The position numbers and the translations under genes were made by a program. This document shows, piece after piece, positions 1-64,000 of a DNA stretch of 64,000 nucleotides. The notes beneath the pieces are model-generated. The model saw nothing but the letters and a program-made list of their open reading frames with translations, did not search any database and had not been told where the DNA came from. Source of the DNA: Alphaproteobacteria bacterium. GTDB taxonomy: Bacteria > Pseudomonadota > Alphaproteobacteria > RF32 > CAG-239. The stretch spans positions 24,098 to 88,097 of the forward strand of contig DBFWPL010000002.1 in NCBI GenBank assembly GCA_048463395.1, in the 5' to 3' direction. Positions within the stretch are counted from its first letter, which is position 1, and each line of letters opens with the position of its first letter.

Positions 1-852
1 GAACAGAGCTTCTGACATTCCTTTGTTTGGATCATCAATAATTTTTGGGGTTTTATCGGGATCTGCTTTGGCAACGTTATTGTCTAAACGGCGAAGCATG
101 TCGGCCATGAGTTTTTCGTCGTTGTATTTTTGTGATAAGGCAACGGCTTTATCTTTTTGTCCGGTACGGAGATAGAAATTGGTAATAATCTGCAAGGCTC
201 GGAAAGACATTTCCAGAGTTTCTTCATTGACAATTATTTCATAATGTTTTTGAGCTTCGTCTTTGCGGTCGAAATAATCATTGAGCATTCCGGCGTGGAA
301 ATGATACAGGGCTTTAAAGCTTTTTTCCTTACTGATACCGGAGAGGGCTTTGAGGGCTTTGTCTTGTTCGTTAAGTCCGGCATAAGCCCAAGCAGACATT
401 AAAGGAATGATGAATTGTTTGTATACCGGTCCGTCGAGATTGTTGATTGTGGTGTTTACGTTTTGATATTGTCCTTTTTTCATCTCCTCAACGGCGATAA
501 TGATGTAGGTAAAATTATTATTGTCTCCGTTTTTCAAAGATTGACGGGCATATTTGGCGGCTTCTTCAATGCGTCCCTGAGAGGCCAGAATGACATACAG
601 GCGACTGATGAGATCCTGATTTTTAGGGTCATCATTCAGGGCTTTGATATAGTAGTCGGCGGCTTTGTTGAAATTGCGGCGTAAGTGAGCAACTCTGCCG
701 GCGAGATAAGCTCCGTAGGATTTTTTTAGGGAAGGGTCTTTGTAGATGACGTTTGCGGAAGCATTACTTTTATTTTCGTCCCAGCGGTTGGAACAGGAAT
801 TAAAAATAATAATTCCCAAAACCAAAAAAAATATGTACCCGAGTTTTGCCAT
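1..852 (-). CDS. TPR-repeat lipoprotein, 5'-partial (runs off left edge)
   Basis: Own translation of the minus strand from ATG 852..850 gives MAKLGYIFFLVLGIIIFNSCS... with a lipobox and TPR-like AYLAGRVAHLRRNFNKAADYYIKALNDDPKN repeats. There is no stop down to position 1. AGGA lies ~10 nt upstream. It is absent from the ORF track because it is truncated by the window edge. Confidence 0.5.
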   Translation of the reverse strand, partial: MAKLGYIFFLVLGIIIFNSCSNRWDENKSNASANVIYKDPSLKKSYGAYLAGRVAHLRRNFNKAADYYIKALNDDPKNQDLISRLYVILASQGRIEEAAKYARQSLKNGDNNNFTYIIIAVEEMKKGQYQNVNTTINNLDGPVYKQFIIPLMSAWAYAGLNEQDKALKALSGISKEKSFKALYHFHAGMLNDYFDRKDEAQKHYEIIVNEETLEMSFRALQIITNFYLRTGQKDKAVALSQKYNDEKLMADMLRRLDNNVAKADPDKTPKIIDDPNKGMSEALF

Positions 853-1015
853 TTTAAGAAAATATCCTGAAAATATGTATCATTAAGAATCTCAAAATTT
901 ATCTTATAGAAATTTTTCAATCATACAATAATAAATTGTTATTTAATACACTAAATATGTGTAAACAACTTATTTATTATTGCAAAAAAAATCAATTGAT
1001 TTACTTTGTTTTATT

Positions 1016-1807
1016 ATGAATGAAAATATGACCTTAAAACAAATTTTGGAGTGGTATATTGATGCCGGAGTGGATGAAACTTTCGGTGAGGTTCCGTTTG
1101 GAAAAAATGTATCCGCCCCCGTCTCGGTCAAAACTTCCGTCTCGGTACCTAAATCGGTTGAAAACACGACCAGACAGGCAACTACGGAATTGGCACAGGC
1201 CAATATTACAGCCCGGCAAAATGCCCGTGAGTTGTGTACCAAGGCCGAAACTCTGGAAGATTTACGGGCTTTGGTGGAGGCTTTTGACGGTTGTGCTTTG
1301 AAACTGACGGCTTCAAAGACAGTTTTCGGCGGGGGCAATCCCGCTTCAAAAATCATGTTGGTCGGCGAAGCTCCGGGGGCGGACGAGGATCGTATCGGGC
1401 AGCCTTTTGTCGGCAGAAGCGGACAGCTTTTGGATAAAATGCTGAAGGCGATTAATGTTGATCGGACTTCCTGCTACATTACAAATGTTTTGCCTTGGCG
1501 TCCGCCCGGAAACAGAACGCCTACCGACGGGGAGATTGCCGTTTGTCTGCCGTTTTTGAAAAGGCAGATTGATTTAATTTCTCCGGATGCGATTGTCGTT
1601 TTGGGCGGTAGTGCCGCGAATGCCTTATTGGAAACAGAGGAACCGATTTCTCGTTTGCGGGGAAAATGGCTTGATTATAAGAAAAGCGACGGAAGTATTG
1701 TGCCGGTTTTGGCGACTTTCCATCCGGCGTATTTGCTGCGAAATTCCGGACAGAAAGCAAAAGCTTGGACGGATTTGCTGCGTTTGTCAAAAAAAATTAT
1801 ACAATGA
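1016..1807 (+). CDS. uracil-DNA glycosylase, family 4, with ~100-aa N-terminal extension
   Basis: Motifs GEAPGADEDRIGQPFVGRSGQLLD and HPAYLLRN are typical of UDG family 4. The track ORF at 980 uses a TTG; the first ATG (MNENMTLKQ) is at 1016. The exact start is uncertain. Confidence 0.75.
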   Translation: MNENMTLKQILEWYIDAGVDETFGEVPFGKNVSAPVSVKTSVSVPKSVENTTRQATTELAQANITARQNARELCTKAETLEDLRALVEAFDGCALKLTASKTVFGGGNPASKIMLVGEAPGADEDRIGQPFVGRSGQLLDKMLKAINVDRTSCYITNVLPWRPPGNRTPTDGEIAVCLPFLKRQIDLISPDAIVVLGGSAANALLETEEPISRLRGKWLDYKKSDGSIVPVLATFHPAYLLRNSGQKAKAWTDLLRLSKKIIQ

Positions 1808-1903
1808 TGTTATCTTTTTTTTCATAATTTATTGGTAAATTAAAAGAAACTGAATTATTATTTAGAAAATTTCACAGGTTTAACTTTTTAAGGAATGTGT
1901 TTT

Positions 1904-2683
1904 ATGAGCAATAAAAAAATATTTACGGGTGTTGCGGCAGCTTTGCTGGCCGGGGTCTGCCTTTCAGGGGCTCAGGCTCAAAACATCAACGATATTGCCG
2001 CTCCGGTTAAAAATAAGGTGGTTCCCGCCCATGCAAAGGGAAAAGCCGATGCCGTTTTGTTTAAAATTCACGATATTTCGTCAGTCAAAAATACGGACGG
2101 AGATGTTGTTGCCTGTGAGTTTAAAGTTACTTTTTATAACCGTTCGCCGAAAGATATCAGCGGTGCTACCGTTCTGCTCAACTGGAAAGACAAGGTTATT
2201 AACGGCGTGATTGACGAAGAGCTGAAACGCAGCGATGAAAAGAATAAAATGAACAATGACGGTCGTTATGTTCGTGCGACTTCCGCGACAGAAAAAGTTA
2301 CTCCGATTGAAGTGAATGCTTCCGTCGATATGCCGGCAATAAAAGCTTATAAACAGCTTACTTTGAGTTCAAGATTACAGTCTGACAGATGTTTCCTGCT
2401 TTTGGACAACACTGATTTTAAGGTCAGTTCTTGTTCGGCTGTTGACAATCAGTCTTCCATGTCTATGGCTGGTTACGGAAACAGTGACTGCGGAGGTTTG
2501 TTTAAGTTTGTATCTTCCAAGGAACCGGAGTATTATAAAGAATTTAAGAAAATTTCTTATGATGAGGAAAAAGCGGCCAAAAGAAGTGCTCAGGAAAGAG
2601 ATACCCAGGAAGTGAATAAAGCTTATGGCGAAGCAGTTGATTCTCTTAACTCGGCGTCAAGCATTTTGTCCCGTATCAAATAA
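1904..2683 (+). CDS. secreted hypothetical protein (signal peptide)
   Basis: MSNKKIFTGVAAALLAGVCLSGAQA signal peptide. AAGGA lies ~12 nt upstream of the ATG at 1904. Confidence 0.5.
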   Translation: MSNKKIFTGVAAALLAGVCLSGAQAQNINDIAAPVKNKVVPAHAKGKADAVLFKIHDISSVKNTDGDVVACEFKVTFYNRSPKDISGATVLLNWKDKVINGVIDEELKRSDEKNKMNNDGRYVRATSATEKVTPIEVNASVDMPAIKAYKQLTLSSRLQSDRCFLLLDNTDFKVSSCSAVDNQSSMSMAGYGNSDCGGLFKFVSSKEPEYYKEFKKISYDEEKAAKRSAQERDTQEVNKAYGEAVDSLNSASSILSRIK

Positions 2684-2700
2684 TATAAAAGAGGTGGAGA

Positions 2701-3447
2701 ATGAGGGCATTGATGAAAAAAGCAAACTGGATGAGTTTGGCCGCGGCTATGTTTCTTATTTGCGGTGTCAATGCTTCTGCCCAAATGTTCGGGGATGAGG
2801 CTTTTGATGAAGTTCCTGCTTCCGAGCCGGTAAAGCCGGAGAAAAAAGCTCCGGCGGTCAGTAACAGGGATATTCTTTCTAATCCGAGAGCCCGCCGTGC
2901 TCCGGCGAAAAAGTCAACGGCAAAATCTAATGTAACCACCTATGCCGGAGAAAAAGTTACCACAGATGAAATTGTCGAAACAGAAAAGAGACTCTCTGAA
3001 AAAAAAGGCAAAAAACGTTATATTCCTCAGGTTATGAGACCAACCTTGGATGGTTCCAAACGTGGCCGTACTTCTATGCGGCAGGTGGTTAAAGACGGGG
3101 AGCAAATGCCTGAAGATGATGCTCTCATCTTCCTTTATTACAGTGATTTTTCTTTGGAACAAACATTAAGCGGAACCATTATGTGCAATGTGCGATTCAA
3201 CATTATGACGACTTTGGACCGCAAGCTTAATAATTTAAGTGTTCGTTTGAAATGGCCGAAGCTTGAGACAACATTAAGTTTTGTCAGTGTTAATCCGAAT
3301 GAGCAAACCTATTTGTCTTATACGCTTCTGGGGGAAGGCTGCTATACGATGGATAAGCTGCCGAACATCATTGTCAACAGGTGTCGTGTCAGAAATATGA
3401 CACAGCAGGATTGTGCCGGCAGAATTCGGTGGTTGAAAAAACAATAG
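2701..3447 (+). CDS. secreted hypothetical protein (signal peptide, basic/Ala-Pro-rich N-terminal region)
   Basis: GGTGGAGA Shine-Dalgarno directly upstream. N-terminal signal peptide MKKANWMSLAAAMFLICGVNASAQ. Confidence 0.55.
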   Translation: MRALMKKANWMSLAAAMFLICGVNASAQMFGDEAFDEVPASEPVKPEKKAPAVSNRDILSNPRARRAPAKKSTAKSNVTTYAGEKVTTDEIVETEKRLSEKKGKKRYIPQVMRPTLDGSKRGRTSMRQVVKDGEQMPEDDALIFLYYSDFSLEQTLSGTIMCNVRFNIMTTLDRKLNNLSVRLKWPKLETTLSFVSVNPNEQTYLSYTLLGEGCYTMDKLPNIIVNRCRVRNMTQQDCAGRIRWLKKQ

Positions 3448-3457
3448 CAGAAAAAGC

Positions 3458-5206
3458 GTGGAGAAGTTGGTTAGAAAAGCTGCGGTTTGGTTATGTTGTT
3501 TGGGGTGTTGGTGCATGATACCCTTTGGGAATGTGTCCGCCCGTCCGATTATTGATAATAACTGCTATAATCAAATTCTTTCTTATTTATATGTTTCCCG
3601 AGATGATGTAACAACTTACAAGAAAATTTTCAAAGCTCTGGAGAAAGAGGATTTTCGCACGGTTGACAATTTGATTGAAGACTTGGACAGCGATATTCTC
3701 ATGGGGCATGTTTTGGCCGAAAAATATCTTTCTAAAACCTACAAAAGTAAATATGTGGAATTGCAAATATGGCTGGAGAAGTATGGAGATTTGCCTCAGG
3801 CTGACAAAATTTACCGCTTGGCCGTAAGAAAAGGTAGAGAAGAAGGGTTAAAAGTTCCGGTCAGAGAAGACAAGCCGAGGGTGTTTTCTCCATACAGCTG
3901 GTTTAATAACCGGTATGAAAATCTGGCTCCTGCAGACAGGGCTTTTATTCGTAAAAAAATTGCCGAGTTCAGAAAAAACGTCAACAAGGGGAAAACTCGG
4001 GCAGCCAGAGCAATTTTGGAGAATAAAAGATTTCGGATGACTATTCCAAACAAAGAATATGATGCGATGTCGGCAACACTGGCGACAGTTTATTTTCTGG
4101 ATAATGAAGATGCTTTGGCGTTACGATGGTCGGAGAAGGCCGCCCGCCGCAGTCATGATGCGACGGCTTATTGGTTTGGCGGTTTGGCAGCATGGCGAAT
4201 GAAAAATTATAAATTGGCATCCGATTACTTTGGCAAACTGGGGAAACTTACCGATAATGACGAGTGGTTGGTTTCCGCCGGAGCTTATTGGGGATACCGA
4301 GCTCAATTGAGACGGAAGAACAAGGTGGAAGCGGAAAAACTTTTGCGGCAAGCCTCAAGATATAAGCGGACGTTTTATGGTATTTTGGCCAATTATAAGT
4401 TAGGTAATCCTATGGATTATAACTGGTCGGGAGCCTCTTATCTGAATGATTTCAGCAACTATGAATATATTAACGAACTGGTTTCGTCTCCGGCTATCCG
4501 TCGGGCGATCATTCTGGTTCATGCCAAGCGGAAAGATTTGGCAGAAAAAGAGCTTCGGGCTGATTTGACGAATATGAGCGATAAGCAGAAAGAGGCGGCG
4601 ATGTATATTGCCGATCAATATAAAATGCACGCATTGGGAATTTTAATTTCAAATCAACTTAAAAAGGACGATCAATCAATTTTTTATGACCATTTAGCTT
4701 ATCCGGCTCCGAATTGGAAACCTAAAAGCGGTTGGAAACTCGACAGGGCATTGGTTTTGGCTTTGGTTCGGCAGGAATCGGGATTTATGCCGAATGCGGG
4801 CAGCGGTGCCGGAGCCAAGGGGTTAATGCAGCTGATGCCAAACACGGCCTTTCATATTACCAAAGACCGGAGTTTGAAAAAAGATCATACACCGCTTTTG
4901 AATGCGGAATATAATCTGGAGACCGGTCAGAAATATGTCAATTATCTTTTGGAGAAACCGTTTATCAACGGAAATCTGTTTTTTCTGACAACGGCTTACA
5001 ACGCCGGTCCGGGAAATTTGCTTAAGTGGCAGAAAAAGATGAAGTACGGTAATGACCCTCTGATGTTTATTGAGACGCTTCCGGCCAGAGAAACCCGAAT
5101 TTATATTGAACGGGTTATGGCCAATTTTTGGGTTTACAGTGCCAAATTTGACAAGGAACACAAAAGTTTGAAAGAGCTTTCTGACGGTAAGTGGCCGACA
5201 TTGTAG
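3458..5206 (+). CDS. soluble lytic murein transglycosylase (SLT domain)
   Basis: C-terminal SLT motif LVRQESGFMPNAGSGAGAKGLMQLMPNTA...TTAYNAGPGN. N-terminal superhelical region. GTG start with signal-like N-terminus. Confidence 0.8.
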   Translation: MEKLVRKAAVWLCCLGCWCMIPFGNVSARPIIDNNCYNQILSYLYVSRDDVTTYKKIFKALEKEDFRTVDNLIEDLDSDILMGHVLAEKYLSKTYKSKYVELQIWLEKYGDLPQADKIYRLAVRKGREEGLKVPVREDKPRVFSPYSWFNNRYENLAPADRAFIRKKIAEFRKNVNKGKTRAARAILENKRFRMTIPNKEYDAMSATLATVYFLDNEDALALRWSEKAARRSHDATAYWFGGLAAWRMKNYKLASDYFGKLGKLTDNDEWLVSAGAYWGYRAQLRRKNKVEAEKLLRQASRYKRTFYGILANYKLGNPMDYNWSGASYLNDFSNYEYINELVSSPAIRRAIILVHAKRKDLAEKELRADLTNMSDKQKEAAMYIADQYKMHALGILISNQLKKDDQSIFYDHLAYPAPNWKPKSGWKLDRALVLALVRQESGFMPNAGSGAGAKGLMQLMPNTAFHITKDRSLKKDHTPLLNAEYNLETGQKYVNYLLEKPFINGNLFFLTTAYNAGPGNLLKWQKKMKYGNDPLMFIETLPARETRIYIERVMANFWVYSAKFDKEHKSLKELSDGKWPTL

Positions 5207-5571
5207 TCTTAATTTTCCTACCCCTAATAAGAGTTGTTTTTCGTCTAAAAATGTGCTAATATAATATTAGATAAAATATTATTAGAGGACATTTTGCTTA
5301 TGGGGTTTTGCCTTTTTGGGTTTTCCCGTGGATATCTAATAATCTTTTTAATCGGACTTAACGGTTGTTGAGTTTTTGTTTGAGGATTTGGGACTGTTGT
5401 TTGATTGGATGAGTTTTGATGTTTAGGTCTTTTACTTTGCGGTTTAGGACTTTTACGACGAGACATTTCTGATTTTGACGGACCTGAGACTTTGGACTTT
5501 AAGAAGTTTGACGACTGTCGGACTGATGTACAAAAAAAAGAATGTTGGACTAAAAAATAATATATTAAACA

Positions 5572-5828
5572 TGGGAACTTTCGTTTTCGTATGCGTAGTC
5601 ATCTTTATCGGATGGCTCGTGTTAAAAGTATTAGGTGGATTATGTGAGGTGATCGGCGTACTCTTTGCCCTTTGCGAACTGGCTTTGGGCGGAGCTATCA
5701 TCGGTGCCGGTCTCTTCTTCCTTTTTTCAGGATTTTCAATGAGTGCTGCCACTGTAGGTGCTGTCATTGGAGCTGTCATCGGTGCAATTTGCACTTTGAT
5801 GGATCTGAAAAAAAGAATTTTCAACTGA
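5572..5828 (+). CDS. small glycine-zipper membrane protein (hypothetical)
   Basis: Two hydrophobic segments with GxxxG-like repeats (GAIIGAGLFF, AVIGAVIGAI). The start is uncertain (track ORF from 5475). Confidence 0.3.
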
Positions 5829-5947
5829 TCCTACCCAGAAAACTTTTTAGACTGCCTCTCGGGGCGGTCTTTTTCTTTGAGGAATTGAAAACTCTGAAAA
5901 CAGGCATATATCTTGAGTGATATAAGTTGTTTTTAGGAGTTTGGACA

Positions 5948-6280
5948 ATGGAATTATATTTATTCTTAGCCATGTTTTTGGTGTATGTGGTTACGGCTTT
6001 TCTGGTTAAAAAGAACGTTTTGTATAAAATTTGGACGTTGGCTTTTATTGCAACCTTTATCATTACGGCTGTTTCAATCGCTTTTTTACGGGTAAACAAT
6101 CAGGATGTGATGATGTCTGCCAATGAACTCAATTGGTATTATCTGTTGTATTTGTTCGGATCAATGTCGGTTGTTTTGGGAATTATCAATGTATGGATGT
6201 ATCGTCGTCCTATTTTCAGAGTTTTGTTTGAAAATAACGATGATGAAGACGATGAGGATGATGAGATCAAAAAAATCTAA
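5948..6280 (+). CDS. small membrane protein with acidic C-terminal tail (hypothetical)
   Basis: AGGAG lies 9 nt upstream of the ATG at 5948. Three predicted TM segments. C-terminus NDDEDDEDDEIKKI. Confidence 0.4.
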   Translation: MELYLFLAMFLVYVVTAFLVKKNVLYKIWTLAFIATFIITAVSIAFLRVNNQDVMMSANELNWYYLLYLFGSMSVVLGIINVWMYRRPIFRVLFENNDDEDDEDDEIKKI

Positions 6281-6957
6281 CGGTTTTTGATGTAAATAAT
6301 CTTGGGTTTGTTGTTAATTTGAACCTGATAAAGATTTTTTTTGAACAGCGAGAATTTTTTTGCAGCATTTAAAAAGCGGCAGGTCAGTGCGGGATTAGGG
6401 GTTATAATCTGCAAGGTATCGGCAGCTTTTTGCTGTTTGGTATCCGGGAGTTTTTTCAAAAAGGTTTGGAAATCCGTTTCGTCTTTCCAGTTCTCGGCTC
6501 CGGTTATATTTCTTTTAAGGTCGATGATTTTTCCGTCCCATGGTTTCGGGTGGTTTTGTTCAAATTCTTGGGCAGTAGCTCCGAGAAGAAACAATAAATT
6601 TTCTTCAGCTTCCTGCTGGTTATCTGCGGCGTGGATGAGGTGTCCGCCGCCGGTCCATTGGCGATATTGGTATTTGCTGGAGATGATATTGCCGTTCAAA
6701 TTGTTTTTAACGGCGGGGTGCAGGTCGTGTACAACAACAAGAAGAAAGGCATCTGTTCCGCATTCTTGTTGTTTTTTGCAGTTTTTAGGAAGTTTTTTTC
6801 CGTAAAAACGGGTCAGGTTGTCAGCAAAAAGGTCTTTGGACCAAGTGATATTGTAAACCTGACGGATTTCGTAGTTTTGGGCAATGTCGTTAAGGATTTC
6901 TTGTTCCTTGTTGCGGGCATTGTTCCAGATAATAAATAAGTTCAGTTCTTTTTTCAT
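6277..6957 (-). CDS. hypothetical protein (226 aa)
   Basis: The long minus ORF continues to 7185, but the upstream part reads like non-coding translation and overlaps the divergent gene. An internal ATG at 6957 begins MKKELNLFIIWNN. No recognisable family. Confidence 0.45.
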   Translation of the reverse strand: MKKELNLFIIWNNARNKEQEILNDIAQNYEIRQVYNITWSKDLFADNLTRFYGKKLPKNCKKQQECGTDAFLLVVVHDLHPAVKNNLNGNIISSKYQYRQWTGGGHLIHAADNQQEAEENLLFLLGATAQEFEQNHPKPWDGKIIDLKRNITGAENWKDETDFQTFLKKLPDTKQQKAADTLQIITPNPALTCRFLNAAKKFSLFKKNLYQVQINNKPKIIYIKNR

Positions 6958-7036
6958 GGGGCTATCATATAAATTTTCGTGGCTTTTATCAAGAATAATG
7001 TTAAGTTTGTAAAAAATATAACCACGGATTGAACAG

Positions 7037-8641
7037 ATGATAAGAGTAAACGGAATTAAGGCAGATTTAGATGCCGATATGGCAGCGTTAAAAGAAATTG
7101 TTTCCATGAAAACGGGATTGGCTCCGGAGTATATTCTGGATATAAAAGTTGCAAAACGTTCCATTGACGCCAGAAACAAAACCAACGTGCATTTTGTGTA
7201 TTCTCTGGATATGACGGTAGACGGGGATGAGGACTATATCTCTGCCATCTTGGCATGGAAAGATGTGGAGCTGATTAAAAATACCGGAGATTTGGTGATT
7301 TCGAAACCTCTTAAACCGGTTAAGCTTCGGCCGGTCATTGCCGGAACGGGGCCGGCGGGAATGCTTGCCGGATTGGCTTTGGCGGAAGCCGGTTTAAATC
7401 CGATTTTATTAGAGCGGGGAAAAGAGGTTTCGGAGCGGAGAAAAGACGTCGAAATGTTTTGGGTGACGGGTAACTTGAAACCGGAGTCAAACGTGCAATT
7501 CGGAGAAGGCGGAGCCGGAACTTTCTCTGACGGAAAGTTAATGACGGGCGTTAAAAAAGACCGATATATGAAGAAAGTTTTGCAAGAATTTGCGGAAGCG
7601 GGAGCTCCCGAGGAAATTCTTTATCTGGCTAAGCCTCATATCGGAACAGACAATTTGACAGCGATGGTAAAAAATATCCGGCGGAAAATTATTTCCCTGG
7701 GCGGGGAATATCGTTTTGGGCATAAACTTGACGGTTTGGTTGTGGAAAATGACAGATTAAAGGCGGTTAAAGTCAGCGTTATCGACGGAGAGAGTTATGA
7801 GTTGCCGTGCGAAAGGCTGATTTTGGCAGTGGGGCACAGTGCCAGAGACACGTTTGAGATGTTGTATTCCGCCGGTGTTAAAATCGAACAAAAGCCGTTT
7901 TCGGTCGGAGCCAGAATAGAACACCGCCAATATATGATAGACGAATCACAATACGGTCGTTTTGCCGGTCATCCCAAGCTCGGAGCGGCGGATTATAAGC
8001 TGGCGGTGCATTTGCCGAACGGGCGTTCCGCTTACACTTTTTGTATGTGTCCGGGCGGGCAGGTGATTGCCGCAGCCTCTGAAGAAGGCGGTGTGGTTAC
8101 CAACGGAATGAGCGAGTTTGCCAGAAAGAAAGTCAATGCCAATTCGGCTTTGCTGGTTGGGATAACACCGGAGGATTTTGGCTCAAAGCACCCTTTGGCG
8201 GGAATGTATTTTCAGCGTAAAATAGAAGAAACGGCTTTTCGTGTCGGCGGCGGAAATTATCATGCTCCGGCTCAGTTGGCGGGAGATTTTCTTAAAAATA
8301 AGGAATCGGAAGATTGGAAAAATGTGGAGCCGTCTTATAATCCGAGGGTTCAGTTTACCAATTTGGCTTATGTTTTACCGGAATATGTGGTTGATACCAT
8401 GCGGGTTGCTCTTGTGGAGATGGACAGGAAACTTCGGGGATTTGCCTCGTATGACGCAGTTTTAACCGGACCGGAAACCAGAAGTTCTTCTCCGGTCAGA
8501 ATTGTTCGGGATGATACCTTGCAAAGCAATATCAAGGGATTGTATCCATGCGGGGAAGGGGCCGGATATGCCGGCGGAATTTCCAGTGCGGCAATCGACG
8601 GTTTGAAGGCGGCCTTACAAGTAGTGGAAAGCTTGGTTTAA
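7037..8641 (+). CDS. FAD-dependent dehydrogenase (uncharacterised NAD(FAD)-utilising family)
   Basis: N-terminal ferredoxin-like domain plus dinucleotide-binding motif VIAGTGPAGMLAGLALAEAG. C-terminal GEGAGYAGGI. Confidence 0.7.
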   Translation: MIRVNGIKADLDADMAALKEIVSMKTGLAPEYILDIKVAKRSIDARNKTNVHFVYSLDMTVDGDEDYISAILAWKDVELIKNTGDLVISKPLKPVKLRPVIAGTGPAGMLAGLALAEAGLNPILLERGKEVSERRKDVEMFWVTGNLKPESNVQFGEGGAGTFSDGKLMTGVKKDRYMKKVLQEFAEAGAPEEILYLAKPHIGTDNLTAMVKNIRRKIISLGGEYRFGHKLDGLVVENDRLKAVKVSVIDGESYELPCERLILAVGHSARDTFEMLYSAGVKIEQKPFSVGARIEHRQYMIDESQYGRFAGHPKLGAADYKLAVHLPNGRSAYTFCMCPGGQVIAAASEEGGVVTNGMSEFARKKVNANSALLVGITPEDFGSKHPLAGMYFQRKIEETAFRVGGGNYHAPAQLAGDFLKNKESEDWKNVEPSYNPRVQFTNLAYVLPEYVVDTMRVALVEMDRKLRGFASYDAVLTGPETRSSSPVRIVRDDTLQSNIKGLYPCGEGAGYAGGISSAAIDGLKAALQVVESLV

Positions 8642-8705
8642 TTGTTTGCATAAAATTATCAGCTTGGTAATATGATTACAGAAAAATAACGGAAAATAGG
8701 GACTG

Positions 8706-10010
8706 ATGATGAAAGTTGCAATTATTGGGACGGGATATGTCGGACTTCCGACGGGTGTCGGGCTGGCAGAACTCGGAAACAAAGTTGTCTGTGTTGATAA
8801 AATCGCCGAGAAGATAGATTCCTTAAACAGCGGAAAAATCACAATTTATGAAGACGGAATGGAAGAACTTTTTCAGAAGAATCTGAAAAAAGGCAGTATT
8901 TCGTTTACAACGGATATGGAAACTGCCGTTAAAGATGCTGATTTGGTCATGATTGCGGTGGGGACGCCTCCGCATCCGGAAACCAAAGAAGCCGATTTGC
9001 GGTATATTTATGCGGCGGCTGAAGAGTTGGCTCAATATTTGACAGGATATACCGTTGTTGCGACAAAATCGACAGTTCCGGTCGGAACCGGAGACGAGGT
9101 GGAAGCCATTATCAAGAGAGTTAATCCGAATGCCAATTGTGATGTCGTGTCTTTGCCGGAGTTTTTGCGGGAAGGTTTTGCCATTCATGATTTTTTCAAT
9201 CCGGACAGAATAGTTATCGGTGCCAACACGGCGAAAGCTCAGGAACTCCTTTTGAGTTTGTACAAACCGTTTAAGGGAAAAACAGAGTTTTTGCTGGTCA
9301 ATCGTAAATCTTCGGAAACAATCAAATATGCCTCCAATGCCTTTTTGGCGATGAAGATTCATTATATTAACGAAATGGCGAATTTTTGTGAAAAAGCGGG
9401 TGCCGATATTAATGAAGTGGCGAAAGGTATGGGGTTAGATACGCGTATCGGCAAGAAGTTTTTGAATGCGGGGCCGGGGTATGGCGGTTCATGTTTCCCG
9501 AAAGATACCAACGCTATGGCTCAGATGGGCAAGAAATACGGTGCTCGTCTTAACCTGATTGAAACGACCATTGCCAAAAACGATGAACGCAAGGTTGAAA
9601 TGGGACAGCGGGTTATTGACGCTGTTAAAGACTATAAAGACGGGAAAATCGCCGTTTTGGGGCTGGCGTTCAAAGGCGGTACGGATGACTGCCGCGAATC
9701 TCCGGCAATGGAGATTTTGAACGAGATTTTGCGTCATTCTTCCAATGTCGCGGTTTATGATCCGAAAGCCATGGAAAATGCCCGTAAGCTTATCGGCGAC
9801 AAGGTTGTTTATGCCGCAGATGCTTATGAAGCCTGCAAGTCTGCGGATATTTTGGTTATTCTGACCGAGTGGGAAGAGTTCAAGCAGCTTGATTTGGTTA
9901 AGCTTAAGCAGATTATGCGGCATGCCAGAATTATGGATATGCGGAATATGCTTAGTCCGAAAGATGTGCGGAACAATGGTTTTGTATACAGCTGTATAGG
10001 GATGAAATAA
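8706..10010 (+). CDS. ugd: UDP-glucose 6-dehydrogenase
   Basis: VAIIGTGYVGLPTG Rossmann motif, catalytic GGSCFPKD motif, C-terminal UDP-binding domain. Confidence 0.85.
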   Translation: MMKVAIIGTGYVGLPTGVGLAELGNKVVCVDKIAEKIDSLNSGKITIYEDGMEELFQKNLKKGSISFTTDMETAVKDADLVMIAVGTPPHPETKEADLRYIYAAAEELAQYLTGYTVVATKSTVPVGTGDEVEAIIKRVNPNANCDVVSLPEFLREGFAIHDFFNPDRIVIGANTAKAQELLLSLYKPFKGKTEFLLVNRKSSETIKYASNAFLAMKIHYINEMANFCEKAGADINEVAKGMGLDTRIGKKFLNAGPGYGGSCFPKDTNAMAQMGKKYGARLNLIETTIAKNDERKVEMGQRVIDAVKDYKDGKIAVLGLAFKGGTDDCRESPAMEILNEILRHSSNVAVYDPKAMENARKLIGDKVVYAADAYEACKSADILVILTEWEEFKQLDLVKLKQIMRHARIMDMRNMLSPKDVRNNGFVYSCIGMK

Positions 10011-10982
10011 ATGGCGAAAATTCTTGTTGCCGGAGGAGCCGGATATATCGGAAGTCATGTGGTTAAGGCGATTTTGCAAGCGGGAGATCAGGCTTTGGTT
10101 TATGATAATCTTTCCAGCGGGCAGAAGATTAATCTTTTTTCTCAGGCGGAGTTTGTCGAGGGGGATATTCTGGATTATGAAACTCTGAAAAAGGCGATGG
10201 GGCAAGAAATTGACGCTGTGGTGCATCTGGCCGGCAAGAAAGCGGTCGGAGAGTCAATGCTTGTGCCGGAGAAGTATGCCGTTAACAATATTACGGGTGC
10301 TTTGAACATCATTAATGCGATGTCGGAATGCGGTGTAAAGCATATTGTGTTTTCGTCTTCTGCGGCGGTCTACGGAATGCCGGAATATCTGCCGGTTGAT
10401 GAAAAACATCCGCTTAATCCGATTAACTATTACGGATTTACCAAACTTGAATTTGAGAGAAATCTGGAGTGGTACAGTCGTTTGAAAGATTTCAGCTATA
10501 TGGCTTTGCGGTATTTTAACGCGGTGGGGTATGACGCTGACGGGGATATTAAGGGGAAAGAACTGAATCCGCAGAATCTGCTGCCGATTATTATTGAAGC
10601 GGCAACCGGAAAGCGTGAAAGCCTGAGCGTGTTTGGAAATGATTATGACACCAGAGACGGAACTTGTATCAGAGATTATGTGCATGTTACGGATTTGGCA
10701 AAAGCCCATGTTTTGGCTCTTGAAAAACTGATGAACGGAGCAAAGTCAGAGGTTATTAACCTGGGAACAAATACCGGAACAACGGTTAACGAAGTTATTC
10801 GGGCAGCGGAAAAGGTTACCGGTAAAAAGCTGAATGTCAAATATGTTGAGCGGCGTCCGGGGGATCCGGCAGAGTTGGTTGCCTCGTATGATAAGGCTAA
10901 ACAGGTTTTGGGCTGGGAGCCTGAATATAAAAATATTGAAGATATTGTACGAACGACATGGAATATGGAAAACCTCGGGTAA
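10011..10982 (+). CDS. galE: UDP-glucose 4-epimerase
   Basis: KILVAGGAGYIGSH, the YxxxK SDR motif and high overall GalE similarity. Start is immediately after the ugd stop. Confidence 0.8.
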   Translation: MAKILVAGGAGYIGSHVVKAILQAGDQALVYDNLSSGQKINLFSQAEFVEGDILDYETLKKAMGQEIDAVVHLAGKKAVGESMLVPEKYAVNNITGALNIINAMSECGVKHIVFSSSAAVYGMPEYLPVDEKHPLNPINYYGFTKLEFERNLEWYSRLKDFSYMALRYFNAVGYDADGDIKGKELNPQNLLPIIIEAATGKRESLSVFGNDYDTRDGTCIRDYVHVTDLAKAHVLALEKLMNGAKSEVINLGTNTGTTVNEVIRAAEKVTGKKLNVKYVERRPGDPAELVASYDKAKQVLGWEPEYKNIEDIVRTTWNMENLG

Positions 10983-11004
10983 AATACCCGAGGTTTTTTT
11001 TAAG
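10966..11004. terminator. rho-independent terminator (bidirectional) after galE
   Basis: acctcgggtaaaatacccgaggt hairpin followed by T8. Confidence 0.6.
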
Positions 11005-11362
11005 CATTATATGGGTAAGTTTGTTTGATTTCTGCGACTTTTTGGCGGCGGAGTTCCAATAGTTGAGAAATTTCGGCTTCAATATCCGGTGTGGAAATTT
11101 CATCCCGTAAACGGTTTATTTCCAAAGTCAGGCAGTCGGTTTCCATGGCGTAAGCACGTGAGCGGAGAATACGTATTTCTTCATTGCTTAATGTTGGTTT
11201 GGGCGGCAGAAATCCGGATAAATAAAATCTTCCGTCGCCGTTGGTTTCAACTTCCTGTTCCGTAAAGCCTGTGTTTAAGAAATAAATAGTATCAGGGTTT
11301 TCTCCGGCGGCGATACAGACTTCTTTAGTTTGTTGATTGATTATTTTGCTCAGTTTCTTCAT
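11000..11362 (-). CDS. phage tail-fibre assembly chaperone-like protein
   Basis: 120 aa. C-terminal ...LTLEINRLRDEISTPDIEAEISQLLELRRQKVAEIKQTYP resembles Tfa-type tail-fibre assembly proteins. It sits immediately downstream of, and overlapping, a tail-fibre-like gene. Confidence 0.4.
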   Translation of the reverse strand: MKKLSKIINQQTKEVCIAAGENPDTIYFLNTGFTEQEVETNGDGRFYLSGFLPPKPTLSNEEIRILRSRAYAMETDCLTLEINRLRDEISTPDIEAEISQLLELRRQKVAEIKQTYPYNA

Positions 11363-12329
11363 GTTTGCTTCCTTTCAAAGGGAAAAAAGTGTATAAGGGG
11401 TTATAACTGCTTAAGCCGGACCAGCTGATGACATCTCCCGTTCCGACCCAGACATCACGAGTTCTTGTAACGGAAACGCTTGGCATTTCGTCAAAAACAA
11501 TTCGGGTACCGTTGACGGTAACGTTAATTGCGGTTACGATTGCACCGCCCTGAAGGTTAATCATTCCCGGCTCTTGAGCCGTAAACGGGCTGGTTATGGA
11601 ATAACCGCGGGTATAGTCTGGAATGCCTAATTCAACGATGGTTGTTTTGGCTTCGGTTGTTAAATTGGCGGCGTTGTTATCCGCTTTGGCGGCGATTTGT
11701 TCTTCCAATTCGGGAAGAATTGTATCCATGTCTTCTTTGGTGTTGCGGATTTCTTCCAGATAAGTTTGTGTTTGCTGCAGAATTTTTGAATTGGTTTCCG
11801 AAGCTTCAAGAACGACGGAAATGTTTTTTTCCAAGTCGTTTAGTCTGAAAGAAGAGTTTTGCAGTTCTGTTTCATCATCACTCCAGACAATAGCTTTGCC
11901 GGCTTCCGGCATTGGCAGGCTGACGTCCATTTGTGTTGGGGCAGAAGGCGGAAAAGTTACCGTGCGTCCGATAAGGTCTTCAAGCTGCTCCATGCAGGCA
12001 AGCTGATAGTCAAATTCAGAGTTTACTTTGGAGCTCATAAACGGTCCGACTTCTTTGAAGTTGGTAGTTCTTTTAAATGGAATGCTGCGATACAGCGTGA
12101 TAACGGTTCCTTCTGCCGGCGGGGTATCAAAAATAACGGTACCGCCGTTGATGTCCGGAGATGAGCTCATGATAACGGAATAACCGTTTTCCAAGAGTTT
12201 GTTGTCCAGATATATTTTAACATCATCGGGGTTGAAAATCGGAAAATGGAAATAATATTCGGACCGGGTGCCGTCGGCAATAAGGCGTAAACGGGGTTTG
12301 ACGCTGCCGGAATCTTGAGGATTGGACAT
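11325..12329 (-). CDS. T7-type tail fibre-like protein
   Basis: N-terminus ...LIADGTRSEYYFHFPIFNPDDVKIYLDNKLLENGYSVI matches the pattern of the T7 gp17 N-terminal tail-attachment domain (DGSNRDFNIPFEYL...VVVTLIG...TDYRF). A central coiled-coil-like segment and a beta-rich C-terminus follow. GGAGA lies 5 nt before the second ATG (12329); the track start at 12422 is probably too long. Confidence 0.5.
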   Translation of the reverse strand: MSNPQDSGSVKPRLRLIADGTRSEYYFHFPIFNPDDVKIYLDNKLLENGYSVIMSSSPDINGGTVIFDTPPAEGTVITLYRSIPFKRTTNFKEVGPFMSSKVNSEFDYQLACMEQLEDLIGRTVTFPPSAPTQMDVSLPMPEAGKAIVWSDDETELQNSSFRLNDLEKNISVVLEASETNSKILQQTQTYLEEIRNTKEDMDTILPELEEQIAAKADNNAANLTTEAKTTIVELGIPDYTRGYSITSPFTAQEPGMINLQGGAIVTAINVTVNGTRIVFDEMPSVSVTRTRDVWVGTGDVISWSGLSSYNPLYTFFPLKGSKHEETEQNNQSTN

Positions 12330-12509
12330 TTCTTTCTCCATTGTTGTTAAGTTGAACAATCGAGAAGATAAACAAATAATAGTGGCAATTGTTCTTGTAT
12401 AATATTTTTTAGAAAAAGTCAAGGAATAAATTCCTATTTTATACGGTTGACTTTTGAATTATGATGATTACTATCTAATTTAGTTTTTAATTTATGAGGA
12501 GATTTGAAT

Positions 12510-13256
12510 ATGGCTGAGACAGAAAAAAGCTGTGGCTGCAGAGGAAAATGTTTTGGTGCGGCGGTTTTGGCTTTGGGTATTGCTCTGGGCGGGTTTTTTC
12601 CGGGGTATTACTATTATCAGGCAAAAGTAAACAACAATTCGGTTACGGTCAAAGGTTTGGCTGAAATGGATGTGAAAGCCGATCTTGCCGTTTGGGATTT
12701 GAAGTTTGTGGTAACCGGAAATGATTTGCAACTTTCCAGACAAGAGGTGTCTGCTCAGGCTTTGGCTATTCGTCAATTCTTGCTTGAAAAGGGTTTTACA
12801 AATGAGGAAATCAGCGACGGACGGATTGAAACCAATGACCTGATGGCTAATCCGTATCGCAGTAATGAGTTGAACGGAGCTCGTTTTATTTTGACGCAGA
12901 CAATCAAAGTCAGAACACATAATGTGGATTTGGTTGAAAACGCTTTGGCTCAAACCGGAGATTTAATCGGCAAAGGGGTTATTTTTGACAGTCAGTCTTA
13001 TGGGTATCCGGTATCGTATGTCTTTACAAAACTGAATGAGATTAAACCTCAGATGTTGGAGGAAGCAACAAAGAATGCCAAAGAGGCCGCTTTGGAATTT
13101 GCCAAGAGCAGCGGCAGCAAGGTCGGTAAAATCCGCAGGGCAAATCAGGGCGTATTCTCTATTCTTCCGGCTGAACAAACTTCCAATGCCATGGAAATGC
13201 AGCAGATAAATAAAAAAGTACGCGTGGTTTCCACAATAGAATATTGGTTGGATTAA
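12510..13256 (+). CDS. SIMPL-domain (YggE/DUF541-like) periplasmic protein
   Basis: GAGGAG lies 9 nt upstream of the ATG at 12510. N-terminal TM/signal, followed by a typical SIMPL-domain region (…NDLMANPYRSNE…, …QGVFSILPAEQT…). Confidence 0.65.
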   Translation: MAETEKSCGCRGKCFGAAVLALGIALGGFFPGYYYYQAKVNNNSVTVKGLAEMDVKADLAVWDLKFVVTGNDLQLSRQEVSAQALAIRQFLLEKGFTNEEISDGRIETNDLMANPYRSNELNGARFILTQTIKVRTHNVDLVENALAQTGDLIGKGVIFDSQSYGYPVSYVFTKLNEIKPQMLEEATKNAKEAALEFAKSSGSKVGKIRRANQGVFSILPAEQTSNAMEMQQINKKVRVVSTIEYWLD

Positions 13257-13257
13257 T

Positions 13258-13292
13258 TGAAGAAAACCCCTCTCATTTGAGAGGGGTTTGTT
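13258..13292. terminator. bidirectional terminator between convergent genes
   Basis: aaaacccctctcatttgagaggggtttg hairpin with flanking A/T runs. Confidence 0.55.
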
Positions 13293-13300
13293 GTTAATTG

Positions 13301-14029
13301 TTAAGGGAGTATGCCAACGCAAATGTGTGGAAATTTCATTTGAGATACTGCGGTCATTTGATAGTTATTGACCATGTTGTAGGGCGTTCCTCCCTTGAGC
13401 CAGATAGAAGCTGATTGTGTTCCTCCTCCGAATGTATATCCATCACTACTTATAGAAATTAAGTTTAAATTTTTAACAATTGGTGAGGTGCTGGTTGCAG
13501 TTTTTAAATTAGCTATCATGCTATATTTGTCTTTTAGCAGTTGGGCCTCTTCAAGGCTAGGCAGATGTCCGGTACAGAGATAGTTTGGTGCTGTGTTGAT
13601 GGCGTGGGCAATACTTGCACATTTATATTGACAGAATGTACTGTTATAACTTTCCGGGGTGCCGTTTCCTTCCAGTAGAACTAATTTGGTAGAGGCATTT
13701 ACCACTATACCGATAGCCTGTTTATCGGGTAAAGCTGTTGTCGGTCGGCTCCATGTGCCGTCTTTGTATACGATGTCTCCATCTTGCAGGGGAATGTTTT
13801 GAGCCAAAAATTCATCTCTGCTGAGTGATGTTCCGCAAGATATTTTACTTTTATCAAAAGGACATTTCAATGTTTTTAGGCCGACACATTGTGCTTCAGT
13901 CATTGTGTATCCTAATTCTTCACAAGAAGGAGGAGTGTCACAGGTTTGGGCGGAAGCTGTTGAGGCGGCGAAGGAGAAAGCGAGTATTGAAAGGCTAACT
14001 CCCCATATATTTCTAAAATTATCAGTCAT
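13301..14029 (-). CDS. cysteine-rich secreted protein (hypothetical)
   Basis: Signal peptide MTDNFRNIWGVSLSILAFSFAASTASA, then Cys-rich region with a CxxxGYT motif. Shares motifs with the upstream gene. Confidence 0.5.
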   Translation of the reverse strand: MTDNFRNIWGVSLSILAFSFAASTASAQTCDTPPSCEELGYTMTEAQCVGLKTLKCPFDKSKISCGTSLSRDEFLAQNIPLQDGDIVYKDGTWSRPTTALPDKQAIGIVVNASTKLVLLEGNGTPESYNSTFCQYKCASIAHAINTAPNYLCTGHLPSLEEAQLLKDKYSMIANLKTATSTSPIVKNLNLISISSDGYTFGGGTQSASIWLKGGTPYNMVNNYQMTAVSQMKFPHICVGILP

Positions 14030-14044
14030 AATCTTTCTCCTTGT

Positions 14045-14998
14045 TTATTTAGTTATAGGTTTCATCCAACATTTATACCAAGAGCAGGTATCAATGTCGG
14101 TGTATCCGGTTGCACATCCGGTAATGTAGTATTTGGAAGAGCATTTCTCAAAAGAGCAGGTGTACCCTGTCGGACAAGAGGTATAAGTACCGACATTCGG
14201 GCAGGATTTACATTTGTTGTATTTGGTAACGCCGTTTTCGGTACAGCTTTGTGCACCGGCTTCGTATCCCAAGTCGCATTCAATGAACTCAGCAGAGCAT
14301 GAGCAGCCGTTCTTTGAAGCGTTTACAACATAAGGGTATTCACAAGATTTACAGATATTTTTCGGGTAGAAATATGAAGTTAAATTCTGATTGCTGCGGC
14401 AGTAGTTGTATGCTTCCACGATATTAGAGCGGTAATCCTGTTCAGAGATGTATTCGTTTTCAGCGGAACAAGGGGTTAGAGAGCTATCGGTACATCGGCA
14501 AGCGTAATAAGTACCGGATTTATCGGAACATGTTTCGGTTTGGGCAAGTTTTCCGCAGGTTGAAAGTCTGTTGCTTTCGGTAACGGTATAGTAAGTTGTA
14601 TCGCACAAACAGGCTTTAAAGTATTTATTATCGTGAGGGCAGCTGGTTGTTTCGTCAGGGAAGGAGTTTTGAGGGCATTCCGTACGATTAAAGCCTTCGT
14701 CCCGGCATTGTAGGGAGGTGTCAATATTAGTATCGTTGTCAGAATAGTTAAGACCAAGACCATAGGCGTTTTTATCAGAGTTAACAATAGATCTGACAGC
14801 GGCGAGTTTGACGGTATTATCCGAGTTAAAAGAGGATATAGGCTTCAGCTCCATGGGTGTATGTGTGTGTGGTGTGTGTGTGTTTACCAGAGGGGTACCA
14901 GAGTAAGCCAAAGTCAGATGTTTAGCCTCGGAGACCTGAGGGTTGCCGGAGAGCAAGACGCAGGCAGAGGCCAGTAAAAAGAACTTAGTATCAGTCAT
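14045..14998 (-). CDS. cysteine-rich secreted protein (hypothetical), ~35 Cys
   Basis: Signal peptide MTDTKFFLLASACVLLSGNPQVSEA. HT(P) repeat encoded by an imperfect (GT)n tract. Repeated C-x-GYT motifs (CPTGYTC, GCATGYTD). Confidence 0.5.
   Translation of the reverse strand: MTDTKFFLLASACVLLSGNPQVSEAKHLTLAYSGTPLVNTHTPHTHTPMELKPISSFNSDNTVKLAAVRSIVNSDKNAYGLGLNYSDNDTNIDTSLQCRDEGFNRTECPQNSFPDETTSCPHDNKYFKACLCDTTYYTVTESNRLSTCGKLAQTETCSDKSGTYYACRCTDSSLTPCSAENEYISEQDYRSNIVEAYNYCRSNQNLTSYFYPKNICKSCEYPYVVNASKNGCSCSAEFIECDLGYEAGAQSCTENGVTKYNKCKSCPNVGTYTSCPTGYTCSFEKCSSKYYITGCATGYTDIDTCSWYKCWMKPITK
14856..14884. repeat. imperfect (GT)n/(CA)n dinucleotide tract inside the CDS (encodes THTPHTHTP)
   Basis: ggtgtatgtgtgtgtggtgtgtgtgtgtt as read in the sequence. 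Confidence 0.7.
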
Positions 14999-15053
14999 GG
15001 TATCACCTCATAGTAATTAAGAACTAAAGCCTATATACTATCCATACTAAGTC

Positions 15054-15066
15054 TTTTTTTTTTTTT
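15054..15066. repeat. homopolymeric T13 (A13 on minus) tract in the promoter spacer of the Cys-rich protein operon
   Basis: 13 consecutive T, located 56-68 nt upstream of the start codon at 14998. Flanked by TTGTTGCA (-35-like) and TAGTAT (-10-like) on the minus strand. Confidence 0.8.
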
Positions 15067-15072
15067 GCAACA

Positions 15073-15104
15073 AAAAAGTGCATCTGCCCGCACTTTTAAA
15101 AGGA
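15073..15104. terminator. hairpin terminator (bidirectional)
   Basis: gtgcatctgcccgcac hairpin flanked by A6 and T4. Confidence 0.4.
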
Positions 15105-15165
15105 GATTTCACATTTCTGTTACATTCCGGAAAACATCTCTAACTTTTGTCTGTGTTTGCCGATC

Positions 15166-15198
15166 ATAAAAAAGGCTCTCGTTTGAGAGCCTCGGAAA
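15166..15198 (-). terminator. rho-independent terminator of nagB
   Basis: ggctctcgtttgagagcc hairpin followed by T6 on the minus strand, just downstream of the nagB stop. Confidence 0.6.
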
Positions 15199-15990
15199 TC
15201 AGAAATTGTTTTTTTCAATATCTTTGAAGTATCTAACTGTGTCGGCTTTGAGTTCGTTTGTTGCATCCTCATCGCAGACGATAATACCGTGTTGGTGCAT
15301 TTGCAAAATACTGACCGGCCACATATGGTTAATGCTGCCTTCAATGGCGTGGTGAATAGCTCGGGCTTTTTTCGAGCCGGTTGCCAGAATCATAACTTCT
15401 TCCGCGTCCATGATCGTGCCGATACCCACTGTCAGGGCTGTGGTCGGGACTTTGGAAACATCATTGTCAAAAAAGCGGGAGTTTACCTGAATGGTGTCGG
15501 AAGTCAGGGTTTTGACACGAGTTCTTGAGGTTAAGGACGAGCCCGGTTCGTTAAAAGCGATATGTCCGTCTTCCCCCAGTCCGCCAAGAAAGAGATGAAT
15601 TCCTCCGAATGCTTTGATAGCGTTCTCGTAAAGTTCACATTCTTTCTCATAATTTTTGGTCATGCCGTTAAGAATGTGGATGTTGTTCTTTTTTATATCA
15701 ATGTGTCTGAAGAAATTTTCCCACATAAAGTAATGATAGCTTTGCGGATGTTTTTCATCCAAGCCGATATATTCGTCCATATTAAATGTTACGACATTTT
15801 CAAAGGAAAGTTTGCCCGCCTGATACATTTTGATGAGTTCTTTATAAACGCCGAGCGGAGTGGAACCGGTTGGTAAACCCAAAACAAACGGTTTTTTCAG
15901 AGAGGGTTTGAAACGTTTGATTTTATAGGCGATATAATTGGCGGCCCAGAGGGAAACATTGTCGTAATCCGGTCTTATCAGCACTCTCAT
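15199..15990 (-). CDS. nagB: glucosamine-6-phosphate deaminase
   Basis: [21 protein letters not shown]...GLPTGSTP...[25 protein letters not shown] are canonical NagB motifs. Confidence 0.85.
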
Positions 15991-17162
15991 TTTACTTTTC
16001 CTTTTTCAAATAGTTTTCCGTTGATGATTGTATATAAGGTATTGAATTTCTTGTCAAACACGACCAAATCGGCATCGTATCCCGGTGCTATTAATCCAAG
16101 GTGCTCTTGTCTCATGATAACAGCCGGATTAGCGGCGGCCATACGGATGGCTTGTTCCAGATTAAGACCGAAGGAGACCAGATTTTTTACGCCGTCAATC
16201 ATGGTCAAAGCCGAACCGGCGATGACGTCATCTGATTTTCTTAAAAAACATTTATCCAGATAAACTTCTTCGCCGTTGGCAATCAGAGGAAGGGTTTTCT
16301 GCTTGGTCGGTTTAAGCGAATCGGTTACCAGCACCAATTTATCAAGTGGTTTGCATTGCAACAGAAACTTGATGATGTTCGGGTTGATGTGAATGCCGTC
16401 GGCGATAATCTCACAGGAGAGTTCCGGATGAATAAATACGGCTCCGACAGCTCCGGGGTCGCGGTGGTGCATTCTGCTCATGGCATTGAACAAGTGGGTT
16501 ACGTGCAAAATGCGAGCCTGCATGCCTTCAACCATTTGTTCGTAAGTGGCATTGGTATGTCCGGCTTGCAGGACAATTCCTTTGGAGACGCAATAAAGGG
16601 CAAGTTCCCGCATATTCTTGAGTTCAGGAGCCACGGTCATGTTGATAATGTGTCCTTCGGCGGCGTCCAGCAATTCATTCATTAAATCTATGCTGACCGG
16701 GCTGAGCGACTCCGGTGTTTGTACGCCCAGACGATCCGGAGAGATGAACGGTCCTTCCAGATGAATTCCCAGAATTTTGGCTCCTTTTTCCTGTCCCATG
16801 GCTTCAACAACAGCACGTATCCCCTTGATAAGCTGCTCTTTGGGAGCGGAATATAAGGTCGGGATAAAAGAAGTAACGCCGTATTTGGGCAGAACTTCCG
16901 ACATTTTTAAGATAGATTGGGGAGAAAAATCGTCGGTTCCCCAGCCTTCAATTCCGTGAATGTGAGTATCCATAAAGCCCGGGGCGATATAAGCTCCGTC
17001 GGCGTCGATAAATTTGACGGTGTCTTTGAATTTTTTCTGAGCAAAACGGGTTTCGTTGAAAACATCAATAATCTTGTGCTGTTTAATCAATACCGCACAA
17101 TTTTTCATTTCGGAATAGCCGGTCAAAACGGTGGCATTATGCAAGCAAATTTCGGAATCCAT
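15987..17162 (-). CDS. nagA: N-acetylglucosamine-6-phosphate deacetylase
   Basis: Metal-binding DTHIHG motif, amidohydrolase fold, 4-nt overlap with nagB. Confidence 0.85.
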
Positions 17163-17281
17163 CTTTTCTCTTTCCTGTTCGAATCTAATGTTAAAATAAT
17201 AGCGATTAAAAGTAAATTATTGCCTAAATTTAAAATTAGTTTATGCTGATTTTCAGATAAATTACTGAAAGGGCTTTATTG

Positions 17282-18214
17282 ATGTTTTTTTCCGGATTTT
17301 TTGAGCCGAAACCTTTTAATGAGGGATATTTGCCCGAGGCTGACGGCCATTCTGTTTATTTTTGCGAGTATGGAAATCCGAAGGGGATACCGCTGGCAAC
17401 AACTCACGGAGGACCGGGGGGCGGCGGTTGTAAACCTCGTTATCTGCAAGGCATTAATCTCAGAAAATACCGGGTTGTTATGTTCGACCAGAGAGGCTGC
17501 GGAAAGTCAACGCCGGCCGGAGAAATGAAAAACAACACCATGGAAGACACGCTGTTTGATTTGAAACGTTTGCGGGAATATCTGAATATTAAAGAAAAGG
17601 TTATTCTTAAAGGGGCTTCTTGGGCTTCCACGGTTATGCTGATGTTTGCGGAACGGTATCCGAAACTGGTTAAAAAAATGATTTTGTCGCAGGTTTTTCT
17701 GGCAGACAAGATGAATGACGATTGGATGTTAGAGCAAAGCAGTCTGTTTTATCCGGATGTGATGGAAAAAATAAAAGCAGAGGTGCACGGTTGGAAGACT
17801 GTTCCGGAAACGTATGCGGAACTCATCAATTCCGATAATGCGGAAAAACAGCAAAAGGCGGTTTCTTTGTTTGGAAATTATGAGCAGGTTTTGGGGAATT
17901 TTGACGTTAATCCGGAAGTCGGGGAGTTGAACGAAAAGTCTTTGGCTGCCAATCGTATTTATTTGAATTATTTTGCCAAGAATTTTACGCTCAAAAGTAA
18001 TGAGATTATGCGGAACGTGAAGAAAATCGCAGATATTCCGGCGTTAATCGTGCATAATCGTTTGGATTTTGTCTGTCCTTTGAAAAACGCTTATGATTTA
18101 CATAAGGCTTTGCCAAATTCAAAGCTGGTCATTGTGCCGGAAAAAGGGCATGGCGGAAAGCTGTTGTTTAAGACCATCAAAAAAGAAACGGAAAAGTTTT
18201 TGGCAGAGGATTAG
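17282..18214 (+). CDS. pip: proline iminopeptidase (S33 family)
   Basis: VMFDQRGCGKST and GASWAST (GxSxG) motifs. GAAAGGG SD. The track start at 17279 is TTG; the ATG is at 17282. Confidence 0.8.
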   Translation: MFFSGFFEPKPFNEGYLPEADGHSVYFCEYGNPKGIPLATTHGGPGGGGCKPRYLQGINLRKYRVVMFDQRGCGKSTPAGEMKNNTMEDTLFDLKRLREYLNIKEKVILKGASWASTVMLMFAERYPKLVKKMILSQVFLADKMNDDWMLEQSSLFYPDVMEKIKAEVHGWKTVPETYAELINSDNAEKQQKAVSLFGNYEQVLGNFDVNPEVGELNEKSLAANRIYLNYFAKNFTLKSNEIMRNVKKIADIPALIVHNRLDFVCPLKNAYDLHKALPNSKLVIVPEKGHGGKLLFKTIKKETEKFLAED

Positions 18215-18216
18215 TT

Positions 18217-18555
18217 ATGTCTGATAAGAATTTGATTTTGAGAGAAAGTCCGTCATTGCAGGATTTTCAGGATTATGTAGCTGAGATGAAGCGGGTACGG
18301 GGATTTAATACAACCGATAAATTTTATGAGTGTTGTCTGTTGGCTGAAGAAACAGGGGAACTGATTTCCGCTGTTCGCAAAAACAGCAAGTCCGGTTCTA
18401 TCGGAAGCGGTTCAAGGGTTGGAAATGTTAAGGAAGAGTTGGCCGATGTTTTTATATATGTGTTGAGTTTGGCTAATATGCATGGTATTGATTTGGAAGA
18501 AGCTTTTCGTGAAAAAGAGGAAATAAACAAGCAGCGAATCTGGAAAAGGTTGTAA
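18217..18555 (+). CDS. MazG-like nucleoside triphosphate pyrophosphohydrolase
   Basis: EExGELxxA and EELADVFIYVLSLANMHGIDLEEA motifs. GAGGA SD. Confidence 0.6.
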   Translation: MSDKNLILRESPSLQDFQDYVAEMKRVRGFNTTDKFYECCLLAEETGELISAVRKNSKSGSIGSGSRVGNVKEELADVFIYVLSLANMHGIDLEEAFREKEEINKQRIWKRL

Positions 18556-18636
18556 AAGCGGAAATCATTTGTTGACAAAAGAACGGATAGTTATTACCAA
18601 TCAGAATGATGGTTTTAATTTAATTCCGGATGTTAA

Positions 18637-19962
18637 ATGAGACGTTTAATTATCAGTATTTTACTTACAATTTTGCTTTTGGTTTGGGGGCTCGACTTCT
18701 ATTGGTGCGGTGAGCCGAAGTGTTTTGACTGGAAGGTTTTCGTAATCATTTCGTCAATCGGCTTTTTGACAATGTATAAGCTGGTGCAGTATTTGGCCAA
18801 GTTTAAAATCGTGGAGCATAATTCGCGGATTGATATTGTGTTTATTGTCTGTGTGGTTGCCTTTATGTATTTTCCGGCGTCCAAAATCAACCATGACGAA
18901 ATTTCGGTGCAGGAAAACCGGGTGTTGGCAAAATATGTTCCTCTGACCGAAAACGGAAAAATCAATTATAATTACGGGCGGGATTTTGAGGCTTGGTTTA
19001 ATGACCGATTTAATCAGCGGAAGTTTTTTATCGACGTTCATTCCGCCCTCAGTCGTTTTATTGATAAAAAACTCAAGAATGAAAAAGCCATGGCCGGAAA
19101 AGACAACTGGCTGTTTACCAAACGTTGGAACTCGGTTGAAATGTTCCAAAACAAAGAACTCTTCTCTGATGAGGATTTGCAGGAAATTAAAGAAAAGCTG
19201 GAAGGGATGAAGAAGTGGGCTGCTAAGTACGGAATTAAATTTTATGTCTTTTTAATTCCGGATAAAGAGCGGATTTATCCGGAATATTATCCGAAGGAAT
19301 TCAAAAAAGTACGTGAAGAATCTAAGATTAATCAGCTTTATGATTTTATTCGGACGCAGACAAGTGTTCCTGTTGTGTATCCGTATGAGGCTTTGATGGC
19401 GGCGAAACCGAATCATATTCTTTATTATAAAACCGGAACGCATTGGAATCACCGCGGAGCTTATGTGGCTTATCAGGAAATGATGAAAATGCTCAAAAAG
19501 GATTTTCCGTCCCTTTATGTGATGAAAGAAAGCGACTTTAATATTCAGCCGAAACTGGAGGCAGATGTGGACATCGCTTCGGCATTGGGAATTGATGCTT
19601 ACAGCGTTTTTCCGAAAGAAGATTTGACTTATGAGGTGTTTGAGGTAAAAAATCCGAAAACCGTCAGCGGGCATGAGTGGGTAAACAAAAAGAAAAAAAT
19701 TGAAACCTATGATTATGTCAACAGGGAAGGCGGGCGGAAGCCTCGGGCTGTTTTTTACGGCGACAGCATGTTTCTTCGGATGAACTGGTATACGGCGGAA
19801 AGCTTTGCCAAAATGCAGCATATTTATACCGGTTACGGGCGGAATTTTGACGTTGCCTATATGGCCGAAGATATCAAAAAGCAAAAACCGGATATTTTCG
19901 TGATTGAAACCGGAGAGCGGTTTTTAGAGCGTTTGCAAAAATTGGAAGTTCCGGAGGATTAG
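18637..19962 (+). CDS. DHHW-family (AlgJ/PatB-like) polysaccharide O-acetyltransferase partner
   Basis: N-terminal TM segment. The KTGTHWNHRGA motif resembles the DHHW signature. Immediately upstream of an MBOAT gene. Confidence 0.5.
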   Translation: MRRLIISILLTILLLVWGLDFYWCGEPKCFDWKVFVIISSIGFLTMYKLVQYLAKFKIVEHNSRIDIVFIVCVVAFMYFPASKINHDEISVQENRVLAKYVPLTENGKINYNYGRDFEAWFNDRFNQRKFFIDVHSALSRFIDKKLKNEKAMAGKDNWLFTKRWNSVEMFQNKELFSDEDLQEIKEKLEGMKKWAAKYGIKFYVFLIPDKERIYPEYYPKEFKKVREESKINQLYDFIRTQTSVPVVYPYEALMAAKPNHILYYKTGTHWNHRGAYVAYQEMMKMLKKDFPSLYVMKESDFNIQPKLEADVDIASALGIDAYSVFPKEDLTYEVFEVKNPKTVSGHEWVNKKKKIETYDYVNREGGRKPRAVFYGDSMFLRMNWYTAESFAKMQHIYTGYGRNFDVAYMAEDIKKQKPDIFVIETGERFLERLQKLEVPED

Positions 19963-19966
19963 TCTT

Positions 19967-21373
19967 ATGTTATTCAGTTCCATGACATTTTTGTTTGTGT
20001 TTATGCCTCTGGTTTTGACGGCGTATATTTTATCTAAGAAAGAAATCCGCAATTATATTCTGCTGGCGGCGAGTATTATTTTTTATGCTTGGGGAGAGCC
20101 TCGGTATTTGGCGATAATGATTATTACCATTATTACCAATTATGTCGGAGCCCTGTTGCTGGACAGGTATGAAAATCCCCTGAAACGGAAGTCGGCGTTG
20201 TTTGCCACTTTGGCTGTGGATTTGGGCTTTTTGGTTTATTTCAAATATTTCAATTTTATTATTGATAATATCAACTGGTATTGGGCGACGGATTTTGAGT
20301 TTATTGACGTGATTATGCCGATTGGTATTTCATTTTATACGTTTCAGGCAATTTCTTATTTGTTGGATGTGTATCGCAAAGAGGAAAAAGCCCAGAGGGA
20401 TATTTATAAACTAGCGTTGTATATTGTGTTGTTTCCGCAGTTGGTGGCCGGGCCGATTGTCAAATATCATGATGTTTGCGAGCAGATTGACGAACGTTCG
20501 GTCGAATTTAAGTATGTGATTATCGGTTTTAAGCGTTTTATTATGGGACTGGCAAAAAAAGTGTTGATTGCCAATACGTTGGCAGCGGTTGTCGATAAGA
20601 TATTCGCTCAATCTCCCGATCAGCTCAGCTGGGGAATGTCTTGGCTGGGGGCAACGGCTTATGCCATGCAGTTGTATAATGATTTCAGCGGTTATTCCGA
20701 TATGGCCATCGGTTTGGGGTTGATGTTCGGATTTAAGTTTTTGGAGAACTTTAATTATCCCTATATCTCTAAATCGGTTACGGAATTTTGGCGGCGGTGG
20801 CATATTTCCCTGTCCACATGGTTTAAGCAGTATCTTTATATTCCTTTGGGCGGAAACCGAATCAGCCCGGTTCGGACCTATGTAAACCTGTTTTTGGTTT
20901 TTGTCATTACGGGTGTTTGGCACGGAGCCAGCTGGAGTTTTGTGGTTTGGGGCATTTGGAATGGCATATTTATTGTTTGGGAGCGTTTTTCCGGCTGGAA
21001 CAAAGACAGCAACGACAAATTTTCGTTAGCTTTTGCCCGCCATGTCTATGCATTGCTGATTATCCTTTTAGGTTTGATTATTTTCCGTTCTGATACTTTA
21101 GGGTATTCTTGGGAGTATATCAAAGTGATGCTGAAGATAAAGAATAATTCGGGTATTCCGGAATTTGACTATGGACTGAATTATAAGTTTGCGATTGCTT
21201 TTGTCAGCGGTTTGGTCTTGTCTCTGCCTTTGTTTAAGAATATTTTATATGTGAAATATGAACATAAAGTTTTGCGTACGGTGATTAATATCTGGCTCTT
21301 TATGTTGTTCTTCCTTTCGACAACGGCGTTGGCGTCATCGACGTATAATCCGTTTATTTATTTCCGTTTTTAA
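19967..21373 (+). CDS. MBOAT family membrane-bound O-acetyltransferase (AlgI/PatA/DltB-like)
   Basis: Multi-TM protein with conserved MBOAT His region (WRRWHISLSTWFKQYLYIPLGG). GGAGGA SD. Confidence 0.8.
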   Translation: MLFSSMTFLFVFMPLVLTAYILSKKEIRNYILLAASIIFYAWGEPRYLAIMIITIITNYVGALLLDRYENPLKRKSALFATLAVDLGFLVYFKYFNFIIDNINWYWATDFEFIDVIMPIGISFYTFQAISYLLDVYRKEEKAQRDIYKLALYIVLFPQLVAGPIVKYHDVCEQIDERSVEFKYVIIGFKRFIMGLAKKVLIANTLAAVVDKIFAQSPDQLSWGMSWLGATAYAMQLYNDFSGYSDMAIGLGLMFGFKFLENFNYPYISKSVTEFWRRWHISLSTWFKQYLYIPLGGNRISPVRTYVNLFLVFVITGVWHGASWSFVVWGIWNGIFIVWERFSGWNKDSNDKFSLAFARHVYALLIILLGLIIFRSDTLGYSWEYIKVMLKIKNNSGIPEFDYGLNYKFAIAFVSGLVLSLPLFKNILYVKYEHKVLRTVINIWLFMLFFLSTTALASSTYNPFIYFRF

Positions 21374-21418
21374 AAGCTTTTTATAGCATATCTAACGTTA
21401 TTTAGCGGAGAGAAAAAT

Positions 21419-22024
21419 TCATGTACTTTTTATTTCCTGCCAAGCTTCGCGGAACCAAGGGTGCAGAGAAGACGGTGTGTTTCTTTCATTGTCAAGATTA
21501 CTGAAGTGACATTTGATTGCTTCATCAAGGGATGTTTCAAGGCATTTTAAGATTTCCGGCATATAAGTCGATGTTTGAAGGGAATCCATAGACATTTTGT
21601 CAGCCAGAAAAATAATTTTATCCAGTTGGGAAGCTTTTTTTCGCAGTGTGGTATGAAAATTGATGGCGTTCAGGACTTCTTTATCGGTAATGTTAAAGCT
21701 TTCAACCGCGATAATTCGGGATAAGCGTTGATTTAACAAAAACGGAGAATGATATTCCGTTTCATAAATAGCTAAGTCGTAATCTTTGGCAAAATCTATG
21801 TAATTTTCTTCCGAAAGCAGGTCGGCGATATTGTGCAGCAAGGCAGCATCGGAAGCTTGGTGTTCATCCAGTCCGAATTTTTTGGCCAAGGCAACAGCGT
21901 GGAATCTGGTTTGAAGGGCGTGGGCAAGGCTTTTTTCTTTGTGAGCCGAGCGAAAGTTGATTTTAACATTTTCTTCCAAAGATAATGCTGGAGAATAAGC
22001 AATTTCGGCATCAGTCATCGGCAC
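21419..22024 (-). CDS. HD-domain-like hydrolase (YqeK-like, HD->HN variant)
   Basis: HAVALAKKFGLDEH...AALLHNIADL resembles the HD phosphohydrolase motif, with Asn replacing the Asp. Confidence 0.4.
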   Translation of the reverse strand: MPMTDAEIAYSPALSLEENVKINFRSAHKEKSLAHALQTRFHAVALAKKFGLDEHQASDAALLHNIADLLSEENYIDFAKDYDLAIYETEYHSPFLLNQRLSRIIAVESFNITDKEVLNAINFHTTLRKKASQLDKIIFLADKMSMDSLQTSTYMPEILKCLETSLDEAIKCHFSNLDNERNTPSSLHPWFREAWQEIKST

Positions 22025-22259
22025 CTCTTTTTCTTATTAACTGTTCTATATATAATTGATTTTTTGAAAATTGCCAGCAAAAAATAATATATAGGAAAAT
22101 TCGGCGGTTATTGTTGAGAAAATGGTTTATTCGTTGAGTTATAAGATAAAGTGTGTTACGCTGACAAAACACAGCTCTCAATCAAATAAAGTTTGGCTTA
22201 TGGAAAAGAGTAATTTTGATTTTTGTGATAATTTGAAAAAGAAACTGGCGGACAGTCTG

Positions 22260-23138
22260 ATGACTGATCAGAATAAAGTCGTGGTTAAAATCCATGGTGG
22301 TTTGGGGCGGCAGATGTTCCAATATGCTTGTGCCAGAGCTTATGCCTTGAGGCATGCAAAAAAATTGTTTTTAGATATTTCTTCCGGGGTTCCGTGGAGC
22401 AAAAGCAAGCGTCCGTATCAGCTGGATGTTTTTAATATCAATGCGGAGATACTTTCGGAAGAAGAGGTCAAACAATGGCATGCGAAATTACGTTTTCCGA
22501 GGTTTTTGAGAAAACTTCTGGGTTTTAAAATTTATGAAGAGAATCCGCAGAAGTTTCGTTATAATTCCAAAGTCGCCGGTAACGGAAATTATCGTTATCT
22601 GAGCGGACGGTTTGCCAGCGACCGTTATTTTGAAGGGTTTGAAGACGAGATTTGTCATGATTTTGATTTTCGGATAGCTCCGTCTCCGGCCAATCAAAAA
22701 CTGATTGATAAAATTACGTCAGAAAATTCGGTGGGTATTCACGTTCGCTGCAAGCCTTATGCTTATACCAAAAATTTCAGCGAAATGCGAGGCATGTGCT
22801 CTTTTGATTATTATATGTCGGCAATCAATTATATTATCCGTCGGGTTGAAAAACCGGTGTTTTATATATTTTCGGATAATCCGCAGTGGGTGAAGGAGAA
22901 TTTCAAAATTTCGTATCCGATAACGATTGTAACCTTGAATGAAGATAAAAACTGTTTTGATGATTTGCGTCTAATGAGTTTGTGCAAGCATAACATTATG
23001 GCCAACAGTTTCTTTTCGTGGTGGGCATCATGGCTTAACAAAAACAGGCATAAAATTATCATTGCTCCGGAAAAATGGTTTCATACCAAAGATTTGGATG
23101 TGACCGACCTGATACCGGAAAATTGGATAAAAATGTAA
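22260..23138 (+). CDS. glycosyltransferase family 11 (alpha-1,2-fucosyltransferase-like)
   Basis: KVVVKIHGGLGRQMFQYACARAYA matches the GT11 N-terminal motif (xGGLGNQMFQYA). The ORF is open from 22122, but the homologous start is M at 22260; the upstream extension is probably untranslated. Confidence 0.65.
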   Translation: MTDQNKVVVKIHGGLGRQMFQYACARAYALRHAKKLFLDISSGVPWSKSKRPYQLDVFNINAEILSEEEVKQWHAKLRFPRFLRKLLGFKIYEENPQKFRYNSKVAGNGNYRYLSGRFASDRYFEGFEDEICHDFDFRIAPSPANQKLIDKITSENSVGIHVRCKPYAYTKNFSEMRGMCSFDYYMSAINYIIRRVEKPVFYIFSDNPQWVKENFKISYPITIVTLNEDKNCFDDLRLMSLCKHNIMANSFFSWWASWLNKNRHKIIIAPEKWFHTKDLDVTDLIPENWIKM

Positions 23139-23256
23139 ACTTTCTTTCCCATATTAAATTTAGACAAAAAATATCCTCAACCCCAATAATGTTTTGACAT
23201 ATTTTTCCAACTAAGGCTATTATGTAGTCGGTTTAGTTATATTCTTCGGAAAAAAC

Positions 23257-24477
23257 GTGTCGGAAAAAAAGAACATAAAAATTTTATATGATGTCGAGCA
23301 GCTTATGAAAGAAGCGGTTTCCGCAAGGAGCGGCATTTTCAGAGTGGCTGATGAATTGTTTAAATATCTTGTTTCAGCCGCCAACGTGGATTTGTATTTA
23401 GCCGTTACGGAGAATAAAGGTAATCTGCCGATGTATCTCAAAAGTATCGGCAGGGAGGATTTGCTTGATAAGACGGTTGTTTTGCCGGCGGCAAAGGTTA
23501 TGACCAAAAATAAGAATATGCTTCAGACATTGAGAAGCAAGGTTTGGGCATTTTTTCTGAAATCGTCGTATCAAAAGAAATTATCCGGTTTCGATTGGTA
23601 TTTTTCGCCGTTTTCTCCTGTTTCTCCGCTGATTTATCAGCACAAAATCAAAACGGCGGTTATGGTTCATGATATTATACCGATTGTGCGTCCTGATTTG
23701 GCGGATAAAGGGTCTAAATTTGTAAAAAAGTATAAAAACTGGATGTCTTCGTTGAAAGCTGATTTGATTGTTTTTAATTCGGTTTCTTCGCAGAAGGATT
23801 TTCTGAACTTCAGAAAAGATGTTCTCCCTTATAAAACGTTGGTGGCATATTTAGGAGCCGATGAGCGTTTTGTTCCGGTTGACGGAGAGAAAAAGCCTGC
23901 CGTCGTTTTGCAGAAATATTCCGTTGCAGGAAAGCGTTATATTCTGTCCTTGGCTGATCGGAACAAAAGAAAGAACTTTCCGCATTTGATAGCTTCTTTT
24001 GTTAAGTTTCTTGAGAAAACGGGAAATGAAGATGTTTGTCTGGTGTTGGCCGGACCGCGTCGGAAAGGCGGTGTGGAGCTGGATGGCGTGATTTCCGGTT
24101 ATGAAAAATACCGCGGCAGAATAGTGAATGCAGGTTTTGTGGAAGAGGGCGATTTGGCTTCCTTATACGGCAATGCCGAGTTTTTTGTTTATCCTTCTTT
24201 GTATGAAGGTTTTGGGCTGCCGGTGCTCGAGGCGATGAAATGCGGGGTTCCGGTTATCTGCGGGAATAATTCCTCTTTGCCGGAAGTGGCCGGAGATGCG
24301 GTTTTGTATGTCAGCGGAACGGACGAAGAAGAAACGGCAGAGGTGATGGTTCGTTTATTTAATGATAAACATCTTCAAAATTCTTTGATCAAAAAAGGGT
24401 TGGAACGGGGAGCCGGATTTTCGTGGAAAAGAACGGGAGAAACGGTTTTCAGTGCTTTTCAATCTTTCGGAAACTGA
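23257..24477 (+). CDS. glycosyltransferase family 4 (GT1-group)
   Basis: FVYPSLYEGFGLPVLEAMKCGVPVICGNNSSLPEV is the classic EX7E retaining-GT motif. Confidence 0.8.
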   Translation: MSEKKNIKILYDVEQLMKEAVSARSGIFRVADELFKYLVSAANVDLYLAVTENKGNLPMYLKSIGREDLLDKTVVLPAAKVMTKNKNMLQTLRSKVWAFFLKSSYQKKLSGFDWYFSPFSPVSPLIYQHKIKTAVMVHDIIPIVRPDLADKGSKFVKKYKNWMSSLKADLIVFNSVSSQKDFLNFRKDVLPYKTLVAYLGADERFVPVDGEKKPAVVLQKYSVAGKRYILSLADRNKRKNFPHLIASFVKFLEKTGNEDVCLVLAGPRRKGGVELDGVISGYEKYRGRIVNAGFVEEGDLASLYGNAEFFVYPSLYEGFGLPVLEAMKCGVPVICGNNSSLPEVAGDAVLYVSGTDEEETAEVMVRLFNDKHLQNSLIKKGLERGAGFSWKRTGETVFSAFQSFGN

Positions 24478-24569
24478 GAATATATGTGGGTATCGTGCTA
24501 AAGAATGTTGTTTTCCGCGGGGTAACGTGTAACATGGGTGTTATTACGAAATAATTCAAAGGAATACCT

Positions 24570-25454
24570 ATGAAAGGCATAATTTTAGCGGGAGGCAGCG
24601 GTTCACGGCTGTATCCTTTAACAAAAATCACCAGTAAACAGCTTCTGCCGGTGTATGACAAGCCGATGATTTATTATCCGTTGTCAACGCTGATGTTGTT
24701 TGGTATTAAAGACATTCTCATTATTTCCACGCCGCAAGACACGCCGAATATCGAAAAGCTTTTCGGTAACGGGCATAATCTGGGGCTGGATATCTCCTAT
24801 AAAGTTCAGGAAGAACCGAAGGGGATTGCTCAGGCGTTTACCTTGGGGGCGGATTTTATCGGCTCTGAGGATGTTTGCCTGATTTTGGGGGATAATATTT
24901 TCTATATGGGAGAGCAGTTAAAGCTTTTTCGCGAGGAAATCTCAAAAAATACGGGAGGAACGGTTTTCGGATATCATGTGTCTGATCCGGAACGTTTCGG
25001 TGTGGTTGAGTTTGATAAAAACCACAAAGCGGTTTCTATTGAAGAAAAGCCTAAACAGCCGAAATCCAACTATGCGGTGGTCGGGTTGTATTTTTATACC
25101 TCCGATGTGGTGGAAAAAGCCCGTAAGCTGAAACCTTCCGCCCGCGGAGAGTTGGAAATTACCGATTTGAACAAAGAATATCTGGCTGAGGGACGGCTTA
25201 ACGTTGTTACCATGAAACGGGGCAACGCCTGGCTGGATGCCGGAACGCCGCAGTCTTTGCTGGATGCTTCCAATTTTATCGGCATTATTGAAAAAAGGCA
25301 GGATTTGAAAATCGCCTGTATTGAGGAAATCGCCTATAAACGCGGATTTATCAATGATGAACAGATGCAGGGCATTATCGCGTCTCTGAAAGACGGAACG
25401 GATTACAAAGCTTATTTGCAAAGAGTTTATGAGGACAGCCATGAAGATTATTAA
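24570..25454 (+). CDS. rmlA: glucose-1-phosphate thymidylyltransferase
   Basis: MKGIILAGGSGSRLYPLT…KQLLPVYDKPMIYYPL signature. AAGGA SD. Confidence 0.9.
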   Translation: MKGIILAGGSGSRLYPLTKITSKQLLPVYDKPMIYYPLSTLMLFGIKDILIISTPQDTPNIEKLFGNGHNLGLDISYKVQEEPKGIAQAFTLGADFIGSEDVCLILGDNIFYMGEQLKLFREEISKNTGGTVFGYHVSDPERFGVVEFDKNHKAVSIEEKPKQPKSNYAVVGLYFYTSDVVEKARKLKPSARGELEITDLNKEYLAEGRLNVVTMKRGNAWLDAGTPQSLLDASNFIGIIEKRQDLKIACIEEIAYKRGFINDEQMQGIIASLKDGTDYKAYLQRVYEDSHEDY

Positions 25455-25986
25455 TACGGATATTGAAGGTGTATATATCATTGAACCGCAGCTTTTTGAA
25501 GATTCCAGAGGTTATTTTTTTGAAAGCTATAACAAGGCAAAAATGGATGAAGCCGGATTAAAGTATGATTTTATTCAGGATAACCAGTCAAAGTCTTGTT
25601 TCGGGACTATTCGCGGTGTTCATTTTCAGAAAGGGGAATTTGCCCAAGCGAAACTGGTTCGTGTTCTGGAAGGGACGGTTTTGGATGTGGCCGTGGATTT
25701 GCGGAAAGGTTCCAAAACTTTCGGACGTCATGTAGCGGTCGAACTTTCTGCCGAAAATAATCGTCAGTTAATGATTCCGAGAGGCTTCGGGCATGGTTTT
25801 TCGGTTTTGACGCCGACGGCGGTTTTTGCCTATAAGTGTGATAATGTTTACAATAAAGCCAGCGAAGGCGGCGTGCGTTTTGATGATCCGGATTTGAATA
25901 TTGACTGGAAGGTTAAACCGGAAGAGGCTGTTTTATCTGAAAAAGACAAGCTTCTGCCATTGTTGAAGGATATTGAATGTTTTTAG
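25441..25986 (+). CDS. rmlC: dTDP-4-dehydrorhamnose 3,5-epimerase
   Basis: Cupin fold with RGVHFQ and RGFGHGF motifs. GAGGA lies 5 nt upstream of the ATG at 25441 (the track start at 25429 is also possible). Confidence 0.85.
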   Translation: MKIINTDIEGVYIIEPQLFEDSRGYFFESYNKAKMDEAGLKYDFIQDNQSKSCFGTIRGVHFQKGEFAQAKLVRVLEGTVLDVAVDLRKGSKTFGRHVAVELSAENNRQLMIPRGFGHGFSVLTPTAVFAYKCDNVYNKASEGGVRFDDPDLNIDWKVKPEEAVLSEKDKLLPLLKDIECF

Positions 25987-26813
25987 TTACGGGAGCCAAC
26001 GGGCAGCTCGGAAACGAACTCCGGTTAAGACTTGGGGAACAAGCCCGATATGTTGACAGAGATGAGCTGGATATTACGGATGCGGAAGCCGTACAGGCTT
26101 TTGTAAAAGGAAAGAATTTCGACGCTATTGTTAATTGTGCGGCTTATACGGCGGTTGACAAAGCCGAAGGCGATGTTGAAACGGCAGAAAAAATTAATGT
26201 CCAAGGTCCGGCCAATTTGGCAAAAACAGGTATTCCTTTAATACATGTTTCCACGGATTATGTTTTTGACGGGACGGCTTGCGTGCCATATACCGAAGAT
26301 GTTCAGCCAAATCCAAACTCTGTTTACGGACGGACAAAGCTGGCAGGGGAGCAGGTTGTTGCTAAATATTCCCAAGCAGCGGTCATTGTTCGGACGGCGT
26401 GGTTGTATTCCTGTTTCGGAAATAATTTTGTTAAGACCATGCGGCGTTTGGGAGCGGAAAGAGAAAGCCTTAATGTGGTTTTTGACCAAGCGGGAACACC
26501 GACATATGCCGGAGATTTGGCGGCGGCAATTGTTGAAATTCTCGGAAAAATGCCGCAACAGGGATGTGAGGTTTATCACTTTTCCAACGAGGGTGTTTGT
26601 TCTTGGTATGATTTTGCTTTGGAGATTATGAAACTTTCAGGGTTAAAATGCAAAGTTTTTCCGATTGAAAGCAAAGATTATCCGACGCCGGCCAAGCGTC
26701 CGTCTTATTCGGTTTTGAACAAGGGTAAAATCAAAAAAGATTTTGGCGTTGCCATCAGGCATTGGTCTGAGGCTTTGGCGGAATGTATTGAAAAGATGAA
26801 AGCGGAGAATTAA
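25977..26813 (+). CDS. rmlD: dTDP-4-dehydrorhamnose reductase
   Basis: MFLVTGANGQLG Rossmann motif, YGRTK catalytic motif. AAGGA SD. Confidence 0.85.
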   Translation: MFLVTGANGQLGNELRLRLGEQARYVDRDELDITDAEAVQAFVKGKNFDAIVNCAAYTAVDKAEGDVETAEKINVQGPANLAKTGIPLIHVSTDYVFDGTACVPYTEDVQPNPNSVYGRTKLAGEQVVAKYSQAAVIVRTAWLYSCFGNNFVKTMRRLGAERESLNVVFDQAGTPTYAGDLAAAIVEILGKMPQQGCEVYHFSNEGVCSWYDFALEIMKLSGLKCKVFPIESKDYPTPAKRPSYSVLNKGKIKKDFGVAIRHWSEALAECIEKMKAEN

Positions 26814-26814
26814 A

Positions 26815-27831
26815 ATGAAGTCAATTTTGGTTACCGGGGGAGCCGGTTTTATCGGGGCAAATTTTGTGCCTTATTTTGCAAAAAAGTATCCTGAATATAA
26901 AGTTATCAATTTGGATAAACTGACGTATGCCGGAAATCTTGATAATCTGAAAGATTGCGACGGGCAGGATAATTATTGTTTTGTTCAAGGCGATATTTGT
27001 GATGCCGCTTTAATCGAAAAACTTTTTAATGAGCATGATATTCGCGGAGTGGTTCATTTTGCGGCGGAAAGTCATGTTGATAATTCGATTACGGGGCCGA
27101 GAGCGTTTGTTGAAACGAATCTACTCGGAACGTTTACGCTTTTGGATGCGGCTCGTAAATATTGGATGAAGGCTCCGTATGAATATAAAGAAGGTTATGA
27201 GAATTGCCGTTTTCATCATATTTCCACCGATGAGGTTTACGGGGCTTTGGGTGAAACGGGTTTCTTTACGGAAACAACCCCTTATGACCCGAGTTCTCCT
27301 TATTCGGCTTCCAAGGCCGGTTCGGATATGTTGGTGAGAGCATATCACCGGACATACGGGATGAATGTTACGGTTTCCAACTGTTCTAACAATTACGGGC
27401 CGAAGCAACATCCGGAAAAGTTGATTCCGAAAATTATTTCCAATGCTTTGAGCGGTAAGAACATTCCGATTTACGGCGATGGTAAAAATGTTCGCGATTG
27501 GCTGTATGTTCTTGACCACTGCAAGGCTATCGACTTGATTTTTCATAAAGGAAAAAGCGGGGAGACATATAACATCGGCGGACATAACGAAAAGAACAAT
27601 CTGGAGATTGTCGATGCGATTTGCTCCATTCTGGATGAGAAAATGCCGGCTGCGGACGGGAAATCTTACAAAGATTTGATTGTTTTTGTGAAAGACCGTC
27701 CGGGGCATGATCGGCGTTATGCGATTGATGCAGAAAAGCTGACGACACGGTTGGGGTGGAAAGCGGATGAGAATTTTGCTTCCGGTATTGTTAAGACTGT
27801 GGATTGGTATTTGCAAAATATGAAGAAATAA
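26815..27831 (+). CDS. rmlB: dTDP-glucose 4,6-dehydratase
   Basis: ILVTGGAGFIGANF, YSASKA and HISTDEVYG motifs. GGAGA SD. Confidence 0.9.
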   Translation: MKSILVTGGAGFIGANFVPYFAKKYPEYKVINLDKLTYAGNLDNLKDCDGQDNYCFVQGDICDAALIEKLFNEHDIRGVVHFAAESHVDNSITGPRAFVETNLLGTFTLLDAARKYWMKAPYEYKEGYENCRFHHISTDEVYGALGETGFFTETTPYDPSSPYSASKAGSDMLVRAYHRTYGMNVTVSNCSNNYGPKQHPEKLIPKIISNALSGKNIPIYGDGKNVRDWLYVLDHCKAIDLIFHKGKSGETYNIGGHNEKNNLEIVDAICSILDEKMPAADGKSYKDLIVFVKDRPGHDRRYAIDAEKLTTRLGWKADENFASGIVKTVDWYLQNMKK

Positions 27832-27839
27832 CCAAAAAG

Positions 27840-27862
27840 CCTCTCTTCCGAGAGGCTTTTTG
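27840..27862. terminator. terminator hairpin after rmlB
   Basis: aaaaagcctctcttccgagaggctttttgg. Confidence 0.55.
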
Positions 27863-27863
27863 G

Positions 27864-28121
27864 TTAATCAATCAGTTCAATTTGAATTTTCTTTTTGAAG
27901 AATTTGGTAAAACGGGTCAGATAGGCAAGGGCGAAAGTCGTACCGTTTTCAACCTCAATCCAGCGGTCGGACTGAAAGTCAAGAATGTCGCACAGTTCGG
28001 CAACGGAATAATTGTTATCGGTTCGGATTTGTTCAATTTGCCGACCAAGCAAAATGGTTGTTTCCGGATTGCGTTCGGCAAAGTTTGTGTTAAACGGACG
28101 GTTTTTTCTTTTACTCATTTT
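27864..28121 (-). CDS. small HTH (XRE/Cro-type) transcriptional regulator
   Basis: AAGGAG lies 6 nt upstream of the ATG at 28121. LGRQIEQIRTDNNYSVAELCDIL... helix-turn-helix. The track ORF from 28223 includes an untranslated leader. Confidence 0.55.
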   Translation of the reverse strand, partial: KMSKRKNRPFNTNFAERNPETTILLGRQIEQIRTDNNYSVAELCDILDFQSDRWIEVENGTTFALAYLTRFTKFFKKKIQIELID

Positions 28122-28134
28122 CAAACTCCTTAAT

Positions 28135-28340
28135 TTGTTTATATAAAACAAAACCGCCTCAGAAATCCTAAGGCGGTGGAGCTCAAAAACTGTCATAGCA
28201 CAGTCAGCCTTATTCGTCTGCAAAGCAGCTTATATCGACTTACTCCACCTGCTGGTGGATTGCTACGAAGATGTTTTTGAGACACCGCAGTTCACCTCTG
28301 AACTGCAGAAGAATGATAGCGGAAACAGGTTAATTTGCAA
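28135..28340 (-). ncRNA. candidate small RNA or structured leader (unknown family) with intrinsic terminator
   Basis: Non-coding ~200 nt between the typA terminator and the HTH gene. Several perfect local hairpins (gcagttca/tgaactgc, ccacc/ggtgg). Ends in a ccgcc...ggcgg hairpin plus U-tract on the minus strand (28166..28128). Confidence 0.25.
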
Positions 28341-28342
28341 TT

Positions 28343-28376
28343 AAAAAAAAGCTCCTAAAAAAGGAGCTTTTCGAAA
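28343..28376 (-). terminator. rho-independent terminator of typA
   Basis: agctcctaaaaaaggagct hairpin followed by T8 on the minus strand, immediately after the typA stop. Confidence 0.75.
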
Positions 28377-28378
28377 AG

Positions 28379-30199
28379 TTAGATATTATCGCCCGGTTTG
28401 GCACGTTTTCTCAAAATCGGGTCGAGAATACGTTTTCTCAAACGAAGTGACTTTGGCGTAACTTCCAGAAGTTCGTCTTCCTGAATGTAAGATAAACCTT
28501 GTTCCAAAGTCAGCTTGCGAGGCGGAATCAGGTCAATAGCTTCATCTTTTCCGGCAGCACGGATGTTGGTGAGCTGTTTGGATTTTGTCGGGTTAACCTC
28601 TAAGTCGTTAGACTTGGTGTGTTCGCCGATAATCATGCCGACATAAACCGGAGAGTTGGCGTCAATAAACATCGGACCGCGGTCTTGCAGTTTCCACAAA
28701 GAATAAGCAATGGCCGTTCCGGCTTCGGATGAAATCAGTACACCGTTGCGACGGCTGTCGATTTCGCCTTTGTATGGTTCATAGGCTTTGAACAAACGGT
28801 TCATAACGCCGGTACCTCTGGTGTCGGTCAAGAATTCGGAGTGGTAACCGATTAAGCCGCGGGAAGGAGCGTTGAAAATCAAACGGACTTTGTTGCCGAT
28901 TTGAGAAGGAATCATCTCAATCAATTCAGCACGTTTCTGTCCCAATTTTTCAACAACGGTACCGGAAAATTCTTCGTCAACATCTATGACGACTTCTTCG
29001 ATAGGTTCCAAAAGCTGTCCGTTTTCATCTTTTTTCATCAAAACTTTTGGACGGGAAATGGAAAGCTCAAAGCCTTCGCGACGCATGGTCTCAATCAATA
29101 CGCCCAATTGCAGTTCGCCTCGTCCGGCAACTTCAAAGGAATCAGTGGTATCTGTGCGGGAGATTTTGAGGGCGATGTTGCCTTCGGCTTCTTTGCACAG
29201 TCTGTCCCAGATCATACGGGAGGTTACTTTGTCTCCTTCTCTTCCGGCCAGCGGAGAATCGTTGATGGAGAAGGTCATGGCCAATGTCGGAGGATCAATC
29301 GGTTGAGCATGGATGGAATCGTTTACTTCCAAGGCACAAATTGTGTCGGCAACCGTTCCTTTAACAACACCGGCCACAGCGATAATGTCGCCGGCATGAG
29401 CTTCTTCCAAAGCAACACGGTTTAAGCCCTGATAGGCTAAAATTTTGCTGATTCTGACTCTTTCAAGTTCTTTGTTTTCGCCATTCAAAACCTTAACCGT
29501 ATCATTAACATGTAAGGTACCGGACTGTACTTTTCCGGTTAGCAGTCGGCCGATAAATTTATCGGCTTCCAATGTGGTGGCTAACATAGAGAAAGGTTCG
29601 TTCGGTTGGCAGTTTGGTTCCGGAACATAAGAGAGAATCAGCTCAAACAAAGGAGTTAAATCTTTTTTCTCATCACCCATTTCCTTAACAGCCCAGCCGT
29701 TGCGTCCGGAAGCATACAGTACAGGGAAGTCTAACTGTTCGTCAGTGGCGTTCAGGCTGACGAACAAGTCAAAAATTTCGTTTAACACTTCATCAACGCG
29801 GGCGTCGGCTTTGTCAGCCTTATTAATAACAACAATAGGTTTTAAGCCTACTTTAAGAGCTTTCCCCAACACAAATTTGGTTTGCGGCATAGGTCCTTCT
29901 GAGGAGTCAACCAACAAAACAACGCCGTCAACCATGGACAAGATACGTTCTACTTCACCGCCAAAGTCAGCGTGTCCCGGTGTGTCTACAATATTAATAT
30001 GTGTTCCGTTCCAATCTACGGAAGTGCATTTGGAAAGAATCGTAATTCCTCTTTCTCTTTCCAGATCATTACTGTCCATAACGCAGGTTTCTACTTTTTG
30101 ATTTTCTCTGAAAGTGCCGCTTTGTTTTAACAATCCATCCACCAATGTTGTTTTACCGTGGTCAACGTGGGCTATGATGGCAATATTTCTCATACTCAT
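28379..30199 (-). CDS. typA: translational GTPase TypA/BipA
   Basis: AIIAHVDHGKTTLVD G1 motif, DTPGHADF G3 motif, EF-G-like domain organisation, 606 aa. Confidence 0.9.
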   Translation of the reverse strand: MSMRNIAIIAHVDHGKTTLVDGLLKQSGTFRENQKVETCVMDSNDLERERGITILSKCTSVDWNGTHINIVDTPGHADFGGEVERILSMVDGVVLLVDSSEGPMPQTKFVLGKALKVGLKPIVVINKADKADARVDEVLNEIFDLFVSLNATDEQLDFPVLYASGRNGWAVKEMGDEKKDLTPLFELILSYVPEPNCQPNEPFSMLATTLEADKFIGRLLTGKVQSGTLHVNDTVKVLNGENKELERVRISKILAYQGLNRVALEEAHAGDIIAVAGVVKGTVADTICALEVNDSIHAQPIDPPTLAMTFSINDSPLAGREGDKVTSRMIWDRLCKEAEGNIALKISRTDTTDSFEVAGRGELQLGVLIETMRREGFELSISRPKVLMKKDENGQLLEPIEEVVIDVDEEFSGTVVEKLGQKRAELIEMIPSQIGNKVRLIFNAPSRGLIGYHSEFLTDTRGTGVMNRLFKAYEPYKGEIDSRRNGVLISSEAGTAIAYSLWKLQDRGPMFIDANSPVYVGMIIGEHTKSNDLEVNPTKSKQLTNIRAAGKDEAIDLIPPRKLTLEQGLSYIQEDELLEVTPKSLRLRKRILDPILRKRAKPGDNI

Positions 30200-30213
30200 T
30201 TGTTTATTCCCTA

Positions 30214-30376
30214 AATACTTGTCATGTCATGAGTTTGGTTCCTCGCGTACGCTTATCTGTACGCGTCGTCGCCGAACTCATTTCCAGCACAAGCATTTAT
30301 GGAATAAATACCGTGCCGGACTAGAACTTGTCGTGTCATGAGTTTGGGTCCATTTTGTACGTGAGGAACCAAACTT
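30214..30376 (-). promoter_or_regulatory. structured typA 5' leader with direct and inverted repeats (alternative pairings)
   Basis: Direct repeat cttgtcatgtcatgagtttgg (30218-30238) and cttgtcgtgtcatgagtttgg (30327-30347). agtttggttcctcgcgtac (30232-30250) is the perfect reverse complement of gtacgtgaggaaccaaact (30357-30375). The second unit also folds locally. Confidence 0.4.
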
Positions 30377-30560
30377 ATGCTTAACAGCCGTTTTATTGCA
30401 GGGTTTTTATTGTTTTCTTATCAGTTATTATCTGCAATTTAAAAATTCACCTTAACATACCAATTTGATTTTAAATTACAAGAAATAACTATATTTTTTT
30501 AATTTTTAGTTGATTTTGTCTAAAAAATGATTTAGATTAAGGAAAATAAATTATAAAACT

Positions 30561-30941
30561 ATGTTGAAAATTCTGGAAATTATAGTGTTTGCCGCTCTTT
30601 GTCTGGGATGGGGAGTTTGTGCTTTTGGGTGTCTGGTTTGTATTATGCAGTTTTACATTCAGATAGTGGTTCAATGCCAATCTGTTCGTCGGAAAACTGA
30701 CTGGGCTGTTGAGCTTATCCAGACGTTGTTTATGATCGGAATTCTGATTTGCTCATTTTTTTTGGCAGTTTGGGATTGGAGTTTTATTTCATGGTCTCTG
30801 AGCCCTTGGGTAAAATGGCTGCTTGTTCTATTTGCACCACACTTATGGTGTATTTTTTGCGATGCCGTTATTTTAGCTTATCTTATTGACTGGAAAAAAC
30901 TTTTCAAAGTAATCTTCACATTAAAACTAAAAGCTTTATGA
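30561..30941 (+). CDS. small polytopic membrane protein (hypothetical)
   Basis: 126 aa, 3-4 TM segments, W/C-rich. Preceded by a very AT-rich 190-bp region. Confidence 0.45.
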   Translation: MLKILEIIVFAALCLGWGVCAFGCLVCIMQFYIQIVVQCQSVRRKTDWAVELIQTLFMIGILICSFFLAVWDWSFISWSLSPWVKWLLVLFAPHLWCIFCDAVILAYLIDWKKLFKVIFTLKLKAL

Positions 30942-31354
30942 GTACACTTGTACAGGGGCAGGCAGCTCTTCTCATCGCCATGGCGGTGGTTTCGGCAGGT
31001 TATTTCTGCTGGACGTTGATCAGGTATCTTGTTCTTCGGAAGTCTTTTTTGACGCATGAAGAAATTATTCCTTCTAAGGAAGCCTCTTTCTGGATTCGAA
31101 TGGTGTTTGCGGTTTTGGCAATAGCCTTTATCGCAGTCAATTGGTCCGATGAAGATTGGGGCGGGCGGATAATCTACTGCTTCTTTGCCATCGGTTTTTA
31201 TGCCGAAGGAATTCATGTTATCCATGGATTGGTTATTATCCTGTTAGGAATACTGAGAGGTGTGGTAAATATGTTTGTCAGTCTTTGTAAAGACTTTTTC
31301 CGTATTTACCGATTGATATGTAAGTTATTCGTTCATAAGTGCGATAAAGAGTGA
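30938..31354 (+). CDS. small polytopic membrane protein (hypothetical, paralog-like to upstream gene)
   Basis: ATGA overlap with the upstream gene. Shared motif F(L/I)AV(W/N)DWS after a TM helix. Confidence 0.45.
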   Translation: MSTLVQGQAALLIAMAVVSAGYFCWTLIRYLVLRKSFLTHEEIIPSKEASFWIRMVFAVLAIAFIAVNWSDEDWGGRIIYCFFAIGFYAEGIHVIHGLVIILLGILRGVVNMFVSLCKDFFRIYRLICKLFVHKCDKE

Positions 31355-31377
31355 GTTCGCGGAGGAGTTTTGGTGAG

Positions 31378-31440
31378 GAATTCTTATCAAAACTCTTCTT
31401 TTTTGACTTAAGAAGGCGGTCGGTTGACCGCCTTTAACAT
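31378..31440. terminator. tandem terminator hairpins between convergent genes
   Basis: gaggagttttg...caaaactcttc plus T6, and ggcggtcggttgaccgcc. Confidence 0.5.
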
Positions 31441-31442
31441 TA

Positions 31443-32468
31443 TTAAATGGTTTTTCCGTATTTTCTCAATTGGTTACGGACAAATCCTCTTAAAGAGACT
31501 TCCGGCCGGGCTCCGTAATGACTGATGATTTCAGCTGCGGCGATACTGCCGATCATCGCACAGGTTCCCAAGCTTCGGTCTGTCGTATAACCGAATAAGA
31601 AACCTGCCGCATATAAATCTCCGGCTCCTGTGGTGTCGACAACATCTTCAACTTTTTCTGCTTCAACAAAGATTTTAACCCTTCCGTTAACAACGACCGA
31701 ACCCTGAATATTTCTGGTAATGGCGGCTATTTCTACATCATGTTTAATTAAATCAAGTGTTTTATACAGGTCTTCTTCCTGAAACAAAGCTTTAATTTCG
31801 TCTTCATTGCAAAACAGAATATCTACATATTTTTTGATTAGTTTGATAAATTCCATCCGATGCCTTTCAACACAGAGTTTATCTGAAAGGGAAAAGGCGA
31901 TTTTGCGATGGTGTTTTTGTGCCAGTTTGCAGGCTTTAAGCATGGCTCTTTGGGCACTGAAGTCATCCCACAGATAACCTTCAATGTAGATGATTTTCCC
32001 TGAACGAATGGTGTCTTCGTCAATATCTTTGGCTGAGAGTTTTTTTGCGGCTCCGAGGTAAGTAAACATGGAACGTTCGGCATCCGGTGTTACCAAAACA
32101 ATGCTTCGTCCGGTCGATGGGCCCTGATTGAGCGGTTGGGTAAAGAAATCTACTCCGGAAGCTCCGATACTGCGTTTGAATTCTTGTCCGAGTTCGTCAT
32201 CATGGACTTTTCCGATGAAGGCACAGGAGACTCCGAAAGAAGATAATCCGGCTACGGTATTTGCGGAAGAACCGCCGGAGACTTCTCTTTCCGGAATAAT
32301 ATCACTGTAGATTTTTCCGGCATCAGCGGCTTCAACAAGGGTCATGGCTCCTTTCGCCAGTTTACGTTCCGAGATAAAGCCTTCCCCTACTTTTGCCAGT
32401 ACGTCAACGATGGCGTTTCCTATTCCTACAACGTCATATACGGTTGAATCTTTATTTATCATTTTCAT
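31443..32468 (-). CDS. PfkB-family carbohydrate/nucleoside kinase (adenosine kinase-like)
   Basis: N-terminal VGIGNAIVDV motif. C-terminal DTTGAGDLYAAGFLFG anion-hole motif typical of the ribokinase/pfkB family. Confidence 0.7.
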   Translation of the reverse strand: MKMINKDSTVYDVVGIGNAIVDVLAKVGEGFISERKLAKGAMTLVEAADAGKIYSDIIPEREVSGGSSANTVAGLSSFGVSCAFIGKVHDDELGQEFKRSIGASGVDFFTQPLNQGPSTGRSIVLVTPDAERSMFTYLGAAKKLSAKDIDEDTIRSGKIIYIEGYLWDDFSAQRAMLKACKLAQKHHRKIAFSLSDKLCVERHRMEFIKLIKKYVDILFCNEDEIKALFQEEDLYKTLDLIKHDVEIAAITRNIQGSVVVNGRVKIFVEAEKVEDVVDTTGAGDLYAAGFLFGYTTDRSLGTCAMIGSIAAAEIISHYGARPEVSLRGFVRNQLRKYGKTI

Positions 32469-32529
32469 TACCTTAAAATTTAAATTTCAAACTTGTTTCA
32501 GAAATAGTTTAATTTGTGCGATTTTGCAA

Positions 32530-32566
32530 CATAAAAAAGCCTCTCCGAAGAGAGGCTTAACGGAAA
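32530..32566 (-). terminator. terminator of pyrF
   Basis: gcctctcttcggagaggc hairpin plus T6 on the minus strand. Confidence 0.55.
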
Positions 32567-32582
32567 ACGGGTTTCCGAATTA

Positions 32583-33419
32583 TCAGAGTTTGCTGTATTC
32601 TTCAAGCAGTTGAGCCATCTGTTGTTGAAGTTCAGCGGCTTTTTGAGCGGCGATTTGGGCAAAATCTTCTTTGTGAGAGGCATAGATAATGCCTCGGGAA
32701 GAGTTGACCAGAAGACCGCAGTTTTCAGTCATGCCGTACAGGGCAACATCAGCCAGGCTGCCGCCCTGAGCTCCGACGCCGGGAACGAGAAGGAAGTGTT
32801 TGGGGATAATTTGTCTTATCTCTTGAAGCATGCAAGCTTGCGTTGCTCCGACGACGAACATGGTGTTCTCTTGAGTTCCCCAGGCGGCAGCCGTTCGCAA
32901 AACATGGTGGAAAATCGGTTCATTCTGCTCATCTGTCAGGAATTGGAAGTCATGACTGCCCGGATTGGAGGTCAGGGCAAGGATGATGGTCCATTTTCCT
33001 TCGTGGTTGAGGAACGGTGAAACGCTGTCTTGTCCCATGTAGGGGGCGACGGTTACCGCGTCGGCATTGAGATTATCGAAGAAAGTGTGAGCATATCTTT
33101 CCGATGTGTTCCCTATGTCGCCGCGTTTGGCGTCAGCGATGATGAAGATGTCGGGATGTTTCTCCTTGATATATTCGATTGTCTGTCGCAGAACGTTCCA
33201 ACCTTCCATGCCTTCACTTTCATAGAACGCGACATTGGGTTTGTAAGCGACAGTGTAGGGAGCCGCAGCGTCGATGATGGCCTTGTTGAAGGTCAGCATT
33301 GCGTCTGCTCGATTCAGTTTCTGAAGATGAGCCGGGATTTTGTTGAAGTCCGTATCCAGTCCGACACACAAGAAAGATCGCTTCTTTGCAATCTGATTCA
33401 CTAATTCTGAATAATTCAT
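32583..33419 (-). CDS. pyrF: orotidine-5'-phosphate decarboxylase (type 2, long form)
   Basis: FLCVGLDTD...KPNVAFYE...[13 protein letters not shown] motifs of the long-form OMP decarboxylase. Confidence 0.7.
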
Positions 33420-33576
33420 ACGCAGAAAAATTTTAAGTTTGACATAATGTTTATAAAACGGGTGCAGTATATCGACAAAAAAATATTTTTCAAGCTTTTA
33501 TTGACAAAAAAAAGAGCCTGATGTATTTTATGGCAAGTTTTTTAGTTTTTGTGTATAATTTAATTTTCTAAGTATT

Positions 33577-34233
33577 ATGAAACAGATTGCAGATCAGCTG
33601 TTGGCTATCAATGCCGTGAAGCTTCAGCCAAACGAGCCTTTTACTTGGGCCTCAGGCTGGAAAAGTCCCATCTATTGCGATAATCGCAAAGCTCTTTCCG
33701 ATCCTGACGTTCGTTTCCTTATCTCGGAGACTTTGACCCGTCTGGTAATCAGTAAGTTCAACGGGGCTGATTGTATCGTCGGAGTTGCCACCGGTGCAAT
33801 TGCCTGGGGTGCCATCGTCGCTGATAATCTCGACAAAGCATATGTTCGCTCCTCGGCAAAAGACCATGGCCTTCAAAACAAGATTGAAGGTGTGGTGAAA
33901 CCCGGTGATAAGGTTGTCGTTGTCGAGGATCTCATCTCTACCGGAGGTTCTTCTCTTGCGGCTGTTCAGGCTCTTAGAGATGCCGGTGCCGAAGTTCTCG
34001 GGATGGTGGCTATTTTCAGCTATCAGTTTCCAAAGGCACAAGAGGCTTTTATTGCTGCCGGATGTGATCTTTATGCTGCCAGTGGCTATACGGAATTGGT
34101 TGATGTGGCTGCCGCTCAGGGGTTGTTCGGCGAAACAGAAAAAGAATTGCTTGCGGAATGGCGTAAATCACCGGATACCTGGGTAAATGATTTATCGCTT
34201 CTTAGTAAAAGAAAAGGGGACGCTTTCAAGTGA
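33577..34233 (+). CDS. pyrE: orotate phosphoribosyltransferase
   Basis: PRPP-binding motif KVVVVEDLISTGGS. OPRTase N-terminal FTWASGWKSPIYCDNR. Confidence 0.8.
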   Translation: MKQIADQLLAINAVKLQPNEPFTWASGWKSPIYCDNRKALSDPDVRFLISETLTRLVISKFNGADCIVGVATGAIAWGAIVADNLDKAYVRSSAKDHGLQNKIEGVVKPGDKVVVVEDLISTGGSSLAAVQALRDAGAEVLGMVAIFSYQFPKAQEAFIAAGCDLYAASGYTELVDVAAAQGLFGETEKELLAEWRKSPDTWVNDLSLLSKRKGDAFK

Positions 34234-34266
34234 AAGCCTCCCCTTTTTTGTAATCTGAAAAAAGGA

Positions 34267-34509
34267 TTAATCGTTGGCGTTTGGCCATTCTTTTGCTTTT
34301 TCAGCATTGATTTCAATCCATTTTTCTTCGGCATCGCTGTCAGAAGAAATAGCTTCCTGAGGGCATTCGGAAATGCAAACACCGCAGTCAATGCAAGTAT
34401 CCGGATCAACAACCAGATAAGCATCGCCTTCATGGAAAGCGTCTACAGGGCAAACGTCTGCACAAGATTTACATTTAACGCAAAGGTCGCCATTAACAAC
34501 AGAAACCAT
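34267..34509 (-). CDS. ferredoxin (4Fe-4S/3Fe-4S, FdxA-like)
   Basis: [12 protein letters not shown] and [12 protein letters not shown] cluster motifs. Confidence 0.75.
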
Positions 34510-34589
34510 ATTTTATCTCCCAATTGGTTAGTTAAATTTCAATCCCCAATCTAACGAGATTATTTATAAAATCAAGTATTTTGTTTTTA

Positions 34590-34625
34590 AATGTTGCGAT
34601 TTGTGATTTTGCTTCCCATATAAGT
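34590..34625 (+). promoter_or_regulatory. candidate sigma-32-type heat-shock promoter of htpG
   Basis: gTTGcgAt -N15- CCCATATAag resembles a CTTGAAA-N13-15-CCCCATNT heat-shock promoter. Confidence 0.3.
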
Positions 34626-34653
34626 AGTAATAAAAATTTATCAGGAGCGAAAA

Positions 34654-36492
34654 ATGACAGATAAAATGAATTTTCAGGCCGATGTGAGCAAAATGTTGGA
34701 TATTGTGGTTAACTCCCTTTATTCCGAAAAGCAGATTTTTTTGCGGGAGCTGATTTCCAATGCCTCCGATGCTTGTGATAAGCTCAAATATATGGCTCTG
34801 ACTCATCCAGATATTACCAAGCAGTCCGGGGAGTTGAAAATTACGGTTACTCCGAATGCCGAAGCTAATACGCTGACGATTGCCGACAATGGTATCGGAA
34901 TGAATCGGGAAGATTTAATCAACCATTTGGGAACAATTGCCAAGTCGGGAACGGCAGAATTTGTTAAAAATGTTAAAGAGAACGGGTCGGCGGTTGATTT
35001 AATCGGTCAGTTCGGGGTTGGTTTTTATTCCGCCTTTATGGTAGCGGACAAAGTGGAAATTCTGACCAGAAGAGCCGGAGAAGATAAGGCTTACAGCTGG
35101 ACTTCAAACGGAATAGACGGTTTTGAAATTACCGAAGCTGAAAAAGCTGTTAACGGTACCAGTATTACGCTGTTTTTGAAAGAAGATCAAAAGAATTTTA
35201 CGGATACGATTTATTTGCGGCAGATTATTCGGACTTATTCCGACCATATTGATTATCCGATTGTATTGGACTTGGGAAAAGCCGGGGAAGAAACCGTTAA
35301 TACGGCTTCGGCTTTATGGGCAAAACATAAATCGGAAATTACTCAAGAGCAATATAAAGAATTTTATCATCATATTTCCAAGAATTTTGACGAACCGTGG
35401 ATGACGTTGCATTTTAAAGCAGAGGGTAATATTGAATATACCGGTTTGCTTTATATTCCGACGGTTACGCCGTATGATTTGTTTCAGCCTGACCGGAAAC
35501 AGGGATTGAAGTTGTATGTAAACAGAGTGTTTATTTCCGATAAGGTTGAGGAGCTGCTGCCGGCGTATCTGCGTTTTGTTAAAGGAGTTGTCGACAGTTC
35601 GGATCTGCCTTTGAATATTTCCCGCGAAATGCTGCAACAAAGTTCGCTGATTGCAAAAATCCGGCAGGGAACGGTTTCAAGAATTTTGAAAGAACTCAAA
35701 AAACGCTCCAAAGATTATGATGATTATATCAAGTTTTGGAATGCGTTCGGCATCGCTTTTAAAGAAGGGCTTTATGAAGATTTTTCGAATCGGGAGGAAA
35801 TAGCCGAGTTGTCCCGTTTTGCCTCGACGGCGTCGGCTGACAAACTGACATCTTTAGACGAGTATATTTCCAGAATGCAGTCGGAGCAGAAAGCGATTTA
35901 TTACATTACCGGCGATGATGTGAAAACTTTGGTTAACAATCCGCAGTTGGAAGCATTTAAAGCCAAGAATATTGAAGTGTTGTTGCTGACGGATCCGATT
36001 GACGAGTTCTGGACTCAGACTTTGACGAGCTATAAGACTTTTGCCATTAAGCATATTTCTCAGGCAGGCATAGATCTGTCGTTGAAACGGGATGAAACCA
36101 AAGCCGATGAGGGAAGTTTGAAAAAGCTGACAGATATGATGACAGAGCTTTTCAAAGATGAGGTAGCAAAAGTAACAACGACGGATAAGCTGACCAAATC
36201 ACCTGCAAGTTTGACGGTTGAAAACGGGCAAATGAGTATCCATTTGGAACGTTTGATGAGAAATCATCAGCAACAGACAGCTTTTGCAAGTTCTCGTATT
36301 TTAGAAATCAACCCGTATCATCCGCTTATTATTAAAATGGCGGACAGTATGGATGATAAAGAGAAGAAACAGGAAATTAAGGATATTTCCCGTATTCTTT
36401 TGGATCAGGCAAAAATTGCGGAAGGAGAAGCGATTACCGACTCTTCCTTCTTTTCAGAGAAACTCAGCGAATATATTCTCAAAGCCATGTAA
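34654..36492 (+). CDS. htpG: chaperone HtpG (Hsp90)
   Basis: LRELISNASDA, IGQFGVGFYS and the IYYITGD motif. 612 aa. Confidence 0.9.
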   Translation: MTDKMNFQADVSKMLDIVVNSLYSEKQIFLRELISNASDACDKLKYMALTHPDITKQSGELKITVTPNAEANTLTIADNGIGMNREDLINHLGTIAKSGTAEFVKNVKENGSAVDLIGQFGVGFYSAFMVADKVEILTRRAGEDKAYSWTSNGIDGFEITEAEKAVNGTSITLFLKEDQKNFTDTIYLRQIIRTYSDHIDYPIVLDLGKAGEETVNTASALWAKHKSEITQEQYKEFYHHISKNFDEPWMTLHFKAEGNIEYTGLLYIPTVTPYDLFQPDRKQGLKLYVNRVFISDKVEELLPAYLRFVKGVVDSSDLPLNISREMLQQSSLIAKIRQGTVSRILKELKKRSKDYDDYIKFWNAFGIAFKEGLYEDFSNREEIAELSRFASTASADKLTSLDEYISRMQSEQKAIYYITGDDVKTLVNNPQLEAFKAKNIEVLLLTDPIDEFWTQTLTSYKTFAIKHISQAGIDLSLKRDETKADEGSLKKLTDMMTELFKDEVAKVTTTDKLTKSPASLTVENGQMSIHLERLMRNHQQQTAFASSRILEINPYHPLIIKMADSMDDKEKKQEIKDISRILLDQAKIAEGEAITDSSFFSEKLSEYILKAM

Positions 36493-36494
36493 TC

Positions 36495-36528
36495 AAAAGC
36501 CCCTCGGACAGAGGGGTTTTTTATGACG
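36495..36528 (+). terminator. rho-independent terminator of htpG
   Basis: gcccctcggacagaggggtttttta. Confidence 0.7.
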
Positions 36529-36582
36529 TTTATTAAATATTAACAAGAATCAGTTAAATTCGCAAAAAAAGGAGAACTGGCC

Positions 36583-37257
36583 ATGATTTATGCTCTATAC
36601 GGTTTGATTTTCGGTTTGTTGATTCCGTATATCAGCCGGCGTTTTGAAAAGTTTATGCCGGCAACGCCTGCTTACGGTTTGTACAGAATTGTTCGTTCGG
36701 GGAAAAAAGTGTCGGCGGATAAAAGAAAAAAGAATCCGAAATATGTGCGGCTGATGAAGGCTTATCGTTTACGCAGCCTTATGTACGGGTTGTTTGTCGG
36801 AGTATTGTCGTATTTGGCATTCATGCGTTTCGGCAGCAGTCATGCCGGTTGGTATTTGGCCTTTATGTGGATTATGGTTTTGTTGGCCGAGATTGATTAC
36901 CGGATGTTTCTTTTGCCGGATATTTTGACTTATCCGTTGTTGTTGAGCGGATTGTGTTTTGCTTTGTATTTAGGCAGCGGGGCAGCTGTTACCGACAGTA
37001 TTGTCGGAGCAACGGGCGGTTATGTTTTGCCGATTTTTGCCAGCTTGTTTCTTGTTTGGAGAAACAAGGACGTGTTTGGCGGCGGAGATATTAAGTTGTT
37101 ATCGGCCGTCGGTGCATGGATGGGGCTTGAGAATCTGTTATATGTCATTATTTTATCTTGTCTTTTTTTCGGAATATATGCTTTAATCGGCAAGAAAAGA
37201 GCGGGAGCGTTTGGTCCGGCAGTAACAGCCGCCGTATTAGTTGTTGCTTTTTTGTAG
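36583..37257 (+). CDS. A24-family prepilin peptidase (TadV/CpaA-like, no N-terminal methyltransferase domain)
   Basis: Polytopic. LLPD and GGGDIKLL aspartyl-protease motifs. Confidence 0.65.
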   Translation: MIYALYGLIFGLLIPYISRRFEKFMPATPAYGLYRIVRSGKKVSADKRKKNPKYVRLMKAYRLRSLMYGLFVGVLSYLAFMRFGSSHAGWYLAFMWIMVLLAEIDYRMFLLPDILTYPLLLSGLCFALYLGSGAAVTDSIVGATGGYVLPIFASLFLVWRNKDVFGGGDIKLLSAVGAWMGLENLLYVIILSCLFFGIYALIGKKRAGAFGPAVTAAVLVVAFL

Positions 37258-37304
37258 CATGGGGATAAAATAAAGAAAATTTAAAAACTTAAAGGATTGG
37301 TACA

Positions 37305-38021
37305 ATGGTAAGCAAAGCTTGGGAAAAAGATAAGCGTAAAGTTAAAAAACTGGTTGAAGGGAAAAGTTTTGACTGGTTGATTATGTCGTTGATTTTGATG
37401 GATGCCGTTATTCTCGGCTTGATGACAGCAGCGTTTATGACCGAAACTCTGAAAGCCGATTTGTTTGTTTTAGACCGGCTGTTTATGGCAATTTTTATTG
37501 CCGAGATGATGATGAAAATTTATGCTTACGGCAAAAAATTCTTTAAATCCGGTTGGAATGTTTTTGACTTTACGATAATCGCGATTTCCTCTGTACCGTT
37601 TACAAGCTATTTTATTATTCTGAGAACATTCCGTTTGTTTCGTTTACTTCGTTATATTAACAAGTTTTCTCGTTTGAAGCAGGTTATCAATACCTTTATT
37701 TCCTTGTTGCCGAATTTTATGGCCATGCTTTTGGTTTTTATAGTGTTTATCTATGTTTTTGCAATTATGGCGGTTGCTTTATTCGGGGATATTTTTGTTG
37801 AGTTTTCAAATTTGGGCAGTGCTTTGTTTGCTTTGTTGCAGATTTTTACTCTGGACGGTTGGGCTTCGGATATTGCTCGTCCGGTTATGGCGGTTTATCC
37901 GCATGCGTGGTTGTTTTTTGTTTCGTATGTTTTTATTTCGTTCCTTATCGTTATAAGTTTTTTGATGAGTGCGGTATCGGAAATCGTCAGAAGGCAGTTT
38001 ATGTTTAAGTCCAGAATCTAA
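37305..38021 (+). CDS. single-domain voltage-gated ion channel (BacNaV-like)
   Basis: S4 helix RTFRLFRLLRYINKFSRLK with Arg every third residue. Pore loop FTLDGWASD. Confidence 0.6.
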   Translation: MVSKAWEKDKRKVKKLVEGKSFDWLIMSLILMDAVILGLMTAAFMTETLKADLFVLDRLFMAIFIAEMMMKIYAYGKKFFKSGWNVFDFTIIAISSVPFTSYFIILRTFRLFRLLRYINKFSRLKQVINTFISLLPNFMAMLLVFIVFIYVFAIMAVALFGDIFVEFSNLGSALFALLQIFTLDGWASDIARPVMAVYPHAWLFFVSYVFISFLIVISFLMSAVSEIVRRQFMFKSRI

Positions 38022-38096
38022 ATTGGAAACGTATAAAAACAAATCCCCGTAAAGAATTTAACTTTACAGGGATTTGTTTTATCCAGAGATTGTTTC

Positions 38097-38609
38097 TTAA
38101 AGTTTTATGTCGGACAGGTCAATGGCATCCAGCAATTCGTTCAGTTCTTTTTGATGGTAAATATGCTCGCTGAAAAGGAGCATAACCGAGATGCAGGCTC
38201 GCAATGTGTTACGATTGATTTCCTCCGGATGCATTTCTCCAACTTTTTGGATCAGTTGATATTCAACGGAAGAAAGTCGATAAGAAGTTCCCATGGGAAC
38301 TTGTTTGAGAACAGTTTCCATTGTCTCCAAGTATTCGGAAACAACGTTGCATTTTTGTTCACTGATGTAAACATTGAGTTGATAACGGGCAAGTCTTCGG
38401 ATGTCGCTTGCGTATTTATGTCTTGTGTCCGAGAGAATTTCTTTTTGGCAGTTGTCCTTATTTAGGATGAAGTCCCACATTGTTTTCCGAAAATCGGAAT
38501 TCTTGTCGTGGGTAATGTCTGATATCTCAAAGAATTTCTCCAAGATGGATTCTGAAAAGACAATCTTATTGCCTATCAGACTAAACAGTTTTTCTTGTAA
38601 TTCGCTCAT
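38097..38609 (-). CDS. hypothetical protein (170 aa)
   Basis: Clean ORF with AT-rich flanks. No recognisable motif. Confidence 0.4.
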   Translation of the reverse strand: MSELQEKLFSLIGNKIVFSESILEKFFEISDITHDKNSDFRKTMWDFILNKDNCQKEILSDTRHKYASDIRRLARYQLNVYISEQKCNVVSEYLETMETVLKQVPMGTSYRLSSVEYQLIQKVGEMHPEEINRNTLRACISVMLLFSEHIYHQKELNELLDAIDLSDIKL

Positions 38610-38742
38610 GTCTCTGGGTATTTTACAGTTAATAATTAATAAAAATGTATAAAAGTATCAAAATAGTAAAATTTAGTTTTTTAAAACTAGTTCTTTTCGG
38701 ATATTTTGTCAAAACTTTTTTGGGATATTTTTTATAAAAATA

Positions 38743-38785
38743 ATTTGAAAGCTTGACAATGATGTTTTTAATTCCTACCTAATCA
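38743..38785 (+). promoter_or_regulatory. candidate groESL promoter (TTGACA -35 / heat-shock-like)
   Basis: tTTGAAAgcTTGACAatgatgtttttaattccTACCTAAT. No CIRCE inverted repeat was seen. Confidence 0.3.
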
Positions 38786-38815
38786 TCAGAAAAACTAAAT
38801 TAAGGAGTTGAATAA

Positions 38816-39106
38816 ATGAAAATCAGACCGTTACAAGATCGTGTCGTCGTCAGAAGACTGGATGAACTGACAAAAACTTCCGGAGGAATTATTATTCCGG
38901 ATACAGCAAAAGAAAAACCAAGTGAAGGTATTGTGGAAGCTGTCGGACCGGGAATGATTTCTCCGGAAGGTAAAGTTATTCCAATGGCTGTCAAGGCAGG
39001 TGATAAGGTGCTGTTTGGCAAATGGTCGGGTACAGAAGTCAAACTTGAAGGAGAGACATATTTGCTGATTAAAGAAGCTGAGATTTTAGGTGTTATTGAA
39101 GAATAA
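38816..39106 (+). CDS. groES: co-chaperonin GroES
   Basis: [14 protein letters not shown]...[13 protein letters not shown]. 96 aa. Confidence 0.9.
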
Positions 39107-39120
39107 AAATTTTTGGATAA

Positions 39121-40776
<1,656 letters not shown>

Positions 40777-40797
40777 AATCTATTCAATAAATCATAA

Positions 40798-40832
40798 AGA
40801 AAGGGGGCTCTTTTTTAGAGTCCCCTTTTTGG
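40798..40832. terminator. bidirectional terminator after groEL
   Basis: aaagggggctcttttttagagtcccctttttgg. Confidence 0.7.
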
Positions 40833-40843
40833 TTGGTGATTGT

Positions 40844-42847
40844 TTATCTTCCTCTTGATCTTGCCGCTAACAAAAGTTGAGGTGTCGGAACTTGAGATGT
40901 TTGGGGTTGTTGAGTTTGTCCGGTGTTAGTGGGAACTGTCTGTTCTTTCATATTTTTTTGTTTGTTCTCGGAGGTCCGTTGTTGTATTTTTTCTTTTTGT
41001 TTTTTGAGTCGTTCTTTGGTTTCCGGTTCAATACCTTTCAGTTCGGAGATGTCGGGAAGATTGCTCATCTCAATATTGTTTTCCAGGCAGGCAAGCATTA
41101 ATCTTGCTTTAAATTCCGGAGACTTGATGTCGCCGAAGATGATTTTTTGACCGGTTTTCTTAGCCAGCAGAGCCAAGTCGTTGAAGTCTTTATAATCAGG
41201 AATTTTCGGTTTTTTATCTTTGTCTTTGCTCCCTAAACTTATTCTGTTTTCAGAAGTGGCAACAATGTTAAGCTCCTCGCCGTTTTTGCGGGTTAATTTT
41301 GCTTTGTAATAAGGAGAGGTTTCATCTTCCGAGTATTGTGATTTTTCCTGTTTGGCAATATTTTGGTAGAATTGACGATAAGGTTTTGCAAATTCTTTAT
41401 CCGGGGTGGCTTGTGGTTTATTTTTCGGTTCAGAAATGTTTTCTTCGACTGAAATTTTAGAGTTTGGTTGTTTTTCTGTTTGACGGTCATTCAAATTCAA
41501 AGAAGAATCTGCTTCGCGAATTTTTTCCCGAAGCATCTCTTCGGCGTGCTTGATGGCGTCAAGGAGTGGTTCTCTCCATCCGGGTTTGTTTATGGTTTCA
41601 CTGGCGATTTTTCTTCTTTCTTGGCTTTTTTCAATAATCTCTCGGCTTTCTTCGTTAATGTCTACATCAACGGTTATCAATTTTGATAAATCTTTGGTTT
41701 CGGTTTGGGGATTATAAACCTCAAAACTATAGAACAGCGAACGTTGGCGGTTGTATTCTTCATGATTAACATCATCAGGTCGAGATGTGTAGCTTTGTGC
41801 ATGCTGAAGGCATAAATTTTCAAATTGCATATTATATTGTGCTGTATAGTTTTTGTTCCAGTTTTTTATACTGCTGTTTATCAGTAAGGTATGGTCAGAC
41901 AAGATTGATTTGATTTCTTCAGTTGTTTTTCCTTTTAAAAGGTTATCCAACCAAGGGTTGTCGTGTCTGACGGTGTTTAGCAAATCATCATTGTTATTTT
42001 TGAAATAGTTGTTCACAGCCTCTATTAATACGGCGACTTCTGCAGATCGTTCGTCTTCTACATTGATTCTGTAAATGTCTTCACAAGAGAGTTTTGGTGT
42101 TCCTTCTTTTATTTGGCGTCTGTCCCTGAGAAAATGATTTTTAAAATGTTTGCATTCATGAATAAAAGCACTATGCTTATGTTTTTGTTTTGCATGAGCC
42201 TGAGAAATTATTAAATAAAGATTCTGTTCCCGATAAGGAAGAGTTTTCAAGTAGTCGGGGTTGTTTTTGATTTTATTTTTTATATCCAGATATTTTTTGA
42301 AATCTTCCTTTTTAAAAAGATATCGGGGCATTTTGAAATTCATCAGGAGAGACTCGGAGTCTGCATAAGCAGAACCACCAAGATAATCATCATTTTTATT
42401 GATAATTTTTCTGTCTTTATCGAAGTAGTCCAAATTTCCGTCTTGATCAAGTTCCAAATACATATCTCGTATATCGGCCTCAATGGTGTAATTGAGTTTT
42501 TTCATCATTGGAGGAATTTCATTGTCCGGAACCGGTTTATAATCAAACAGAGCAACATAATCTCCGATTTTTTCGACCTGAGGAAAATCAGGCAGATGGC
42601 TTAAGTCGTTTCTAAAAGGTTTTGTGTCAGGAAAAGTTTGTGGAGGCAGTTCGTGATTAAGAAAATAGGTTAGATAGTTATTTAAATCCGTAAATTCATT
42701 TTTTGACATTTTATCAAGGAAATCCGAGCGAGATAACTTAGAGTATTTCTCTTTTTTTTCTTGAGCTTCAGCGGGATCATTAACAACAAGAAAAAATCCG
42801 GTTTCCGTGAGGACGGTGCGTTCAATGAGAGGGTTGGTTTCAGACAT
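40844..42847 (-). CDS. large low-complexity K/E/N-rich hypothetical protein (effector-like), 667 aa
   Basis: No signal peptide and no TM segments. Charged, disordered C-terminal third ending in ...TQQPQTSQVPTPQLLLAARSRGR. Followed by a very AT-rich 300-bp upstream region. Confidence 0.5.
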   Translation of the reverse strand: MSETNPLIERTVLTETGFFLVVNDPAEAQEKKEKYSKLSRSDFLDKMSKNEFTDLNNYLTYFLNHELPPQTFPDTKPFRNDLSHLPDFPQVEKIGDYVALFDYKPVPDNEIPPMMKKLNYTIEADIRDMYLELDQDGNLDYFDKDRKIINKNDDYLGGSAYADSESLLMNFKMPRYLFKKEDFKKYLDIKNKIKNNPDYLKTLPYREQNLYLIISQAHAKQKHKHSAFIHECKHFKNHFLRDRRQIKEGTPKLSCEDIYRINVEDERSAEVAVLIEAVNNYFKNNNDDLLNTVRHDNPWLDNLLKGKTTEEIKSILSDHTLLINSSIKNWNKNYTAQYNMQFENLCLQHAQSYTSRPDDVNHEEYNRQRSLFYSFEVYNPQTETKDLSKLITVDVDINEESREIIEKSQERRKIASETINKPGWREPLLDAIKHAEEMLREKIREADSSLNLNDRQTEKQPNSKISVEENISEPKNKPQATPDKEFAKPYRQFYQNIAKQEKSQYSEDETSPYYKAKLTRKNGEELNIVATSENRISLGSKDKDKKPKIPDYKDFNDLALLAKKTGQKIIFGDIKSPEFKARLMLACLENNIEMSNLPDISELKGIEPETKERLKKQKEKIQQRTSENKQKNMKEQTVPTNTGQTQQPQTSQVPTPQLLLAARSRGR

Positions 42848-43161
42848 CTAGCTTTTCCTTTGAAAAAAAATATTAATTTTATCTTATCATATCAAGACAT
42901 ATTATACAAATGTTTTATAGACAAAATGTGATTGCAATTTAATGGGAAATGGTATTGCTCAGCACTTAATTCTATCCATTTTTGGGTTTTGGAAAAATAA
43001 ATGGACAAAATTTCAGGAGACGATTGTTGACAAAAATTGTAAACTGTGATAGCTTTTTGTCATTCGAAAATAATTATTCTGGAAAATACAATTTTGTATA
43101 AAGTTAAGGTATTTAACTTTTCCGTTTTGATTGTTTTCATAATCTTTAAACAAAAAATTAT

Positions 43162-43407
43162 ATGAAACAGAAGAACAAGAAACAAAAATCTTGGTTTAAA
43201 ACCCAAGTTATCAAGGTACAGATATTGCCTTGGTATTGGAAACTTGTCGCTACACTGCTTATCTTCTTTTTGGGAGGAACGTTCGGTACACAACTTTTTA
43301 CTGCTGCCGATGATCTTTTGATGATCTGTGGTTTTGCTGTTCTGGCTGTGGCACTATGGTTTCTTATCCAAGTGTGGATGCCTGCACCCGGTGGCGGTAA
43401 AAAGTAA
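43162..43407 (+). CDS. small membrane protein (Lys-rich N-terminus, two TM segments)
   Basis: 81 aa, directly upstream of an SPFH gene. Confidence 0.4.
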   Translation: MKQKNKKQKSWFKTQVIKVQILPWYWKLVATLLIFFLGGTFGTQLFTAADDLLMICGFAVLAVALWFLIQVWMPAPGGGKK

Positions 43408-43464
43408 CCAAAATTCGAGAATTCTTACAACTTTATTTCACTTAAAATTTTAAAATCAACGTTT

Positions 43465-44373
43465 ATGAAAGCGAACAAAAATTTTCTGGTGATTGTGATG
43501 ATTGCCGTTCTGAGTCTGGGATTTGTATCTTGTACACAGGTTGAGCCCGGTGAAGTTGCCTTGAAAGTTTACCAACTCGGGGATAAAAAAGGGCAAATTG
43601 AAGTTCTGGGGCCCGGCCGTTATGCCAATCATTGGTTCGGGTACTTTACTTATAAGATTTATCCGTCCAATCTGCAGCAGCATAGCTGGACAGAGAAAGA
43701 AACGAAAGATTCTCCCGCTAATGAACAAGTTTCTTTTCAGGCCGAAGGTCAAAATCTCAGTGCCGACATCGGTATTGAGTTTGAGTTTATGGCTGAAGAT
43801 GAAGCCAAGATGATAGCGATGTATCGTTACTTTAAGCGAGAACCGCAGGATATTGTTCAGGATTTTATGCGAAAAGATGTTCGAAGCTTTTTCAATAAGG
43901 TGGTTGAGAAAATGCCGGTCGAAATGGTTTACAGTACGGCAAAAGACAGTATCCGCAACGAAGTTCAACGGCTTATGGCTCAAAAATATGTCGAGCACGG
44001 TATTCGCATTAAGGAGGTAACTTATTTATCTTCCATTAATCTGCCTGATAAGGTGAAGGATGCCATTTCCGCTAAAATCGAAGCCAAGCAAAGAGCAGAG
44101 CAGCGAGAGAATGAAGTTGCCGAGAAAGAAGCAGAAGCCCGCAAAAAAGCCGCTGAAGCTCAGGGTGAGGCTGATCGACTGAGAAGCGAAGCAGAAGGCC
44201 GAGCCAAGGCAATAGAGGTTGAAGGCCGAGCTTTGGCAAATAATCCTCAGATATTGAGGCTGAAAGAGATTGAGATGCAGAAAGAACTGGCCGCCTCAGC
44301 GAAAAACTGGGACTATGTTAACTTCTCTGCTTCTCAAGCCGGACAATTACTCAACATCGGAACAGGAAAGTAG
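43465..44373 (+). CDS. SPFH/band-7 domain lipoprotein
   Basis: Lipobox LSLGFVSC. SPFH domain followed by a charged coiled-coil (AEAQGEADRLRSEAEGRAKAIEVEGRA). Confidence 0.7.
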   Translation: MKANKNFLVIVMIAVLSLGFVSCTQVEPGEVALKVYQLGDKKGQIEVLGPGRYANHWFGYFTYKIYPSNLQQHSWTEKETKDSPANEQVSFQAEGQNLSADIGIEFEFMAEDEAKMIAMYRYFKREPQDIVQDFMRKDVRSFFNKVVEKMPVEMVYSTAKDSIRNEVQRLMAQKYVEHGIRIKEVTYLSSINLPDKVKDAISAKIEAKQRAEQRENEVAEKEAEARKKAAEAQGEADRLRSEAEGRAKAIEVEGRALANNPQILRLKEIEMQKELAASAKNWDYVNFSASQAGQLLNIGTGK

Positions 44374-44401
44374 TGCCTACTAAAATAAAACATTTTGTTT
44401 T

Positions 44402-44430
44402 GACCCGCCGTTTGGCGGGTTTTTTCGTTT
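44402..44430 (+). terminator. rho-independent terminator
   Basis: gacccgccgtttggcgggttttttcg. Confidence 0.7.
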
Positions 44431-44487
44431 TGGGGTTAGCAAATATTAACTTATTTACGGTAGAATTCCCCAAAATAGGAAAATTTG

Positions 44488-45108
44488 ATGAAAAAACATT
44501 TTTACATATTTCGTCACGGACAAACAATTTGGAACGCTGAAGGACGTCCCCAAGGACAACACGAATATCCGGTTCCTTTGACAATGAACGGACGGGAACA
44601 AGCTCAGAAACTTGCAGAAAAATTATCAGGCCGGAAGATAAAGCTGATTATCAGTTCGGATCTGCTTCGGGCACAGCAGACCGGAGAGATTGTGGCTCAG
44701 ATACTGAAGGTGCCGATAATGTTTGATAAGCGTCTGCGGGAAGTGGATTATGGTATTCTAAACGGTCTTTATACCCTTGAGAGGGAAGAAGTTTATCCGG
44801 ATTTTAAGAGATCTTATCAGGATTCAAAAATTCCGTTTCCGGAGGGCGAAAGTCTTCATCAAGTTGCCTTGCGTTTTATTGATGTAATCAAAGACATTTG
44901 CGGAAAGTATAGTTATCGGGCGATTGGACTTTCTTCGCACGGGCATGCAATTACCTCTTTGATTGAAGAAGTGTTCGGATATCAGGCTCAGAGAATTGAA
45001 AATTGTGATTATGTGCATATTACCTATGATTTGGAAAAAGATAAATTTGAGGGCGTGGAACTTCCGGAAAAGCGTGAAATCTATGTGCCTCAGCTGCCAA
45101 ATTATTAG
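44488..45108 (+). CDS. histidine phosphatase (phosphoglycerate mutase family)
   Basis: FRHGQTIWN RHG catalytic motif and a later SSH motif (GLSSHGHAI). The ATG is at 44488 (the track start is TTG at 44485). Confidence 0.7.
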   Translation: MKKHFYIFRHGQTIWNAEGRPQGQHEYPVPLTMNGREQAQKLAEKLSGRKIKLIISSDLLRAQQTGEIVAQILKVPIMFDKRLREVDYGILNGLYTLEREEVYPDFKRSYQDSKIPFPEGESLHQVALRFIDVIKDICGKYSYRAIGLSSHGHAITSLIEEVFGYQAQRIENCDYVHITYDLEKDKFEGVELPEKREIYVPQLPNY

Positions 45109-45223
45109 GTGTAATATTTAAATTTTGTTTGCAGGATTGGAGATTAAGATTTTTTTGAAATTTTTTGAAATTAATGCTTGCAATTTTTTTTGGTTATGGT
45201 AATTAATAATTCGTTCTACAGAT

Positions 45224-45298
45224 GCGGGCGTAGCTCAGGGGTAGAGCGCAACCTTGCCAAGGTTGATGTCGAGGGTTCGAATCCCTTCACCCGCTCCA
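45224..45298 (+). tRNA. tRNA-Gly (anticodon GCC)
   Basis: Manual fold: acceptor gcgggcg/cacccgc (one C:A mismatch at 6:67), D-arm gctc-aggggta-gagc, anticodon arm caacc-ttGCCaa-ggttg, T-arm gaggg-ttcgaat-ccctt, encoded CCA. Confidence 0.85.
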
Positions 45299-45300
45299 TA

Positions 45301-45328
45301 AAAAAACCTCCTTTAGGGAGGTTTTTTT
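45301..45328 (+). terminator. terminator hairpin after tRNA-Gly
   Basis: aaaaaacctcctttagggaggttttttt. Confidence 0.7.
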
Positions 45329-45330
45329 AT

Positions 45331-45476
45331 GGAATTGAGGGGGAACGATGAGAACCCGAACAGAGGGTTCGGAGCGGATAGTTGGCGAGCACGATTTTAA
45401 GAAGTGCGAGGTTTACGTCGCGAAAGGGACCCATTGGCAGTGCCGATGGGAATTTACAATCCCTTCACCCGCTCCA
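45331..45476 (+). repeat. tRNA-linked structured element, copy 1
   Basis: Leader hairpin gaaccc-gaacaga-gggttc, then gagggttcg (tRNA-Gly T-stem 5' half plus first 4 nt of T-loop). A ~92-nt core follows: gagcggatagttggcgagcacgattttaagaagtgcgaggtttacgtcgcgaaagggacccattggcagtgccgatgggaatttac. It ends in aatcccttcacccgctcca, identical to tRNA-Gly from T-loop nt 58 through CCA. A near-identical copy of the tRNA terminator (45477-45510) follows. Confidence 0.7.
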
Positions 45477-45630
45477 TTAAAAAAGACCTCCTTTAGGGAG
45501 GTTTTTTTGTAAGGTTAATTCATGCTCTCTTTTGGGGAGTTTTGTTGTATTAGGGGAAGGATGTTCCCTTGATAAATTTGTTTGAGGGATTATTTTTATG
45601 CCATAACCTCTCTAAGCGAAAGTTTTAAGA

Positions 45631-46101
45631 ATGTTTACGGCAGAAAAAGAAAAGTTTTCCCGATGGCTTCAAATTGATGAGCGAATTCGTTTTGTCAGTG
45701 TCGGTTTTTGTAACATGGGGTTGAGATATGTCCTTTTTGTTTTACTGAGGTTGTTTTGGGCGATTCATTATCAGATTATTTTGATGTTTTCGTGGCTTTT
45801 ATCATCTGTGGTTGCTTTTTTTGCATATAAAACGTTGGTCTTTAGGACTGAGGGAAACCATTTTAAAGAATATTTGAAATGTATTGCCACCTGGTCGGTC
45901 AGTTATGGGATAAATGTGGTTATTTTACAGGGGCTTGTCAGCGGTTTTTCTTGGAATGTTTATATTTCTCAGGCAATTGCAATTGTTGTCATTACGGTTA
46001 TTAATTATCTGTTATTTAAGCATTTTGCCTTTCGTCCGGAACCCAAACCGTTAACTGTTTGGGAAAAATTAACGTCATTTTTGAATGTTTTCGGTCGGTA
46101 G
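45631..46101 (+). CDS. GtrA-family membrane protein
   Basis: ~150 aa, four TM helices, N-terminal RFVSVGFCNMGLRYVLFVLL typical of the GtrA-like family. Confidence 0.5.
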   Translation: MFTAEKEKFSRWLQIDERIRFVSVGFCNMGLRYVLFVLLRLFWAIHYQIILMFSWLLSSVVAFFAYKTLVFRTEGNHFKEYLKCIATWSVSYGINVVILQGLVSGFSWNVYISQAIAIVVITVINYLLFKHFAFRPEPKPLTVWEKLTSFLNVFGR

Positions 46102-46168
46102 TTTTTATTGAATTTTTAGATTTTAACTTTTATAATTTCCAAGTCAGAAGATTATGAAAGGTTTATCC

Positions 46169-46603
46169 ATGCAATATAAAATGCCGATATACAGTATTCC
46201 TTTTAAATTAATTAAGGAAGGAAAACGCAAGGTGGATATGCGTCTTCTGGATGAAAAACGTCAAAAACTCAAGCTGAATGATATTATCGAATTTATTGAT
46301 TCCCGTACGAATGAAAGCCTGTTTTGTAAAGTTAAGGGGCTTTTGGTTTTTAATTCTTTTGATGAGTTGATAGACGCTATTCCTTTGGAAATGTTTGGAA
46401 CCTATAAAGATAAAGATGAAATAAAATTGAGAATAAGACGGTTGTATGCGAATCAGAATATAGAAGATTATCAAGTTGTCGGAATTTTTATTGAACTATT
46501 GGATATTGATGTCCTTGAAAAAGACAGAGGCTCTAAATATTTATCTTTAGGAGATGAATTGGTTCGTTTTAATTTTTTGACGGGGTATCATGATGAAAGA
46601 TAG
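46169..46603 (+). CDS. hypothetical protein (possible ASCH/PUA-like domain)
   Basis: GAAAGG lies 7 nt upstream of the ATG at 46169. Weak resemblance to the ASCH fold; low confidence. Confidence 0.3.
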   Translation: MQYKMPIYSIPFKLIKEGKRKVDMRLLDEKRQKLKLNDIIEFIDSRTNESLFCKVKGLLVFNSFDELIDAIPLEMFGTYKDKDEIKLRIRRLYANQNIEDYQVVGIFIELLDIDVLEKDRGSKYLSLGDELVRFNFLTGYHDER

Positions 46604-47192
46604 TTTTTTAGATTTTGTAGAAAAACGCAGATCTGTTTATGGTTTGGGAAAAAGGGATGTCCTGAGTGAAACGGAAATCACGGAGCTTGTGGAAACGGCG
46701 GTTAAATATTGTCCGTCCGCTTTTAATTCTCAGTCGGCCAGAGTGGTTATTTTATTTGGAAAAAACTATCAGAGATTTTGGGAAATTGTTGCGGAGAGTT
46801 TGAAAGCGATTGTTCCGGAAAAAGCTTTTGAAGCAACAGCTAAAAAACTTGAAACTTTTCGCAATGGTTTGGGAACGGTTTTGTTTTTTGAGGATATGGA
46901 TGTGGTGAAAGGATTGCAGGAAAAATTTCCGTTGTATGCTGATAATTTTCCGAAGTGGTCTATGCAATCTAACGGAATGTTGGAATATATCGTTTGGACA
47001 GCTTTTAGCGAGAGAAATATCGGAGCCAGTTTGCAACACTATAATCCGCTGATTGACAAGGCCGTCATGCGGGAATGGAAATTGCCGGAGAGTTGGCAGC
47101 TTTTGGCTCAGATGCCGTTTGGAAGTATTGAAGCTTCTGCAGAGGCAAAAACGTTTGAACCGATGGATAAAAGAGTTAAAGTTTTTAAATAA
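46590..47192 (+). CDS. nitroreductase-family protein
   Basis: RRSVYGLGK...PSAFNSQSARVVIL N-terminal motif of the nitroreductase fold. Confidence 0.65.
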   Translation: MMKDSFLDFVEKRRSVYGLGKRDVLSETEITELVETAVKYCPSAFNSQSARVVILFGKNYQRFWEIVAESLKAIVPEKAFEATAKKLETFRNGLGTVLFFEDMDVVKGLQEKFPLYADNFPKWSMQSNGMLEYIVWTAFSERNIGASLQHYNPLIDKAVMREWKLPESWQLLAQMPFGSIEASAEAKTFEPMDKRVKVFK

Positions 47193-47233
47193 TCCTTGAT
47201 AAATGTGTCAATTGTTATTAAAACTATCTGTCA

Positions 47234-47325
47234 TGGAGAGATGGCAGAGTGGTCGAATGCGGTTGACTCGAAATCAATTGTACTCTTTACGGGTACCGGG
47301 AGTTCGAATCTCCCTCTCTCCGCCA
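47234..47325 (+). tRNA. tRNA-Ser (anticodon CGA)
   Basis: Manual fold: acceptor ggagaga/tctctcc, D-arm gca-gagtggtcgaa-tgc, anticodon arm gttga-ctCGAaa-tcaat, long variable arm, T-arm gggag-ttcgaat-ctccc, discriminator G, encoded CCA. Confidence 0.85.
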
Positions 47326-47327
47326 TT

Positions 47328-47368
47328 TATAACAAAGCCCTCCCTTGTGGGGGGCTTTGTTATAAATG
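47328..47368 (+). terminator. terminator hairpin after tRNA-Ser
   Basis: aacaaagccctcccttgtggggggctttgttataaa. Confidence 0.6.
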
Positions 47369-47369
47369 A

Positions 47370-47513
47370 TGAGGAAGAGTGGAATTTGAACTCCCGGTGA
47401 GGAGTTCGGAGCAGATAGTTGGCGAGCACGATTTTAAGAAGTGCGAGGCTTACGATGCGAAAGGGCCCCATTGGTTTTGCCAATGGGAATTTACAATCTC
47501 CCTCTCTCCGCCA
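47370..47513 (+). repeat. tRNA-linked structured element, copy 2
   Basis: Leader hairpin gaactcc-cggtga-ggagttc, then ggagttcg (tRNA-Ser T-stem 5' half plus ttcg). Core is ~90% identical to copy 1 (gagcagatagttggcgagcacgattttaagaagtgcgaggcttacgatgcgaaagggccccattggttttgccaatgggaatttac). It ends in aatctccctctctccgcca, identical to tRNA-Ser from T-loop nt 58 through CCA. A terminator-like hairpin (47514-47550) follows. Confidence 0.7.
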
Positions 47514-47698
47514 TAACAAAAGCCACCTGAAAAGGTGGCTTTTGTTATGGCGGAGGACTGCTCAGCTTCGGATATATCCTTGCTTTGCAGAGGGAGACAA
47601 GTTTTTCTAAACTCACTTAACAGCTCTTGCTGTTTCGTTTGTTAATAAAAACTTTGTGATACGATAAAAAAAGATGACGTTAAGTCATCTTTTTTATC

Positions 47699-47716
47699 TA
47701 TCCCCTCTCTCCGATT
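47699..47716 (+). repeat. third fragment resembling the tRNA-Ser 3' end (cccctctctccg), preceded by a terminator hairpin
   Basis: atctatcccctctctccgattt versus tRNA-Ser aatctccctctctccgcca. Upstream hairpin agatgacgttaagtcatct plus T6 (47670-47697). Confidence 0.4.
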
Positions 47717-47748
47717 TATAATGAAAAAGAATGAGTGGTAAGCTTATG

Positions 47749-48573
47749 CTATTTTAATTTGCCGTATTCTTCATCAGAGACGGCTTCCAGCCATTCGTTA
47801 GAAGTTTCTTCACCGTCTAATTCAAATGCTAAATGTGAAAACCAAGAATCAGGAGCTGCTCCGTGCCAGTGTTTTGTATTTGCCGGAATATGAATGACAG
47901 TTCCCTCTTTAATTTCAACAGGTTCTTTTCCCCACTCCTGATAGTAACCACGTCCGCCGATGCCAATCAGCATTTGTCCTCCGCCTGATTTTGCGTGGTG
48001 TATGTGCCAGTTATTGCGGCATTTCGGTTCAAATGTTACGTTAAAAAACTTAATCTGTTCGGTTGAAATCGGAGCCAGATAACTTTGCCCGATAAAATAT
48101 TTGGCATAAGCATTGTTTGGTTCTCCGATAGGGAACATAATTGTTTGAGCGTATTTATCTTTTTCGCTCATTGCCGGAGTATCTTCATTCCAAATATCTT
48201 TGGCAAGGCGGAATACGGCCCATGCTTTTGGCCAGCCGGCGTAAAAAGCGGTATGGGTGATAATCGCAGCTATTTCAGCTTTGCTGACGCCGTTGTTTTT
48301 GGCATTTTGCAGATGATGTGTCAGTGATGAATCGGTAATTCCCATCGACATCAGAGAAACAACCGTGATAATTGAGCGGGTCTTGACATCAATGTCTTGA
48401 TTATTCCAGTTTTCGCCAAATAAAATATCATCATTATAATGGGCAAAATCAGGAGCAAAATCCCCGAGTTGGGTTCTGCCTGCCGTCTGCGTAATTTTTT
48501 CTGCCATAACATTACCTCCATAAGTTAACAAACACGTTGTCAGCAACAAAACTTTAGATAAATTTTTCATCAA
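47749..48573 (-). CDS. secreted carboxymuconolactone decarboxylase-family (AhpD-like) domain fused to a cupin domain
   Basis: Signal peptide. An AhpD/CMD-like helical region (…HTAFYAGWPKAW…), then a cupin beta-barrel (…WHIHHAKSGGGQMLIG…, …GTVIHIPANTKHWHGAAP…). Confidence 0.55.
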   Translation of the reverse strand: MMKNLSKVLLLTTCLLTYGGNVMAEKITQTAGRTQLGDFAPDFAHYNDDILFGENWNNQDIDVKTRSIITVVSLMSMGITDSSLTHHLQNAKNNGVSKAEIAAIITHTAFYAGWPKAWAVFRLAKDIWNEDTPAMSEKDKYAQTIMFPIGEPNNAYAKYFIGQSYLAPISTEQIKFFNVTFEPKCRNNWHIHHAKSGGGQMLIGIGGRGYYQEWGKEPVEIKEGTVIHIPANTKHWHGAAPDSWFSHLAFELDGEETSNEWLEAVSDEEYGKLK

Positions 48574-48794
48574 TTTTTCCTTTCAATATTGACGATAGCA
48601 AACTCAGATTTTGTTCTGGTCTTAAATTTTGCAACTTGTTCATCAATTCCGTTACACTGAAACTGCGATAAGCTGATACATATCGACCAAATCCAGATTT
48701 TTTTACCATATGACGTGTTTCTTGCTTGTATTTTCAAAAGCAACAGTCATATTGCTTATTTCTAAGAAAACCAAAACAAAAAACAGTAACTTTT

Positions 48795-49289
48795 TCATAA
48801 ATTCAAGCTGTTTACAAAATCTTGCAGCTTTTCAACGGATGGATTGCCGTTTAAAACTTTACCGTTGATTATCTCAGGATTGCCTTTGGCGTCTTTTTGC
48901 AAATCTGTTGCCGTATTACCCAAGCCGCTGCTGCCCGAGGTGGCAAACAGAACAATCTTTTTGCCGCTGAAATCGTAACTTTTAACAAACTGATTAACGA
49001 TTTTCGGTGATGTTCCCCACCAAATCGGAAAGCCTAGGAAAATGACATCATAATCTTTTATCGGTGCATTTAAGTCAGCTAATTCCGGATAAGGTATTTT
49101 ATTTTCCATCTCCAAAGAGCTGCGGCTTTGCGAATTACGCCAATTTAAATCTGCTGATGTGTATTTTTCTTTAGCTTGGATTTCATAAGTTGGGGCGTCT
49201 AAAGTTGTTGCCAAATTCTGTGCAACTTGTGCCGTTGTGCCGGTGGCTGAGAAATATACAATCAAAACAGAAGCTAAAATATTGTTCAT
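48795..49289 (-). CDS. flavodoxin-like protein
   Basis: LIVYFSATGTTAQVA FMN-phosphate-binding motif. Confidence 0.65.
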   Translation of the reverse strand: MNNILASVLIVYFSATGTTAQVAQNLATTLDAPTYEIQAKEKYTSADLNWRNSQSRSSLEMENKIPYPELADLNAPIKDYDVIFLGFPIWWGTSPKIVNQFVKSYDFSGKKIVLFATSGSSGLGNTATDLQKDAKGNPEIINGKVLNGNPSVEKLQDFVNSLNL

Positions 49290-49301
49290 TTTTAATCTCC
49301 T

Positions 49302-51056
49302 TTATTTTAGTAACTTTTTTAAATCATCACAAACAAGTTCAGGGGTTAAATGGTAACGCTGATAAAGTTCGGTTATGGAAACTCTGTCGGTAAATTCTTT
49401 GGCGGCACCATAGTTTAAGACTTTTATTTTGTCTGCCCCGTAAAAAGAGGCGATCTTTTCGCCGAAACCGCCCGCGATACAACCATCTTCAAAAGTCAGC
49501 ACAATGTCATGATCTTGTTTTAAGCTTTCTAAAAGTTCGGTATCAAGTCCGGAAAGGTAAACAGGATTGATGAGTGTTGCCTCAATGCCAAATTTATTTT
49601 TAATTTCGGCATGAACGTTTTTAGCCAGATGATAAAAGTTTCCGGCTCCGATTAACGCAATCTTTTGTCCTTTATGTGTTACTTTGGATTTGTTAAGTTT
49701 GCCGTAATCTGTTGTATCTGTTTTCCCGGACGACATAACCGTTCCGTAAGGTGCACGGATAACCACCGGATGTTCTGTCTGTTCAACCGACCAATCAAGC
49801 ATAGCCAAGTATTCTTCTTTGTCTGTAGGTGCCAAATACACGATATTCGGGATGTTGGCAATCAACGGAATGTCAAAAATCGTTAAGTGCGTTACATCAT
49901 TGGCTCCGATTGCACCCCAACAAATAATGATGGTAGCAGGAGCTTTGTTGATTGCCAAATCTTGTGAAAGTTGGTCATAAGCACGTTGAATAAAAGAACT
50001 GTGGACGGCCAACACCGGTTTGGCTCCGTTTGCCGCCAGGCCGGAAATATATCCGACAGCGTGCTGTTCGGCAATATCCACATCGGTATAGTTAGCTCCC
50101 ATTTTTGCTCTAAATTCCGGTGTGAAACCGCAAATTCCCGGAGTGGCCGGTGAAACGGCAATGATAGTATTGTCTTTTTTCTTTTTCTCTAAGAGGTAAT
50201 TAACCATTAATGTATTATAAGTCTCACCAAAGTCATAGACCTTGCCGTCAGCTACCCCCGGCATAATCCAGTGATAAGGTTCTTTATTTTCTTCTGCCGG
50301 TTTAAAACCTTTGCCTTTCAGAGTGTGGATATGCAAAACAGTCGGTTTGTTTGTATCTTTGATTTTGTTAAGTGCCGTAATCATTTTTTCAATACTGTTT
50401 CCTTCTTCAACATAGGCGTATTCATATCCCATGGCTTTGAAGATATTTTTATCCGATTGGCCGTTGGTTGCCCGAAGTTCTGCCAATCCTTTGTATAAAC
50501 CGCCGTTGGTAGGGGCAATGCACATATCGTTATCGTTTACCAAAACAATAAAGTTGCTGTTTAAGACAGCCCCGTTGTTTAATCCCTCCAGAGCCTCTCC
50601 CCCGGAAAGGGAACCGTCGCCGATGATGGCAACAACGTTATATTTTTCGCCTTTCAAATCTCTGGCCTTAGCCATTCCGCAGGCCAAGCTGACGGAGGTT
50701 GAGGTGTGTCCGATGGTGAAAAAGTCGTGTTTACTTTCGTTAGGATTGGTATAACCGGTAATTTCCATATGATTGAGCGGATCTAAAAACGCATCTTTTC
50801 GATTGGTCAGCATTTTATGCGGATAGCATTGGTGCGATACGTCAAAAATAAATTTATCTTTAGGAGAATCAAAAACATAATGCAAAGCAATCGTGGCTTC
50901 GACAATTCCCAAATCACCGCCAAAATGTCCTCCGACCAGATTAGAGTGATTTATAACGCCGTAGCGGATTTCTTCGGCCAATGCGGTTAAGTCAGGTATA
51001 GACATATTTTTAATATCAGCAGGGCCGGTTACTTTATCTAAAAACGGGGTCTTCAT
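49302..51056 (-). CDS. transketolase-like / 1-deoxy-D-xylulose-5-phosphate synthase family protein
   Basis: GGHFGGDLGIVEATIALHYVF and GDGSLSGGEALEGLNNA ThDP-binding motifs. 584 aa. Confidence 0.55.
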   Translation of the reverse strand: MKTPFLDKVTGPADIKNMSIPDLTALAEEIRYGVINHSNLVGGHFGGDLGIVEATIALHYVFDSPKDKFIFDVSHQCYPHKMLTNRKDAFLDPLNHMEITGYTNPNESKHDFFTIGHTSTSVSLACGMAKARDLKGEKYNVVAIIGDGSLSGGEALEGLNNGAVLNSNFIVLVNDNDMCIAPTNGGLYKGLAELRATNGQSDKNIFKAMGYEYAYVEEGNSIEKMITALNKIKDTNKPTVLHIHTLKGKGFKPAEENKEPYHWIMPGVADGKVYDFGETYNTLMVNYLLEKKKKDNTIIAVSPATPGICGFTPEFRAKMGANYTDVDIAEQHAVGYISGLAANGAKPVLAVHSSFIQRAYDQLSQDLAINKAPATIIICWGAIGANDVTHLTIFDIPLIANIPNIVYLAPTDKEEYLAMLDWSVEQTEHPVVIRAPYGTVMSSGKTDTTDYGKLNKSKVTHKGQKIALIGAGNFYHLAKNVHAEIKNKFGIEATLINPVYLSGLDTELLESLKQDHDIVLTFEDGCIAGGFGEKIASFYGADKIKVLNYGAAKEFTDRVSITELYQRYHLTPELVCDDLKKLLK

Positions 51057-51065
51057 TGTATTCTC

Positions 51066-51680
51066 CTATAATTTATTATTTAGCAGTGTCAAAATTGCCT
51101 GATAGGCAAAATCATAAATCTTAAGTTCGGGATATTTTATTTCGGCTTTATTCATCGCCTTTTTTTGTTTTTCTGTTACATTTGTGTAAGGGTATAGGCC
51201 AAACATAAACGGAAAGAACGTATAGATAAAATGCTCAATACCTTCCCGGGGCATTTGCGGGAAATAAGTGTTTAAGAGCAGAGCCATGGTTTCGAGAGCT
51301 TTTTTATATATTTTTTTGAAATTGGTTAAATCCTCCAAAGAACAATTTTCTTCCAAATCGTAAAGATTCATTGAAAGAAGTTTCAAAAGCATTGGACGAT
51401 TTTCTAAAGTTTGAGCCAGGTTATCAGCAAATTCTTCAACGGAGAGAGTTTTGTATCGGCTCAAAATATTATCCATGTCTTCGCACCATAAAACATATTC
51501 TTCTCTAAAAATTTCGAGAAATATGCTTTCTTTGGTTGTGAAGTAGTTATAAATGGATGGGCGGGAAAAGCTGGTATAGCGGCTTATTTCTTTAAGGCTT
51601 ATTTCCTTAAAGTTCATTTTTTGATAGAGTTCGCGACAAGCCTTTAATATTTCGGCTCTTCTTTTATCAATAGTTGCCAT
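51066..51680 (-). CDS. TetR-family transcriptional regulator
   Basis: N-terminal HTH region (…KEISLKEISRYTSFSRPSIYNYFTTKESIF…). AAGGA SD. Confidence 0.8.
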   Translation of the reverse strand: MATIDKRRAEILKACRELYQKMNFKEISLKEISRYTSFSRPSIYNYFTTKESIFLEIFREEYVLWCEDMDNILSRYKTLSVEEFADNLAQTLENRPMLLKLLSMNLYDLEENCSLEDLTNFKKIYKKALETMALLLNTYFPQMPREGIEHFIYTFFPFMFGLYPYTNVTEKQKKAMNKAEIKYPELKIYDFAYQAILTLLNNKL

Positions 51681-51700
51681 ATAAATATCCTTTTATGCTT

Positions 51701-51751
51701 CTGACACAGTGTCAGTTTGTTGTTTTATACATTTTATCTGACACGGTGTCA
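51701..51751. promoter_or_regulatory. two palindromic candidate TetR operators
   Basis: ctgacac-a-gtgtcag (51701-51715) and tgacac-g-gtgtca (51739-51751), 21-70 bp upstream of the TetR start. Confidence 0.5.
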
Positions 51752-51804
51752 AGTGCTTTTATGGTGGTAAAACAAAACCCCGTTCTTGCGACGGGGTTGA
51801 GGGG

Positions 51805-53709
51805 CTATTGGGGGTTTTCGTTGTCTTCCGAGGTTTCGGAGTGGCCGTTGAGGTTGCTTAAAAACTGAGTCTCTATTTTCATGTATTGGGTCAGCAGCCA
51901 ACGAGACTGAGAAAGCAGAACGATTGAAGAGATTACCAAAAGCATGGTTACTTTCGGGTTTTCCGTCAAAAACCGGTGGACGACCGTTACGATGAAAAAT
52001 GAAATGACCAACAGCCGGAAGCTGGTTAAGACCATTAACGGTAAGCGATTTACTTTCTTGGCTTTCCAAAGTTTATAATAAATGGCGGCAATTTTATTAT
52101 TGGAAATAAAATAGTCTTTTATATTATCCGTACGTTCTTCCGTAACGGATGCAAAACTGATATTTTTCTCCAAGACATTACTGATATTTTCTTTTTTGTA
52201 AGACGGGATAATTTTGCAGATTAAGGAAACGGTTTTTCGTTTGATAAAAGACGGTAAAATCGTTTCCCATCCAATGAGAGCTTTTAAGAAAGGAGACATC
52301 AGGGCAAAAGTTATGACCGTTACGACTATTCTGGCCAGCAGATTAGGCATTAGCGAATGAATGAACGGTTTAATGAAGTATGCCGACAATCCGATAATCG
52401 TATATAATATCATCGTGAACAGAATTAAGCGGGAAAAGTAGTTCTTAAACAATAAATTCCAACGCATTTCTTCACTTTTGGTTTCTTTGGCGGTGGAGGC
52501 GTTTTGTTCAATATATTTGCTCCATGAAGAGGGCAGAAGTTTGGTTATTATCTTATAAGCCGGTTCTGCGGATTTTATCATCATCGGGGTTAAAAACGTC
52601 GTAATTACAGATACGGCAACGATGATAGGGTATACGCGGGCATTGAGAACGCCGATACTCATGCCGAGACTGGCAATAATGAAAGCGAACTCGCCGACTT
52701 GAGCAAGGGAAAATCCGCCTAACAAAGCTGTTTTTAAGTTTTGTCCGGAGATAATAAACCCAAAGCTTGAGAAAGAGATGATACCGCAAATGACAATTAT
52801 GGTTATGATGCCGATTGGTTTTGCATATTCAATAAACATAGCCGGATCAACCATCATGCCCACGGAAACGAAGAAGATGGCACCGAAGAAGTCTTTAAGC
52901 GGTTTGATAACGTTTTCAATACGGTGAATAATTTCCGTTTCGGCCAGAATCGACCCCATGATGAAGGCTCCCAGAGCAGAAGAGAAACCGGAGGACGTAG
53001 CCAGTAAAACCATCCCGAAACACAAGCTGATTACAATCAGCAGCAGCATTTCGTCGGTTAAGAATTTGGTTATTTTCTTAAGAAATGTCGGAACGACATA
53101 AATACCGATAACAAAGCATAAAACCAGGAAAAAGATTAACTTTAAAGTACTGATAACCAGATTGGTTCCGTCAATATTGTTACCGAGAGCAATTGTCGGC
53201 AGTAAGACCAAAAGTAAAATGCCAACCATGTCTTCAACGACTAAGACGCCAAAAACTAAGTCGGTGAATTTTTGTTTTTTTATGTTTAAGTCCTCAAATG
53301 TTTTGATGATGATTGTTGTAGATGACATGGATATCATACTTCCGAGGAAGAAACTGTCTATCATGGACCAACCGAGAAGCAAACCGGTATTATACCCTAA
53401 AAACAACATGAATAAAATGTTGAGCATGGCGGTAATCATGGCTGATTTTCCGACGTTGACCATCTTTTTGAAACTGAATTCGAGACCGAGACCGAACAAT
53501 AGGAAGATTACACCGATGTCTGCCCAGATAGAGAGGTTTTGCGTATCGCTCACCGTCGGGACAAAGTTGAAAAACGGTCCGGCGAAAATACCGGCCAGCA
53601 GATAGCCGAGTACGGTCGGTTGTTTGAGTTTTTTGAATATGAGCGTTGTTATTCCTGCATAGATTGTGATTAATGTCAGATCAATAATCAGCGTGTGAAT
53701 AGAGTGCAT
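51805..53709 (-). CDS. CPA2-family cation:proton antiporter (Kef-like) with C-terminal extension
   Basis: 12-13 TM helices. N-terminal MHSIHTLIIDLTLITIYAGITTLIFKKLKQPTVLGYLLAGIFAGP typical of KefB/NapA-type exchangers. Confidence 0.7.
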   Translation of the reverse strand: MHSIHTLIIDLTLITIYAGITTLIFKKLKQPTVLGYLLAGIFAGPFFNFVPTVSDTQNLSIWADIGVIFLLFGLGLEFSFKKMVNVGKSAMITAMLNILFMLFLGYNTGLLLGWSMIDSFFLGSMISMSSTTIIIKTFEDLNIKKQKFTDLVFGVLVVEDMVGILLLVLLPTIALGNNIDGTNLVISTLKLIFFLVLCFVIGIYVVPTFLKKITKFLTDEMLLLIVISLCFGMVLLATSSGFSSALGAFIMGSILAETEIIHRIENVIKPLKDFFGAIFFVSVGMMVDPAMFIEYAKPIGIITIIVICGIISFSSFGFIISGQNLKTALLGGFSLAQVGEFAFIIASLGMSIGVLNARVYPIIVAVSVITTFLTPMMIKSAEPAYKIITKLLPSSWSKYIEQNASTAKETKSEEMRWNLLFKNYFSRLILFTMILYTIIGLSAYFIKPFIHSLMPNLLARIVVTVITFALMSPFLKALIGWETILPSFIKRKTVSLICKIIPSYKKENISNVLEKNISFASVTEERTDNIKDYFISNNKIAAIYYKLWKAKKVNRLPLMVLTSFRLLVISFFIVTVVHRFLTENPKVTMLLVISSIVLLSQSRWLLTQYMKIETQFLSNLNGHSETSEDNENPQ

Positions 53710-53799
53710 TACCTTGTGTCCATCTTATCGGTTAGAATCTTAAAACGCTTAAATTTAACAGAGAAAATGTTAATTTTTTTAAAATAAAAAAAGAAAAAA

Positions 53800-55164
53800 T
53801 CAGACTATGTTCAGTGTTTGGCTGGCTCGGGCAATATTTACCGTTAATTGTTTGACTTCATCACTCATGCCGACATTTTCAAAAATATATAAAGCGTCAT
53901 GAAAATATTCCAAAGATTCTTCTAAAAGGGCTTTGTTGTAGTTGCCTTTGCCCAAACGGTAATAAATTTCGCCGATATGGCTTTGAATCTTTGCCCACGC
54001 CAACGGATCCCTTTTTTCGGTAATGATTTTTTGCTGATTTTTATAGCAGGTTACGGCAAGTTCGGAGATGTCTTCACTTTTGCTGAAATTACCAAGCAAA
54101 GAAAGAAGGTGTCCTAAATCTCCCTGAATAGAAGCCCAAAATTCCGGAAACAGAGCATAGGTATAAATTTTTTCGGCTTCTCTGAGCTGGAAAACGGCAT
54201 CTCGAAGAGCCTGAATATCTTCTTTTTGCCGCCAGTAGTTGAAGTATAACCGAGCCAGTTTGTAAGATATTTGTCCGTAGTCGTAAGGATAGTTGTATTT
54301 ACTTAAGTATTTTTGAGCATAACGGTAATATTCAATAGCTCCGCGGAAGTAATTGGACGGCTTTTTTTCCATGTGTTCGGCGGCAGAATCGTATAGTTGT
54401 CCGAGATGGTTGTAAATGCAGCCAAGGTGGATTTGACTGGTTATCAGGTCTTGGTGTTTTATGGCCGTGTCAAAGAGGTTTTTGACGATTTTGAAATCTT
54501 TATTGTCGCTGTTTTCGTATGCATAACTCAGGTATATAATTCCCAAAAAGTTCATGACATAAGGCATGTATTCTATGGATAGGGTTTTGGCGGAATTATC
54601 TTTTGACAGTTTATCGATAATTTTTTTCAGAAGATATTTTTTATAAATTTTTGTTTCTTTGCTGTCGGTGTTTATGGCACTGATGACGGCTCCGTAAATC
54701 AGTTCGCTTACCGCGTCGGGAAAATTACCCTGATCTTGGGTCATGTGTGCCGGAATGTAGAGGCTGTCCATCAGAGAAACAAACGCTGCATCTTCATTTT
54801 CGTATTGTTTTGCGGTTTGGAAGTTAAGGCGGATTTTGTTTCCGTCACGATACCCCCAAATCAGGACATCCGCTCCGCTTTTATCCAGAAGGTCCTGTCC
54901 TTTGTCGATCAGGTCAAAAAGGGTGCGGCTTTCCAGATTTAAGAAGGTTTTGGGAAAAGGTTCATCAAAATAGGAAACGGCCAATCCGTTTTTTTTGCTC
55001 AGCATTTTGGCTACGGTTTCTCCCGAATTGCTTTCGACATTGTCGCTGAATTCAATAACGACAATTTTGAATTTTGGACGGTGCAGTTCCTCTTGAACGG
55101 AAAATTTTTCAGTCGATGATCCGTTTTTGATAAAGTTTGTTTTTATCCAGTCCAAAAGTTCCAT
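53800..55164 (-). CDS. hypothetical protein with TPR-like C-terminal repeats (454 aa)
   Basis: Repeated Y/W-rich helical hairpin segments (YYRYAQKYL, LARLYFNYW, IGEIYYRLGKGNY). Confidence 0.4.
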   Translation of the reverse strand: MELLDWIKTNFIKNGSSTEKFSVQEELHRPKFKIVVIEFSDNVESNSGETVAKMLSKKNGLAVSYFDEPFPKTFLNLESRTLFDLIDKGQDLLDKSGADVLIWGYRDGNKIRLNFQTAKQYENEDAAFVSLMDSLYIPAHMTQDQGNFPDAVSELIYGAVISAINTDSKETKIYKKYLLKKIIDKLSKDNSAKTLSIEYMPYVMNFLGIIYLSYAYENSDNKDFKIVKNLFDTAIKHQDLITSQIHLGCIYNHLGQLYDSAAEHMEKKPSNYFRGAIEYYRYAQKYLSKYNYPYDYGQISYKLARLYFNYWRQKEDIQALRDAVFQLREAEKIYTYALFPEFWASIQGDLGHLLSLLGNFSKSEDISELAVTCYKNQQKIITEKRDPLAWAKIQSHIGEIYYRLGKGNYNKALLEESLEYFHDALYIFENVGMSDEVKQLTVNIARASQTLNIV

Positions 55165-55170
55165 ATTCGC

Positions 55171-56250
55171 TTATTTGTCCTGTTTCAGGTGTTGTTTTAT
55201 TTCATCGACGTTTTCCCTGATATCTCTGATGAAATTTGTGTTTATTTCCTTTAGGCTGACAGTTTCTTCCTGCCAATTTTTTATCTTGTTGCAGAACCAT
55301 AGTGCCAAGATAAAAGATACTGCCGGTAAAGAATAAGCATTTGGAGCGTAAACCTGGAATGTTCCCAAAATTAGCAATAAGGCTTCCAGTTTTGCAGCGG
55401 CATTGCATATAAAGTTCGGAGCCAGTCCAGAAACATTGGCCTGATAATAGTTCATATCGGACATGATATCTTTATACTGCGGACGCATGGTCAGCTTGAG
55501 AGCTGTGGCCCAGATTACCTCGGTAATGAAAAAAAGGCTGAAAATAAGATTGCAGGAAGCTGCTTTTTCAACAGAGGATTGAATAATCAGCCAGGCGACA
55601 ATGAATCCCAGAGCAGAGGCCGCACTTTGTTTTAAAACGATACGGGCCGGATACCAGCTGAAAGCCATAAAAGCAGCGGTAACACCAACTAATGCAAGAG
55701 CATAGTTGCCGAGCAGGAAAGGAGCTCCGCCCAGCAGAGAAATGAAGAAAATTCCTGCTCCGGAGGTCATGGTTTGTAAGCTTAGTATGCCGTCAATCCC
55801 GTTCATGTATTTATAGGCAAAGCTGAATAAAAACCATAACAGGATAACGATACTGCGATCCAAAACAAGCGGTAAATTTCCTTCAAACAAAAGAAAGTCT
55901 TTTGGAAGCAGAAAAGAACATCCGATTGCTGCAGCCAAAATGATTAACGGTGCGTATTTTTCACTCTTTTTGAAAAAAGAACTCAGATAAATTAATCCGG
56001 CAGATAAAAAGGCAAGCAGTAAGGACCAGTATTCAGGCCGATAAATGAAGTCAAAAAATTGCCGATTGGTAAAAAATAAAGTTGTGAAAGTAATGAAGAG
56101 TATAGCATACAACGGAAGGAAACTGTCTTTTGCCACGGCGGAAGAGGGTTCAAAGTCGGAAAGACGTTTGGAATAAGCATTTAACCAGAAAAATCCGACA
56201 GAGAAGGGTAGGATAAAAGAGGCGAGGGTTATCAGATATTTTATTTCCAT
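55171..56250 (-). CDS. WecA/MraY-family (GT4 polyprenyl-phosphate sugar-phosphotransferase) homolog with degenerate catalytic motifs
   Basis: 10-11 TM helices. MNGIDGILS resembles N-x-x-DG-x-DGL. YPARIVLKQSAASALGF aligns to PARIFMGDxGS with GD replaced by KQ. Confidence 0.45.
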   Translation of the reverse strand: MEIKYLITLASFILPFSVGFFWLNAYSKRLSDFEPSSAVAKDSFLPLYAILFITFTTLFFTNRQFFDFIYRPEYWSLLLAFLSAGLIYLSSFFKKSEKYAPLIILAAAIGCSFLLPKDFLLFEGNLPLVLDRSIVILLWFLFSFAYKYMNGIDGILSLQTMTSGAGIFFISLLGGAPFLLGNYALALVGVTAAFMAFSWYPARIVLKQSAASALGFIVAWLIIQSSVEKAASCNLIFSLFFITEVIWATALKLTMRPQYKDIMSDMNYYQANVSGLAPNFICNAAAKLEALLLILGTFQVYAPNAYSLPAVSFILALWFCNKIKNWQEETVSLKEINTNFIRDIRENVDEIKQHLKQDK

Positions 56251-56326
56251 GGTGCTTTCCTTTAATTTTTACTGTCTGACATTTTTATAATATGTTTTGA
56301 TGTTTTCTTCAATAAACATTCATCGG

Positions 56327-57295
56327 TTATGCTAAGATAATGTTATATAATTTATTCAAAATTTTGCGAATTTCAGTATTCGGGAGTTTTTTCTTTTGGG
56401 AAATGTCCAGAAAACAAGATGAGAGCAAATCCAATTCGCCGATTTTTCCGAGGCTGAATTCTGCTTGCAGCGGATAAATATAGCTGTTTGGCGTGTTATA
56501 GAGTTTTTTTAATATTTCTTCTTCATTGATGGTTTCGTTTTCTGACTTTGCGATGGTACATAGCTCTTTTACCAGAGGTTTTATGTTGTCCCGCAGAGAT
56601 TTGTCCTTGGTAATCTGGGCAAAGTTTTTGTTGAAATAAGCGGATAGGAGAGAACCGGCAGCATAAGTCGTAAAATAATTCCAAAAAGCGGATGTTTCGT
56701 CGGTTTCCGTGCGGGTTGTTATGTCTGACAAAACGAAAAGTTCGTTAATGAGCTGAAAATAAGGGTTCTTTTCATCCATGCACAGGGTTATGGAAGGTTG
56801 TCTGCCCAGTTGGGACAATTGCTGGTTTTCAAGGCTTAAATAGCCGTCGAAAAAAGCTCTGAAGATATTTTCGTTAAAAAGTCCGGTAAACAAATTGAAG
56901 TTTTTCAGAGGAGTGAAGCATAAAACAGGGGCATCACCGATATTTTTAGAAGCGGTAGCCGCTATTGCCGCTTTTATTTTGTGCGGGGAGGCGGCAATAA
57001 TAAGAACTTCCGGTTTTTCCCGAATCATAAAAGAGGTTTGGAATATGCAGCGTTGTTTTTGTAAGGCACGTTCTTCTTTGAGGGTGATGCCGTTGGTACT
57101 CAGGCTGGTGTTTTCGGAAGTTCCCGAGATGATTACTACTTTTCTGAACGGTGAGAGTTTGGCCGCCAGATAGCATGTCAGGGCATTGTCGCCGACGATG
57201 TAAACGGGAGCGTGTTTTTCCGCTTTTTGTTCCGGAATATCGGCGGGTGAGTTTTCTGAGGTTTTATTTTTCGGGGTACTTTTTTTGAAGAACAT
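56327..57295 (-). CDS. ketopantoate reductase (PanE/ApbA)-like protein with degenerate Rossmann motif
   Basis: VYIVGDNALTCYLAAKLS in place of IxIxGxGAxGxxxGxxL. C-terminal PanE-like helical domain. Confidence 0.35.
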   Translation of the reverse strand: MFFKKSTPKNKTSENSPADIPEQKAEKHAPVYIVGDNALTCYLAAKLSPFRKVVIISGTSENTSLSTNGITLKEERALQKQRCIFQTSFMIREKPEVLIIAASPHKIKAAIAATASKNIGDAPVLCFTPLKNFNLFTGLFNENIFRAFFDGYLSLENQQLSQLGRQPSITLCMDEKNPYFQLINELFVLSDITTRTETDETSAFWNYFTTYAAGSLLSAYFNKNFAQITKDKSLRDNIKPLVKELCTIAKSENETINEEEILKKLYNTPNSYIYPLQAEFSLGKIGELDLLSSCFLDISQKKKLPNTEIRKILNKLYNIILA

Positions 57296-58567
57296 TTAAG
57301 CCTCTTTTTGTAATTTTGCGATAAAAAATGCGTCCATGCCGCCTTGTTCTGCCAAGTGGAACGGAAGGGTGCGAAGGTATCCTTCCGGTGTCAGGGCTTC
57401 TTTAAAGCAAGCGTCTTTAATCGGTAATAGTTTGAAGTCAGGATTGCTTTTCAGAAATTCGGAAATTTGCTCTTCTCCCTCGGCTTTTGAAATGGAACAA
57501 GTGCAGTATAGTAAAATTCCTTTGGTTTTCAGTGCCTTTCCAGCCAAGTTTAAAAACTGTTTTTGCAGAGCGGCTTGTTTTTGAATGTCTGCCGTGGTTT
57601 TGATATGGACGATTTCCGGATGTCGGCGGAGTGTTCCGGTTGCCGAGCACGGGGCATCCAGCAAAATGATGTCGTATGGTTCGTCATTAAATTCACGAAG
57701 ATATTCCAAGGCATCTGTGCAGATTGTTTTCTCGGTTTGAAGGTTCAATCGTTTTAGGTTTTCGTTCAGGGTTTTCAGCCGATCGGCGGAGATGTCCAGG
57801 GCTGTTGTTTTTGCTCCGGCGGCGATTAGTTGGGCTGTTTTTCCTCCCGGTGCAGCACAAAGATCCAATATTCTTTTTCCTGAAATTTCGCCAAGGGTTT
57901 TAACGGCCAGTGAGGCAGCAGCGTCTTGTACCCACCATTCGCCGTCGTTGTATCCGGAAAGTTTCGGAATTTTAACATTGCCGTTTAAGCGGATACTGCC
58001 GTTGGGAAGAACGGTTCCCTGAAGCTTTTGGGCCCAGATTTCGGGAGACTTTTTAACCGTAATGTCCAATGGCGGTTCCTGTTGAGCGGCTTGCTGAATT
58101 TTAGCGATTGTTTTTTTGCCGTAACTGTTTTTAAGGATTTTAAAAAACTCGGATGTGAAAAATTCTCCCGAGCTACCGGAAAGAATTTCGTCTTTATCCG
58201 CAGCGACTTTTCTTAGAACGGCGTTTACAAACCCGGCAACGAACTTATCGGTTTTTTGCTTGGCTAAATTAACATAGCTGTTGATAACAGCATAGTCCGG
58301 CGTGTTTAGAAACAAGAGTTCCGAAATGCCGAGGAAAAGGGCGTAATCAGCGTAAGCCGCTTTTGCGGGAAGTTTTTTCTTGGCGTATTTATGCAGTGTT
58401 TTTTTGATAAAGACAAGCTGCCGGAGGGTGGTAAGAATCAGCATATTGAGAAAAGCGGTTTCCTGATTTTCCGAGGAAAGTGCGTCGTTTTTGGCTTCTT
58501 TGAAGAATTGCTTTTTTTCAAGAATGTTTTGTAAGATTTCTATGGCTGTTTTTCTGGTGTCCGGCAT
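57296..58567 (-). CDS. rsmB: 16S rRNA (cytosine-C5)-methyltransferase RsmB/Sun family
   Basis: N-terminal NusB-like domain. LDLCAAPGGKT SAM-binding motif. Catalytic DAPCSATG and the second Cys (TCS). Confidence 0.8.
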   Translation of the reverse strand: MPDTRKTAIEILQNILEKKQFFKEAKNDALSSENQETAFLNMLILTTLRQLVFIKKTLHKYAKKKLPAKAAYADYALFLGISELLFLNTPDYAVINSYVNLAKQKTDKFVAGFVNAVLRKVAADKDEILSGSSGEFFTSEFFKILKNSYGKKTIAKIQQAAQQEPPLDITVKKSPEIWAQKLQGTVLPNGSIRLNGNVKIPKLSGYNDGEWWVQDAAASLAVKTLGEISGKRILDLCAAPGGKTAQLIAAGAKTTALDISADRLKTLNENLKRLNLQTEKTICTDALEYLREFNDEPYDIILLDAPCSATGTLRRHPEIVHIKTTADIQKQAALQKQFLNLAGKALKTKGILLYCTCSISKAEGEEQISEFLKSNPDFKLLPIKDACFKEALTPEGYLRTLPFHLAEQGGMDAFFIAKLQKEA

Positions 58568-58712
58568 TTGTATTTTCTCTTGTTTAGTTTGGCATATTGT
58601 AAGCGGATGTTTGTTTAATTACAAGTGAGAAAATACAGCATTTCTATTGCCATTTAGTTTAAATTATTATAATTTGTGCGTAGTTGATAATTTTTAGAAA
58701 GAGTTTTGATAT

Positions 58713-59186
58713 ATGAAAAAACAGCTGAGTATGGTTTTGGCCGTTTTGTTTTTGACATCGGCTTGTTCTTGGATGCCTGACTGGTCATGGTCATCGCTTA
58801 ATCCGTTTTCTTCTTCCGAACAGGAAGTTCAACAGGTTGAAGAACCTGAAGTTAAAATCGGCGTTAATCCGTTTTTGTGGCGGGCAAGTTTGAAAAAATT
58901 GTCTTTTATGCCGTTGGCAAGTGTTGATTCACAAACCGGTGTTCTTGTTACCGATTGGGCAGCTGTTAACGGTGTCAGCAATGAACAATTTAAAATCACG
59001 GTGAATGTTCTTTCTAAAAATTTGCGGGCAGATTGTTTGAAAGTTTCTGTGTTTAAGCGAGTTTGGATGAACGGAAAATGGAATGACACGGCGGCAGACC
59101 GCCGTTTGGCCGATGAAATTGAAAAAGCAATTTTAACCGAAGCCAAAGATATGTTTATAAAAGATGCGGAAGCAGAAAAGGAATAA
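58713..59186 (+). CDS. lipoprotein (hypothetical)
   Basis: Lipobox LFLTSACSW. 157 aa. Confidence 0.5.
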   Translation: MKKQLSMVLAVLFLTSACSWMPDWSWSSLNPFSSSEQEVQQVEEPEVKIGVNPFLWRASLKKLSFMPLASVDSQTGVLVTDWAAVNGVSNEQFKITVNVLSKNLRADCLKVSVFKRVWMNGKWNDTAADRRLADEIEKAILTEAKDMFIKDAEAEKE

Positions 59187-59192
59187 TAAAAA

Positions 59193-61679
59193 ATGACTAC
59201 AAATAATGCGAGATACAACGGCAAAGCTTCTTTTGACGAATGGAAGAAAGAGTGGGATTTGGAAGAACGTTATAATTTCCATAAAATTGAGGAAAAATGG
59301 CAGAGAATTTGGGAGGCTGAAAAAGCTTACAAAGTCGAGATAGATAAAAATAAAGAGAAGTTTTATGCTTTGGTTGAGTTTCCGTATCCGTCAGGTGCCG
59401 GTTTGCATGTGGGACACCCTCGCTCTTACACGGCTTTGGATGTGATTTCCCGCAAAAAACGCATGCAGGGTTTTAATGTGTTGTATCCGATGGGGTTTGA
59501 TGCTTTCGGACTTCCGGCAGAAAACTATGCGATTAAAACAGGGGTTCATCCGGCTGTTTCCACCAAGGCCAATATTGAAAACTTTACCCGTCAGTTGAAG
59601 TCAATCGGCTTCAGCTTTGACTGGGACAGATGTATCAATACGTCTTCTCCGGAATATTATAAATGGACACAATGGATGTTCATTAAATTCTTTGAAAAAG
59701 GATTGGCTTATAAAGATAAAATCGCGATTAACTGGTGTCCGTCCTGTAAAGTCGGTTTGGCGAACGAAGAGGTTGTCAACGGCTGTTGTGAGAGATGTGG
59801 GGCACAGGTTGTTCGCAAAAATAAAGAGCAGTGGATGATTGCGATTACCAAATATGCCGATCGTTTGATTAATGATTTGGATGATTTGGATTTTATTGAC
59901 AGAGTAAAATCTCAGCAAATTAACTGGATTGGACGTTCTGAAGGAGCTGAACTGGATTTCGGTTTGGTTGATAAAGACGGAAATGAGTTAGAAGATAAGA
60001 CAATCACCGTTTTTACAACCCGTCCGGATACGACTTTCGGCGTTACTTATATGGTTTTGGCTCCGGAGCATGAGTTTGTGCAGAAATATATGGATAAGTT
60101 TGAAAACCCTGCTGAAATTAAGGCCTATGTTGAAGAAACGGCGAAAAAATCCGATTTGCAAAGGAATATGAGCGATGATAAAACCGGTGTAGAGCTAAAA
60201 GGTATTAGGGCTAGAAATCCATATACCGGAAATTTGATACCTGTTTATATTTCCGATTATGTTTTGACCGGTTACGGTACGGGGGCTGTTATGGGTATGC
60301 CTGGTCATGATCAGCGAGATTGGGATTTTGCTACGAAATTCGGGTTGCCGATTATATCTATTTTAGATGGTGTTGATGTTAGTGAGAAAGCCGGAGAAGG
60401 TGATGCACCACACATTAATTCAGGTTTTTTGAACGGCATGAAAAATGATGAGGCTGTTAAGGCAGCGACAAATTATGCCGTTGAACACGGTTTCGGAAAA
60501 GCGAAGGTGAATTATAAACTGCGTGATTGGGTATTTTCCCGTCAACGTTACTGGGGCGAACCTATTCCGATGGTTTATTGTGAGAAATGCGGTTGGCAGC
60601 CGATACCGGAATCCGAACTTCCGCTGACTTTGCCTGAAGTTCCGGATTATCATCCGAATGATGAGGGCGAATCGCCTTTATCAAAAGCAGGAGATTGGTT
60701 GAATGCGACTTGTCCGAAATGCGGCGGATATGCCCGCAGAGAAACCGATACCATGCCGAACTGGGCAGGGTCTTCTTGGTATTTTCTGCGTTATTGCGAT
60801 CCTCACAATGATAAGGAGTTCGCTTCTAAAGAAGCTTTGGATTACTGGATGAATGTTGACTGGTACAACGGTGGTATGGAACATACAACCCTGCACTTGC
60901 TGTATTCCCGTTTTTGGCACAAATTCCTAAATGATTGTGGTTTGGTGCCGACCAAAGAACCTTACAACAAACGGACTTCTCATGGTATGATTTTGGCCGA
61001 GAACGGCGAGAAAATGTCTAAATCCCGCGGCAATGTGATTAATCCGGATGATATTATTGACGCTTACGGAGCCGATACATTCCGTTTGTATGAAATGTTT
61101 ATCGGTCCGTTTGATCAGGTTGCCATGTGGTCCGATGAAAGTTTGATGGGTGTTTATCGTTTTGTAAACAAAGTTTACGGTTTGTTTGCAAAAGTTGATA
61201 AAAACTTACAACCGAGTGCCGATGATTTGCGTCAAATGCACAAGACGATTTTGGATGTTACCGACCGTATTGATCAAATGAAGTTTAACACCGCGGTTTC
61301 TTCTCTGATGACCTATGTCAACTATTTGTCCGGAAAAGAAAAAATCGCTGCAGAATTGTATACAGCATTGCTGAAACTGATGTCTCCGTTCACACCGCAC
61401 TTGGCGGAAGAGATGTGGGCAAGAATGGGTAATGATACTTTAATTGTTACCGAAAGCTGGCCTAAAGGAGACAAGTCTTTGGCTCAGGATAATGTGATTA
61501 CGATGGCGGTTCAGGTTTGCGGCAAAATGCGTGGAACAATTGATGTTCCGGCTGAGACTTCCCGTGAGGAAATTGAAAAAATCGTGTTGTCTTTGGATAA
61601 TGTCAAACGTCAGATTGAAGGACGTGAAATTAAAAAGATTATTGTCGTTCCGAAGAAAATCGTTAACATTGTGGCTTAA
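59193..61679 (+). CDS. leuS: leucyl-tRNA synthetase
   Basis: YPSGAGLHVGHPRSY HIGH motif, KMSKS, 828 aa. Confidence 0.9.
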   Translation: MTTNNARYNGKASFDEWKKEWDLEERYNFHKIEEKWQRIWEAEKAYKVEIDKNKEKFYALVEFPYPSGAGLHVGHPRSYTALDVISRKKRMQGFNVLYPMGFDAFGLPAENYAIKTGVHPAVSTKANIENFTRQLKSIGFSFDWDRCINTSSPEYYKWTQWMFIKFFEKGLAYKDKIAINWCPSCKVGLANEEVVNGCCERCGAQVVRKNKEQWMIAITKYADRLINDLDDLDFIDRVKSQQINWIGRSEGAELDFGLVDKDGNELEDKTITVFTTRPDTTFGVTYMVLAPEHEFVQKYMDKFENPAEIKAYVEETAKKSDLQRNMSDDKTGVELKGIRARNPYTGNLIPVYISDYVLTGYGTGAVMGMPGHDQRDWDFATKFGLPIISILDGVDVSEKAGEGDAPHINSGFLNGMKNDEAVKAATNYAVEHGFGKAKVNYKLRDWVFSRQRYWGEPIPMVYCEKCGWQPIPESELPLTLPEVPDYHPNDEGESPLSKAGDWLNATCPKCGGYARRETDTMPNWAGSSWYFLRYCDPHNDKEFASKEALDYWMNVDWYNGGMEHTTLHLLYSRFWHKFLNDCGLVPTKEPYNKRTSHGMILAENGEKMSKSRGNVINPDDIIDAYGADTFRLYEMFIGPFDQVAMWSDESLMGVYRFVNKVYGLFAKVDKNLQPSADDLRQMHKTILDVTDRIDQMKFNTAVSSLMTYVNYLSGKEKIAAELYTALLKLMSPFTPHLAEEMWARMGNDTLIVTESWPKGDKSLAQDNVITMAVQVCGKMRGTIDVPAETSREEIEKIVLSLDNVKRQIEGREIKKIIVVPKKIVNIVA

Positions 61680-61688
61680 GGAAAGTAG

Positions 61689-62258
61689 ATGAAAAAATAT
61701 CCGGCATTGGTTCTTTGTTTTCTGTTTGTTTCTTCCTGTGGTTTTGAACCGCTGTATGTGCAGAAAAAGCATGATAATATGTGGTATTTCAGCGGTAATT
61801 TTGATACATCCATTTCTTCTGAAATGGCAAAGGTTAAAGTTGAAGCCTCGGGAGAACGTTTCGGACAGATGATAAGGAATCAGTTACTGGATATGTTGAC
61901 ACCAAGAGGTGTTCCTTCCAAGCCTAAGTATCGTCTGTATATTGAACCGATGGACAAAGAAGTTATTCAGCAGGCTTTGCGAAGTGATATTACGGCGACG
62001 CGTGAACGGGTTCAATATATGGTGAGTTATATGATGTATAACGGAGATGAGCTTGTTGTCAACGGAAACAGCGTAGCTTATGTCAGCTATGATATTCTCT
62101 CAAATCCGTATTCTACTACCATGGCACAGAAAAAGACCGAGAAAGACGCGGCCAAGATTATTGCTGATGACATTGCTTTGCGTATCGGGGCTTATTTCCA
62201 TACGATTATAACCAAAAAGGGCAGTTTAAGTGATTTTCAAACAAGTTCAGATAGATAA
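61689..62258 (+). CDS. lptE: LPS-assembly lipoprotein LptE-like
   Basis: Lipobox LFVSSCGF. Position directly after leuS and before holA is the conserved leuS-lptE-holA synteny. Sequence similarity alone is weak. Confidence 0.5.
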   Translation: MKKYPALVLCFLFVSSCGFEPLYVQKKHDNMWYFSGNFDTSISSEMAKVKVEASGERFGQMIRNQLLDMLTPRGVPSKPKYRLYIEPMDKEVIQQALRSDITATRERVQYMVSYMMYNGDELVVNGNSVAYVSYDILSNPYSTTMAQKKTEKDAAKIIADDIALRIGAYFHTIITKKGSLSDFQTSSDR

Positions 62259-63267
62259 GTTTCTGAAAAAGCCGGACAACTCGCTTAAATGTGTTGTGGT
62301 TTACGGAAGCAATGAAGGATTGCAGGCCGAATATGTTAAAAAGTTTACGGCGGCGATTTCTCCTGACTTGTATGATCCTTTTCGGGTTGTTTATTTGAAC
62401 GGGAGCGATGTTAATTCTGATGCGGGAATTTTGTTCGGGGAGTATAACGGACAATCGCTGATGGGCGGCCGCCGAGTGGTTGTTATTCGGGATGCGGACA
62501 ATAATCTGACCAAACATCTTAGGGCTTTGTTTGACGGTTCCGTGTCGGATACTTTGGTGATTATCTCCTCTTCAACCCTGAATAAAAGTTCTTCGTTGGT
62601 TAAGTTGGCAACCGAAAGCGATGATTTTGCCCTGATTGCCTGTTATGAAGATCGGGATGAAGATATTTTCTCAACCGCAAAAACGATGTTTGTCGAGAAT
62701 GGTTTTACAATCAACAACGAGGCTTTGCAGCTTTTGTGTTCCCGTCTTTCCAATGATCGAAAATCCAATCTCGGGGAGATTGAAAAACTGATAACTTATA
62801 TGGGAGATCGTAAAAACATTACGGTTGAGAATGTGGTCAGCATTATCAGTGATAATTCCGCATCCAATACGGATGATGTTTGTTATTTTGCGGCCGGCGG
62901 ATATGCCGAGAAAGCTTTGGCCGCCTATGTCAAACTTTTGAATGAGGGAAGTGAACCGATTTCTATTATCCGAAGTTTGACGTATCATTTTAATAAAATT
63001 CTTTCCTGTATGGCGGTTATGGAACAAGGGGAAACTTTGGACAAAGCGATGTATAAGCTGACGCCGAGAGTGATTTTTTTCAGGGAAAGCAGTTTCAAAC
63101 GTCAGGTAAGCATTTGGCCGAAGGATAAGGTTTTCGGGGTTTTGGATTTGTTGTATAAGTGTGAGAAAGATTGCAAAACAACCAATATGCCGGTTGACGA
63201 GATTGTCAGCTATGCACTTATGCAGATTGCTTCGGCCGCGGCTAAGCTTGGGCGTTCCCCTTATTAA
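62230..63267 (+). CDS. holA: DNA polymerase III delta subunit
   Basis: N-terminal YGSNEGL...NGSD pattern. Conserved position after lptE. GTG start overlapping lptE. Confidence 0.65.
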   Translation: MIFKQVQIDKFLKKPDNSLKCVVVYGSNEGLQAEYVKKFTAAISPDLYDPFRVVYLNGSDVNSDAGILFGEYNGQSLMGGRRVVVIRDADNNLTKHLRALFDGSVSDTLVIISSSTLNKSSSLVKLATESDDFALIACYEDRDEDIFSTAKTMFVENGFTINNEALQLLCSRLSNDRKSNLGEIEKLITYMGDRKNITVENVVSIISDNSASNTDDVCYFAAGGYAEKALAAYVKLLNEGSEPISIIRSLTYHFNKILSCMAVMEQGETLDKAMYKLTPRVIFFRESSFKRQVSIWPKDKVFGVLDLLYKCEKDCKTTNMPVDEIVSYALMQIASAAAKLGRSPY

Positions 63268-63556
63268 GAATCCTGTCCATTTCTTCTTGAGAAACAGTTC
63301 CCTTAACGGTAAACAGGATATATCCTTTTTTGAATAGAAAACGGGCGTATAAGCGGTTGTATGTGAATGCCATCGGGATGGATGATAAGCCGAAGGTAAT
63401 TAAATATGCCATCAGCCAAAGCAATCCGTTTATCCAATCTCTTCTTGAAAAAGGAACGCAGAAGCCAAACAGCAGGCAGCTCCATGAAAAGCCGAGAGGA
63501 GCAGTTTTAATAAGCTGTGTCCGCGGGTTTTTTAAAATTAAAATGTTGTTTGTCAT
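63242..63556 (-). CDS. small membrane protein (hypothetical)
   Basis: 104 aa, two TM helices. Overlaps the 3' end of holA on the opposite strand; may be spurious. Confidence 0.25.
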   Translation of the reverse strand: MTNNILILKNPRTQLIKTAPLGFSWSCLLFGFCVPFSRRDWINGLLWLMAYLITFGLSSIPMAFTYNRLYARFLFKKGYILFTVKGTVSQEEMDRILNKGNAQA

Positions 63557-63650
63557 GATTTATAAAATTCCTGTATTTTTTCTCTTTTATATATAAACTG
63601 GCAAAAAATACAAGATGGTAATTTTTGAGAGTAAAAAGGTAGAGAAACTT

Positions 63651-64000
63651 ATGCAAAAAATGCTTACATATTGGAATAAAAAGTTGATACAACCGATGAA
63701 AAGACAGTATCGGGATCCACGCTATTTGGCTCGGGCAACTTCCATCGGCATGGGGTTGGCTTTTGCTCCTTTTCCGGGGCAGATTCCGGTAGTGGCGGCG
63801 ATTTGGGTTTTGGCCAGAAAATTGAAATGGCGTTTCAGTTTGGTCGTCAGTTTGGCGTGGACGTTTATTTCCAATGTTTTTACCAATCTGCCGTTGTTTT
63901 ACCTGTATTATCTGGTCGGTAATTTTTTAAGAGGAAAAAAGGATGTTTTAAGTTATGGGAGTATTCAGGCCAGATTTGACAGCGGTTTATTTTACGGAAT
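63651..64000 (+). CDS. membrane protein, 3'-partial (DUF2062-like)
   Basis: The ATG at 63651 is preceded by AAGGTAGAG. The hydrophobic ORF continues past the window end. Confidence 0.35.
   Translation, partial: MQKMLTYWNKKLIQPMKRQYRDPRYLARATSIGMGLAFAPFPGQIPVVAAIWVLARKLKWRFSLVVSLAWTFISNVFTNLPLFYLYYLVGNFLRGKKDVLSYGSIQARFDSGLFYG

Follow-up and report, generated by a model that had tools for sequence, protein, structure and literature searches.

Two overlapping genes lie on the reverse strand of the window, the whole 64-kb stretch of DNA that was analysed. The first, a tail-fibre gene (11325..12329, −), has its ATG at 12329 and its stop codon at 11325–11327, within an open reading frame of 11325–12422 (−); GGAGAAAG stands ahead of the start, and the product is of 334 aa (MSNPQDSG...). 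The second, an accessory gene of 120 aa (11000..11362, −), overlaps the 3′ end of the fibre gene by 38 nt. This pair, called the cassette below, recurs in 33 species-level genomes of gut Alphaproteobacteria (genome-collection scan). We take both to be real genes and not chance open reading frames because they are also called on other assemblies, because a homology search found 45 homologues, and because dN/dS is low with a dS like that of the flanks.

The fibre divides into three parts. Residues 1–162 (11844..12329, −) are assigned to a tail-attachment domain of the T7 gp17 type by PHROGs, PDB profile search, AlphaFold with Foldseek, and alignment; in the alignment, they are the best-conserved part across the fibre family. 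The AlphaFold model has here a β-sandwich (13–81), a helix (99–119), and a hairpin (145–162), and the string DGTRSEYYFHFPIFNPDDVKIYLDNKLLENGYSVI corresponds to residues 19–53. Residues 16–114 have matches among the tail and tail-fibre families of PHROG (E 1e-9 to 3e-11). The PDB profile search returned the N-domain of the Dpo31/Dpo36 tailspikes (E 7e-18) and also LME-1 orf22. With the model, Foldseek gave a probability of 1.00 against chains of LME-1, Carin-1, Kp7, P-SCSP1u, PhiM1, and T7 gp17 (the PDB matches include 7EY9, 7BOZ, and 7EY7). By Foldseek and PDB profile, the N-terminal tail-attachment fold of Phage_T7_tail (PF03906) is present in the window fibre. In Pfam, the window fibre is without a match to PF03906, and 11 of 28 relatives match it in the right register, the best with 25.0 bits vs. 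a cut-off of 25.2. Residues 163–234 (11628..11843, −) belong to a long helix, presumably a trimeric coiled-coil shaft, that spans 163–222/234 in the AlphaFold model and differs between clades. The remainder (235–334; 11328..11627, −) is modelled as a β-sandwich tip with strands at 255–318, presumably the receptor-binding domain. Foldseek matches of the tip are weak (C1q/cerebellin-like, CBM-like), and the alignment has unrelated domains at this place in other clades. Inspection of the sequence revealed no signal peptide or anchor.

On profile and model evidence, the 334-aa protein is a T7 gp17-type fibre, with an N-terminal tail-attachment domain, a helical shaft, and a β tip. The same fold occupies the same N-terminal position in T7 gp17-type fibres and tailspikes (PF03906; T7 7EY9/7BOZ, LME-1 9EFK, Carin-1 8CK1, Dpo31/Dpo36), in which a helical shaft and a separate tip likewise follow. 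Unlike those, the window fibre stands alone in a chromosome, without adaptor (gp11), nozzle (gp12), head, or terminase.

The accessory protein is modelled with a small N-terminal sheet and a confident C-terminal three-helix unit (AlphaFold mean pLDDT 82). Foldseek found no PDB match for this model (best E 0.26). Neither the window protein nor six diverse relatives match Caudo_TAP (PF02413) in Pfam, and no tail-fibre-assembly PHROG matches the accessory protein. The PHROGs that do match it (2432, 2687, 9114, and 1787) are small-protein families of unknown function that, in pelagiphages and cyanophages, lie within or adjoining fibre-like gene regions. A Tfa-type identity is thereby rejected on both profile (no Caudo_TAP) and fold (no PDB match). 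In 27 of the 34 loci, the gene lies directly 3′ of the fibre, and where the tip differs, the gene differs too; presumably it encodes a fibre-specific assembly or cap factor, not of the Tfa type. The sequence-only reading had described a gp17-like N-terminal domain, a coiled coil, a β-rich C terminus, and an overlapping downstream gene of 120 aa, and all of these stand. It had also seen a Tfa-type signature at the C terminus of the small protein, which had to be given up: under profile and structure searches, the fibre matches phage fibre families and the small protein has no Tfa match.

In cryptic lambdoid prophages of E. coli, stf/tfa modules, in which a small assembly gene overlaps or adjoins the fibre gene, survive in the absence of a complete phage. 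The present accessory gene is Tfa/Caudo_TAP-like in being immediately downstream and in co-varying with the fibre tip, but its product is not Tfa/Caudo_TAP. Further, stf/tfa modules are strain-specific relics, whereas many species retain this cassette together with a regulatory region of its own.

The cassette appears to carry its own promoter. The predicted elements (12394..12422, −) are TTGACT (12417–12422), a 17-nt spacer, and TACAAG (12394–12399), which correspond in position to TTGAC-N17-(TG)nTATAAT at related loci. A palindrome, AGGAATTTATTCCT (12422..12435, −), abuts the −35 element and is presumed to be an operator. Its pattern in cassettes is TAGGAA-N5-6-TCC; no second copy with up to 3 mismatches occurs in the window, and 28 of 33 cassette loci have the palindrome, the combination of palindrome and promoter occurring only once per locus. 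A conserved early-transcribed block, GCCACTATTATTTGTTTATC (12367..12386, −), includes the motif KTNTRTC; relative to the predicted start, the motif lies at about +13 here and at +13 to +15 in 22 of 33 loci. The leader ends (12327..12360, −) with an AT-rich hairpin (12340–12360), then GGAGAAAG (12332–12339), then the ATG. In most lineages, one or two predicted intrinsic terminators separate the promoter from the fibre gene (at least one in 29/33 loci). The G+C-rich leader terminator is absent in the window's own clade, so any control there would be at initiation only. The leader has no Rfam match. A cis-acting, riboswitch-like antiterminator was considered and rejected, as no alternative pairing was seen by eye in the predicted folds.

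Late-operon control in lambdoid phages depends on PR′-qut-tR′ and the antiterminator Q. The organization is alike here: a promoter close to consensus is followed by a conserved element within the first ∼25 bases of the transcript and then by one or more terminators before structural genes. This anatomy, from which a similar mechanism may be surmised, occurs in 29 of 33 related loci and not in the window's clade. The palindrome is unlike the Q-binding element of lambdoid phages, and no Q-like antiterminator gene was recognised in the Pfam lists covering the window.

A profile search with the N-domain returned 17 mostly short proteins, among them a distant relative (P0053) within a podovirus structural cluster with a head gene (phrog_3437), a tail tubular-A-like gene (phrog_394/PF17212), and TerL. 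A similar promoter, motif, and terminators are found upstream of the head gene of that cluster. In 11 IMG/VR contigs of the phrog_3437-type head family, TTGACA-N3-TAGGAAT-N4-ATTCCTATATT, followed by ATCAACACCAC-N3-TGTATCT or a close variant, occurs 190–440 nt upstream of the head gene. The early-transcribed motif (...ATCAACACCAC-N3-TGTATCT) is common to cassettes and phage head-gene leaders; the palindrome is the same, but in the podovirus promoters it lies between the −35 and −10 elements. When a profile of the phage promoters was run against 650 kb of bacterial loci, the top matches (10/10) fell at fibre-cassette promoters; individual nhmmer E-values were 0.08–4, the motif being short, and only the joint pattern is persuasive. 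The predicted cassette promoter resembles the major-head-gene promoter of related podovirus contigs. Pelagiphage Hodr and a phage fragment of the same head family from human faeces lack this promoter type ahead of the head gene. A divergent gene adjoining the phage promoters has motifs that look PilZ-type on visual inspection; the bacterial loci lack a homologue. Seven of the 11 contigs encode fibres with a cassette-type N-domain (33%–49% identity), the closest viral relatives found. No BLAST cluster is common to the cassette loci and the first six viral loci.

Exact patterns were less productive. A scan of IMG/VR for the palindrome plus −35 gave 3 chance matches and no matching promoter; the same scan of metagenomes gave at least 120 matches, with the cassette's leader in none among the matches listed. 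Scans of IMG/VR for two variants of the early-transcribed motif gave 36 intragenic matches and 0, respectively, with no matching promoters.

No capsid, tail-tube, terminase, or integrase gene was found in the 64-kb window (Pfam lists over ∼1.3–64 kb, with a few small genes without any match), nor in the 3.5 kb past its right end (on a 100%-identical contig that ends there), in agreement with the earlier claim that none is nearby. As for a partner particle, neither the adaptor and nozzle genes for fibre docking nor head, portal, or terminase genes occur in the window or in the flanking genes examined at the other 33 loci. Adaptor and nozzle are co-encoded with the fibre in distant relatives (L211 and IMG/VR contigs). 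All flanking genes checked at bacterial loci are cellular (Pfam), and no defence domain is recognisable among the neighbouring genes. Direct or inverted repeats flanking the cassette were not found; the only recombinase near a cassette is a resolvase, at L026.

In the window, the cassette is set alone among sugar-metabolism and surface-glycan genes. The picture of a stand-alone fibre in a surface-polysaccharide locus therefore holds, except that its partner is not the chaperone that the sequence-only reading had supposed. Sugar or glycan genes are recognised nearby in 22 of 34 loci, with none in the other 12. This neighbourhood, together with the weak lectin- or CBM-like matches of the small β-sandwich tip, would suit a cellular lectin or adhesin, a fibre recruited for a glycan-linked host function (e.g., binding of the cell's own polysaccharide) with no contact to a phage-like particle. 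Yet the protein has no visible signal peptide or anchor, the tail-docking part would hardly be conserved above all others if there were no tail-like partner, and the promoter is similar to one that drives a phage structural operon. We consider such an adhesin distinctly improbable. Domestication, one of the options in the earlier reading, is the one favoured, as part of a phage-like particle system and not as a host-surface adhesin, because the tail-docking domain is the most conserved and because the promoter is like that of a phage head operon.

Fibre genes at a distance from the particle genes have a precedent. The RcGTA fibre loci rcc00171 and rcc01079/rcc01080 are far from the structural cluster, both adjoin polysaccharide genes, and these off-cluster fibre genes evolve faster than the core (PMC5026251). 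The window fibre shares with them the separation from structural genes, the alphaproteobacterial host, and the glycan neighbourhood. Homology is rejected on account of different domains: The RcGTA fibre (Rcc00171 family) is made of DUF2793 and an N-terminal α-helical rod, whereas the window fibre has no Pfam match to DUF2793 and starts with a podovirus-type β-sandwich. In 12 relatives, weak matches to DUF2460 cover only ∼44 residues, below threshold, and were discounted.

The cassette is found in at least four chromosomal contexts, mostly adjoining sugar or glycan genes. Both genes are under purifying selection. Against L005 and L006, dN/dS is 0.11 for the fibre and 0.07–0.18 for the accessory gene, with a dS (0.65–1.0) equal to that of flanking genes; in the tip, dN/dS is 0.06–0.21. 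A flank-like dS with dN/dS ∼0.1, tip included, points to long-standing vertical inheritance, with the protein itself under selection. A lone phage-derived pair in a window where other phage genes were not found could also be an inert prophage remnant that has not yet decayed, as the earlier reading had allowed. This we regard as very improbable, because intact reading frames occur across 33 species-level genomes in several chromosomal contexts, dN/dS is ∼0.1 at a dS of 0.65–1.0, and promoter, motif, and terminators are conserved.

Between clades, N-domains are 54%–61% identical (flanking genes, 62%–80%), and tips and accessory proteins have no real similarity. The N-domain is kept while shaft, tip, and accessory genes are swapped. 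Of the 27 loci (34 surveyed) in which the accessory gene follows the fibre, 14 also have a Gly-rich protein. Synteny groups coincide with clades of 100% bootstrap, and the two main contexts together reach 98.5%. The bacterial sequences form one clade in the NJ tree, with a bootstrap for monophyly of only 18%, too low to establish a single capture of all cassettes.

A conserved 5′ part (promoter and N-domain) with a swapped 3′ part (tip, accessory gene, and Gly-rich gene) is what modular fibre exchange would produce. The cassette could accordingly be a selfish or commensal fibre module, a reservoir from which podoviruses gain tips by recombining through the N-domain and the promoter, with no direct gain for the host. 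The stf/tfa modules of cryptic E. coli prophages serve as such a reservoir, and the resemblance of the cassette promoter to phage promoters is in keeping with it. Against it, the N-domains of the closest phages found are only 33%–49% identical, low for homologous recombination; flank-like dS and dN/dS ∼0.1 over the whole gene, tip included, argue for long vertical residence under selection; and flanking repeats or a recombinase are lacking save for the one resolvase. The exchange cassette proposed earlier keeps some plausibility through the swapping of tips and partner genes among clades; as a recombination reservoir, it is unlikely.

The promoter allows yet another interpretation. It looks phage-late, and leader terminators would hold the gene silent until infection, when the late regulator of an infecting phage would activate the host fibre. 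The N-domain would then compete for the six docking sites, and misfibred progeny would infect kin poorly. With such an anti-phage decoy, the docking domain would be expected to be the conserved part, as it is, and the partner particle genes were indeed not found nearby. However, a decoy needs neither a functional tip nor a chaperone nor a Gly-rich adhesin, and all of these are kept, co-varying and under purifying selection; moreover, the neighbouring genes have no recognisable defence domain. A decoy is, in our estimation, quite unlikely.

The data suggest that a phage-like particle encoded elsewhere receives its receptor-binding fibre from the host. The reading that we prefer, and hold to be evenly poised between right and wrong, is that of a domesticated, host-resident and inherited cassette, captured from a small podovirus and acting in trans to provide receptor binding to a podovirus-type particle. 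The source would be a small podovirus of the HTVC010P/"Hodr"-like head type. The cassette would be silent or attenuated until a trans factor acts on the palindrome, the early-transcribed element, or both; this factor could be encoded by a domesticated podovirus-like element (GTA- or tailocin-like) resident in the host, or be brought in by an infecting phage of the same family. The fibre trimer would fold with the help of the small downstream protein and dock via its N-domain onto the adaptor/nozzle of the particle. The host chromosome would in this way choose the receptor of the particle, probably a surface glycan, and such glycan-directed specificity would explain why the cassette is often beside sugar or glycan genes.

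What is new here is the recurrence in 33 genomes and at least four contexts, the selection, the tip swapping, the cassette's own promoter, and its likeness to phage head promoters. We know of no podovirus-type GTA or tailocin. More tentatively, and with doubts that outweigh our confidence, gut Alphaproteobacteria may either run a domesticated podovirus-type particle (an undescribed GTA or tailocin morphotype) or systematically re-arm infecting podoviruses, with a glycan-adjacent chromosomal fibre under a phage late-promoter/antitermination switch. If so, the bacterium, and not the phage, would set the target, and targeting would be tied to the cell's own glycan genes. Either the idea of a "multilocus GTA genome" would extend beyond siphovirus-type GTAs, or the host would have a way of redirecting the phages that infect it. 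Members of the host lineage abound in the gut and are uncultured, and almost nothing is known of their phage biology; the palindrome, the early-transcribed motif, and the leader terminators offer a concrete sequence handle on the rest of the system.

The fibre gene of the window lies in an open reading frame on the minus strand (11325-12422), with its true start at the ATG at 12329, directly preceded by GGAGAAAG, and encodes a 334-aa product. Its end is overlapped by 38 nt by the small gene (11000-11362, minus strand; 120 aa), and both gene calls are identical on an independent assembly. The fibre protein of the window has no Pfam match. Residues 16-114 match PHROG tail and tail-fibre families (E 3e-11 to 3e-9), and a 28-member family profile matches the N-terminal particle-binding domain of the Dpo31 and Dpo36 tailspikes (E 7e-18) and also LME-1 orf22. 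PF03906 (Phage_T7_tail) is matched in the correct register by 11 of 28 relatives, the best at 25.0 bits (cut-off 25.2). In the AlphaFold model (mean pLDDT 71.5), residues 13-81 form a beta-sandwich, 99-119 a helix and 145-162 a hairpin; a helix of 60-70 residues (163 to 222 or 234) and a beta-sandwich tip (strands 255-318) follow. With Foldseek, the N-terminal part matches at probability 1.00 the fibre chains of solved podovirus tails, among them LME-1, Carin-1, cyanophage A4, Kp7/Kp9, P-SCSP1u, HRP29, PhiM1 and T7 gp17 (7EY9, 7EY7, 7BOZ); the tip has weak matches to C1q/cerebellin-like and CBM-like folds. By these results, the sequence-only reading of a T7-type N-terminal tail-attachment domain, a coiled coil and a beta-rich C-terminus is correct. 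The conserved part of the fibre is the part docking to a podovirus adaptor or nozzle; with such an end conserved, a lectin serving the cell itself is quite unlikely. Short sub-threshold Pfam matches to DUF2460, which we take to be the family of ORFg12 of the Rhodobacter capsulatus gene transfer agent (RcGTA), are present around residues 34-79 in 12 family members (P0013, P0032 and 10 others) and probably reflect a common beta-hairpin motif rather than homology.

The label of Tfa-type chaperone, first given to the small gene, is wrong. Its protein has neither a Caudo_TAP match nor a match to a "tail fibre assembly" PHROG; that of the window matches PHROG 2432 (E 1e-5), and relatives match PHROGs 9114, 1787 and 2687 via a C-terminal ...EYP...QLD...KYPK motif, all families of unknown function. 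The model has a confident C-terminal three-helix unit, and a fold search of the PDB gives no match (best E 0.26). Homologues with the motif occur four genes downstream of the annotated tail fibre and right behind a 403-aa protein in pelagiphage HTVC131P (Autographiviridae), four genes past a putative tail fibre in HTVC010P, and, in cyanophage S-T4, preceded by a Hep_Hag protein and two ~384-aa proteins. In Methylophilales phage MEP301, the small protein and a phrog_3437-type head are both present. Since Tfa profile and fold matches are lacking and the homologues lie near phage fibre genes, the small gene encodes an accessory protein of the fibre region that belongs to another family than Tfa. 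Because its gene adjoins that of the fibre and it co-varies with the tip, we infer that it serves as a chaperone or cap.

The window is ordinary chromosome. It holds GroES/GroEL, HtpG, TypA, LeuS, LptE, DXP synthase and two tRNAs and, on the left side of TypA, a series of genes for sugars and surface glycans (rmlABCD, GT11 and GT4 glycosyltransferases, MBOAT/AlgX, nagA/nagB, UDP-glucose dehydrogenase, epimerase). Neither the Pfam lists for ~1.3-64 kb of the window nor the 3.5 kb past its right end (100%-identical contig) contain a family of capsid, portal, terminase, tail-tube or integrase proteins, and the fibre pair does stand without capsid, terminase, tail-tube or integrase genes nearby, as initially read. 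Positions 27874-64000 of the window are matched at 99.7-100% identity by a 230-kb contig of a different sample, which carries different genes (MurJ, DUF2333 and NifU among them) beyond ~27874 (just after rmlB, next to typA). Therefore, either the left 28 kb, in which the cassette and the glycan genes lie, varies between strains in its linkage, or ~27874 is an assembly junction. Short-read contigs end at ~27938 and at 13970-15087. Just past the SIMPL gene adjoining the cassette, two adjacent genes on the minus strand (13301-14029 and 14045-14998) encode cysteine-rich proteins with signal-peptide-like N-termini; the one on the Pfam list has no match there. Elsewhere in the window, two 140-nt direct repeats, 79% identical (45367-45506 and 47404-47543), each follow a tRNA gene at a distance of ~70-80 nt (tRNA-Gly, 45224-45298; tRNA-Ser, 47235-47325) and flank ~2 kb with GtrA-like and nitroreductase genes; the related contig has a ~230-nt indel at this repeat region.

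The fibre relatives form 45 protein clusters, none of them named. The genome collection contains 33 species-level cassette loci, all in MAGs of uncultured gut or rumen Alphaproteobacteria (including Ca. Scatocola and "Azospirillum sp."). One locus (L034) is filed under "uncultured Lactobacillales bacterium"; in clustering, its fibre and the genes around it fall among those of the alphaproteobacterial loci, and the title is probably a binning or labelling error. Open reading frames were called in all loci and then clustered. Of 34 loci, 27 have the small gene behind the fibre. A glycine-rich protein of 175-219 aa follows the fibre in 14, usually ahead of the small gene (e.g., 10960-11610 in L007, 10974-11555 in L002 and 11081-11692 in L023); it matches weakly a "tail fiber assembly" PHROG (E 1e-5), is missing from the window and may be a distal adhesin.

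Cassettes occur in at least four contexts. In context A, that of the window, the order is SIMPL gene, cassette, epimerase and UDP-glucose dehydrogenase; in B, MscS, Asd, DUF1796, cassette, lipoproteins, DivIC, M23 peptidase, bactofilin and SmpB; in C, cassette, GT2, GT8, DegT, UDP-galactopyranose mutase and acetyltransferases; in D, cassette with PMT_2-type and GT2 transferases. Upstream genes are cellular (among them peptidases, RecX, amylase and an autotransporter), plus one resolvase. The latter, in a single genome (L026, 8308-8904, plus strand), is a serine recombinase (Resolvase and HTH_7) just upstream of the cassette that recalls the Gin/Cin/Pin invertases, which switch fibre tips. Recognised sugar genes lie within a few genes of the cassette in 22 of 34 loci, an association that is only suggestive because the loci are not independent. 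No BLAST cluster is common to the bacterial loci and the first six viral loci fetched, and no phage structural gene is found in the subset of flanking ORFs checked by Pfam.

Compared with the related loci L005 and L006, the fibre gene of the window has a dN/dS of 0.11 (0.10 in the N-domain, 0.06-0.21 in the tip) and the small gene one of 0.07-0.18, with dS in the cassette (0.65-1.0) equal to that of the flanking SIMPL, epimerase and dehydrogenase genes. In bootstrapped NJ trees, the synteny groups all form clades with 100% support, and contexts A and B join at 98.5%. The cassette genes are functional and passed on with the chromosome. The initial interpretation is supported in part: the fibre identity and the lone status stand, and an inert remnant is highly improbable with genes so maintained. 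Between the window and the next clade of the same synteny, the N-domains are 54-61% identical (flanking proteins 62-80%), and there is no real similarity in the tip or in the small gene: the docking end is under constraint, and the binding end is exchanged. A reservoir kept for recombination, considered beside such swapping, is more probable than a lectin and still unlikely.

Upstream of nearly every cassette, a palindrome, TAGGAA-N5-6-TCC, abuts the -35 of a promoter, TTGAC-N17-(TG)nTAnnnT. A conserved KTNTRTC motif (typically GTGTATC) follows ~13-15 nt past the predicted start, within variable hairpins. In most loci, the ribosome-binding site is then preceded by one G+C-rich hairpin with a U-run, or by two. 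The control region lies at 12367-12435 (minus strand) in the window, at 9863-9970 in L002 and at the corresponding place in L005-L037. Among the 33 loci with a recognisable promoter, the palindrome is present in 28, the motif at +13 to +15 in 22, and at least one predicted leader terminator in 29; the terminator of L002 (9950-9970), between promoter and start codon, is called independently by a terminator scan. Each locus has a single copy of the palindrome-promoter, and so has the whole 64-kb window (12418-12435). In the window's clade, promoter, palindrome and motif are kept (12367-12435), with no leader terminator and only a weak AT hairpin. Because the upstream genes are divergent, the terminators are not theirs; belonging to the cassette leader, they suggest that fibre expression would require read-through in most lineages.

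A distant member of the fibre family (P0053, ~30% identity), from another Alphaproteobacteria MAG, sits in a podovirus structural cluster with a major head (phrog_3437, E 8e-71), an M23 peptidase, the fibre, TerL and a tail tubular-A-like protein (phrog_394, E 2e-50; PF17212). There, a TTGACT-N17-TATAGT promoter lies ~650 nt upstream of the head gene, together with the element GGGGCTATTGTGTCC and a pair of U-tailed hairpins. This head type is abundant in IMG/VR (at least 596 confirmed matches, contigs up to ~35 kb), with named relatives in pelagiphage Hodr (50%), HTVC010P-like pelagiphages, ~32-kb Vibrio podophages and a human-faecal fragment (59%). In 11 of 44 IMG/VR contigs examined, TTGACA-N3-TAGGAAT-N4-ATTCCTATATT occurs 190-440 nt upstream of the head gene, that is, with the cassette palindrome, but between -35 and -10, followed by ATCAACACCAC-N3-TGTATCT or a close variant. 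Such an arrangement is also found in cassette type D (L022/L023), and the early-transcribed block in cassette type A2 (ATCACTTGCTATAAGTGTATCT). Seven of these 11 contigs encode fibres of 567-682 aa, or cut by the contig end, the N-domains of which match the cassette profile (E 1e-33 to 1e-36) and, at 33-49% identity, are nearer to those of the cassettes than any other viral match. When the phage-promoter profile is run with nhmmer against 650 kb of bacterial loci, the top ten matches are all at fibre-cassette promoters; taken singly, these matches have weak E-values (0.08-4), and only together are they persuasive. Leaders in the phages are longer than those of the cassettes and do not all have clear terminators, and neither Hodr nor the human-faecal fragment has the motif ahead of its head gene. 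By its sequence, the cassette promoter appears to be of the type driving the head operon in the closest phages. All bacterial cassettes may stem from a single capture: the NJ tree groups the bacterial sequences in one clade, with a bootstrap of only 18%. At the head promoter of four podovirus contigs, there is a divergent gene on the minus strand (L239, 5580-5969; L232, 2378-2839; L216, 3603-4058; L230, 4803-5204) for a protein of ~130-150 aa with, by eye, the motifs RxxxR and (D/N)xSxxG, characteristic of PilZ c-di-GMP-binding domains; it has no homologue in the bacterial loci.

The binding end, the accessory gene and the optional glycine-rich protein are kept functional and exchanged. The simplest mechanism, to which we give an even chance, is a chromosomal receptor-binding cassette that would act in trans with a podovirus-type particle and be switched on by the regulator of that element, via the palindrome, terminator read-through, or both. 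Neither the partner particle nor the regulator was found in the window and the flanking genes examined in related loci. A fibre used as a decoy in defence is unlikely, ranking between the lectin and the recombination reservoir in probability. For the in-trans cassette, RcGTA offers a functional precedent, although its fibre proteins are unrelated to the cassette fibre. We know of no podovirus-type gene transfer agent or tailocin. In RcGTA, off-cluster fibre genes adjoin polysaccharide genes (PMC5026251). The cassette would be a dispersed fibre locus of a phage-derived system, a known kind, with an unexpectedly conserved, phage-like control region and with a partner particle that is not among the genes examined.

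Follow-up and report, generated by a model that had tools for sequence, protein, structure and literature searches.

Within the window, the 64,000-nucleotide stretch of alphaproteobacterial DNA analyzed here, two adjoining minus-strand genes, which we call A and B, encode secreted cysteine-rich proteins (Table 1). Comparison with the list of open reading frames bore out the preliminary description of this locus: both genes are real, and the coordinates given for products of 317 and 242 aa were exact. Both products also carry the cleavable signal peptides ascribed to them, with a basic n-region, a hydrophobic core and an A-x-A-type site in sequence and hydropathy, and the flanking genes had been correctly named, with nagB and nagA on one side and a SIMPL gene, a tail-fibre-like pair and a galE-like epimerase gene on the other. 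The richness in cysteine was likewise real, A and B having the two highest contents (8.2% and 3.7%) among the 50 large ORFs of the window, where the median is 1.1%, but the estimate of about 35 cysteines in A was too high; A has 26, of which 25 follow the signal peptide, and B has nine. The 15-nt spacer, the ribosome-binding sites and the flanking terminators, including that of nagB upstream, point to a clean bicistronic operon from which A and B are presumably co-transcribed. The putative promoter region of this operon is identical in a second strain (L003).

Table 1. Features of the A-B locus, in coordinates of the window.
Feature	Coordinates	Strand	Description and basis
Gene A	14045..14998	(-)	317-aa secreted Cys-rich putative stalk protein
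A signal peptide, aa 1-25	14924..14998	(-)	MTDTKFFLLASACVLLSGNPQVSEA/K (...QVSEA/KH); sequence; hydropathy peak 2.4; conserved in all A-like proteins
A-like conserved N-terminal leader, aa 26-72	14783..14923	(-)	...LV.THT.HTHTP.ELKPIS..N.D..VKLAAVRS; conservation
A disulfide-rich core, confidently modelled, aa 90-260	14219..14731	(-)	structure model
Shared 4-Cys module of A, aa 98-130	14609..14707	(-)	C-x3-GF-x4-C-x11-CPHD-x6-C; regex; hhalign; HMM versus shuffles
Hypervariable patch, last ~47 A codons and A-B spacer	14041..14189	(-)	window versus L003
A-B spacer, 15 nt	14030..14044	(-)	ribosome-binding site AAGGAGA; sequence
Gene B	13301..14029	(-)	242-aa secreted protein: signal peptide, 5-Cys module, putative lectin-like head
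B signal peptide, aa 1-27	13949..14029	(-)	...AFSFAASTASA/QTC; sequence, hydropathy; pre-cleavage Ala ≥90% conserved
B 5-Cys N-terminal module, aa 28-65	13835..13948	(-)	QTC-x5-C-x3-GYT-x5-C-x7-CPFD-x5-C; pLDDT 90-94; conservation
B head domain, aa ~80-242	13304..13792	(-)	putative divergent Lcl_C/DUF1566, C-type-lectin-like
Bidirectional intrinsic terminator, end of A-B operon and of convergent SIMPL gene	13264..13289		11-bp stem, T-runs on both strands
Putative operon promoter region	14999..15198	(-)	nagB terminator 15193-15172, A13 tract 15054-15066, ribosome-binding site GAGGTGA 15003-15009

Following up homologues and cysteine conservation, as the preliminary description had suggested, a profile search recovered 37 relatives of A, and 23 cysteine positions were invariant in nine members of the A family with identities down to 51%, indicating that the cysteines of A are structural and no accident of composition. 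Behind the signal peptide lies a leader that is kept across about 40 A-like proteins, giant forms included, and is missing only from short A-like proteins encoded behind a giant one. This leader is predicted to be disordered (pLDDT <50), with no helix predicted for aa 26-88, and is a candidate anchoring or sorting segment. The confidently modelled core of A has no structural neighbour in the PDB. The top Foldseek matches of A were EGF-like and laminin-type Cys-rich arrays (Pfs25, NELL2 and the Cys domains of MUC5B), none of them significant, and A shows neither an EGF signature (Pfam or PROSITE) nor a significant fold match. The predicted model of A gave no hint of an oligomeric state.

B joins a short cysteine module to a C-terminal half that appears to be a divergent Lcl_C/DUF1566 lectin-like head. 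In the module, C30, C36, G40, C56 and C65 do not vary among 110 relatives, and conservation reaches at least 90% for C48, P57 and D59. C30, the first cysteine of the module, is a candidate unpaired residue; the B-like proteins P0013-15 contain a second copy of the module that lacks the first cysteine. A lipoprotein cysteine at the N-terminus of B was considered and rejected, as the lipobox [LVI]-[ASTVI]-[GAS]-C is absent: A-Q-T precedes the cysteine in B, and T, S, N, A, E or Q stands just before the first cysteine in its relatives. The N-terminus fits cleavage by signal peptidase I after A-x-A, leaving the cysteine at mature position 2-3.

An exhaustive HMMER search with B returned 613 cluster representatives, nearly all of which match only aa 1 to ~118. 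B itself gave no Pfam match at E ≤1 to Lcl_C (PF07603; gathering score 34.9 bits), and among its relatives P0131 scored 40.6 bits, P0011 31 bits and L006b 20 bits; 26 of the 110 B-family members have Lcl_C matches at E ≤1e-3. Residues 11-206 of B align with residues 4-195 of P0131 (BLASTP, 32% identity, E = 1e-18), and the B segment 'GHLPSLEEAQLL' aligns with 'WYLPTKDDWSLL' inside the Lcl_C match of P0131, including a W/H-x-LP-x2-[ED] motif. Across the family, heads are swapped on a constant B-like N-terminal module and include Lcl_C, phage tail collar, BspA-type LRR, PKD and ubiquitin domains. Coiled-coil-like linkers are present in BRZ-type B-like proteins and absent from B. Lookup of the exact sequence of B (P0010) found no gene with that product on record; an identical gene lies in L003.

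A and B had been described as sharing C-x(2-3)-GYT motifs in paralogous domains. The literal strings exist (A 275-280, A 295-300 and B 36-42), but the homologous module lies elsewhere in A, at aa 98-130 (CRDEGFNRTEC...CPHD...C), and corresponds to aa 36-65 of B (CEELGYT...C...CPFD...C), with the common pattern C-x3-G[YF]-x5-7-C-x7-11-CP-x-[DN]-x5-6-C. Profiles confined to the module aligned with a probability of 88% (hhalign, E = 3e-6, 30 columns), and an HMM of the A module scored B at 10.1 bits, higher than any of 770 composition-preserving shuffles (maximum 8.8). The reverse test was weak, with the B-module HMM scoring A at 2.9 bits, and comparison of whole-protein profiles of the A and B families found no relationship, so that paralogy applies to one module of ~30 aa and not to the remainder of the two proteins. 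Neither protein matched Pfam, NCBIfam or PHROGs, and searches of PDB sequences with the family profiles gave no match for the B family and one thyropin fragment (E-value 0.16) for the A family. The initial impression that no family could be recognized was borne out, no curated family covering either protein, and homology to a housekeeping periplasmic family, on whose absence that description had staked its reading, was not found.

Examination of the relatives revealed that the pair belongs to a repeated, so far undescribed gene cassette. Its A part consists of a signal peptide, the HTP..ELKPIS..VKLAAV leader and a Cys-rich array starting with a C-x3-GY...CP.D...C module; its B part is a B-like gene directly downstream, encoding a signal peptide, the 5-Cys module and a variable head. 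The pair in the window carries every one of these features. An A-like gene with a B-like gene directly behind it in the same orientation was found at at least 14 loci in MAGs of gut Alphaproteobacteria, several per genome (the window and L003, L001/L002, L005, L006, L007, L008, L009, L010, L011, L012, L016, L017/L018, L019 and L020), with unrelated housekeeping genes as neighbours that differ at every locus. In all but one of 14 homologous cassettes the spacer is between 15 and 36 nt long, and adjacency is kept between relatives with only ~30% identity. Three copies occur in one MAG (L008-L010), and at least four A-like genes (P0001, P0006, P0017 and P0002) come from the metagenome that contains the near-identical strain. 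One A-like gene, in L013, stands alone with no B partner, and some B-like genes, P0013-15 among them, have been recorded only singly. Among the genes that flank these loci, none for assembly, an usher or secretion was found linked to the cassette.

Rosetta-stone fusions place the two parts in one chain. In each of P0009 (514 aa), P0038 (594 aa) and P0028 (869 aa, with two heads), DUF1566-type heads share the chain with a signal peptide, leader and Cys repeats of A type. For P0028 and P0038 there is a recorded match to Lcl_C; the head of P0009, which has no Lcl_C match in Pfam, was read from its sequence only. A CPFD-type module is absent between stalk and head in the fusions, indicating that this module need not be a docking element. 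In L019, ubiquitin is an extra domain in both partners, behind the 5-Cys module and behind the A-like stalk, an arrangement that does not fit a simple division of labour between stalk and head.

Comparison with L003, a contig of 20,954 bp whose strain is 99.8% identical, revealed 33 differences, of which 32 fall in a 149-nt patch; the sole difference elsewhere is at 14992, and all the rest, including B, is identical. A blastn search of all the loci collected for a donor of the patch found none closer than L003 itself. Localized diversification of this kind at the C-terminal end of A is typical of exposed surface proteins. Phase variation was also considered, and there is no evidence for it, since the A13 tract and an (AC)n-like tract encoding THTPHTHTP are both identical in the second strain. 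The same comparison bears on the view that the pair sits in an accessory insert with a tail-fibre module, a view that found no support. There is no break in GC content or skew around 11-15 kb, and synteny with L003 extends over the whole 21 kb at 99.8% identity, so insertion cannot be shown; at least 14 other cassette loci, among unrelated housekeeping genes, have no tail-fibre gene nearby.

The number of cysteines in the mature proteins is odd in 96 of 110 B-like proteins, with totals ranging over 7, 9, 11, 13, 15 and 17, and in 17 of 18 short A-like proteins, counts that are not independent observations because parity is inherited within families. The three fusions of A to a head have an even count. 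An odd cysteine could equally serve homodimerization or stay reduced.

We propose, with a probability of about 0.45, that in this uncultured gut alphaproteobacterium A and B together make up a split surface adhesin of Lcl-like 'lollipop' type, each supplying one subunit. Of the roles raised in the preliminary description (adhesin, receptor-mimic or toxin-like), that of an adhesin fits best, given the apparent Lcl_C/DUF1566 head of B. Both proteins would be exported by Sec and fold oxidatively in the periplasm. A would contribute the leader, as a candidate anchor, and a rigid stalk, knotted by disulfides, whose fold has no counterpart among solved structures; B would contribute the 5-Cys module as an adaptor and the divergent C-type-lectin-like head, whose ligand is probably a host or microbial glycan. 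Made from one operon, the two would then join, most likely through an intermolecular disulfide between C30 of B (mature residue 3) and an unpaired cysteine of A, possibly in the variable C-terminal tail. Joined in this way, the two proteins would restore the leader-stalk-head layout found within a single chain in relatives. A bolder reading, which we consider unlikely, is that the cassette represents a new modular, disulfide-stapled display class, in which the novel-fold A stalk is coupled covalently, by one conserved unpaired cysteine per partner, to plug-in B proteins with a constant 5-Cys adaptor and swappable heads (DUF1566 lectin, tail collar, LRR, PKD and even eukaryote-like ubiquitin), and gene conversion at the junction of the A tail and B diversifies the display.

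The same data can be read with A and B as independent, co-regulated secreted proteins that form no complex, the shared module being a common folding, oligomerization or anchoring unit, A a decoy or a structural component of the envelope or matrix, and B a soluble or self-anchored trimeric lectin like Lcl. The shared module lies at the N-terminal base of both proteins and not at complementary ends, the fusions dispense with the CPFD-type module, and the lone A-like gene of L013 and the single B-like genes P0013-15 do without a partner, all in keeping with independence; tight adjacency at at least 14 loci between relatives ~30% identical, the fusions themselves and odd cysteine parity in both partners speak for association, and we regard independent action as unlikely. 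Phage ancestry, with A and B as accessory receptor-binding proteins of a phage-derived particle, tailocin or gene-transfer agent acting with the tail-fibre-like genes (11000-12422), appears very improbable. Although a phage tail-protein N-terminal domain (PHROG 1640, 3e-10) occurs in the neighbour at 11325-12422, some module-bearing proteins have a phage tail collar domain and the annotation 'tail fiber protein', and the module pair in the IMG/VR contig L020 adjoins a large phage-like protein, neither A nor B has a PHROG match, and both bear Sec signal peptides, a feature normally missing from phage virion proteins. The convergent SIMPL gene and a terminator separate B from the tail-fibre-like genes, other cassette loci have no phage genes, and a narrow alignment of the module matched only one of 2.9 million viral contigs in IMG/VR, that of L020.

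The swapping of heads on a constant N-terminal module, in a cassette that is multi-copy and diversifying, could also reflect secreted interbacterial antagonism or a bacteriocin-like system, with B-like proteins as polymorphic effectors, built from an N-terminal trafficking module and swappable receptor-binding or toxic heads, and A as a helper or carrier. Moreover, the sole characterized secreted bacterial ubiquitin, BfUbb, is an antibacterial toxin (PMC5705921, PMC11467351). This explanation seems quite improbable, since no immunity-like small gene conserved beside the cassette was found, no toxin domain was detected, and DUF1566, which predominates among the heads, is not known to be toxic and serves as an adhesin head in its one characterized case. 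Of the other heads apart from ubiquitin, tail collar, LRR and PKD domains are usually for binding rather than catalysis.

Here, the gut Alphaproteobacteria that host the cassette are represented solely by metagenome bins, which derive from samples of animal gut and the like. The cassette is present in multiple copies per genome, its family comprises at least 613 sequence clusters at 50% identity and is described by no domain database, and it combines an apparent adhesin head with a putative stalk whose fold is unmatched in the PDB. If the split, disulfide-linked adhesin model is true, the cassette would be a new way to build a Gram-negative surface adhesin and a scaffold for different binding domains, and would provide a second architectural context, besides Lcl, for the large and function-poor DUF1566 family. 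Both the 5-Cys module and the core of the A family merit structure determination and new Pfam entries.

The cassette proteins resemble eukaryote-type EGF-like and laminin-type arrays (Pfs25, NELL2, Cys domains of MUC5B) in their dense conserved cysteines and C-x2-3-G-[YF] beta-hairpin-type motifs. Unlike phage tail-collar receptor-binding proteins and the chimeric fibre proteins of Bdellovibrio such as Bd2740 (8oks), families with swappable tip domains, they are Sec-exported and small (200-400 aa), and a Cys module, together with a separate Cys-rich partner gene, replaces the trimeric coiled-coil or beta-helical shaft. The L019 cassette is like BfUbb of Bacteroides fragilis in having a signal-peptide-bearing, eukaryote-like ubiquitin (69% identical to the human protein) with no GG conjugation tail in a gut bacterium; in L019, however, ubiquitin follows the 5-Cys module in one protein and an A-like stalk in the other, and the host is an alphaproteobacterium. 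Ubiquitin is absent from the pair in the window, and BfUbb is relevant only to L019. The precedent for the proposed adhesin is Lcl of Legionella pneumophila, which is secreted and then retained at the cell surface; it is anchored by its N-terminus and has a long stalk and a DUF1566 head that forms a trimer and binds glycosaminoglycans (PMC11162425). B falls below the Pfam Lcl_C threshold, and its head has four cysteines, whereas the C-terminal domain of Lcl is without disulfides. The stalk of Lcl consists of collagen-like GXY repeats, of which A and B have none, and its counterpart here would be a disulfide-knotted Cys-rich array; the N-terminal amphipathic helix of Lcl is replaced in A by an unrelated conserved motif (HTP.ELKPIS...VKLAAV), and the architecture is divided between two genes.

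Analysis of the genes encoding the secreted cysteine-rich protein A (317 aa) and its partner B (242 aa) located both ORFs where the preliminary description had placed them, and by its anatomy the predicted transcription unit is a self-contained bicistronic operon. Both proteins carry Sec signal peptides of typical form, each with a clear hydrophobic core, as previously proposed. From sequence and hydropathy, the predicted peptide of A is MTDTKFFLLASACVLLSGNPQVSEA, cleaved before KH, and that of B is MTDNFRNIWGVSLSILAFSFAASTASA, cleaved before QTC. The earlier estimate of about 35 cysteines in A was too high; A contains 26, of which 25 are in the mature chain, and B contains nine. The cysteine contents of A (8.2%) and B (3.7%) are the top two among the 50 large ORFs of the window (median 1.1%).

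Features of the A-B operon
Feature	Position (strand) or size	Remark
Intrinsic terminator downstream of nagB	15193-15172	upstream of gene A
Transcript leader ahead of gene A	~170 nt	
Ribosome-binding site of gene A		GAGGTGA
Gene A	14045-14998 (-)	
A-B spacer	15 nt	contains AAGGAGA
Gene B	13301-14029 (-)	
Bidirectional terminator after B	13264-13289	common to the operon and the convergent SIMPL gene
Divergent patch	14041-14189	3' end of A (~47 codons) and the A-B spacer

Comparison with L003, a 20,954-bp contig of a near-identical strain from another metagenome, showed 99.8% identity, with the genes in identical order (nagA, nagB, A, B, SIMPL, tail-fibre-like gene, 120-aa gene, galE). Of the 33 differences over 20,954 bp, 32 fell within 149 nt covering the 3' end of gene A and the A-B spacer; the sequence of B and of every other gene was unchanged. 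This divergent patch has the appearance of local recombination or gene conversion at the A tail, and the fetched loci yielded no donor for it. Two potential slippage sites, an A13 tract within the promoter region (15054-15066) and an (AC)n-like tract in gene A (~14855-14883) that codes the conserved THTPHTHTP, were unchanged in the L003 strain. An orphan phage-like gene pair at 11000-12422 (-), with no further phage genes around, was 100% identical in L003 for both products, neither of which has a signal peptide; one (334-365 aa) matches PHROGs of phage tail proteins over its first ~100 aa (phrog_1640, 3e-10), and the overlapping 120-aa ORF has weak matches to small phage proteins. The pair may be what is left of a fibre of the gene-transfer-agent or tailocin type. 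GC skew was positive in nearly all 2-kb bins of the 64-kb window (typically 0.1-0.25) regardless of gene orientation and near zero in two (28-30 kb and 48-50 kb), which suggests that the entire window lies on the leading strand of one replichore.

Neither A nor B matched Pfam, NCBIfam or PHROGs, and comparison of PDB sequences with the family profiles of A and B gave nothing meaningful. Word-indexed searches found nine relatives of A and six of B; profile search brought the A family to 37, and an exhaustive HMMER scan for B recovered 613 cluster representatives at E ≤ 1e-3 (79 at ≤ 1e-10). Every named member and every genome match came from an uncultured Alphaproteobacteria MAG, other source bins including 'uncultured Azospirillum sp.' and several BRZ bins, and the source was animal gut (water deer cecum) wherever a record states one. 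The cysteines of A proved conserved, with 23 positions invariant across the family down to 51% identity. The A family, its leader, the five-cysteine module and the two-gene arrangement described below are undescribed in the libraries searched.

Following its signal peptide, A has a leader of ~45 aa (LV.THT.HTP.ELKPIS...VKLAAV) that is predicted to be disordered and is conserved throughout the A family, then the module and a Cys-rich array; AlphaFold2 pLDDT is ~90 over aa 90-260. In larger relatives (550-1000 aa) the array is extended by ~35-aa repeats (QPTC..GGY...C......GRTC...C). The kinship of A and B proposed earlier holds for one small module (C-x3-G[YF]...CP-x-[DN]...C) and not for the rest of the proteins, whose whole-protein profiles showed no relationship. 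The module spans aa 98-130 of A (CRDEGFNRTEC-x11-CPHD-x6-C) and aa 36-65 of B (CEELGYT-x5-C-x7-CPFD-x5-C), which together with C30 make up the five-cysteine module of B (aa 28-65). Module-only profiles aligned with a probability of 88% (E = 3e-6), and the A-module HMM scored 10.1 bits on B, exceeding all 770 composition-preserving shuffles; the reverse test, the B-module HMM on A, was weak (2.9 bits). The module alignment and the score relative to shuffles indicate that the shared 'GYT' motif is real, but the C-terminal GYT strings of A (aa 275-300) are part of another repeat. This ~40-aa unit (CxCPNxGTxxSCPxGYxCxYExCxxKYYKxDGC) occurs ~5 times in tandem in a lone 645-aa A-like protein (L013:7221-9158) that has no B-like gene downstream.

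Nearly all of the 613 B relatives match just aa 1 to ~118, a stretch that runs from the signal peptide through the module into the initial strands of the next domain. Alignment of 110 relatives showed no variation at C30, C36, G40, C56 or C65 and conservation of at least 90% at C48, P57 and D59; the heads in this set include Lcl_C (DUF1566, PF07603; 26), phage tail collar (three), BspA-type LRR/DUF285 (two) and PKD (one) domains. The B-family consensus shows the DUF1566 hallmarks W.LP..E and a C-terminal RC, though most heads lack a domain match, that of B itself falling below the Pfam threshold. Nevertheless, aa 11-206 of B align with the related protein P0131 (32% identity, E = 1e-18), with GHLPSLEEAQLL of B opposite WYLPTKDDWSLL of P0131, and residues 108-201 of P0131 clear the Lcl_C cut-off (40.6 vs 34.9 bits), which ties the B head to Lcl_C. 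An AlphaFold2 model of B was confident for the module (pLDDT 90-94) and aa 80-120 and poor for the remainder. We conclude from these comparisons that B comprises a signal peptide, a five-cysteine adaptor module and a putative divergent DUF1566 C-type-lectin-like head. Three proteins of Alphaproteobacteria MAGs annotated 'tail fiber protein' (P0013, P0014 and P0015) combine a phage tail collar domain (PF07484, 8e-19) with a Sec signal peptide and a duplicated module; they resemble secreted proteins of the cell more than virion components.

An A-like gene stands immediately upstream of a same-strand B-like gene at L001/L002, L005, L006, L007, L008, L009, L010, L011, L012, L016, L017/L018, L019 and L020, with spacers of 15-36 nt at all these loci except L011. 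The neighbours vary by locus, including topoisomerase I, DprA, flagellar hook genes, Sua5 and serine dehydratase, and no secretion or assembly gene was consistently linked among the flanking genes. At L001, L006 and L007, a giant A-like gene with the leader precedes a short A-like gene without it and then the B-like gene. Moreover, three single-chain proteins (P0009, P0038 and P0028) fuse an A-type signal peptide, leader and Cys repeats to one or two DUF1566-type heads, with an Lcl_C match recorded for P0028 and P0038 and the P0009 head read from sequence only. When genes stay adjacent and also occur fused, their products are classically taken to act together.

L019:5001-6608 (ERZ28621406 scaffold_66), from the metagenome that also holds the near-identical strain, is a paralogous cassette in which the A-like P0002 and the 138-aa second product (signal peptide and five-cysteine module) both terminate in a ubiquitin domain of eukaryote-like type. 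Over 72 aa this domain shares 69% identity with human ubiquitin, and it ends at LVLR, lacking the GG tail; the sole comparable characterised case found was the secreted toxin BfUbb of Bacteroides fragilis. At L020:5535-6390 (IMGVR_UViG_3300031555_010385), the single contig of the viral collection in which the module occurred, a 135-aa ORF encoding a signal peptide, the module and a Cys-rich tail precedes a B-like gene with a DUF1566-like head at the contig end. A 634-aa phage-like protein is encoded ~1.1 kb upstream, with one small ORF in between; this pair of module genes may belong to flanking host DNA or be a copy carried by a phage.

Counted from the first module cysteine onward, 96 of the 110 B-likes have an odd number of cysteines. 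The totals seen (7, 9, 11, 13, 15 and 17) indicate that heads add cysteines in pairs to the five of the module. Since the second module copy of P0013-15 lacks the first cysteine, the residue at mature position 2-3 (C30 in B) is the candidate unpaired one; a lipobox at this position was ruled out by the residues preceding C30. Short A-likes are odd in 17 of 18 cases, mostly with 25 cysteines even at 30% identity, and all three A-head fusions are even. This parity, which is partly inherited and would fit homodimers equally well, may point to an intermolecular disulfide.

The Legionella adhesin Lcl combines an N-terminal anchor with a collagen stalk and a DUF1566 head that forms trimers; after secretion it stays on the cell surface and binds glycosaminoglycans there (PMC11162425). 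Read by analogy with Lcl, A-B is most economically explained as a split 'lollipop' adhesin, a reading to which we tentatively assign a probability of roughly 0.45. In it, A would contribute the leader or anchor together with a disulfide-knotted stalk, B would contribute the adaptor module and lectin-like head, and the two would possibly be joined covalently via their odd cysteines. The data show the signals for export and co-transcription, the conserved Cys framework, the shared module, the homology of the head, the recurrence of the cassette, the fusions and the parity; placement at the cell surface, assembly of A with B, their disulfide and the kind of ligand bound are inferred. That A and B are instead independent secreted proteins, merely co-regulated, is rather unlikely given their recurrent adjacency and fusions. 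Head swapping and the ubiquitin variant of the cassette would suit a polymorphic secreted antagonism system, which is distinctly improbable given that the pair has no immunity gene and no toxin domain. We consider it very improbable that A-B, as an accessory of a phage, tailocin or gene-transfer agent, acts jointly with the adjacent tail-fibre-like genes, from which a convergent gene and a terminator separate it: both proteins have signal peptides, other cassettes lack phage genes, and the module occurs in only one of 2.9 million viral contigs.

Among known families, membership of A-B in the EGF and phage fibre families was rejected, as was membership in the Lcl collagen-like family, A-B having neither GXY repeats nor the N-terminal helix. 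The B head is best placed as a putative divergent, sub-threshold member of the DUF1566 superfamily, and it is in its proposed way of working that the putative A-B adhesin resembles Lcl-type adhesins.

Follow-up and report, generated by a model that had tools for sequence, protein, structure and literature searches.

A Multicopy, Highly Conserved A13 Promoter-Like Cassette in Front of a Rare Family of Cys-Rich Proteins in Gut Alphaproteobacteria

Introduction

Should a long homopolymeric tract, placed a short distance upstream of a gene for a protein with a signal peptide, be read as a genetic switch or as a fixed structural part of its promoter? This question is raised by a locus of an uncultured alphaproteobacterium, where thirteen consecutive T precede a gene encoding a Cys-rich protein. 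Rapidly diversifying families of signal-peptide proteins are the usual setting for phase variation. The initial annotation of this DNA proposed that the tract lies between a −35-like and a −10-like element and mediates phase variation through slipped-strand changes in their spacing. The window (the whole stretch of DNA that was analysed, 64 kb long) is ordinary chromosome, in which LeuRS, GroEL, HtpG, BipA and Dxs are encoded.

The Homopolymeric Tract and Its Locus

The run of T on the forward strand, which corresponds to A13 on the minus (coding) strand, extends uninterrupted from 15054 to 15066. As the ATG of the downstream 317-aa open reading frame occupies 14998–14996, the tract is located 56–68 nt upstream of the gene; both the run itself and its distance from the start codon had been described correctly in the initial annotation. 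With this length, the tract exceeds the criterion of ~9 nt or more (A/T) for a slippage-prone uninterrupted repeat, and it is the sole homopolymer longer than 8 nt in the 64 kb of the window. Composition alone does not make it significant, since 35 of 100 dinucleotide-preserving shuffles contained at least one T13 or A13. It goes beyond chance because the tract and its flanks recur in 36 copies from 16 assemblies. Moreover, throughout 258 kb of sequence (the window plus related loci), each homopolymer of 10 nt or more is the tract of such a copy.

The gene behind the tract (14045–14998, minus strand) encodes a Cys-rich protein of 317 aa, which starts with a signal peptide and in which many cysteines are invariant, and belongs to a multigene family whose members are headed by the same cassette. 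The second gene of the presumed operon (13301–14029, minus strand), 15 nt downstream, encodes a Cys-rich protein of 242 aa, also with a signal peptide; at other loci, too, the family member is followed by a gene comparable to this one. The genes nagB (15199–15990) and nagA are located upstream. A search for paralogues and cassettes within the window detected a single cassette copy and, apart from the gene itself, no paralogue.

Some other features of this neighbourhood deserve mention. An imperfect (GT)n/(AC)n run at 14855–14885, inside the coding sequence (GTATGTGTGTGTGGTGTGTGTGTG on the forward strand), encodes THTPHTHTP, and a one-unit slip in it would cause a frameshift; family members share a conserved HT-rich peptide, the dinucleotide run being most regular in the lineage of the window. 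According to the family alignment, the tail of most members is CSWKC(K/M)F.(K/R)IMPK(N), whereas that of the window protein (14045–14090) differs (CSWYKCWMKPITK) and falls inside a conversion-like patch, discussed with the conservation data. Finally, two ORFs of 365 and 120 aa, downstream of a SIMPL/DUF541 gene (11000–12422, minus strand), recur beside family members at the related loci L001, L003, L005 and L046. They matched no Pfam family, and their sole NCBIfam match was weak and sub-threshold.

A Rare Protein Family Headed by a Recurrent Cassette

Pfam/NCBIfam searches found no family for either the 317-aa or the 242-aa Cys-rich protein, and an exact-sequence look-up showed that the window protein is not on record. 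Its relatives are few. A word-indexed search with the 317-aa protein returned nine of them only, an exhaustive profile search matched 195 cluster representatives among 1.84 billion proteins (95 at E ≤ 1e-10), and a profile search with the N-terminal 110 aa gave three matches only. The AlphaFold2 model of the 317-aa protein, built on a nine-sequence alignment, had a mean pLDDT of 37.6 and was unusable.

The contigs encoding these relatives carry, at various positions in the genome, nearly the same ~85 nt in front of the ATG. This cassette offers a precise DNA marker for an otherwise unannotated gene family. One genome per species was scanned for the cassette pattern, any gap of 4–30 nt being allowed in place of the tract, and 19 copies were retrieved in two MAGs. 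Twelve belong to RGIG8504 (Alphaproteobacteria bacterium, a water-deer caecum MAG), where a thirteenth copy, a CGC variant reached via P0009, raises the number to 13; the other seven belong to the MAG 'uncultured Azospirillum sp. SRP199465_co1_102'. The same pattern applied to metagenomes produced 10 matches, nine of them chance matches with non-A gaps and only L038 a true cassette, and a scan of viral contigs for the cassette found nothing.

The copies with enough downstream sequence all head a gene whose product starts with M[IT]NTK[FY]LLLAS..., the gene content behind the cassette being out of view for three copies that lie too near a contig end. The products share an N-terminal domain of ~70 aa followed by a Cys-rich body of very different length, with complete proteins ranging from 214 to 791 aa. 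Their signal-peptide cleavage looks to be of the AXA type, and several paralogues (L017, L018 and L022) lack the signal-peptide Cys. The mature parts are made of Cys-rich modules, not of tandem repeats.

The organization of some loci is more elaborate. At L010 (170–2992), L012 (179–2992), and L047 and L048 (1–1465), the cassette heads a very large member of 937–978 aa, followed 8–35 nt on by a member of 266–270 aa that lacks a cassette of its own, and then by a third gene; these loci appear to be three-gene operons. At L002 (4001–5170), in a related strain, an identical A13 cassette heads the gene of the paralogue P0002 (389 aa), whose C-terminus is a ubiquitin domain of eukaryotic type. The final 72 residues match human ubiquitin (E = 5e-31) and terminate at LVLR, lacking GG; the next gene (5192–5608, 138 aa) is also a PF00240 match. 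A secreted bacterial protein fused to a near-eukaryotic ubiquitin is unusual. Furthermore, the identical proteins P0004 and P0005 are found behind different upstream genes in different samples (L003 versus L004, and L005 versus L006; also L014, L031 and L013), and the junction at which the context changes is the start of the cassette. Either the repeated cassette has truly recombined, or contigs were wrongly joined during metagenome assembly at a repeat of ~200 bp.

Architecture of the Cassette

The tract is the centre of a non-coding block of ~85 nt, CACTTTTTTGTTGC-A13-GACTTAGTATGGATAG...GAGGTG..ATG, in which it is flanked by TTGTTGC on one side and GACTTAGTAT on the other. The order on the coding strand is CAC-TTTTTT-G-TTGC-A13-GACT-TAGTAT-GGA-TAGTAT-ATAGGCTTTAGTTCTTAATTACTAT-GAGGTG-ATACC-ATG. 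CAC starts at 15080, the T6 run (15077–15072) is followed by a G and by TTGC (15070–15067), and GACT (15053–15050) comes directly after the tract. The left flank (CACTTTTTTGTTGC, 15067–15080, minus strand) comprises the T6 run and two overlapping TTG motifs, TTGTTG or TTGCAA, that are −35-like. CTTTTTTGTTGC is identical in 24/24 distinct aligned cassettes and CAC nearly so, and the left flank is also present in all the copies found independently of the pattern, through homopolymer or protein look-ups. The right flank (GACTTAGTAT, 15044–15053, minus strand) includes the −10-like TAGTAT (15049–15044), with CGC for GAC (L042, L043 and L045) and TAGTAA (L012) as its only variants. A conserved leader (14999–15043, minus strand) then contains GGA, a second TAGTAT (15040–15035), ATAGGCTTTAGTTCTTAATTACTAT and the Shine-Dalgarno sequence GAGGTG (15009–15004) before the ATG. 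It exists in two subtypes, distinguished by a TA indel and a different segment before the Shine-Dalgarno.

Alignment of 24 cassettes delimits an invariant block from about CAC-T6 to the start codon. Farther upstream, only the motif TGTAACAGAAAT (15113–15124, minus strand), an imperfect inverted match to TTTTTTGTTGCA, is semi-conserved. This motif (or TGTTACAAAAAT) occurs in most copies, not in all, at two discrete distances ~12–13 nt apart, and may be a regulator site.

A terminator scan located the intrinsic terminator of the upstream nagB at 15172–15193 (minus strand), and a hairpin with a T-run directly precedes the cassette both at the window locus and at at least 13 other loci. Because of this terminator, transcription of the Cys-rich gene must restart past nagB. 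Given the terminators upstream and the lack of other conserved sequence in this region, the block most probably represents the promoter and leader of the family. The tract thus very probably lies inside a promoter, a role that we infer for the block from its conservation and its position.

The type of promoter is less clear-cut. The canonical sigma-70 pattern used here, TTGACA-like and TATAAT-like hexamers 16–18 nt apart with at least 9/12 matches, was absent, a scan of 14800–15400 returning 0 sites. By hand, TTGCAA (15070–15065) can be paired with TAGTAT over a 15-nt spacer with 8/12 hexamer matches, and TTGTTG (15073–15068) over an 18-nt spacer with 7/12. The −35-like sequence originally pointed out, TTGTTGCA, corresponds to 15073–15066 and takes in the first A of the tract. 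The tract is flanked by TTG motifs and TAGTAT, which may correspond to the −35-like and −10-like elements proposed, but their geometry is non-canonical (15 or 18 nt). Its placement in a promoter agrees with the block being the sole invariant one between the upstream terminator and the Shine-Dalgarno, although the scan identified no sigma-70 site. Since the spacers are non-canonical and the scan gave no site, the tract is a putative spacer of a sigma-70-type promoter; the block might instead depend on an activator or on an alternative sigma factor, or the rigid A-tract might act through DNA shape.

Other elements were considered at this locus. A sigma-54 promoter (GG-N10-GC, searched by eye) was rejected for its wrong spacing, and an invertible promoter was discarded since the sole inverted match in the flanks, TGTAACAGAAA/TTTTTTGTTGCA, encloses 24–37 nt, too short for an inverton. 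The reading of AAAAGTGC...GCACTTTT (15074–15097) as a terminator was also abandoned, as the hairpin is not conserved in the other copies. In an Rfam search no family was matched, the best score being 23.6 bits against a gathering threshold of 55, on the nagB terminator. Folding of the upstream region plus leader as RNA gave a z-score of −1.57, which is not significant, and an alignment fold of 15 cassettes gave a covariation term of −0.03 with no compensatory pairs. A 16-nt inverted repeat, 88% complementary, links 15044–15059 (the end of the A-tract plus GACTTAGTAT) with 14976–14991 (codons 3–8, ATACTAAGTTCTTTTT); no compensatory changes between its arms were found in the other copies.

The Cassette Is More Conserved than the Genes around It

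Comparison of the window with L003, the orthologous locus in another lineage, gives nucleotide identities of 86.7% for nagA and 86.6% for nagB, versus 97.6% for the cassette core (CAC..ATG). Identity falls to 83% in coding nt 1–210, 66% in the rest of the gene and 51% in the second gene. The gradient is similar inside a single genome. Nine RGIG8504 paralogues offered sufficient sequence for comparison, and their identity is 94% in the core, 74% in coding nt 1–210 and 57% in nt 211–410. With 97.6% against ~87%, and coding bodies at 66% or less, the block is under stronger constraint than the adjacent housekeeping genes. The same identities indicate that the proteins behind it diversify fast.

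At shorter range, an alignment of the window with L001 covers 8,954 nt and contains 39 differences, all in or just after the Cys-rich gene. One difference is in codon 3 (14992) and 38 are clustered towards the 3´ end, over the final ~150 nt of the gene and the first part of the intergenic region (14042–14189), while nagA, nagB, the second gene and all the other flanks are 100% identical. The 3´ end of the Cys-rich gene looks like a segmental gene-conversion patch.

Tract Length across Copies

Tract length was counted in the 36 copies, belonging to 16 assemblies, in which both flanks are present; an additional contig starts exactly at A13. At most loci the tract is A13 (31/36), as in the window (15054–15066). 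Two copies are A12T (L010 and L012, the same locus in two samples), where an A-to-T substitution keeps the 13-nt distance, two are A14 (L027 and L038) and one is A12 (L022, on a contig with ~6x coverage). The observed range is therefore 12–14, and the 13-nt distance is kept in 33/36 copies, a set that spans 13 paralogues of a single genome as well as lineages with nagA/nagB only 87% identical. In L042, L043 and L045, where GAC after the tract is replaced by CGC, A13 is kept as well.

Two ortholog pairs differ by one base: L027 (A14) and L049 (A13), with 97.3% identity over 1245 nt, and L038 (A14) and L030 (A13), with 93.3% identity over 792 nt. Length is equal in six other ortholog sets (window/L001, L003/L031, L004/L014, L006/L013, L005/L046 and L042/L043/L045). 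The existence of one-base variants, including those in the two ortholog pairs, indicates that slippage is real but rare in consensus sequences, although the three length variants could in part be low-coverage homopolymer errors. Conversely, as all these lengths are assembly consensus and the cassette is a repeat, in which de Bruijn assemblers may collapse or pop minority lengths, the invariance is maybe overstated. Assemblers do treat the cassette as a repeat, since many contigs break inside or just after it; this collapse is not complete, because paralogue-specific A12 and A14 were assembled.

The strain-to-strain comparison of lengths that had been suggested as a check on the phase-variation proposal tended to speak against it, the tract being nearly invariant. 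The distribution indicates strong stabilising selection on a length of 13.

Discussion

What is new here is a probable promoter cassette, multicopy and ultra-conserved, with A13 at its centre, which gut Alphaproteobacteria carry before the genes of a rare family of secreted Cys-rich proteins that evolves fast. The restart of transcription after the terminators, the same length in 31/36 copies and the substitutions that keep the spacing together point to a constrained promoter element. On balance, we lean towards the interpretation that A13 belongs to the core of a promoter cassette specific to this family and is constrained in length, with 13 as its working length and rare slips. The block of ~85 nt, with the conserved signal peptide and N-terminal domain, would head each family member, in up to 13 copies per genome. 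The tract would set the distance and the helical phase between a TTG-containing element and the −10-like TAGTAT, the rigid A-tract probably setting the local DNA shape too, and 13 would be the length selected for this work. As a 13-nt homopolymer can slip, one-base variants would occasionally become the majority allele at single paralogues. Such a slip would raise or lower the transcription of that paralogue, probably dimming or silencing it. The tract would thus only seldom dim or turn off an individual gene and would not switch at high frequency. In this scheme, the tract with its flanks, its copy number and length distribution, and the contrast between a conserved block and divergent coding sequences are observed, while the promoter function of the block, the hexamers in use and the effect of length on transcription are all inferred.

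The competing explanations differ in what they make of the length 13. The one nearest to the initial annotation is a high-frequency switch of the Vlp type, in which the tract of each paralogue slips independently and yields combinatorial on/off expression. It can be formulated in two ways. Either A13 is ON, with OFF cells forming minority subpopulations that the consensus assemblies conceal, or A13 is a poised low/OFF state in which the gain or loss of one base improves the spacer (from 18 to 17 or from 15 to 16 nt), with only one or two paralogues per genome fully ON. Several observations agree with it: a homopolymer long enough for slipping, its location within a conserved promoter-like block of a diversifying secreted-protein family, one deviant per MAG among the copies retrieved (L027, A14, of the 13 in RGIG8504; L022, A12, of the 7 in SRP199465_co1_102), two orthologous loci one A apart between strains, and a 15- or 18-nt spacer that is non-optimal at A13 by E. 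coli rules. The parallel with M. hyorhinis, where a poly-A tract is described for all vlp promoters (PMC10502178), points in the same direction. However, the 13-nt distance is maintained in 33/36 copies across species-level divergence, OFF copies are not expected to stay at exactly 13, and the A12T substitution interrupts the run yet keeps the spacing. The range of only 12–14, compared with T5–T28 in sabA, makes the tract unlike proven contingency tracts. What endures of the phase-variation proposal is thus its setting (one-base variants, a diversifying signal-peptide family and a promoter-like block), while the near-constant 13 nt, with far less variation than in sabA, counts against the switch itself, which we find rather doubtful. 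A broader form of this idea pictures a Vlp-like contingency system in a clade of gut Alphaproteobacteria (water-deer caecum and other gut MAGs). At least 13 secreted Cys-rich paralogues, some of them ubiquitin-fused and each with a private A13 promoter, would undergo slippage and segmental conversion and thereby produce combinatorial or antigenic variation of a host-facing coat, selection or conversion resetting the length to 13. We regard this extension as unlikely.

The constancy of the length could also have a cause other than the spacing of two hexamers. It has been considered that A13 is not a −35/−10 spacer at all, its length being conserved because it is a DNA-shape or protein-binding element, such as a curved or UP-like A-tract or part of an operator at which a regulator specific to the family, or an alternative sigma factor, would recognise TGTAACA...TGTTGCA, or because it is part of a transcribed leader. 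The lack of canonical sigma-70 geometry suits such a role, as do the inverted match of the upstream TGTAACAGAAAT to TTTTTTGTTGCA and the 88% complementarity of the segment from the tract end through GACTTAGTAT to codons 3–8; in sabA, moreover, the T-tract phases UP-like elements and is not a spacer (PMC4081817). Against the operator stands an upstream motif that is missing or altered in L018, L021 and L026. The RNA-leader version is countered by the absence of covariation for any pairing, a fold z-score of only −1.57 and the lack of a TAnnnT at a sensible distance upstream of the tract, from which transcription could start before it. We judge the whole proposal quite improbable. At the other extreme, the tract might be a functionless passenger, made uniform by duplication, by gene conversion or concerted evolution, or by assembly collapse. 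Conversion between paralogues could indeed homogenise the tract without selection on length, and a conversion-like patch exists, 38 of the 39 window–L001 differences being concentrated at the 3´ end of the gene and just beyond it in an otherwise identical 9 kb; the breaking of many contigs inside or just after the cassette would fit collapse. But conversion acts only within one genome, and 13 is the majority length in at least three lineages 13% apart in housekeeping genes, a divergence over which an unselected A13 should drift in length. The assembled paralogue-specific A12 and A14 bespeak incomplete collapse, and substitutions in or beside the tract have kept the spacing. A mere passenger is therefore highly improbable.

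The length-constrained promoter cassette that we favour has several implications. A slippage-prone 13-nt run whose length is the same in ~90% of 36 copies, even between species, argues for stabilising selection on promoter geometry, and the cassette copies constitute a natural test set for the action of an A-tract spacer. If the tract modulates transcription, a homopolymer-controlled family of variable proteins would exist in uncultured and poorly known gut Alphaproteobacteria, and a strategy known mainly from pathogens (mycoplasmas, Helicobacter and Neisseria) would extend to a commensal lineage.

Comparison with Known Systems

The tract resembles a promoter homopolymer, and the cassette is a candidate member of the class of phase-variable contingency loci. 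Simple repeats in promoter spacers are known from porA and opc of Neisseria meningitidis (poly-G/C) and hif of Haemophilus influenzae (TA repeats). TA repeats in a promoter spacer are also described for Vmm of Mycoplasma mycoides (PMC10502178). In all of them, as would be the case here, a simple repeat lies between the −35 and the −10, and the number of units determines the spacer length and thereby the strength of a surface-protein promoter. Isolates differ in the length of these repeats, and experiments have shown that expression is affected, whereas the cassette displays minimal polymorphism and non-canonical hexamers and spacing.

The promoter of H. pylori sabA has in common with the cassette an A/T homopolymer of similar length and an unusually conserved flanking promoter. 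Tract lengths of T5 to T22 are recorded for 51 strains of H. pylori and of T10 to T28 for 115 isolates, and T13 is the high-expressing variant in strain SMI109 (PMC4081817). The sabA T-tract acts through DNA geometry and phasing, not through the reading frame, and the tract of the cassette may act in a similar way. The sabA tract adjoins the −35 upstream and phases UP-like A-boxes, whereas the tract described here lies between a TTG motif and TAGTAT; sabA is a single locus with a range of T5–T28, in contrast to a 13-copy cassette with a range of 12–14 in which 13 is dominant.

The closest system is vlp of M. hyorhinis, in which the ON length is 17 A. The differences are clear. The vlp host is a mollicute, and here a Gram-negative gut alphaproteobacterium, of another phylum, is involved. 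The most important difference concerns length: the vlp genes undergo frequent length changes with demonstrated ON/OFF switching, while the cassette, with 13 in ~90% of its copies, has hardly any length polymorphism. The Vlp products are lipoproteins with C-terminal tandem repeats, unlike the Cys-rich proteins described here, with a type-I-like signal peptide that has no conserved Cys; surface lipoproteins with a lipobox Cys and size-variable C-terminal tandem repeats were not found in this family. According to Citti and Wise (1995), as summarised in PMC10502178, each vlp promoter contains a poly-A tract, and indels in it switch transcription. Both systems share a multigene family of exported proteins, a private conserved promoter and signal peptide, an A homopolymer and a variable body, and the same succession of promoter, homopolymer and signal-peptide region precedes the variable body in the 13 copies of RGIG8504 and the 7 of the second MAG. 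In both, a slip of one base would alter the geometry of the promoter.

Follow-up and report, generated by a model that had tools for sequence, protein, structure and literature searches.

The leader of a typA/bipA gene in an alphaproteobacterial contig raises the question of what a cluster of direct and inverted repeats is doing immediately in front of a gene for a housekeeping GTPase. The original prediction read the cluster as two units that pair in either/or fashion, in the manner of a riboswitch, attenuator, or RNA thermometer, and kept a small MITE as its fallback. The answer that we favor, with modest confidence, is that the repeats come from a long-hairpin element of ~115 nt, present in tandem as a complete and a truncated copy; this element would serve as a translation-limiting leader of typA and is the locus-resident member of a family of such hairpins.

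The gene lies on the minus strand (28379..30199; 606 aa by ORF list and translation) of the 64,000-nt stretch of DNA that was analyzed as a whole, hereafter the window. Its homologues are named translational GTPase TypA, with the domains GTP_EFTU, EFG_C, and BipA_C, and the window protein is 88-100% identical to proteins from uncultured gut and rumen MAGs that go by the names Alphaproteobacteria bacterium, Azospirillum sp., Proteobacteria bacterium CAG:495, and Candidatus Scatocola, the last a genus placed in Rhodospirillales. The repeats are contained in the 361-nt spacer between typA and a divergent membrane ORF of 126 aa (30561-30941). This ORF adjoins a second small membrane-like ORF of 138 aa (30938-31354), also divergent from typA; Pfam has no family on record for either. 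Three such small ORFs are found in the contig L004, and in most other species pfkB is directly upstream of typA. Within the spacer, a putative typA promoter can be placed at 30454..30481 (minus strand), with a -35 element TTGTAA (30476-30481), a 16-nt spacer, and TGG plus TATGTT (30454-30459). It is part of a block, TTG(A/T)AAnTTAAnnT..TG.TAT(T/G)GT plus AAGGCGAATTT, that most of the 80 species compared retain upstream of typA, with the hairpin element present or absent; the variants run TTGAAA or TTGTAA, 16 nt, TG.TATTGT or TATGTT, and then AAGGCGAATTT. A consensus promoter scan of the window did not have 30454-30481 among the sites that it listed. Judged from the position of the block, typA transcription would start near 30447, and the whole repeat region would therefore belong to the typA 5'UTR. 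As for the wider window, plus-strand GC skew is strongly positive (0.11-0.25) across most of positions 1-64000 and falls to about 0-0.08 at 28-34 kb, where typA is on the minus strand, and at 48-56 kb. A tRNA gene at 47235-47322 has its 3' end repeated in inverted orientation 58 nt downstream (47295-47317 and 47376-47398, 23 nt, 83%), with a strong terminator-like palindrome nearby at 47324-47368; the inverted repeat at 47376-47398 may be the remnant of an integration site.

Most of the repeats that had been pointed out are real. The 21-mer CTTGTCATGTCATGAGTTTGG is found exactly at 30218-30238 and with one mismatch at 30327-30347, a match that did not arise once in 100 shuffles, and the direct repeat reaches 26 nt (30217-30242 and 30326-30351, 92%). 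The upstream 'unit 2' folds on itself as described, through 15-nt arms at 30337-30351 and 30365-30379 with 87% complementarity. The 19-mer long-range inverted repeat between the units exists too, but it is not perfect as had been claimed: 18 of 19 positions are matched, the mismatch being A.C in typA-sense RNA, and the repeat extends to 23 nt at 91% (30228-30250 and 30357-30379). Overlooked at that stage was that 'unit 1' is a long hairpin as well. This complete proximal unit (30203..30319, minus strand) gives a covariance-model match at 30197-30324 of 113 bits (E = 1e-20) and aligns with 26 orthologous units. Along the RNA it consists of a 5' extension, an anti-Shine-Dalgarno (anti-SD) arm, P1, the P2 apex, P1', and an SD arm. 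The outer stem, P0, joins a 3' arm at 30203..30222, which holds the Shine-Dalgarno sequence AGGGAA (30207-30212), to the anti-SD 5' arm at 30289..30308 (UUUAUUCCAUAAAUGCUUGU) over 20 nt at 90%, both arms being on the minus strand and identified by inverted repeat, folding (MFE structures), and covariation; P0 thus covers the 20 nt that end 3 nt before the typA AUG. Above it, 30229..30281 (minus strand; inverted repeat and the sequence itself) contains P1, the internal loop CGACGA / AGGAA, and P2. P1 (30272-30281 with 30229-30238) has compensatory changes at 10 of its 10 pairs, and the P2 apex CGCGUAC-loop-GUACGCG (30244-30265, arms 30244-30250 and 30259-30265) matches the motif of the family described below. 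At the 5' end, a sub-hairpin termed H5 (30284..30319, minus strand), in which CCGGCACGGUAUUUAU pairs with AUAAAUG.UUGUGCUGG, competes with the P0 5' arm. Relative to shuffles, the leader folds far more stably, with z = -4.8 for the typA strand and z = -7.4 for its complement.

Across species the unit has the typA-strand consensus GGCACGGCGUUUUCUUUCAUAAAUGGCCGUGCUGGAAG, P1, GACGA, CGUGUAC, loop, GUACACG, AGGAA, P1', and GACAUGACGACCAUUUAGGAAAGAAA up to the AUG, and the unpaired modules GCUGGAA, GACGA / AGGA, and GACAUGA are conserved. Three functional readings of individual motifs were considered and rejected. A conserved 4-codon uORF (AUG-N9-UAG) in the 3' arm fails because AUGAC(G)ACCAUU is present family-wide and copies away from typA have no in-frame stop. 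Mimicry of the sarcin-ricin loop (GUACGCGAGGAACC against GUACGAGAGGACC) as a means of TypA autoregulation was dropped in view of the Watson-Crick pairing of GUAC in P2, with covariation, as well as the variability of AGGA and the occurrence of the motif throughout the family instead of at typA specifically. Reading GACGA / AGGA as a kink-turn requires a register that breaks P2, as judged by inspection and pair counts.

The upstream 'unit 2' (30326..30379, minus strand) is, by comparison with the contigs L001 and L019, a truncated and rearranged copy of the proximal unit. It has become a short hairpin whose 5' arm is a near-perfect complement of the proximal P2'/P1' strand GUACG(U/C)GAGGAACCAAACU, and it is this change that produces the long-range repeat. 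The original prediction made that repeat the center of a switch, with 30357-30379 pairing with 30228-30250 in alternation with the local hairpins so as to regulate typA. Folding lends this something: the ensemble centroid of the 211-nt window leader uses the long-range pairing and leaves the last ~30 nt, SD included, unpaired, and predicted SD accessibility at 37 C is 0.22 for the full leader vs 0.11 for the proximal unit alone. The MFE structure, on the other hand, retains the local hairpins, and cross-copy pairing is possible in any tandem hairpin repeat. The pairing is also not conserved. L019, whose typA is 91% identical at the nucleotide level, has one full unit and a normal, P1/P2-only partial copy; single-copy species have no upstream partner, and tandem species carry full copies. 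Both the direct repeat and the long-range inverted repeat of 19-23 nt are therefore by-products of a partial tandem duplication and not a conserved switch, and a regulatory role for their alternation is very improbable. Copy number differs even where typA does not: the window, L001, and L002 are identical in typA DNA and L001 has one extra 109-nt unit, which could be real variation or an assembly artifact of a 109-nt tandem repeat.

The proximal unit has a different evolutionary record. In a comparison that took the typA locus and up to 10 kb of flanking sequence from each of 80 species, plus several closer contigs, the ~115-nt unit was found directly upstream of the typA AUG in 33 of the 80 by nhmmer, as one copy in 21, two in 6, and three in 6, the multiple copies being in tandem. 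The idea of a conserved structured element in what is putatively the typA 5'UTR is thus borne out, with strong covariation. When the covariance model was run over 1.59 Mb, all matches above 52 bits were directly upstream of typA and on the typA strand. Run on 27 units, RNAalifold folds them into three coaxial helices, P0 (including the SD), P1, and P2, with compensatory changes at 25 of the 36 base pairs, and the pairing of the SD in P0 is itself kept through compensatory changes. Among the aligned cells, 94.9% are paired vs 79.0% in shuffles, a level that none of 500 shuffles reaches, and sliding the partners leaves 42-54% (about 45%). The typA-sense strand is the better folder in 23 of 27 units, and G.U exceeds A.C by 49 to 21 in a tally of pair-type counts and by 20 to 12 in a structure-blind count; the latter figures come from a redone count, as the first was confounded by internal loops and palindromic double counting. 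Divergence in the unit is also low: 0.04 vs 0.20, 0.01 vs 0.23, 0.02 vs 0.41, and 0.06 vs 0.43 for unit vs typA fourfold sites in four species pairs, and 0.05 vs 0.30 between the window and L019. The unit accordingly changes ~5-20 times more slowly than the fourfold sites, unpaired positions included, and at saturation it stands at 0.30-0.35 vs 0.50-0.59. The typA-leader unit is under constraint, and its P1 sequences follow species groups, which indicates vertical descent. The original prediction had proposed that absence from close relatives would argue against a conserved regulatory RNA. This check cuts both ways: a sister species with 88% nucleotide identity in typA lacks the element, yet many more distant species keep it. 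In 11 contigs the sister species retains only the 3' arm with the SD and has lost the 5' arm, and its leader looks like a deletion product. It is one of 47 species of the 80 without the full unit or 5' arm, and this absence weighs against a role for the leader hairpin.

What would such a hairpin do to the ribosome-binding site? In ten element-bearing constructs folded in silico at 15, 25, 37, and 42 C, the SD is 65-90% paired (probability unpaired 0.10-0.35) in hairpins of about -45 to -55 kcal/mol, vs a probability unpaired of 49-96% in two species without the 5' arm. The flatness of these values over temperature bears on the proposal of an RNA thermometer controlling a cold- or stress-related GTPase. 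An A/U-rich basal stem does occlude the SD, and BipA is needed at low temperature in E. coli (PMC8313970). Nevertheless, occlusion is predicted to hold from 15 to 42 C, with accessibility nearly flat at 0.10-0.35. Known thermometers are, moreover, far less stable than a hairpin of this energy, and we consider a thermometer extremely unlikely.

A second fold of the unit deserves more attention. H5, formed from the 5' part of the unit, uses part of the anti-SD arm, and most units fold it with z of about -3 to -6; the window H5 by itself has -19.8 kcal/mol (z = -5.6). Native combinations of 5' and 3' parts average -14.9 vs -10.6 kcal/mol for inter-species chimeras, and none of 19 chimeras reaches the native energy of the window H5. 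A fixed-register covariation count for H5 is weak, with 61% paired vs 57% in shuffles, because the register differs between species. Together these calculations give the alternative fold moderate support. They also invite the hypothesis of a true switch, in which a ligand or protein acting on the conserved apical and middle internal loops would choose between H5, with the SD free, and P0, with the SD occluded. The folding of H5 in most units, the advantage of native combinations over chimeras, and the conservation of the unpaired modules count in favor of such a switch, and the persistence of the apex over contig GC contents from 0.35 to 0.70, in one case on a probably acidobacterial contig, suggests a trans factor. 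We still consider it quite unlikely: P0, P1, and P2 together are ~30 kcal/mol more stable than H5, no Rfam family matches, H5 covariation in fixed register is weak, and H5-like 5' extensions are present in copies away from typA too, most family members lying outside 5'UTRs and antisense to their neighbors.

Those other copies bear on the fallback of a small MITE, which holds in part. The 64-kb window has no second copy of the unit and no dispersed hairpin, but the unit belongs to a dispersed hairpin-repeat family present in relatives and in metagenomes. A search of the 1.59 Mb by regular expression and nhmmer located 38 further long hairpins of 130-150 nt in the typA flanks of relatives, none of them adjacent to typA itself and some of them in tandem (for example L049:20654-20801, L092:4339-4477, and L085:3969-4353). 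They share the apical core G-Y-GUAC...GUAC-R-U-GAG and have similar arms, and, lying within 10 kb on either side of typA in L019-L098, all are in the orientation of typA whatever the direction of the flanking genes. The typA unit and the family have in common an apex G-Y-GUAC-loop-GUAC-R-Y flanked by GACGA / AGGA. The middle module of the typA unit, GCUGGAAG / GACAUGAC, resembles GCAAGG / GACAC of the family, and its basal sequences CAUAAAUGG / CCAUUUAGG resemble GAUAAUGAG / CCAUUAGAC. An intermediate type is seen in L039, where two extra copies combine a typA-type apex with dispersed-type arms. The pfkB gene upstream of typA has its own leader with typA-type remnants, SD included, in L064 and L037; at L064:8410-8454 and L037:8630-8684, what remains is either the 3' arm of a typA-type unit together with the SD (GACATGACGACCATTTAGGAAAGAAA..ATG) or an entire but degraded unit. 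Dispersed-type copies are also found directly upstream of the dnaE start codon at L022:14579-14900 (in tandem) and L027:17888-18020, and they are a second instance of the hairpin family in a 5' leader.

Scanning metagenomes for GACGACGTGTAC-N5-12-GTACACGAGGA extended the family to 36 contigs (L099-L134) with GC from 0.35 to 0.70, and typA is downstream of the copy in none of the 36. Each match tips a long hairpin, and the arms differ among copies yet stay mutually complementary. In L102, and likewise in L099, L123, and L121, the apical motif tops a GC-rich long hairpin on contigs of 61-70% GC. A large acyl-CoA synthetase/hydrolase fusion on L102 is closest to proteins of Acidobacteriota/Thermoanaerobaculaceae MAGs (57-61% identity), and this high-GC contig is probably acidobacterial. 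The strand that reads GACGA is the better folder in most metagenome copies (28 of 33) and most dispersed copies (27 of 32), and isolated helix mismatches on it are G.U vs A.C at 19:5 and 13:3, respectively. By crude ORF calling, the flanking genes (upstream, then downstream) are arranged (+,-) for 14 and (-,-) for 8 of 32 dispersed copies, and (+,-) for 10 and (-,-) for 6 of 36 metagenome copies; for the latter, 22 downstream genes are on the opposite strand and 6 on the same one. On the GACGA strand, the 3' end of the element usually touches the stop codon of an opposite-strand gene or runs a few bases into it. Family copies are thus mostly antisense to an adjacent gene, mostly at gene 3' ends and outside 5'UTRs, so the family as a whole may not act in mRNA. 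Ten flanking genes that were scanned are all housekeeping, with neighbors such as DnaK, MutL, RecR, and GroES, and no transposase or recombinase gene was seen among them. Past movement is indicated at the groES-groEL spacer, which is empty (25-50 nt) in more than 40 species, as it is in the window at 39043-39110, and filled by hairpins of different subfamilies in L084 (3633-3779) and L095 (1010-1330), the L095 insert supplying the last groES codons and stop. Inspection of the L084 junctions showed no clear target-site duplication at this filled/empty site; several metagenome copies are flanked by TA, though inside A/T runs. The typA unit is a member that has stayed at its locus; the larger family to which it belongs is dispersed and strand-specific, resembles REP or MITE elements, and was probably mobile at one time.

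Such a pedigree suits a reading in which the element is a selfish or neutral repeat with no role at typA, its arms kept complementary by palindrome-correcting template switching and recent duplication. The presence/absence polymorphism of the family at an orthologous site points this way, as do tandem copy numbers from 0 to 3 with partial copies, the many species that are missing the full unit, the lost 5' arm of the sister species, and the window's upstream copy, which resembles a quasipalindrome 'correction' product. We regard it as unlikely, though not negligibly so, since the unit evolves far more slowly than typA fourfold sites even at unpaired positions, P1 tracks the species groups by vertical descent, SD pairing is maintained through compensatory changes, and DNA-level arm correction does not predict that G.U is favored or that the sense strand folds better.

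Another reading is set at the level of DNA. Family members, the typA copy included, might act as single-stranded DNA or cruciforms in recombination, transposition, or as a replication-linked site, with the position at typA incidental. The 38 dispersed copies that lie up to 10 kb from typA share one chromosomal orientation, which would fit, as would the abutment of the 3' end on opposite-strand stop codons, and G.T pairs stabilize hairpins of single-stranded DNA too. But the strand that folds better at typA is that of the mRNA, SD included, and neither a transposase nor a recombinase adjoins the copies, the scanned neighbors being housekeeping genes. The better-folding strand in the window is also C-rich, and, judged by GC skew, it would presumably not be the lagging-strand template. 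We give this reading little probability.

A more ambitious proposal combines several of these elements: the dispersed hairpins would be a new, cross-phylum class of structured RNA or single-stranded DNA with the apical module GACGA-CGUGUAC...GUACACG-AGGA, its apical and middle modules would be read by a trans factor, and in one alphaproteobacterial clade a copy in the typA 5'UTR would have been exapted as an H5/P0 switch. It is tentative and on balance unlikely; if true, the exapted switch would tie synthesis of a ribosome-assembly GTPase to that trans factor.

In the translation-limiting leader that we prefer, the element is a fixed feature of the putative typA 5'UTR in one clade of uncultured Alphaproteobacteria from gut and rumen, related to CAG:495, 'Ca. 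Scatocola', and 'uncultured Azospirillum'. Once transcribed, the leader would form an interrupted hairpin of ~37 bp with the SD in its 3' arm and the complement of the SD in its 5' arm, and by occluding the ribosome-binding site this hairpin would limit or condition translation of TypA. For a housekeeping GTPase, a hairpin of -45 to -55 kcal/mol that keeps the SD ~80-90% paired whatever the temperature seems too strong a repressor unless it is opened. Two routes of relief can be envisioned: the RNA may be kinetically trapped in H5, which competes for the anti-SD arm, or the long duplex may be processed or unwound, for example by RNase III. If transcription passes through the element and repression and its relief operate as outlined, the locus would be a clear natural case of a repeat element kept for a long time in a housekeeping leader, where it provides the ribosome-binding site as well as the mask over it. 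It would also open a testable way into the control of TypA/BipA levels in gut Alphaproteobacteria that are abundant but uncultured. Furthermore, it would bring to light an undescribed hairpin family whose conserved module spans low-GC gut bacteria and a high-GC contig that is probably acidobacterial, whose strand bias is striking, and whose copies tend to sit on stop codons.

How does the element compare with known systems? Rfam 15 was searched with the whole window at the gathering threshold, with the leader at E values up to 10, and with 12 loci that carry family members; nothing relevant matched, so the reading as a riboswitch finds no counterpart in a riboswitch or any other Rfam family. 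A blastn search of a plasmid collection and a scan of viral contigs returned no match to the hairpin element. In the literature, the motif sequences returned primers only, and the searches turned up nothing relevant on regulation through typA/bipA leaders and no paper matching the hairpin family. With neither an Rfam match nor a matching paper found, the dispersed family is undescribed. Nor does the evidence support a typA-specific riboswitch as a reading of the typA-leader element. The element resembles SD-sequestering leaders, such as the platforms of riboswitches and thermometers, in its predicted anti-SD/SD pairing and the competing upstream hairpin H5, and it differs from them in having no Rfam-class aptamer, no predicted melting, and a family mostly outside 5'UTRs. 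Riboswitches are confined to 5'UTRs near functionally linked genes, whereas the copies here are next to unrelated housekeeping genes.

Among described elements, the REP/REPIN-type extragenic palindrome comes closest. The GTAG and CGTC super-families of REPs are 20-40-nt palindromes with a GTAG or CGTC tag, and CGTC REPs, which predominate in Alphaproteobacteria and are without a known transposase, are defined by the CGTC tag, a stem of 8-9 bp starting with A-T pairs, a loop of 4-5 nt, and a CCA tail (Di Nocera et al. 2013, PMC3733652). REP-type repeats are thought to act as RNA elements (PMC3733652). Like REPs, BIMEs, and REPINs, the family consists of extragenic, strand-specific hairpins that, by crude ORF calling, are mostly after genes and between convergent genes, and its copies cluster and can form large hairpins. 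Membership in the GTAG/CGTC REPs was considered and rejected, as their tags and geometry are absent and the apex is instead GACGA-CGUGUAC-N5-9-GUACACG-AGGA. In place of the CGTC REP design, the module has GACGA, a 7-bp stem ending in GUAC, a loop of 5-9 nt, the return stem, and AGGA, and it tips a hairpin of 110-150 nt with variable, covarying arms.

Integron attC sites offer another comparison. They are hairpins of variable sequence in which one strand folds better, and they are located after stop codons with the folding strand antisense and in a shared orientation. The family likewise consists of variable hairpins with strand-biased folding and one orientation that lie at stop codons with the folding strand antisense. 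In contrast to attC, it conserves the tip and not the base, its neighbors are housekeeping genes instead of cassettes, and the core sites RYYYAAC / GTTRRRY are not consistently present, the basal sequences fitting GTTRRRY only occasionally.

For function, the closest analogue would be the MITE hairpins found in 5'UTRs. Correia/NEMIS elements of Neisseria and ERIC elements of Yersinia are inverted-repeat elements of 100-150 nt that lie between promoter and start codon, vary in presence among relatives, and as long RNA hairpins can alter mRNA processing and translation. Correia elements are almost identical to one another, have defined TIRs, and duplicate a TA target. The typA element resembles both types as a 100-150-nt inverted repeat in a putative 5'UTR that is present or absent among relatives, and, as with MITEs, its family shows presence/absence polymorphism at an orthologous site, the groES-groEL spacer. 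Unlike Correia elements, family copies have loops and architecture in common but not arm sequence, with no duplication at the one clear filled/empty site, and the typA copy is not a recent arrival but an old and constrained one.
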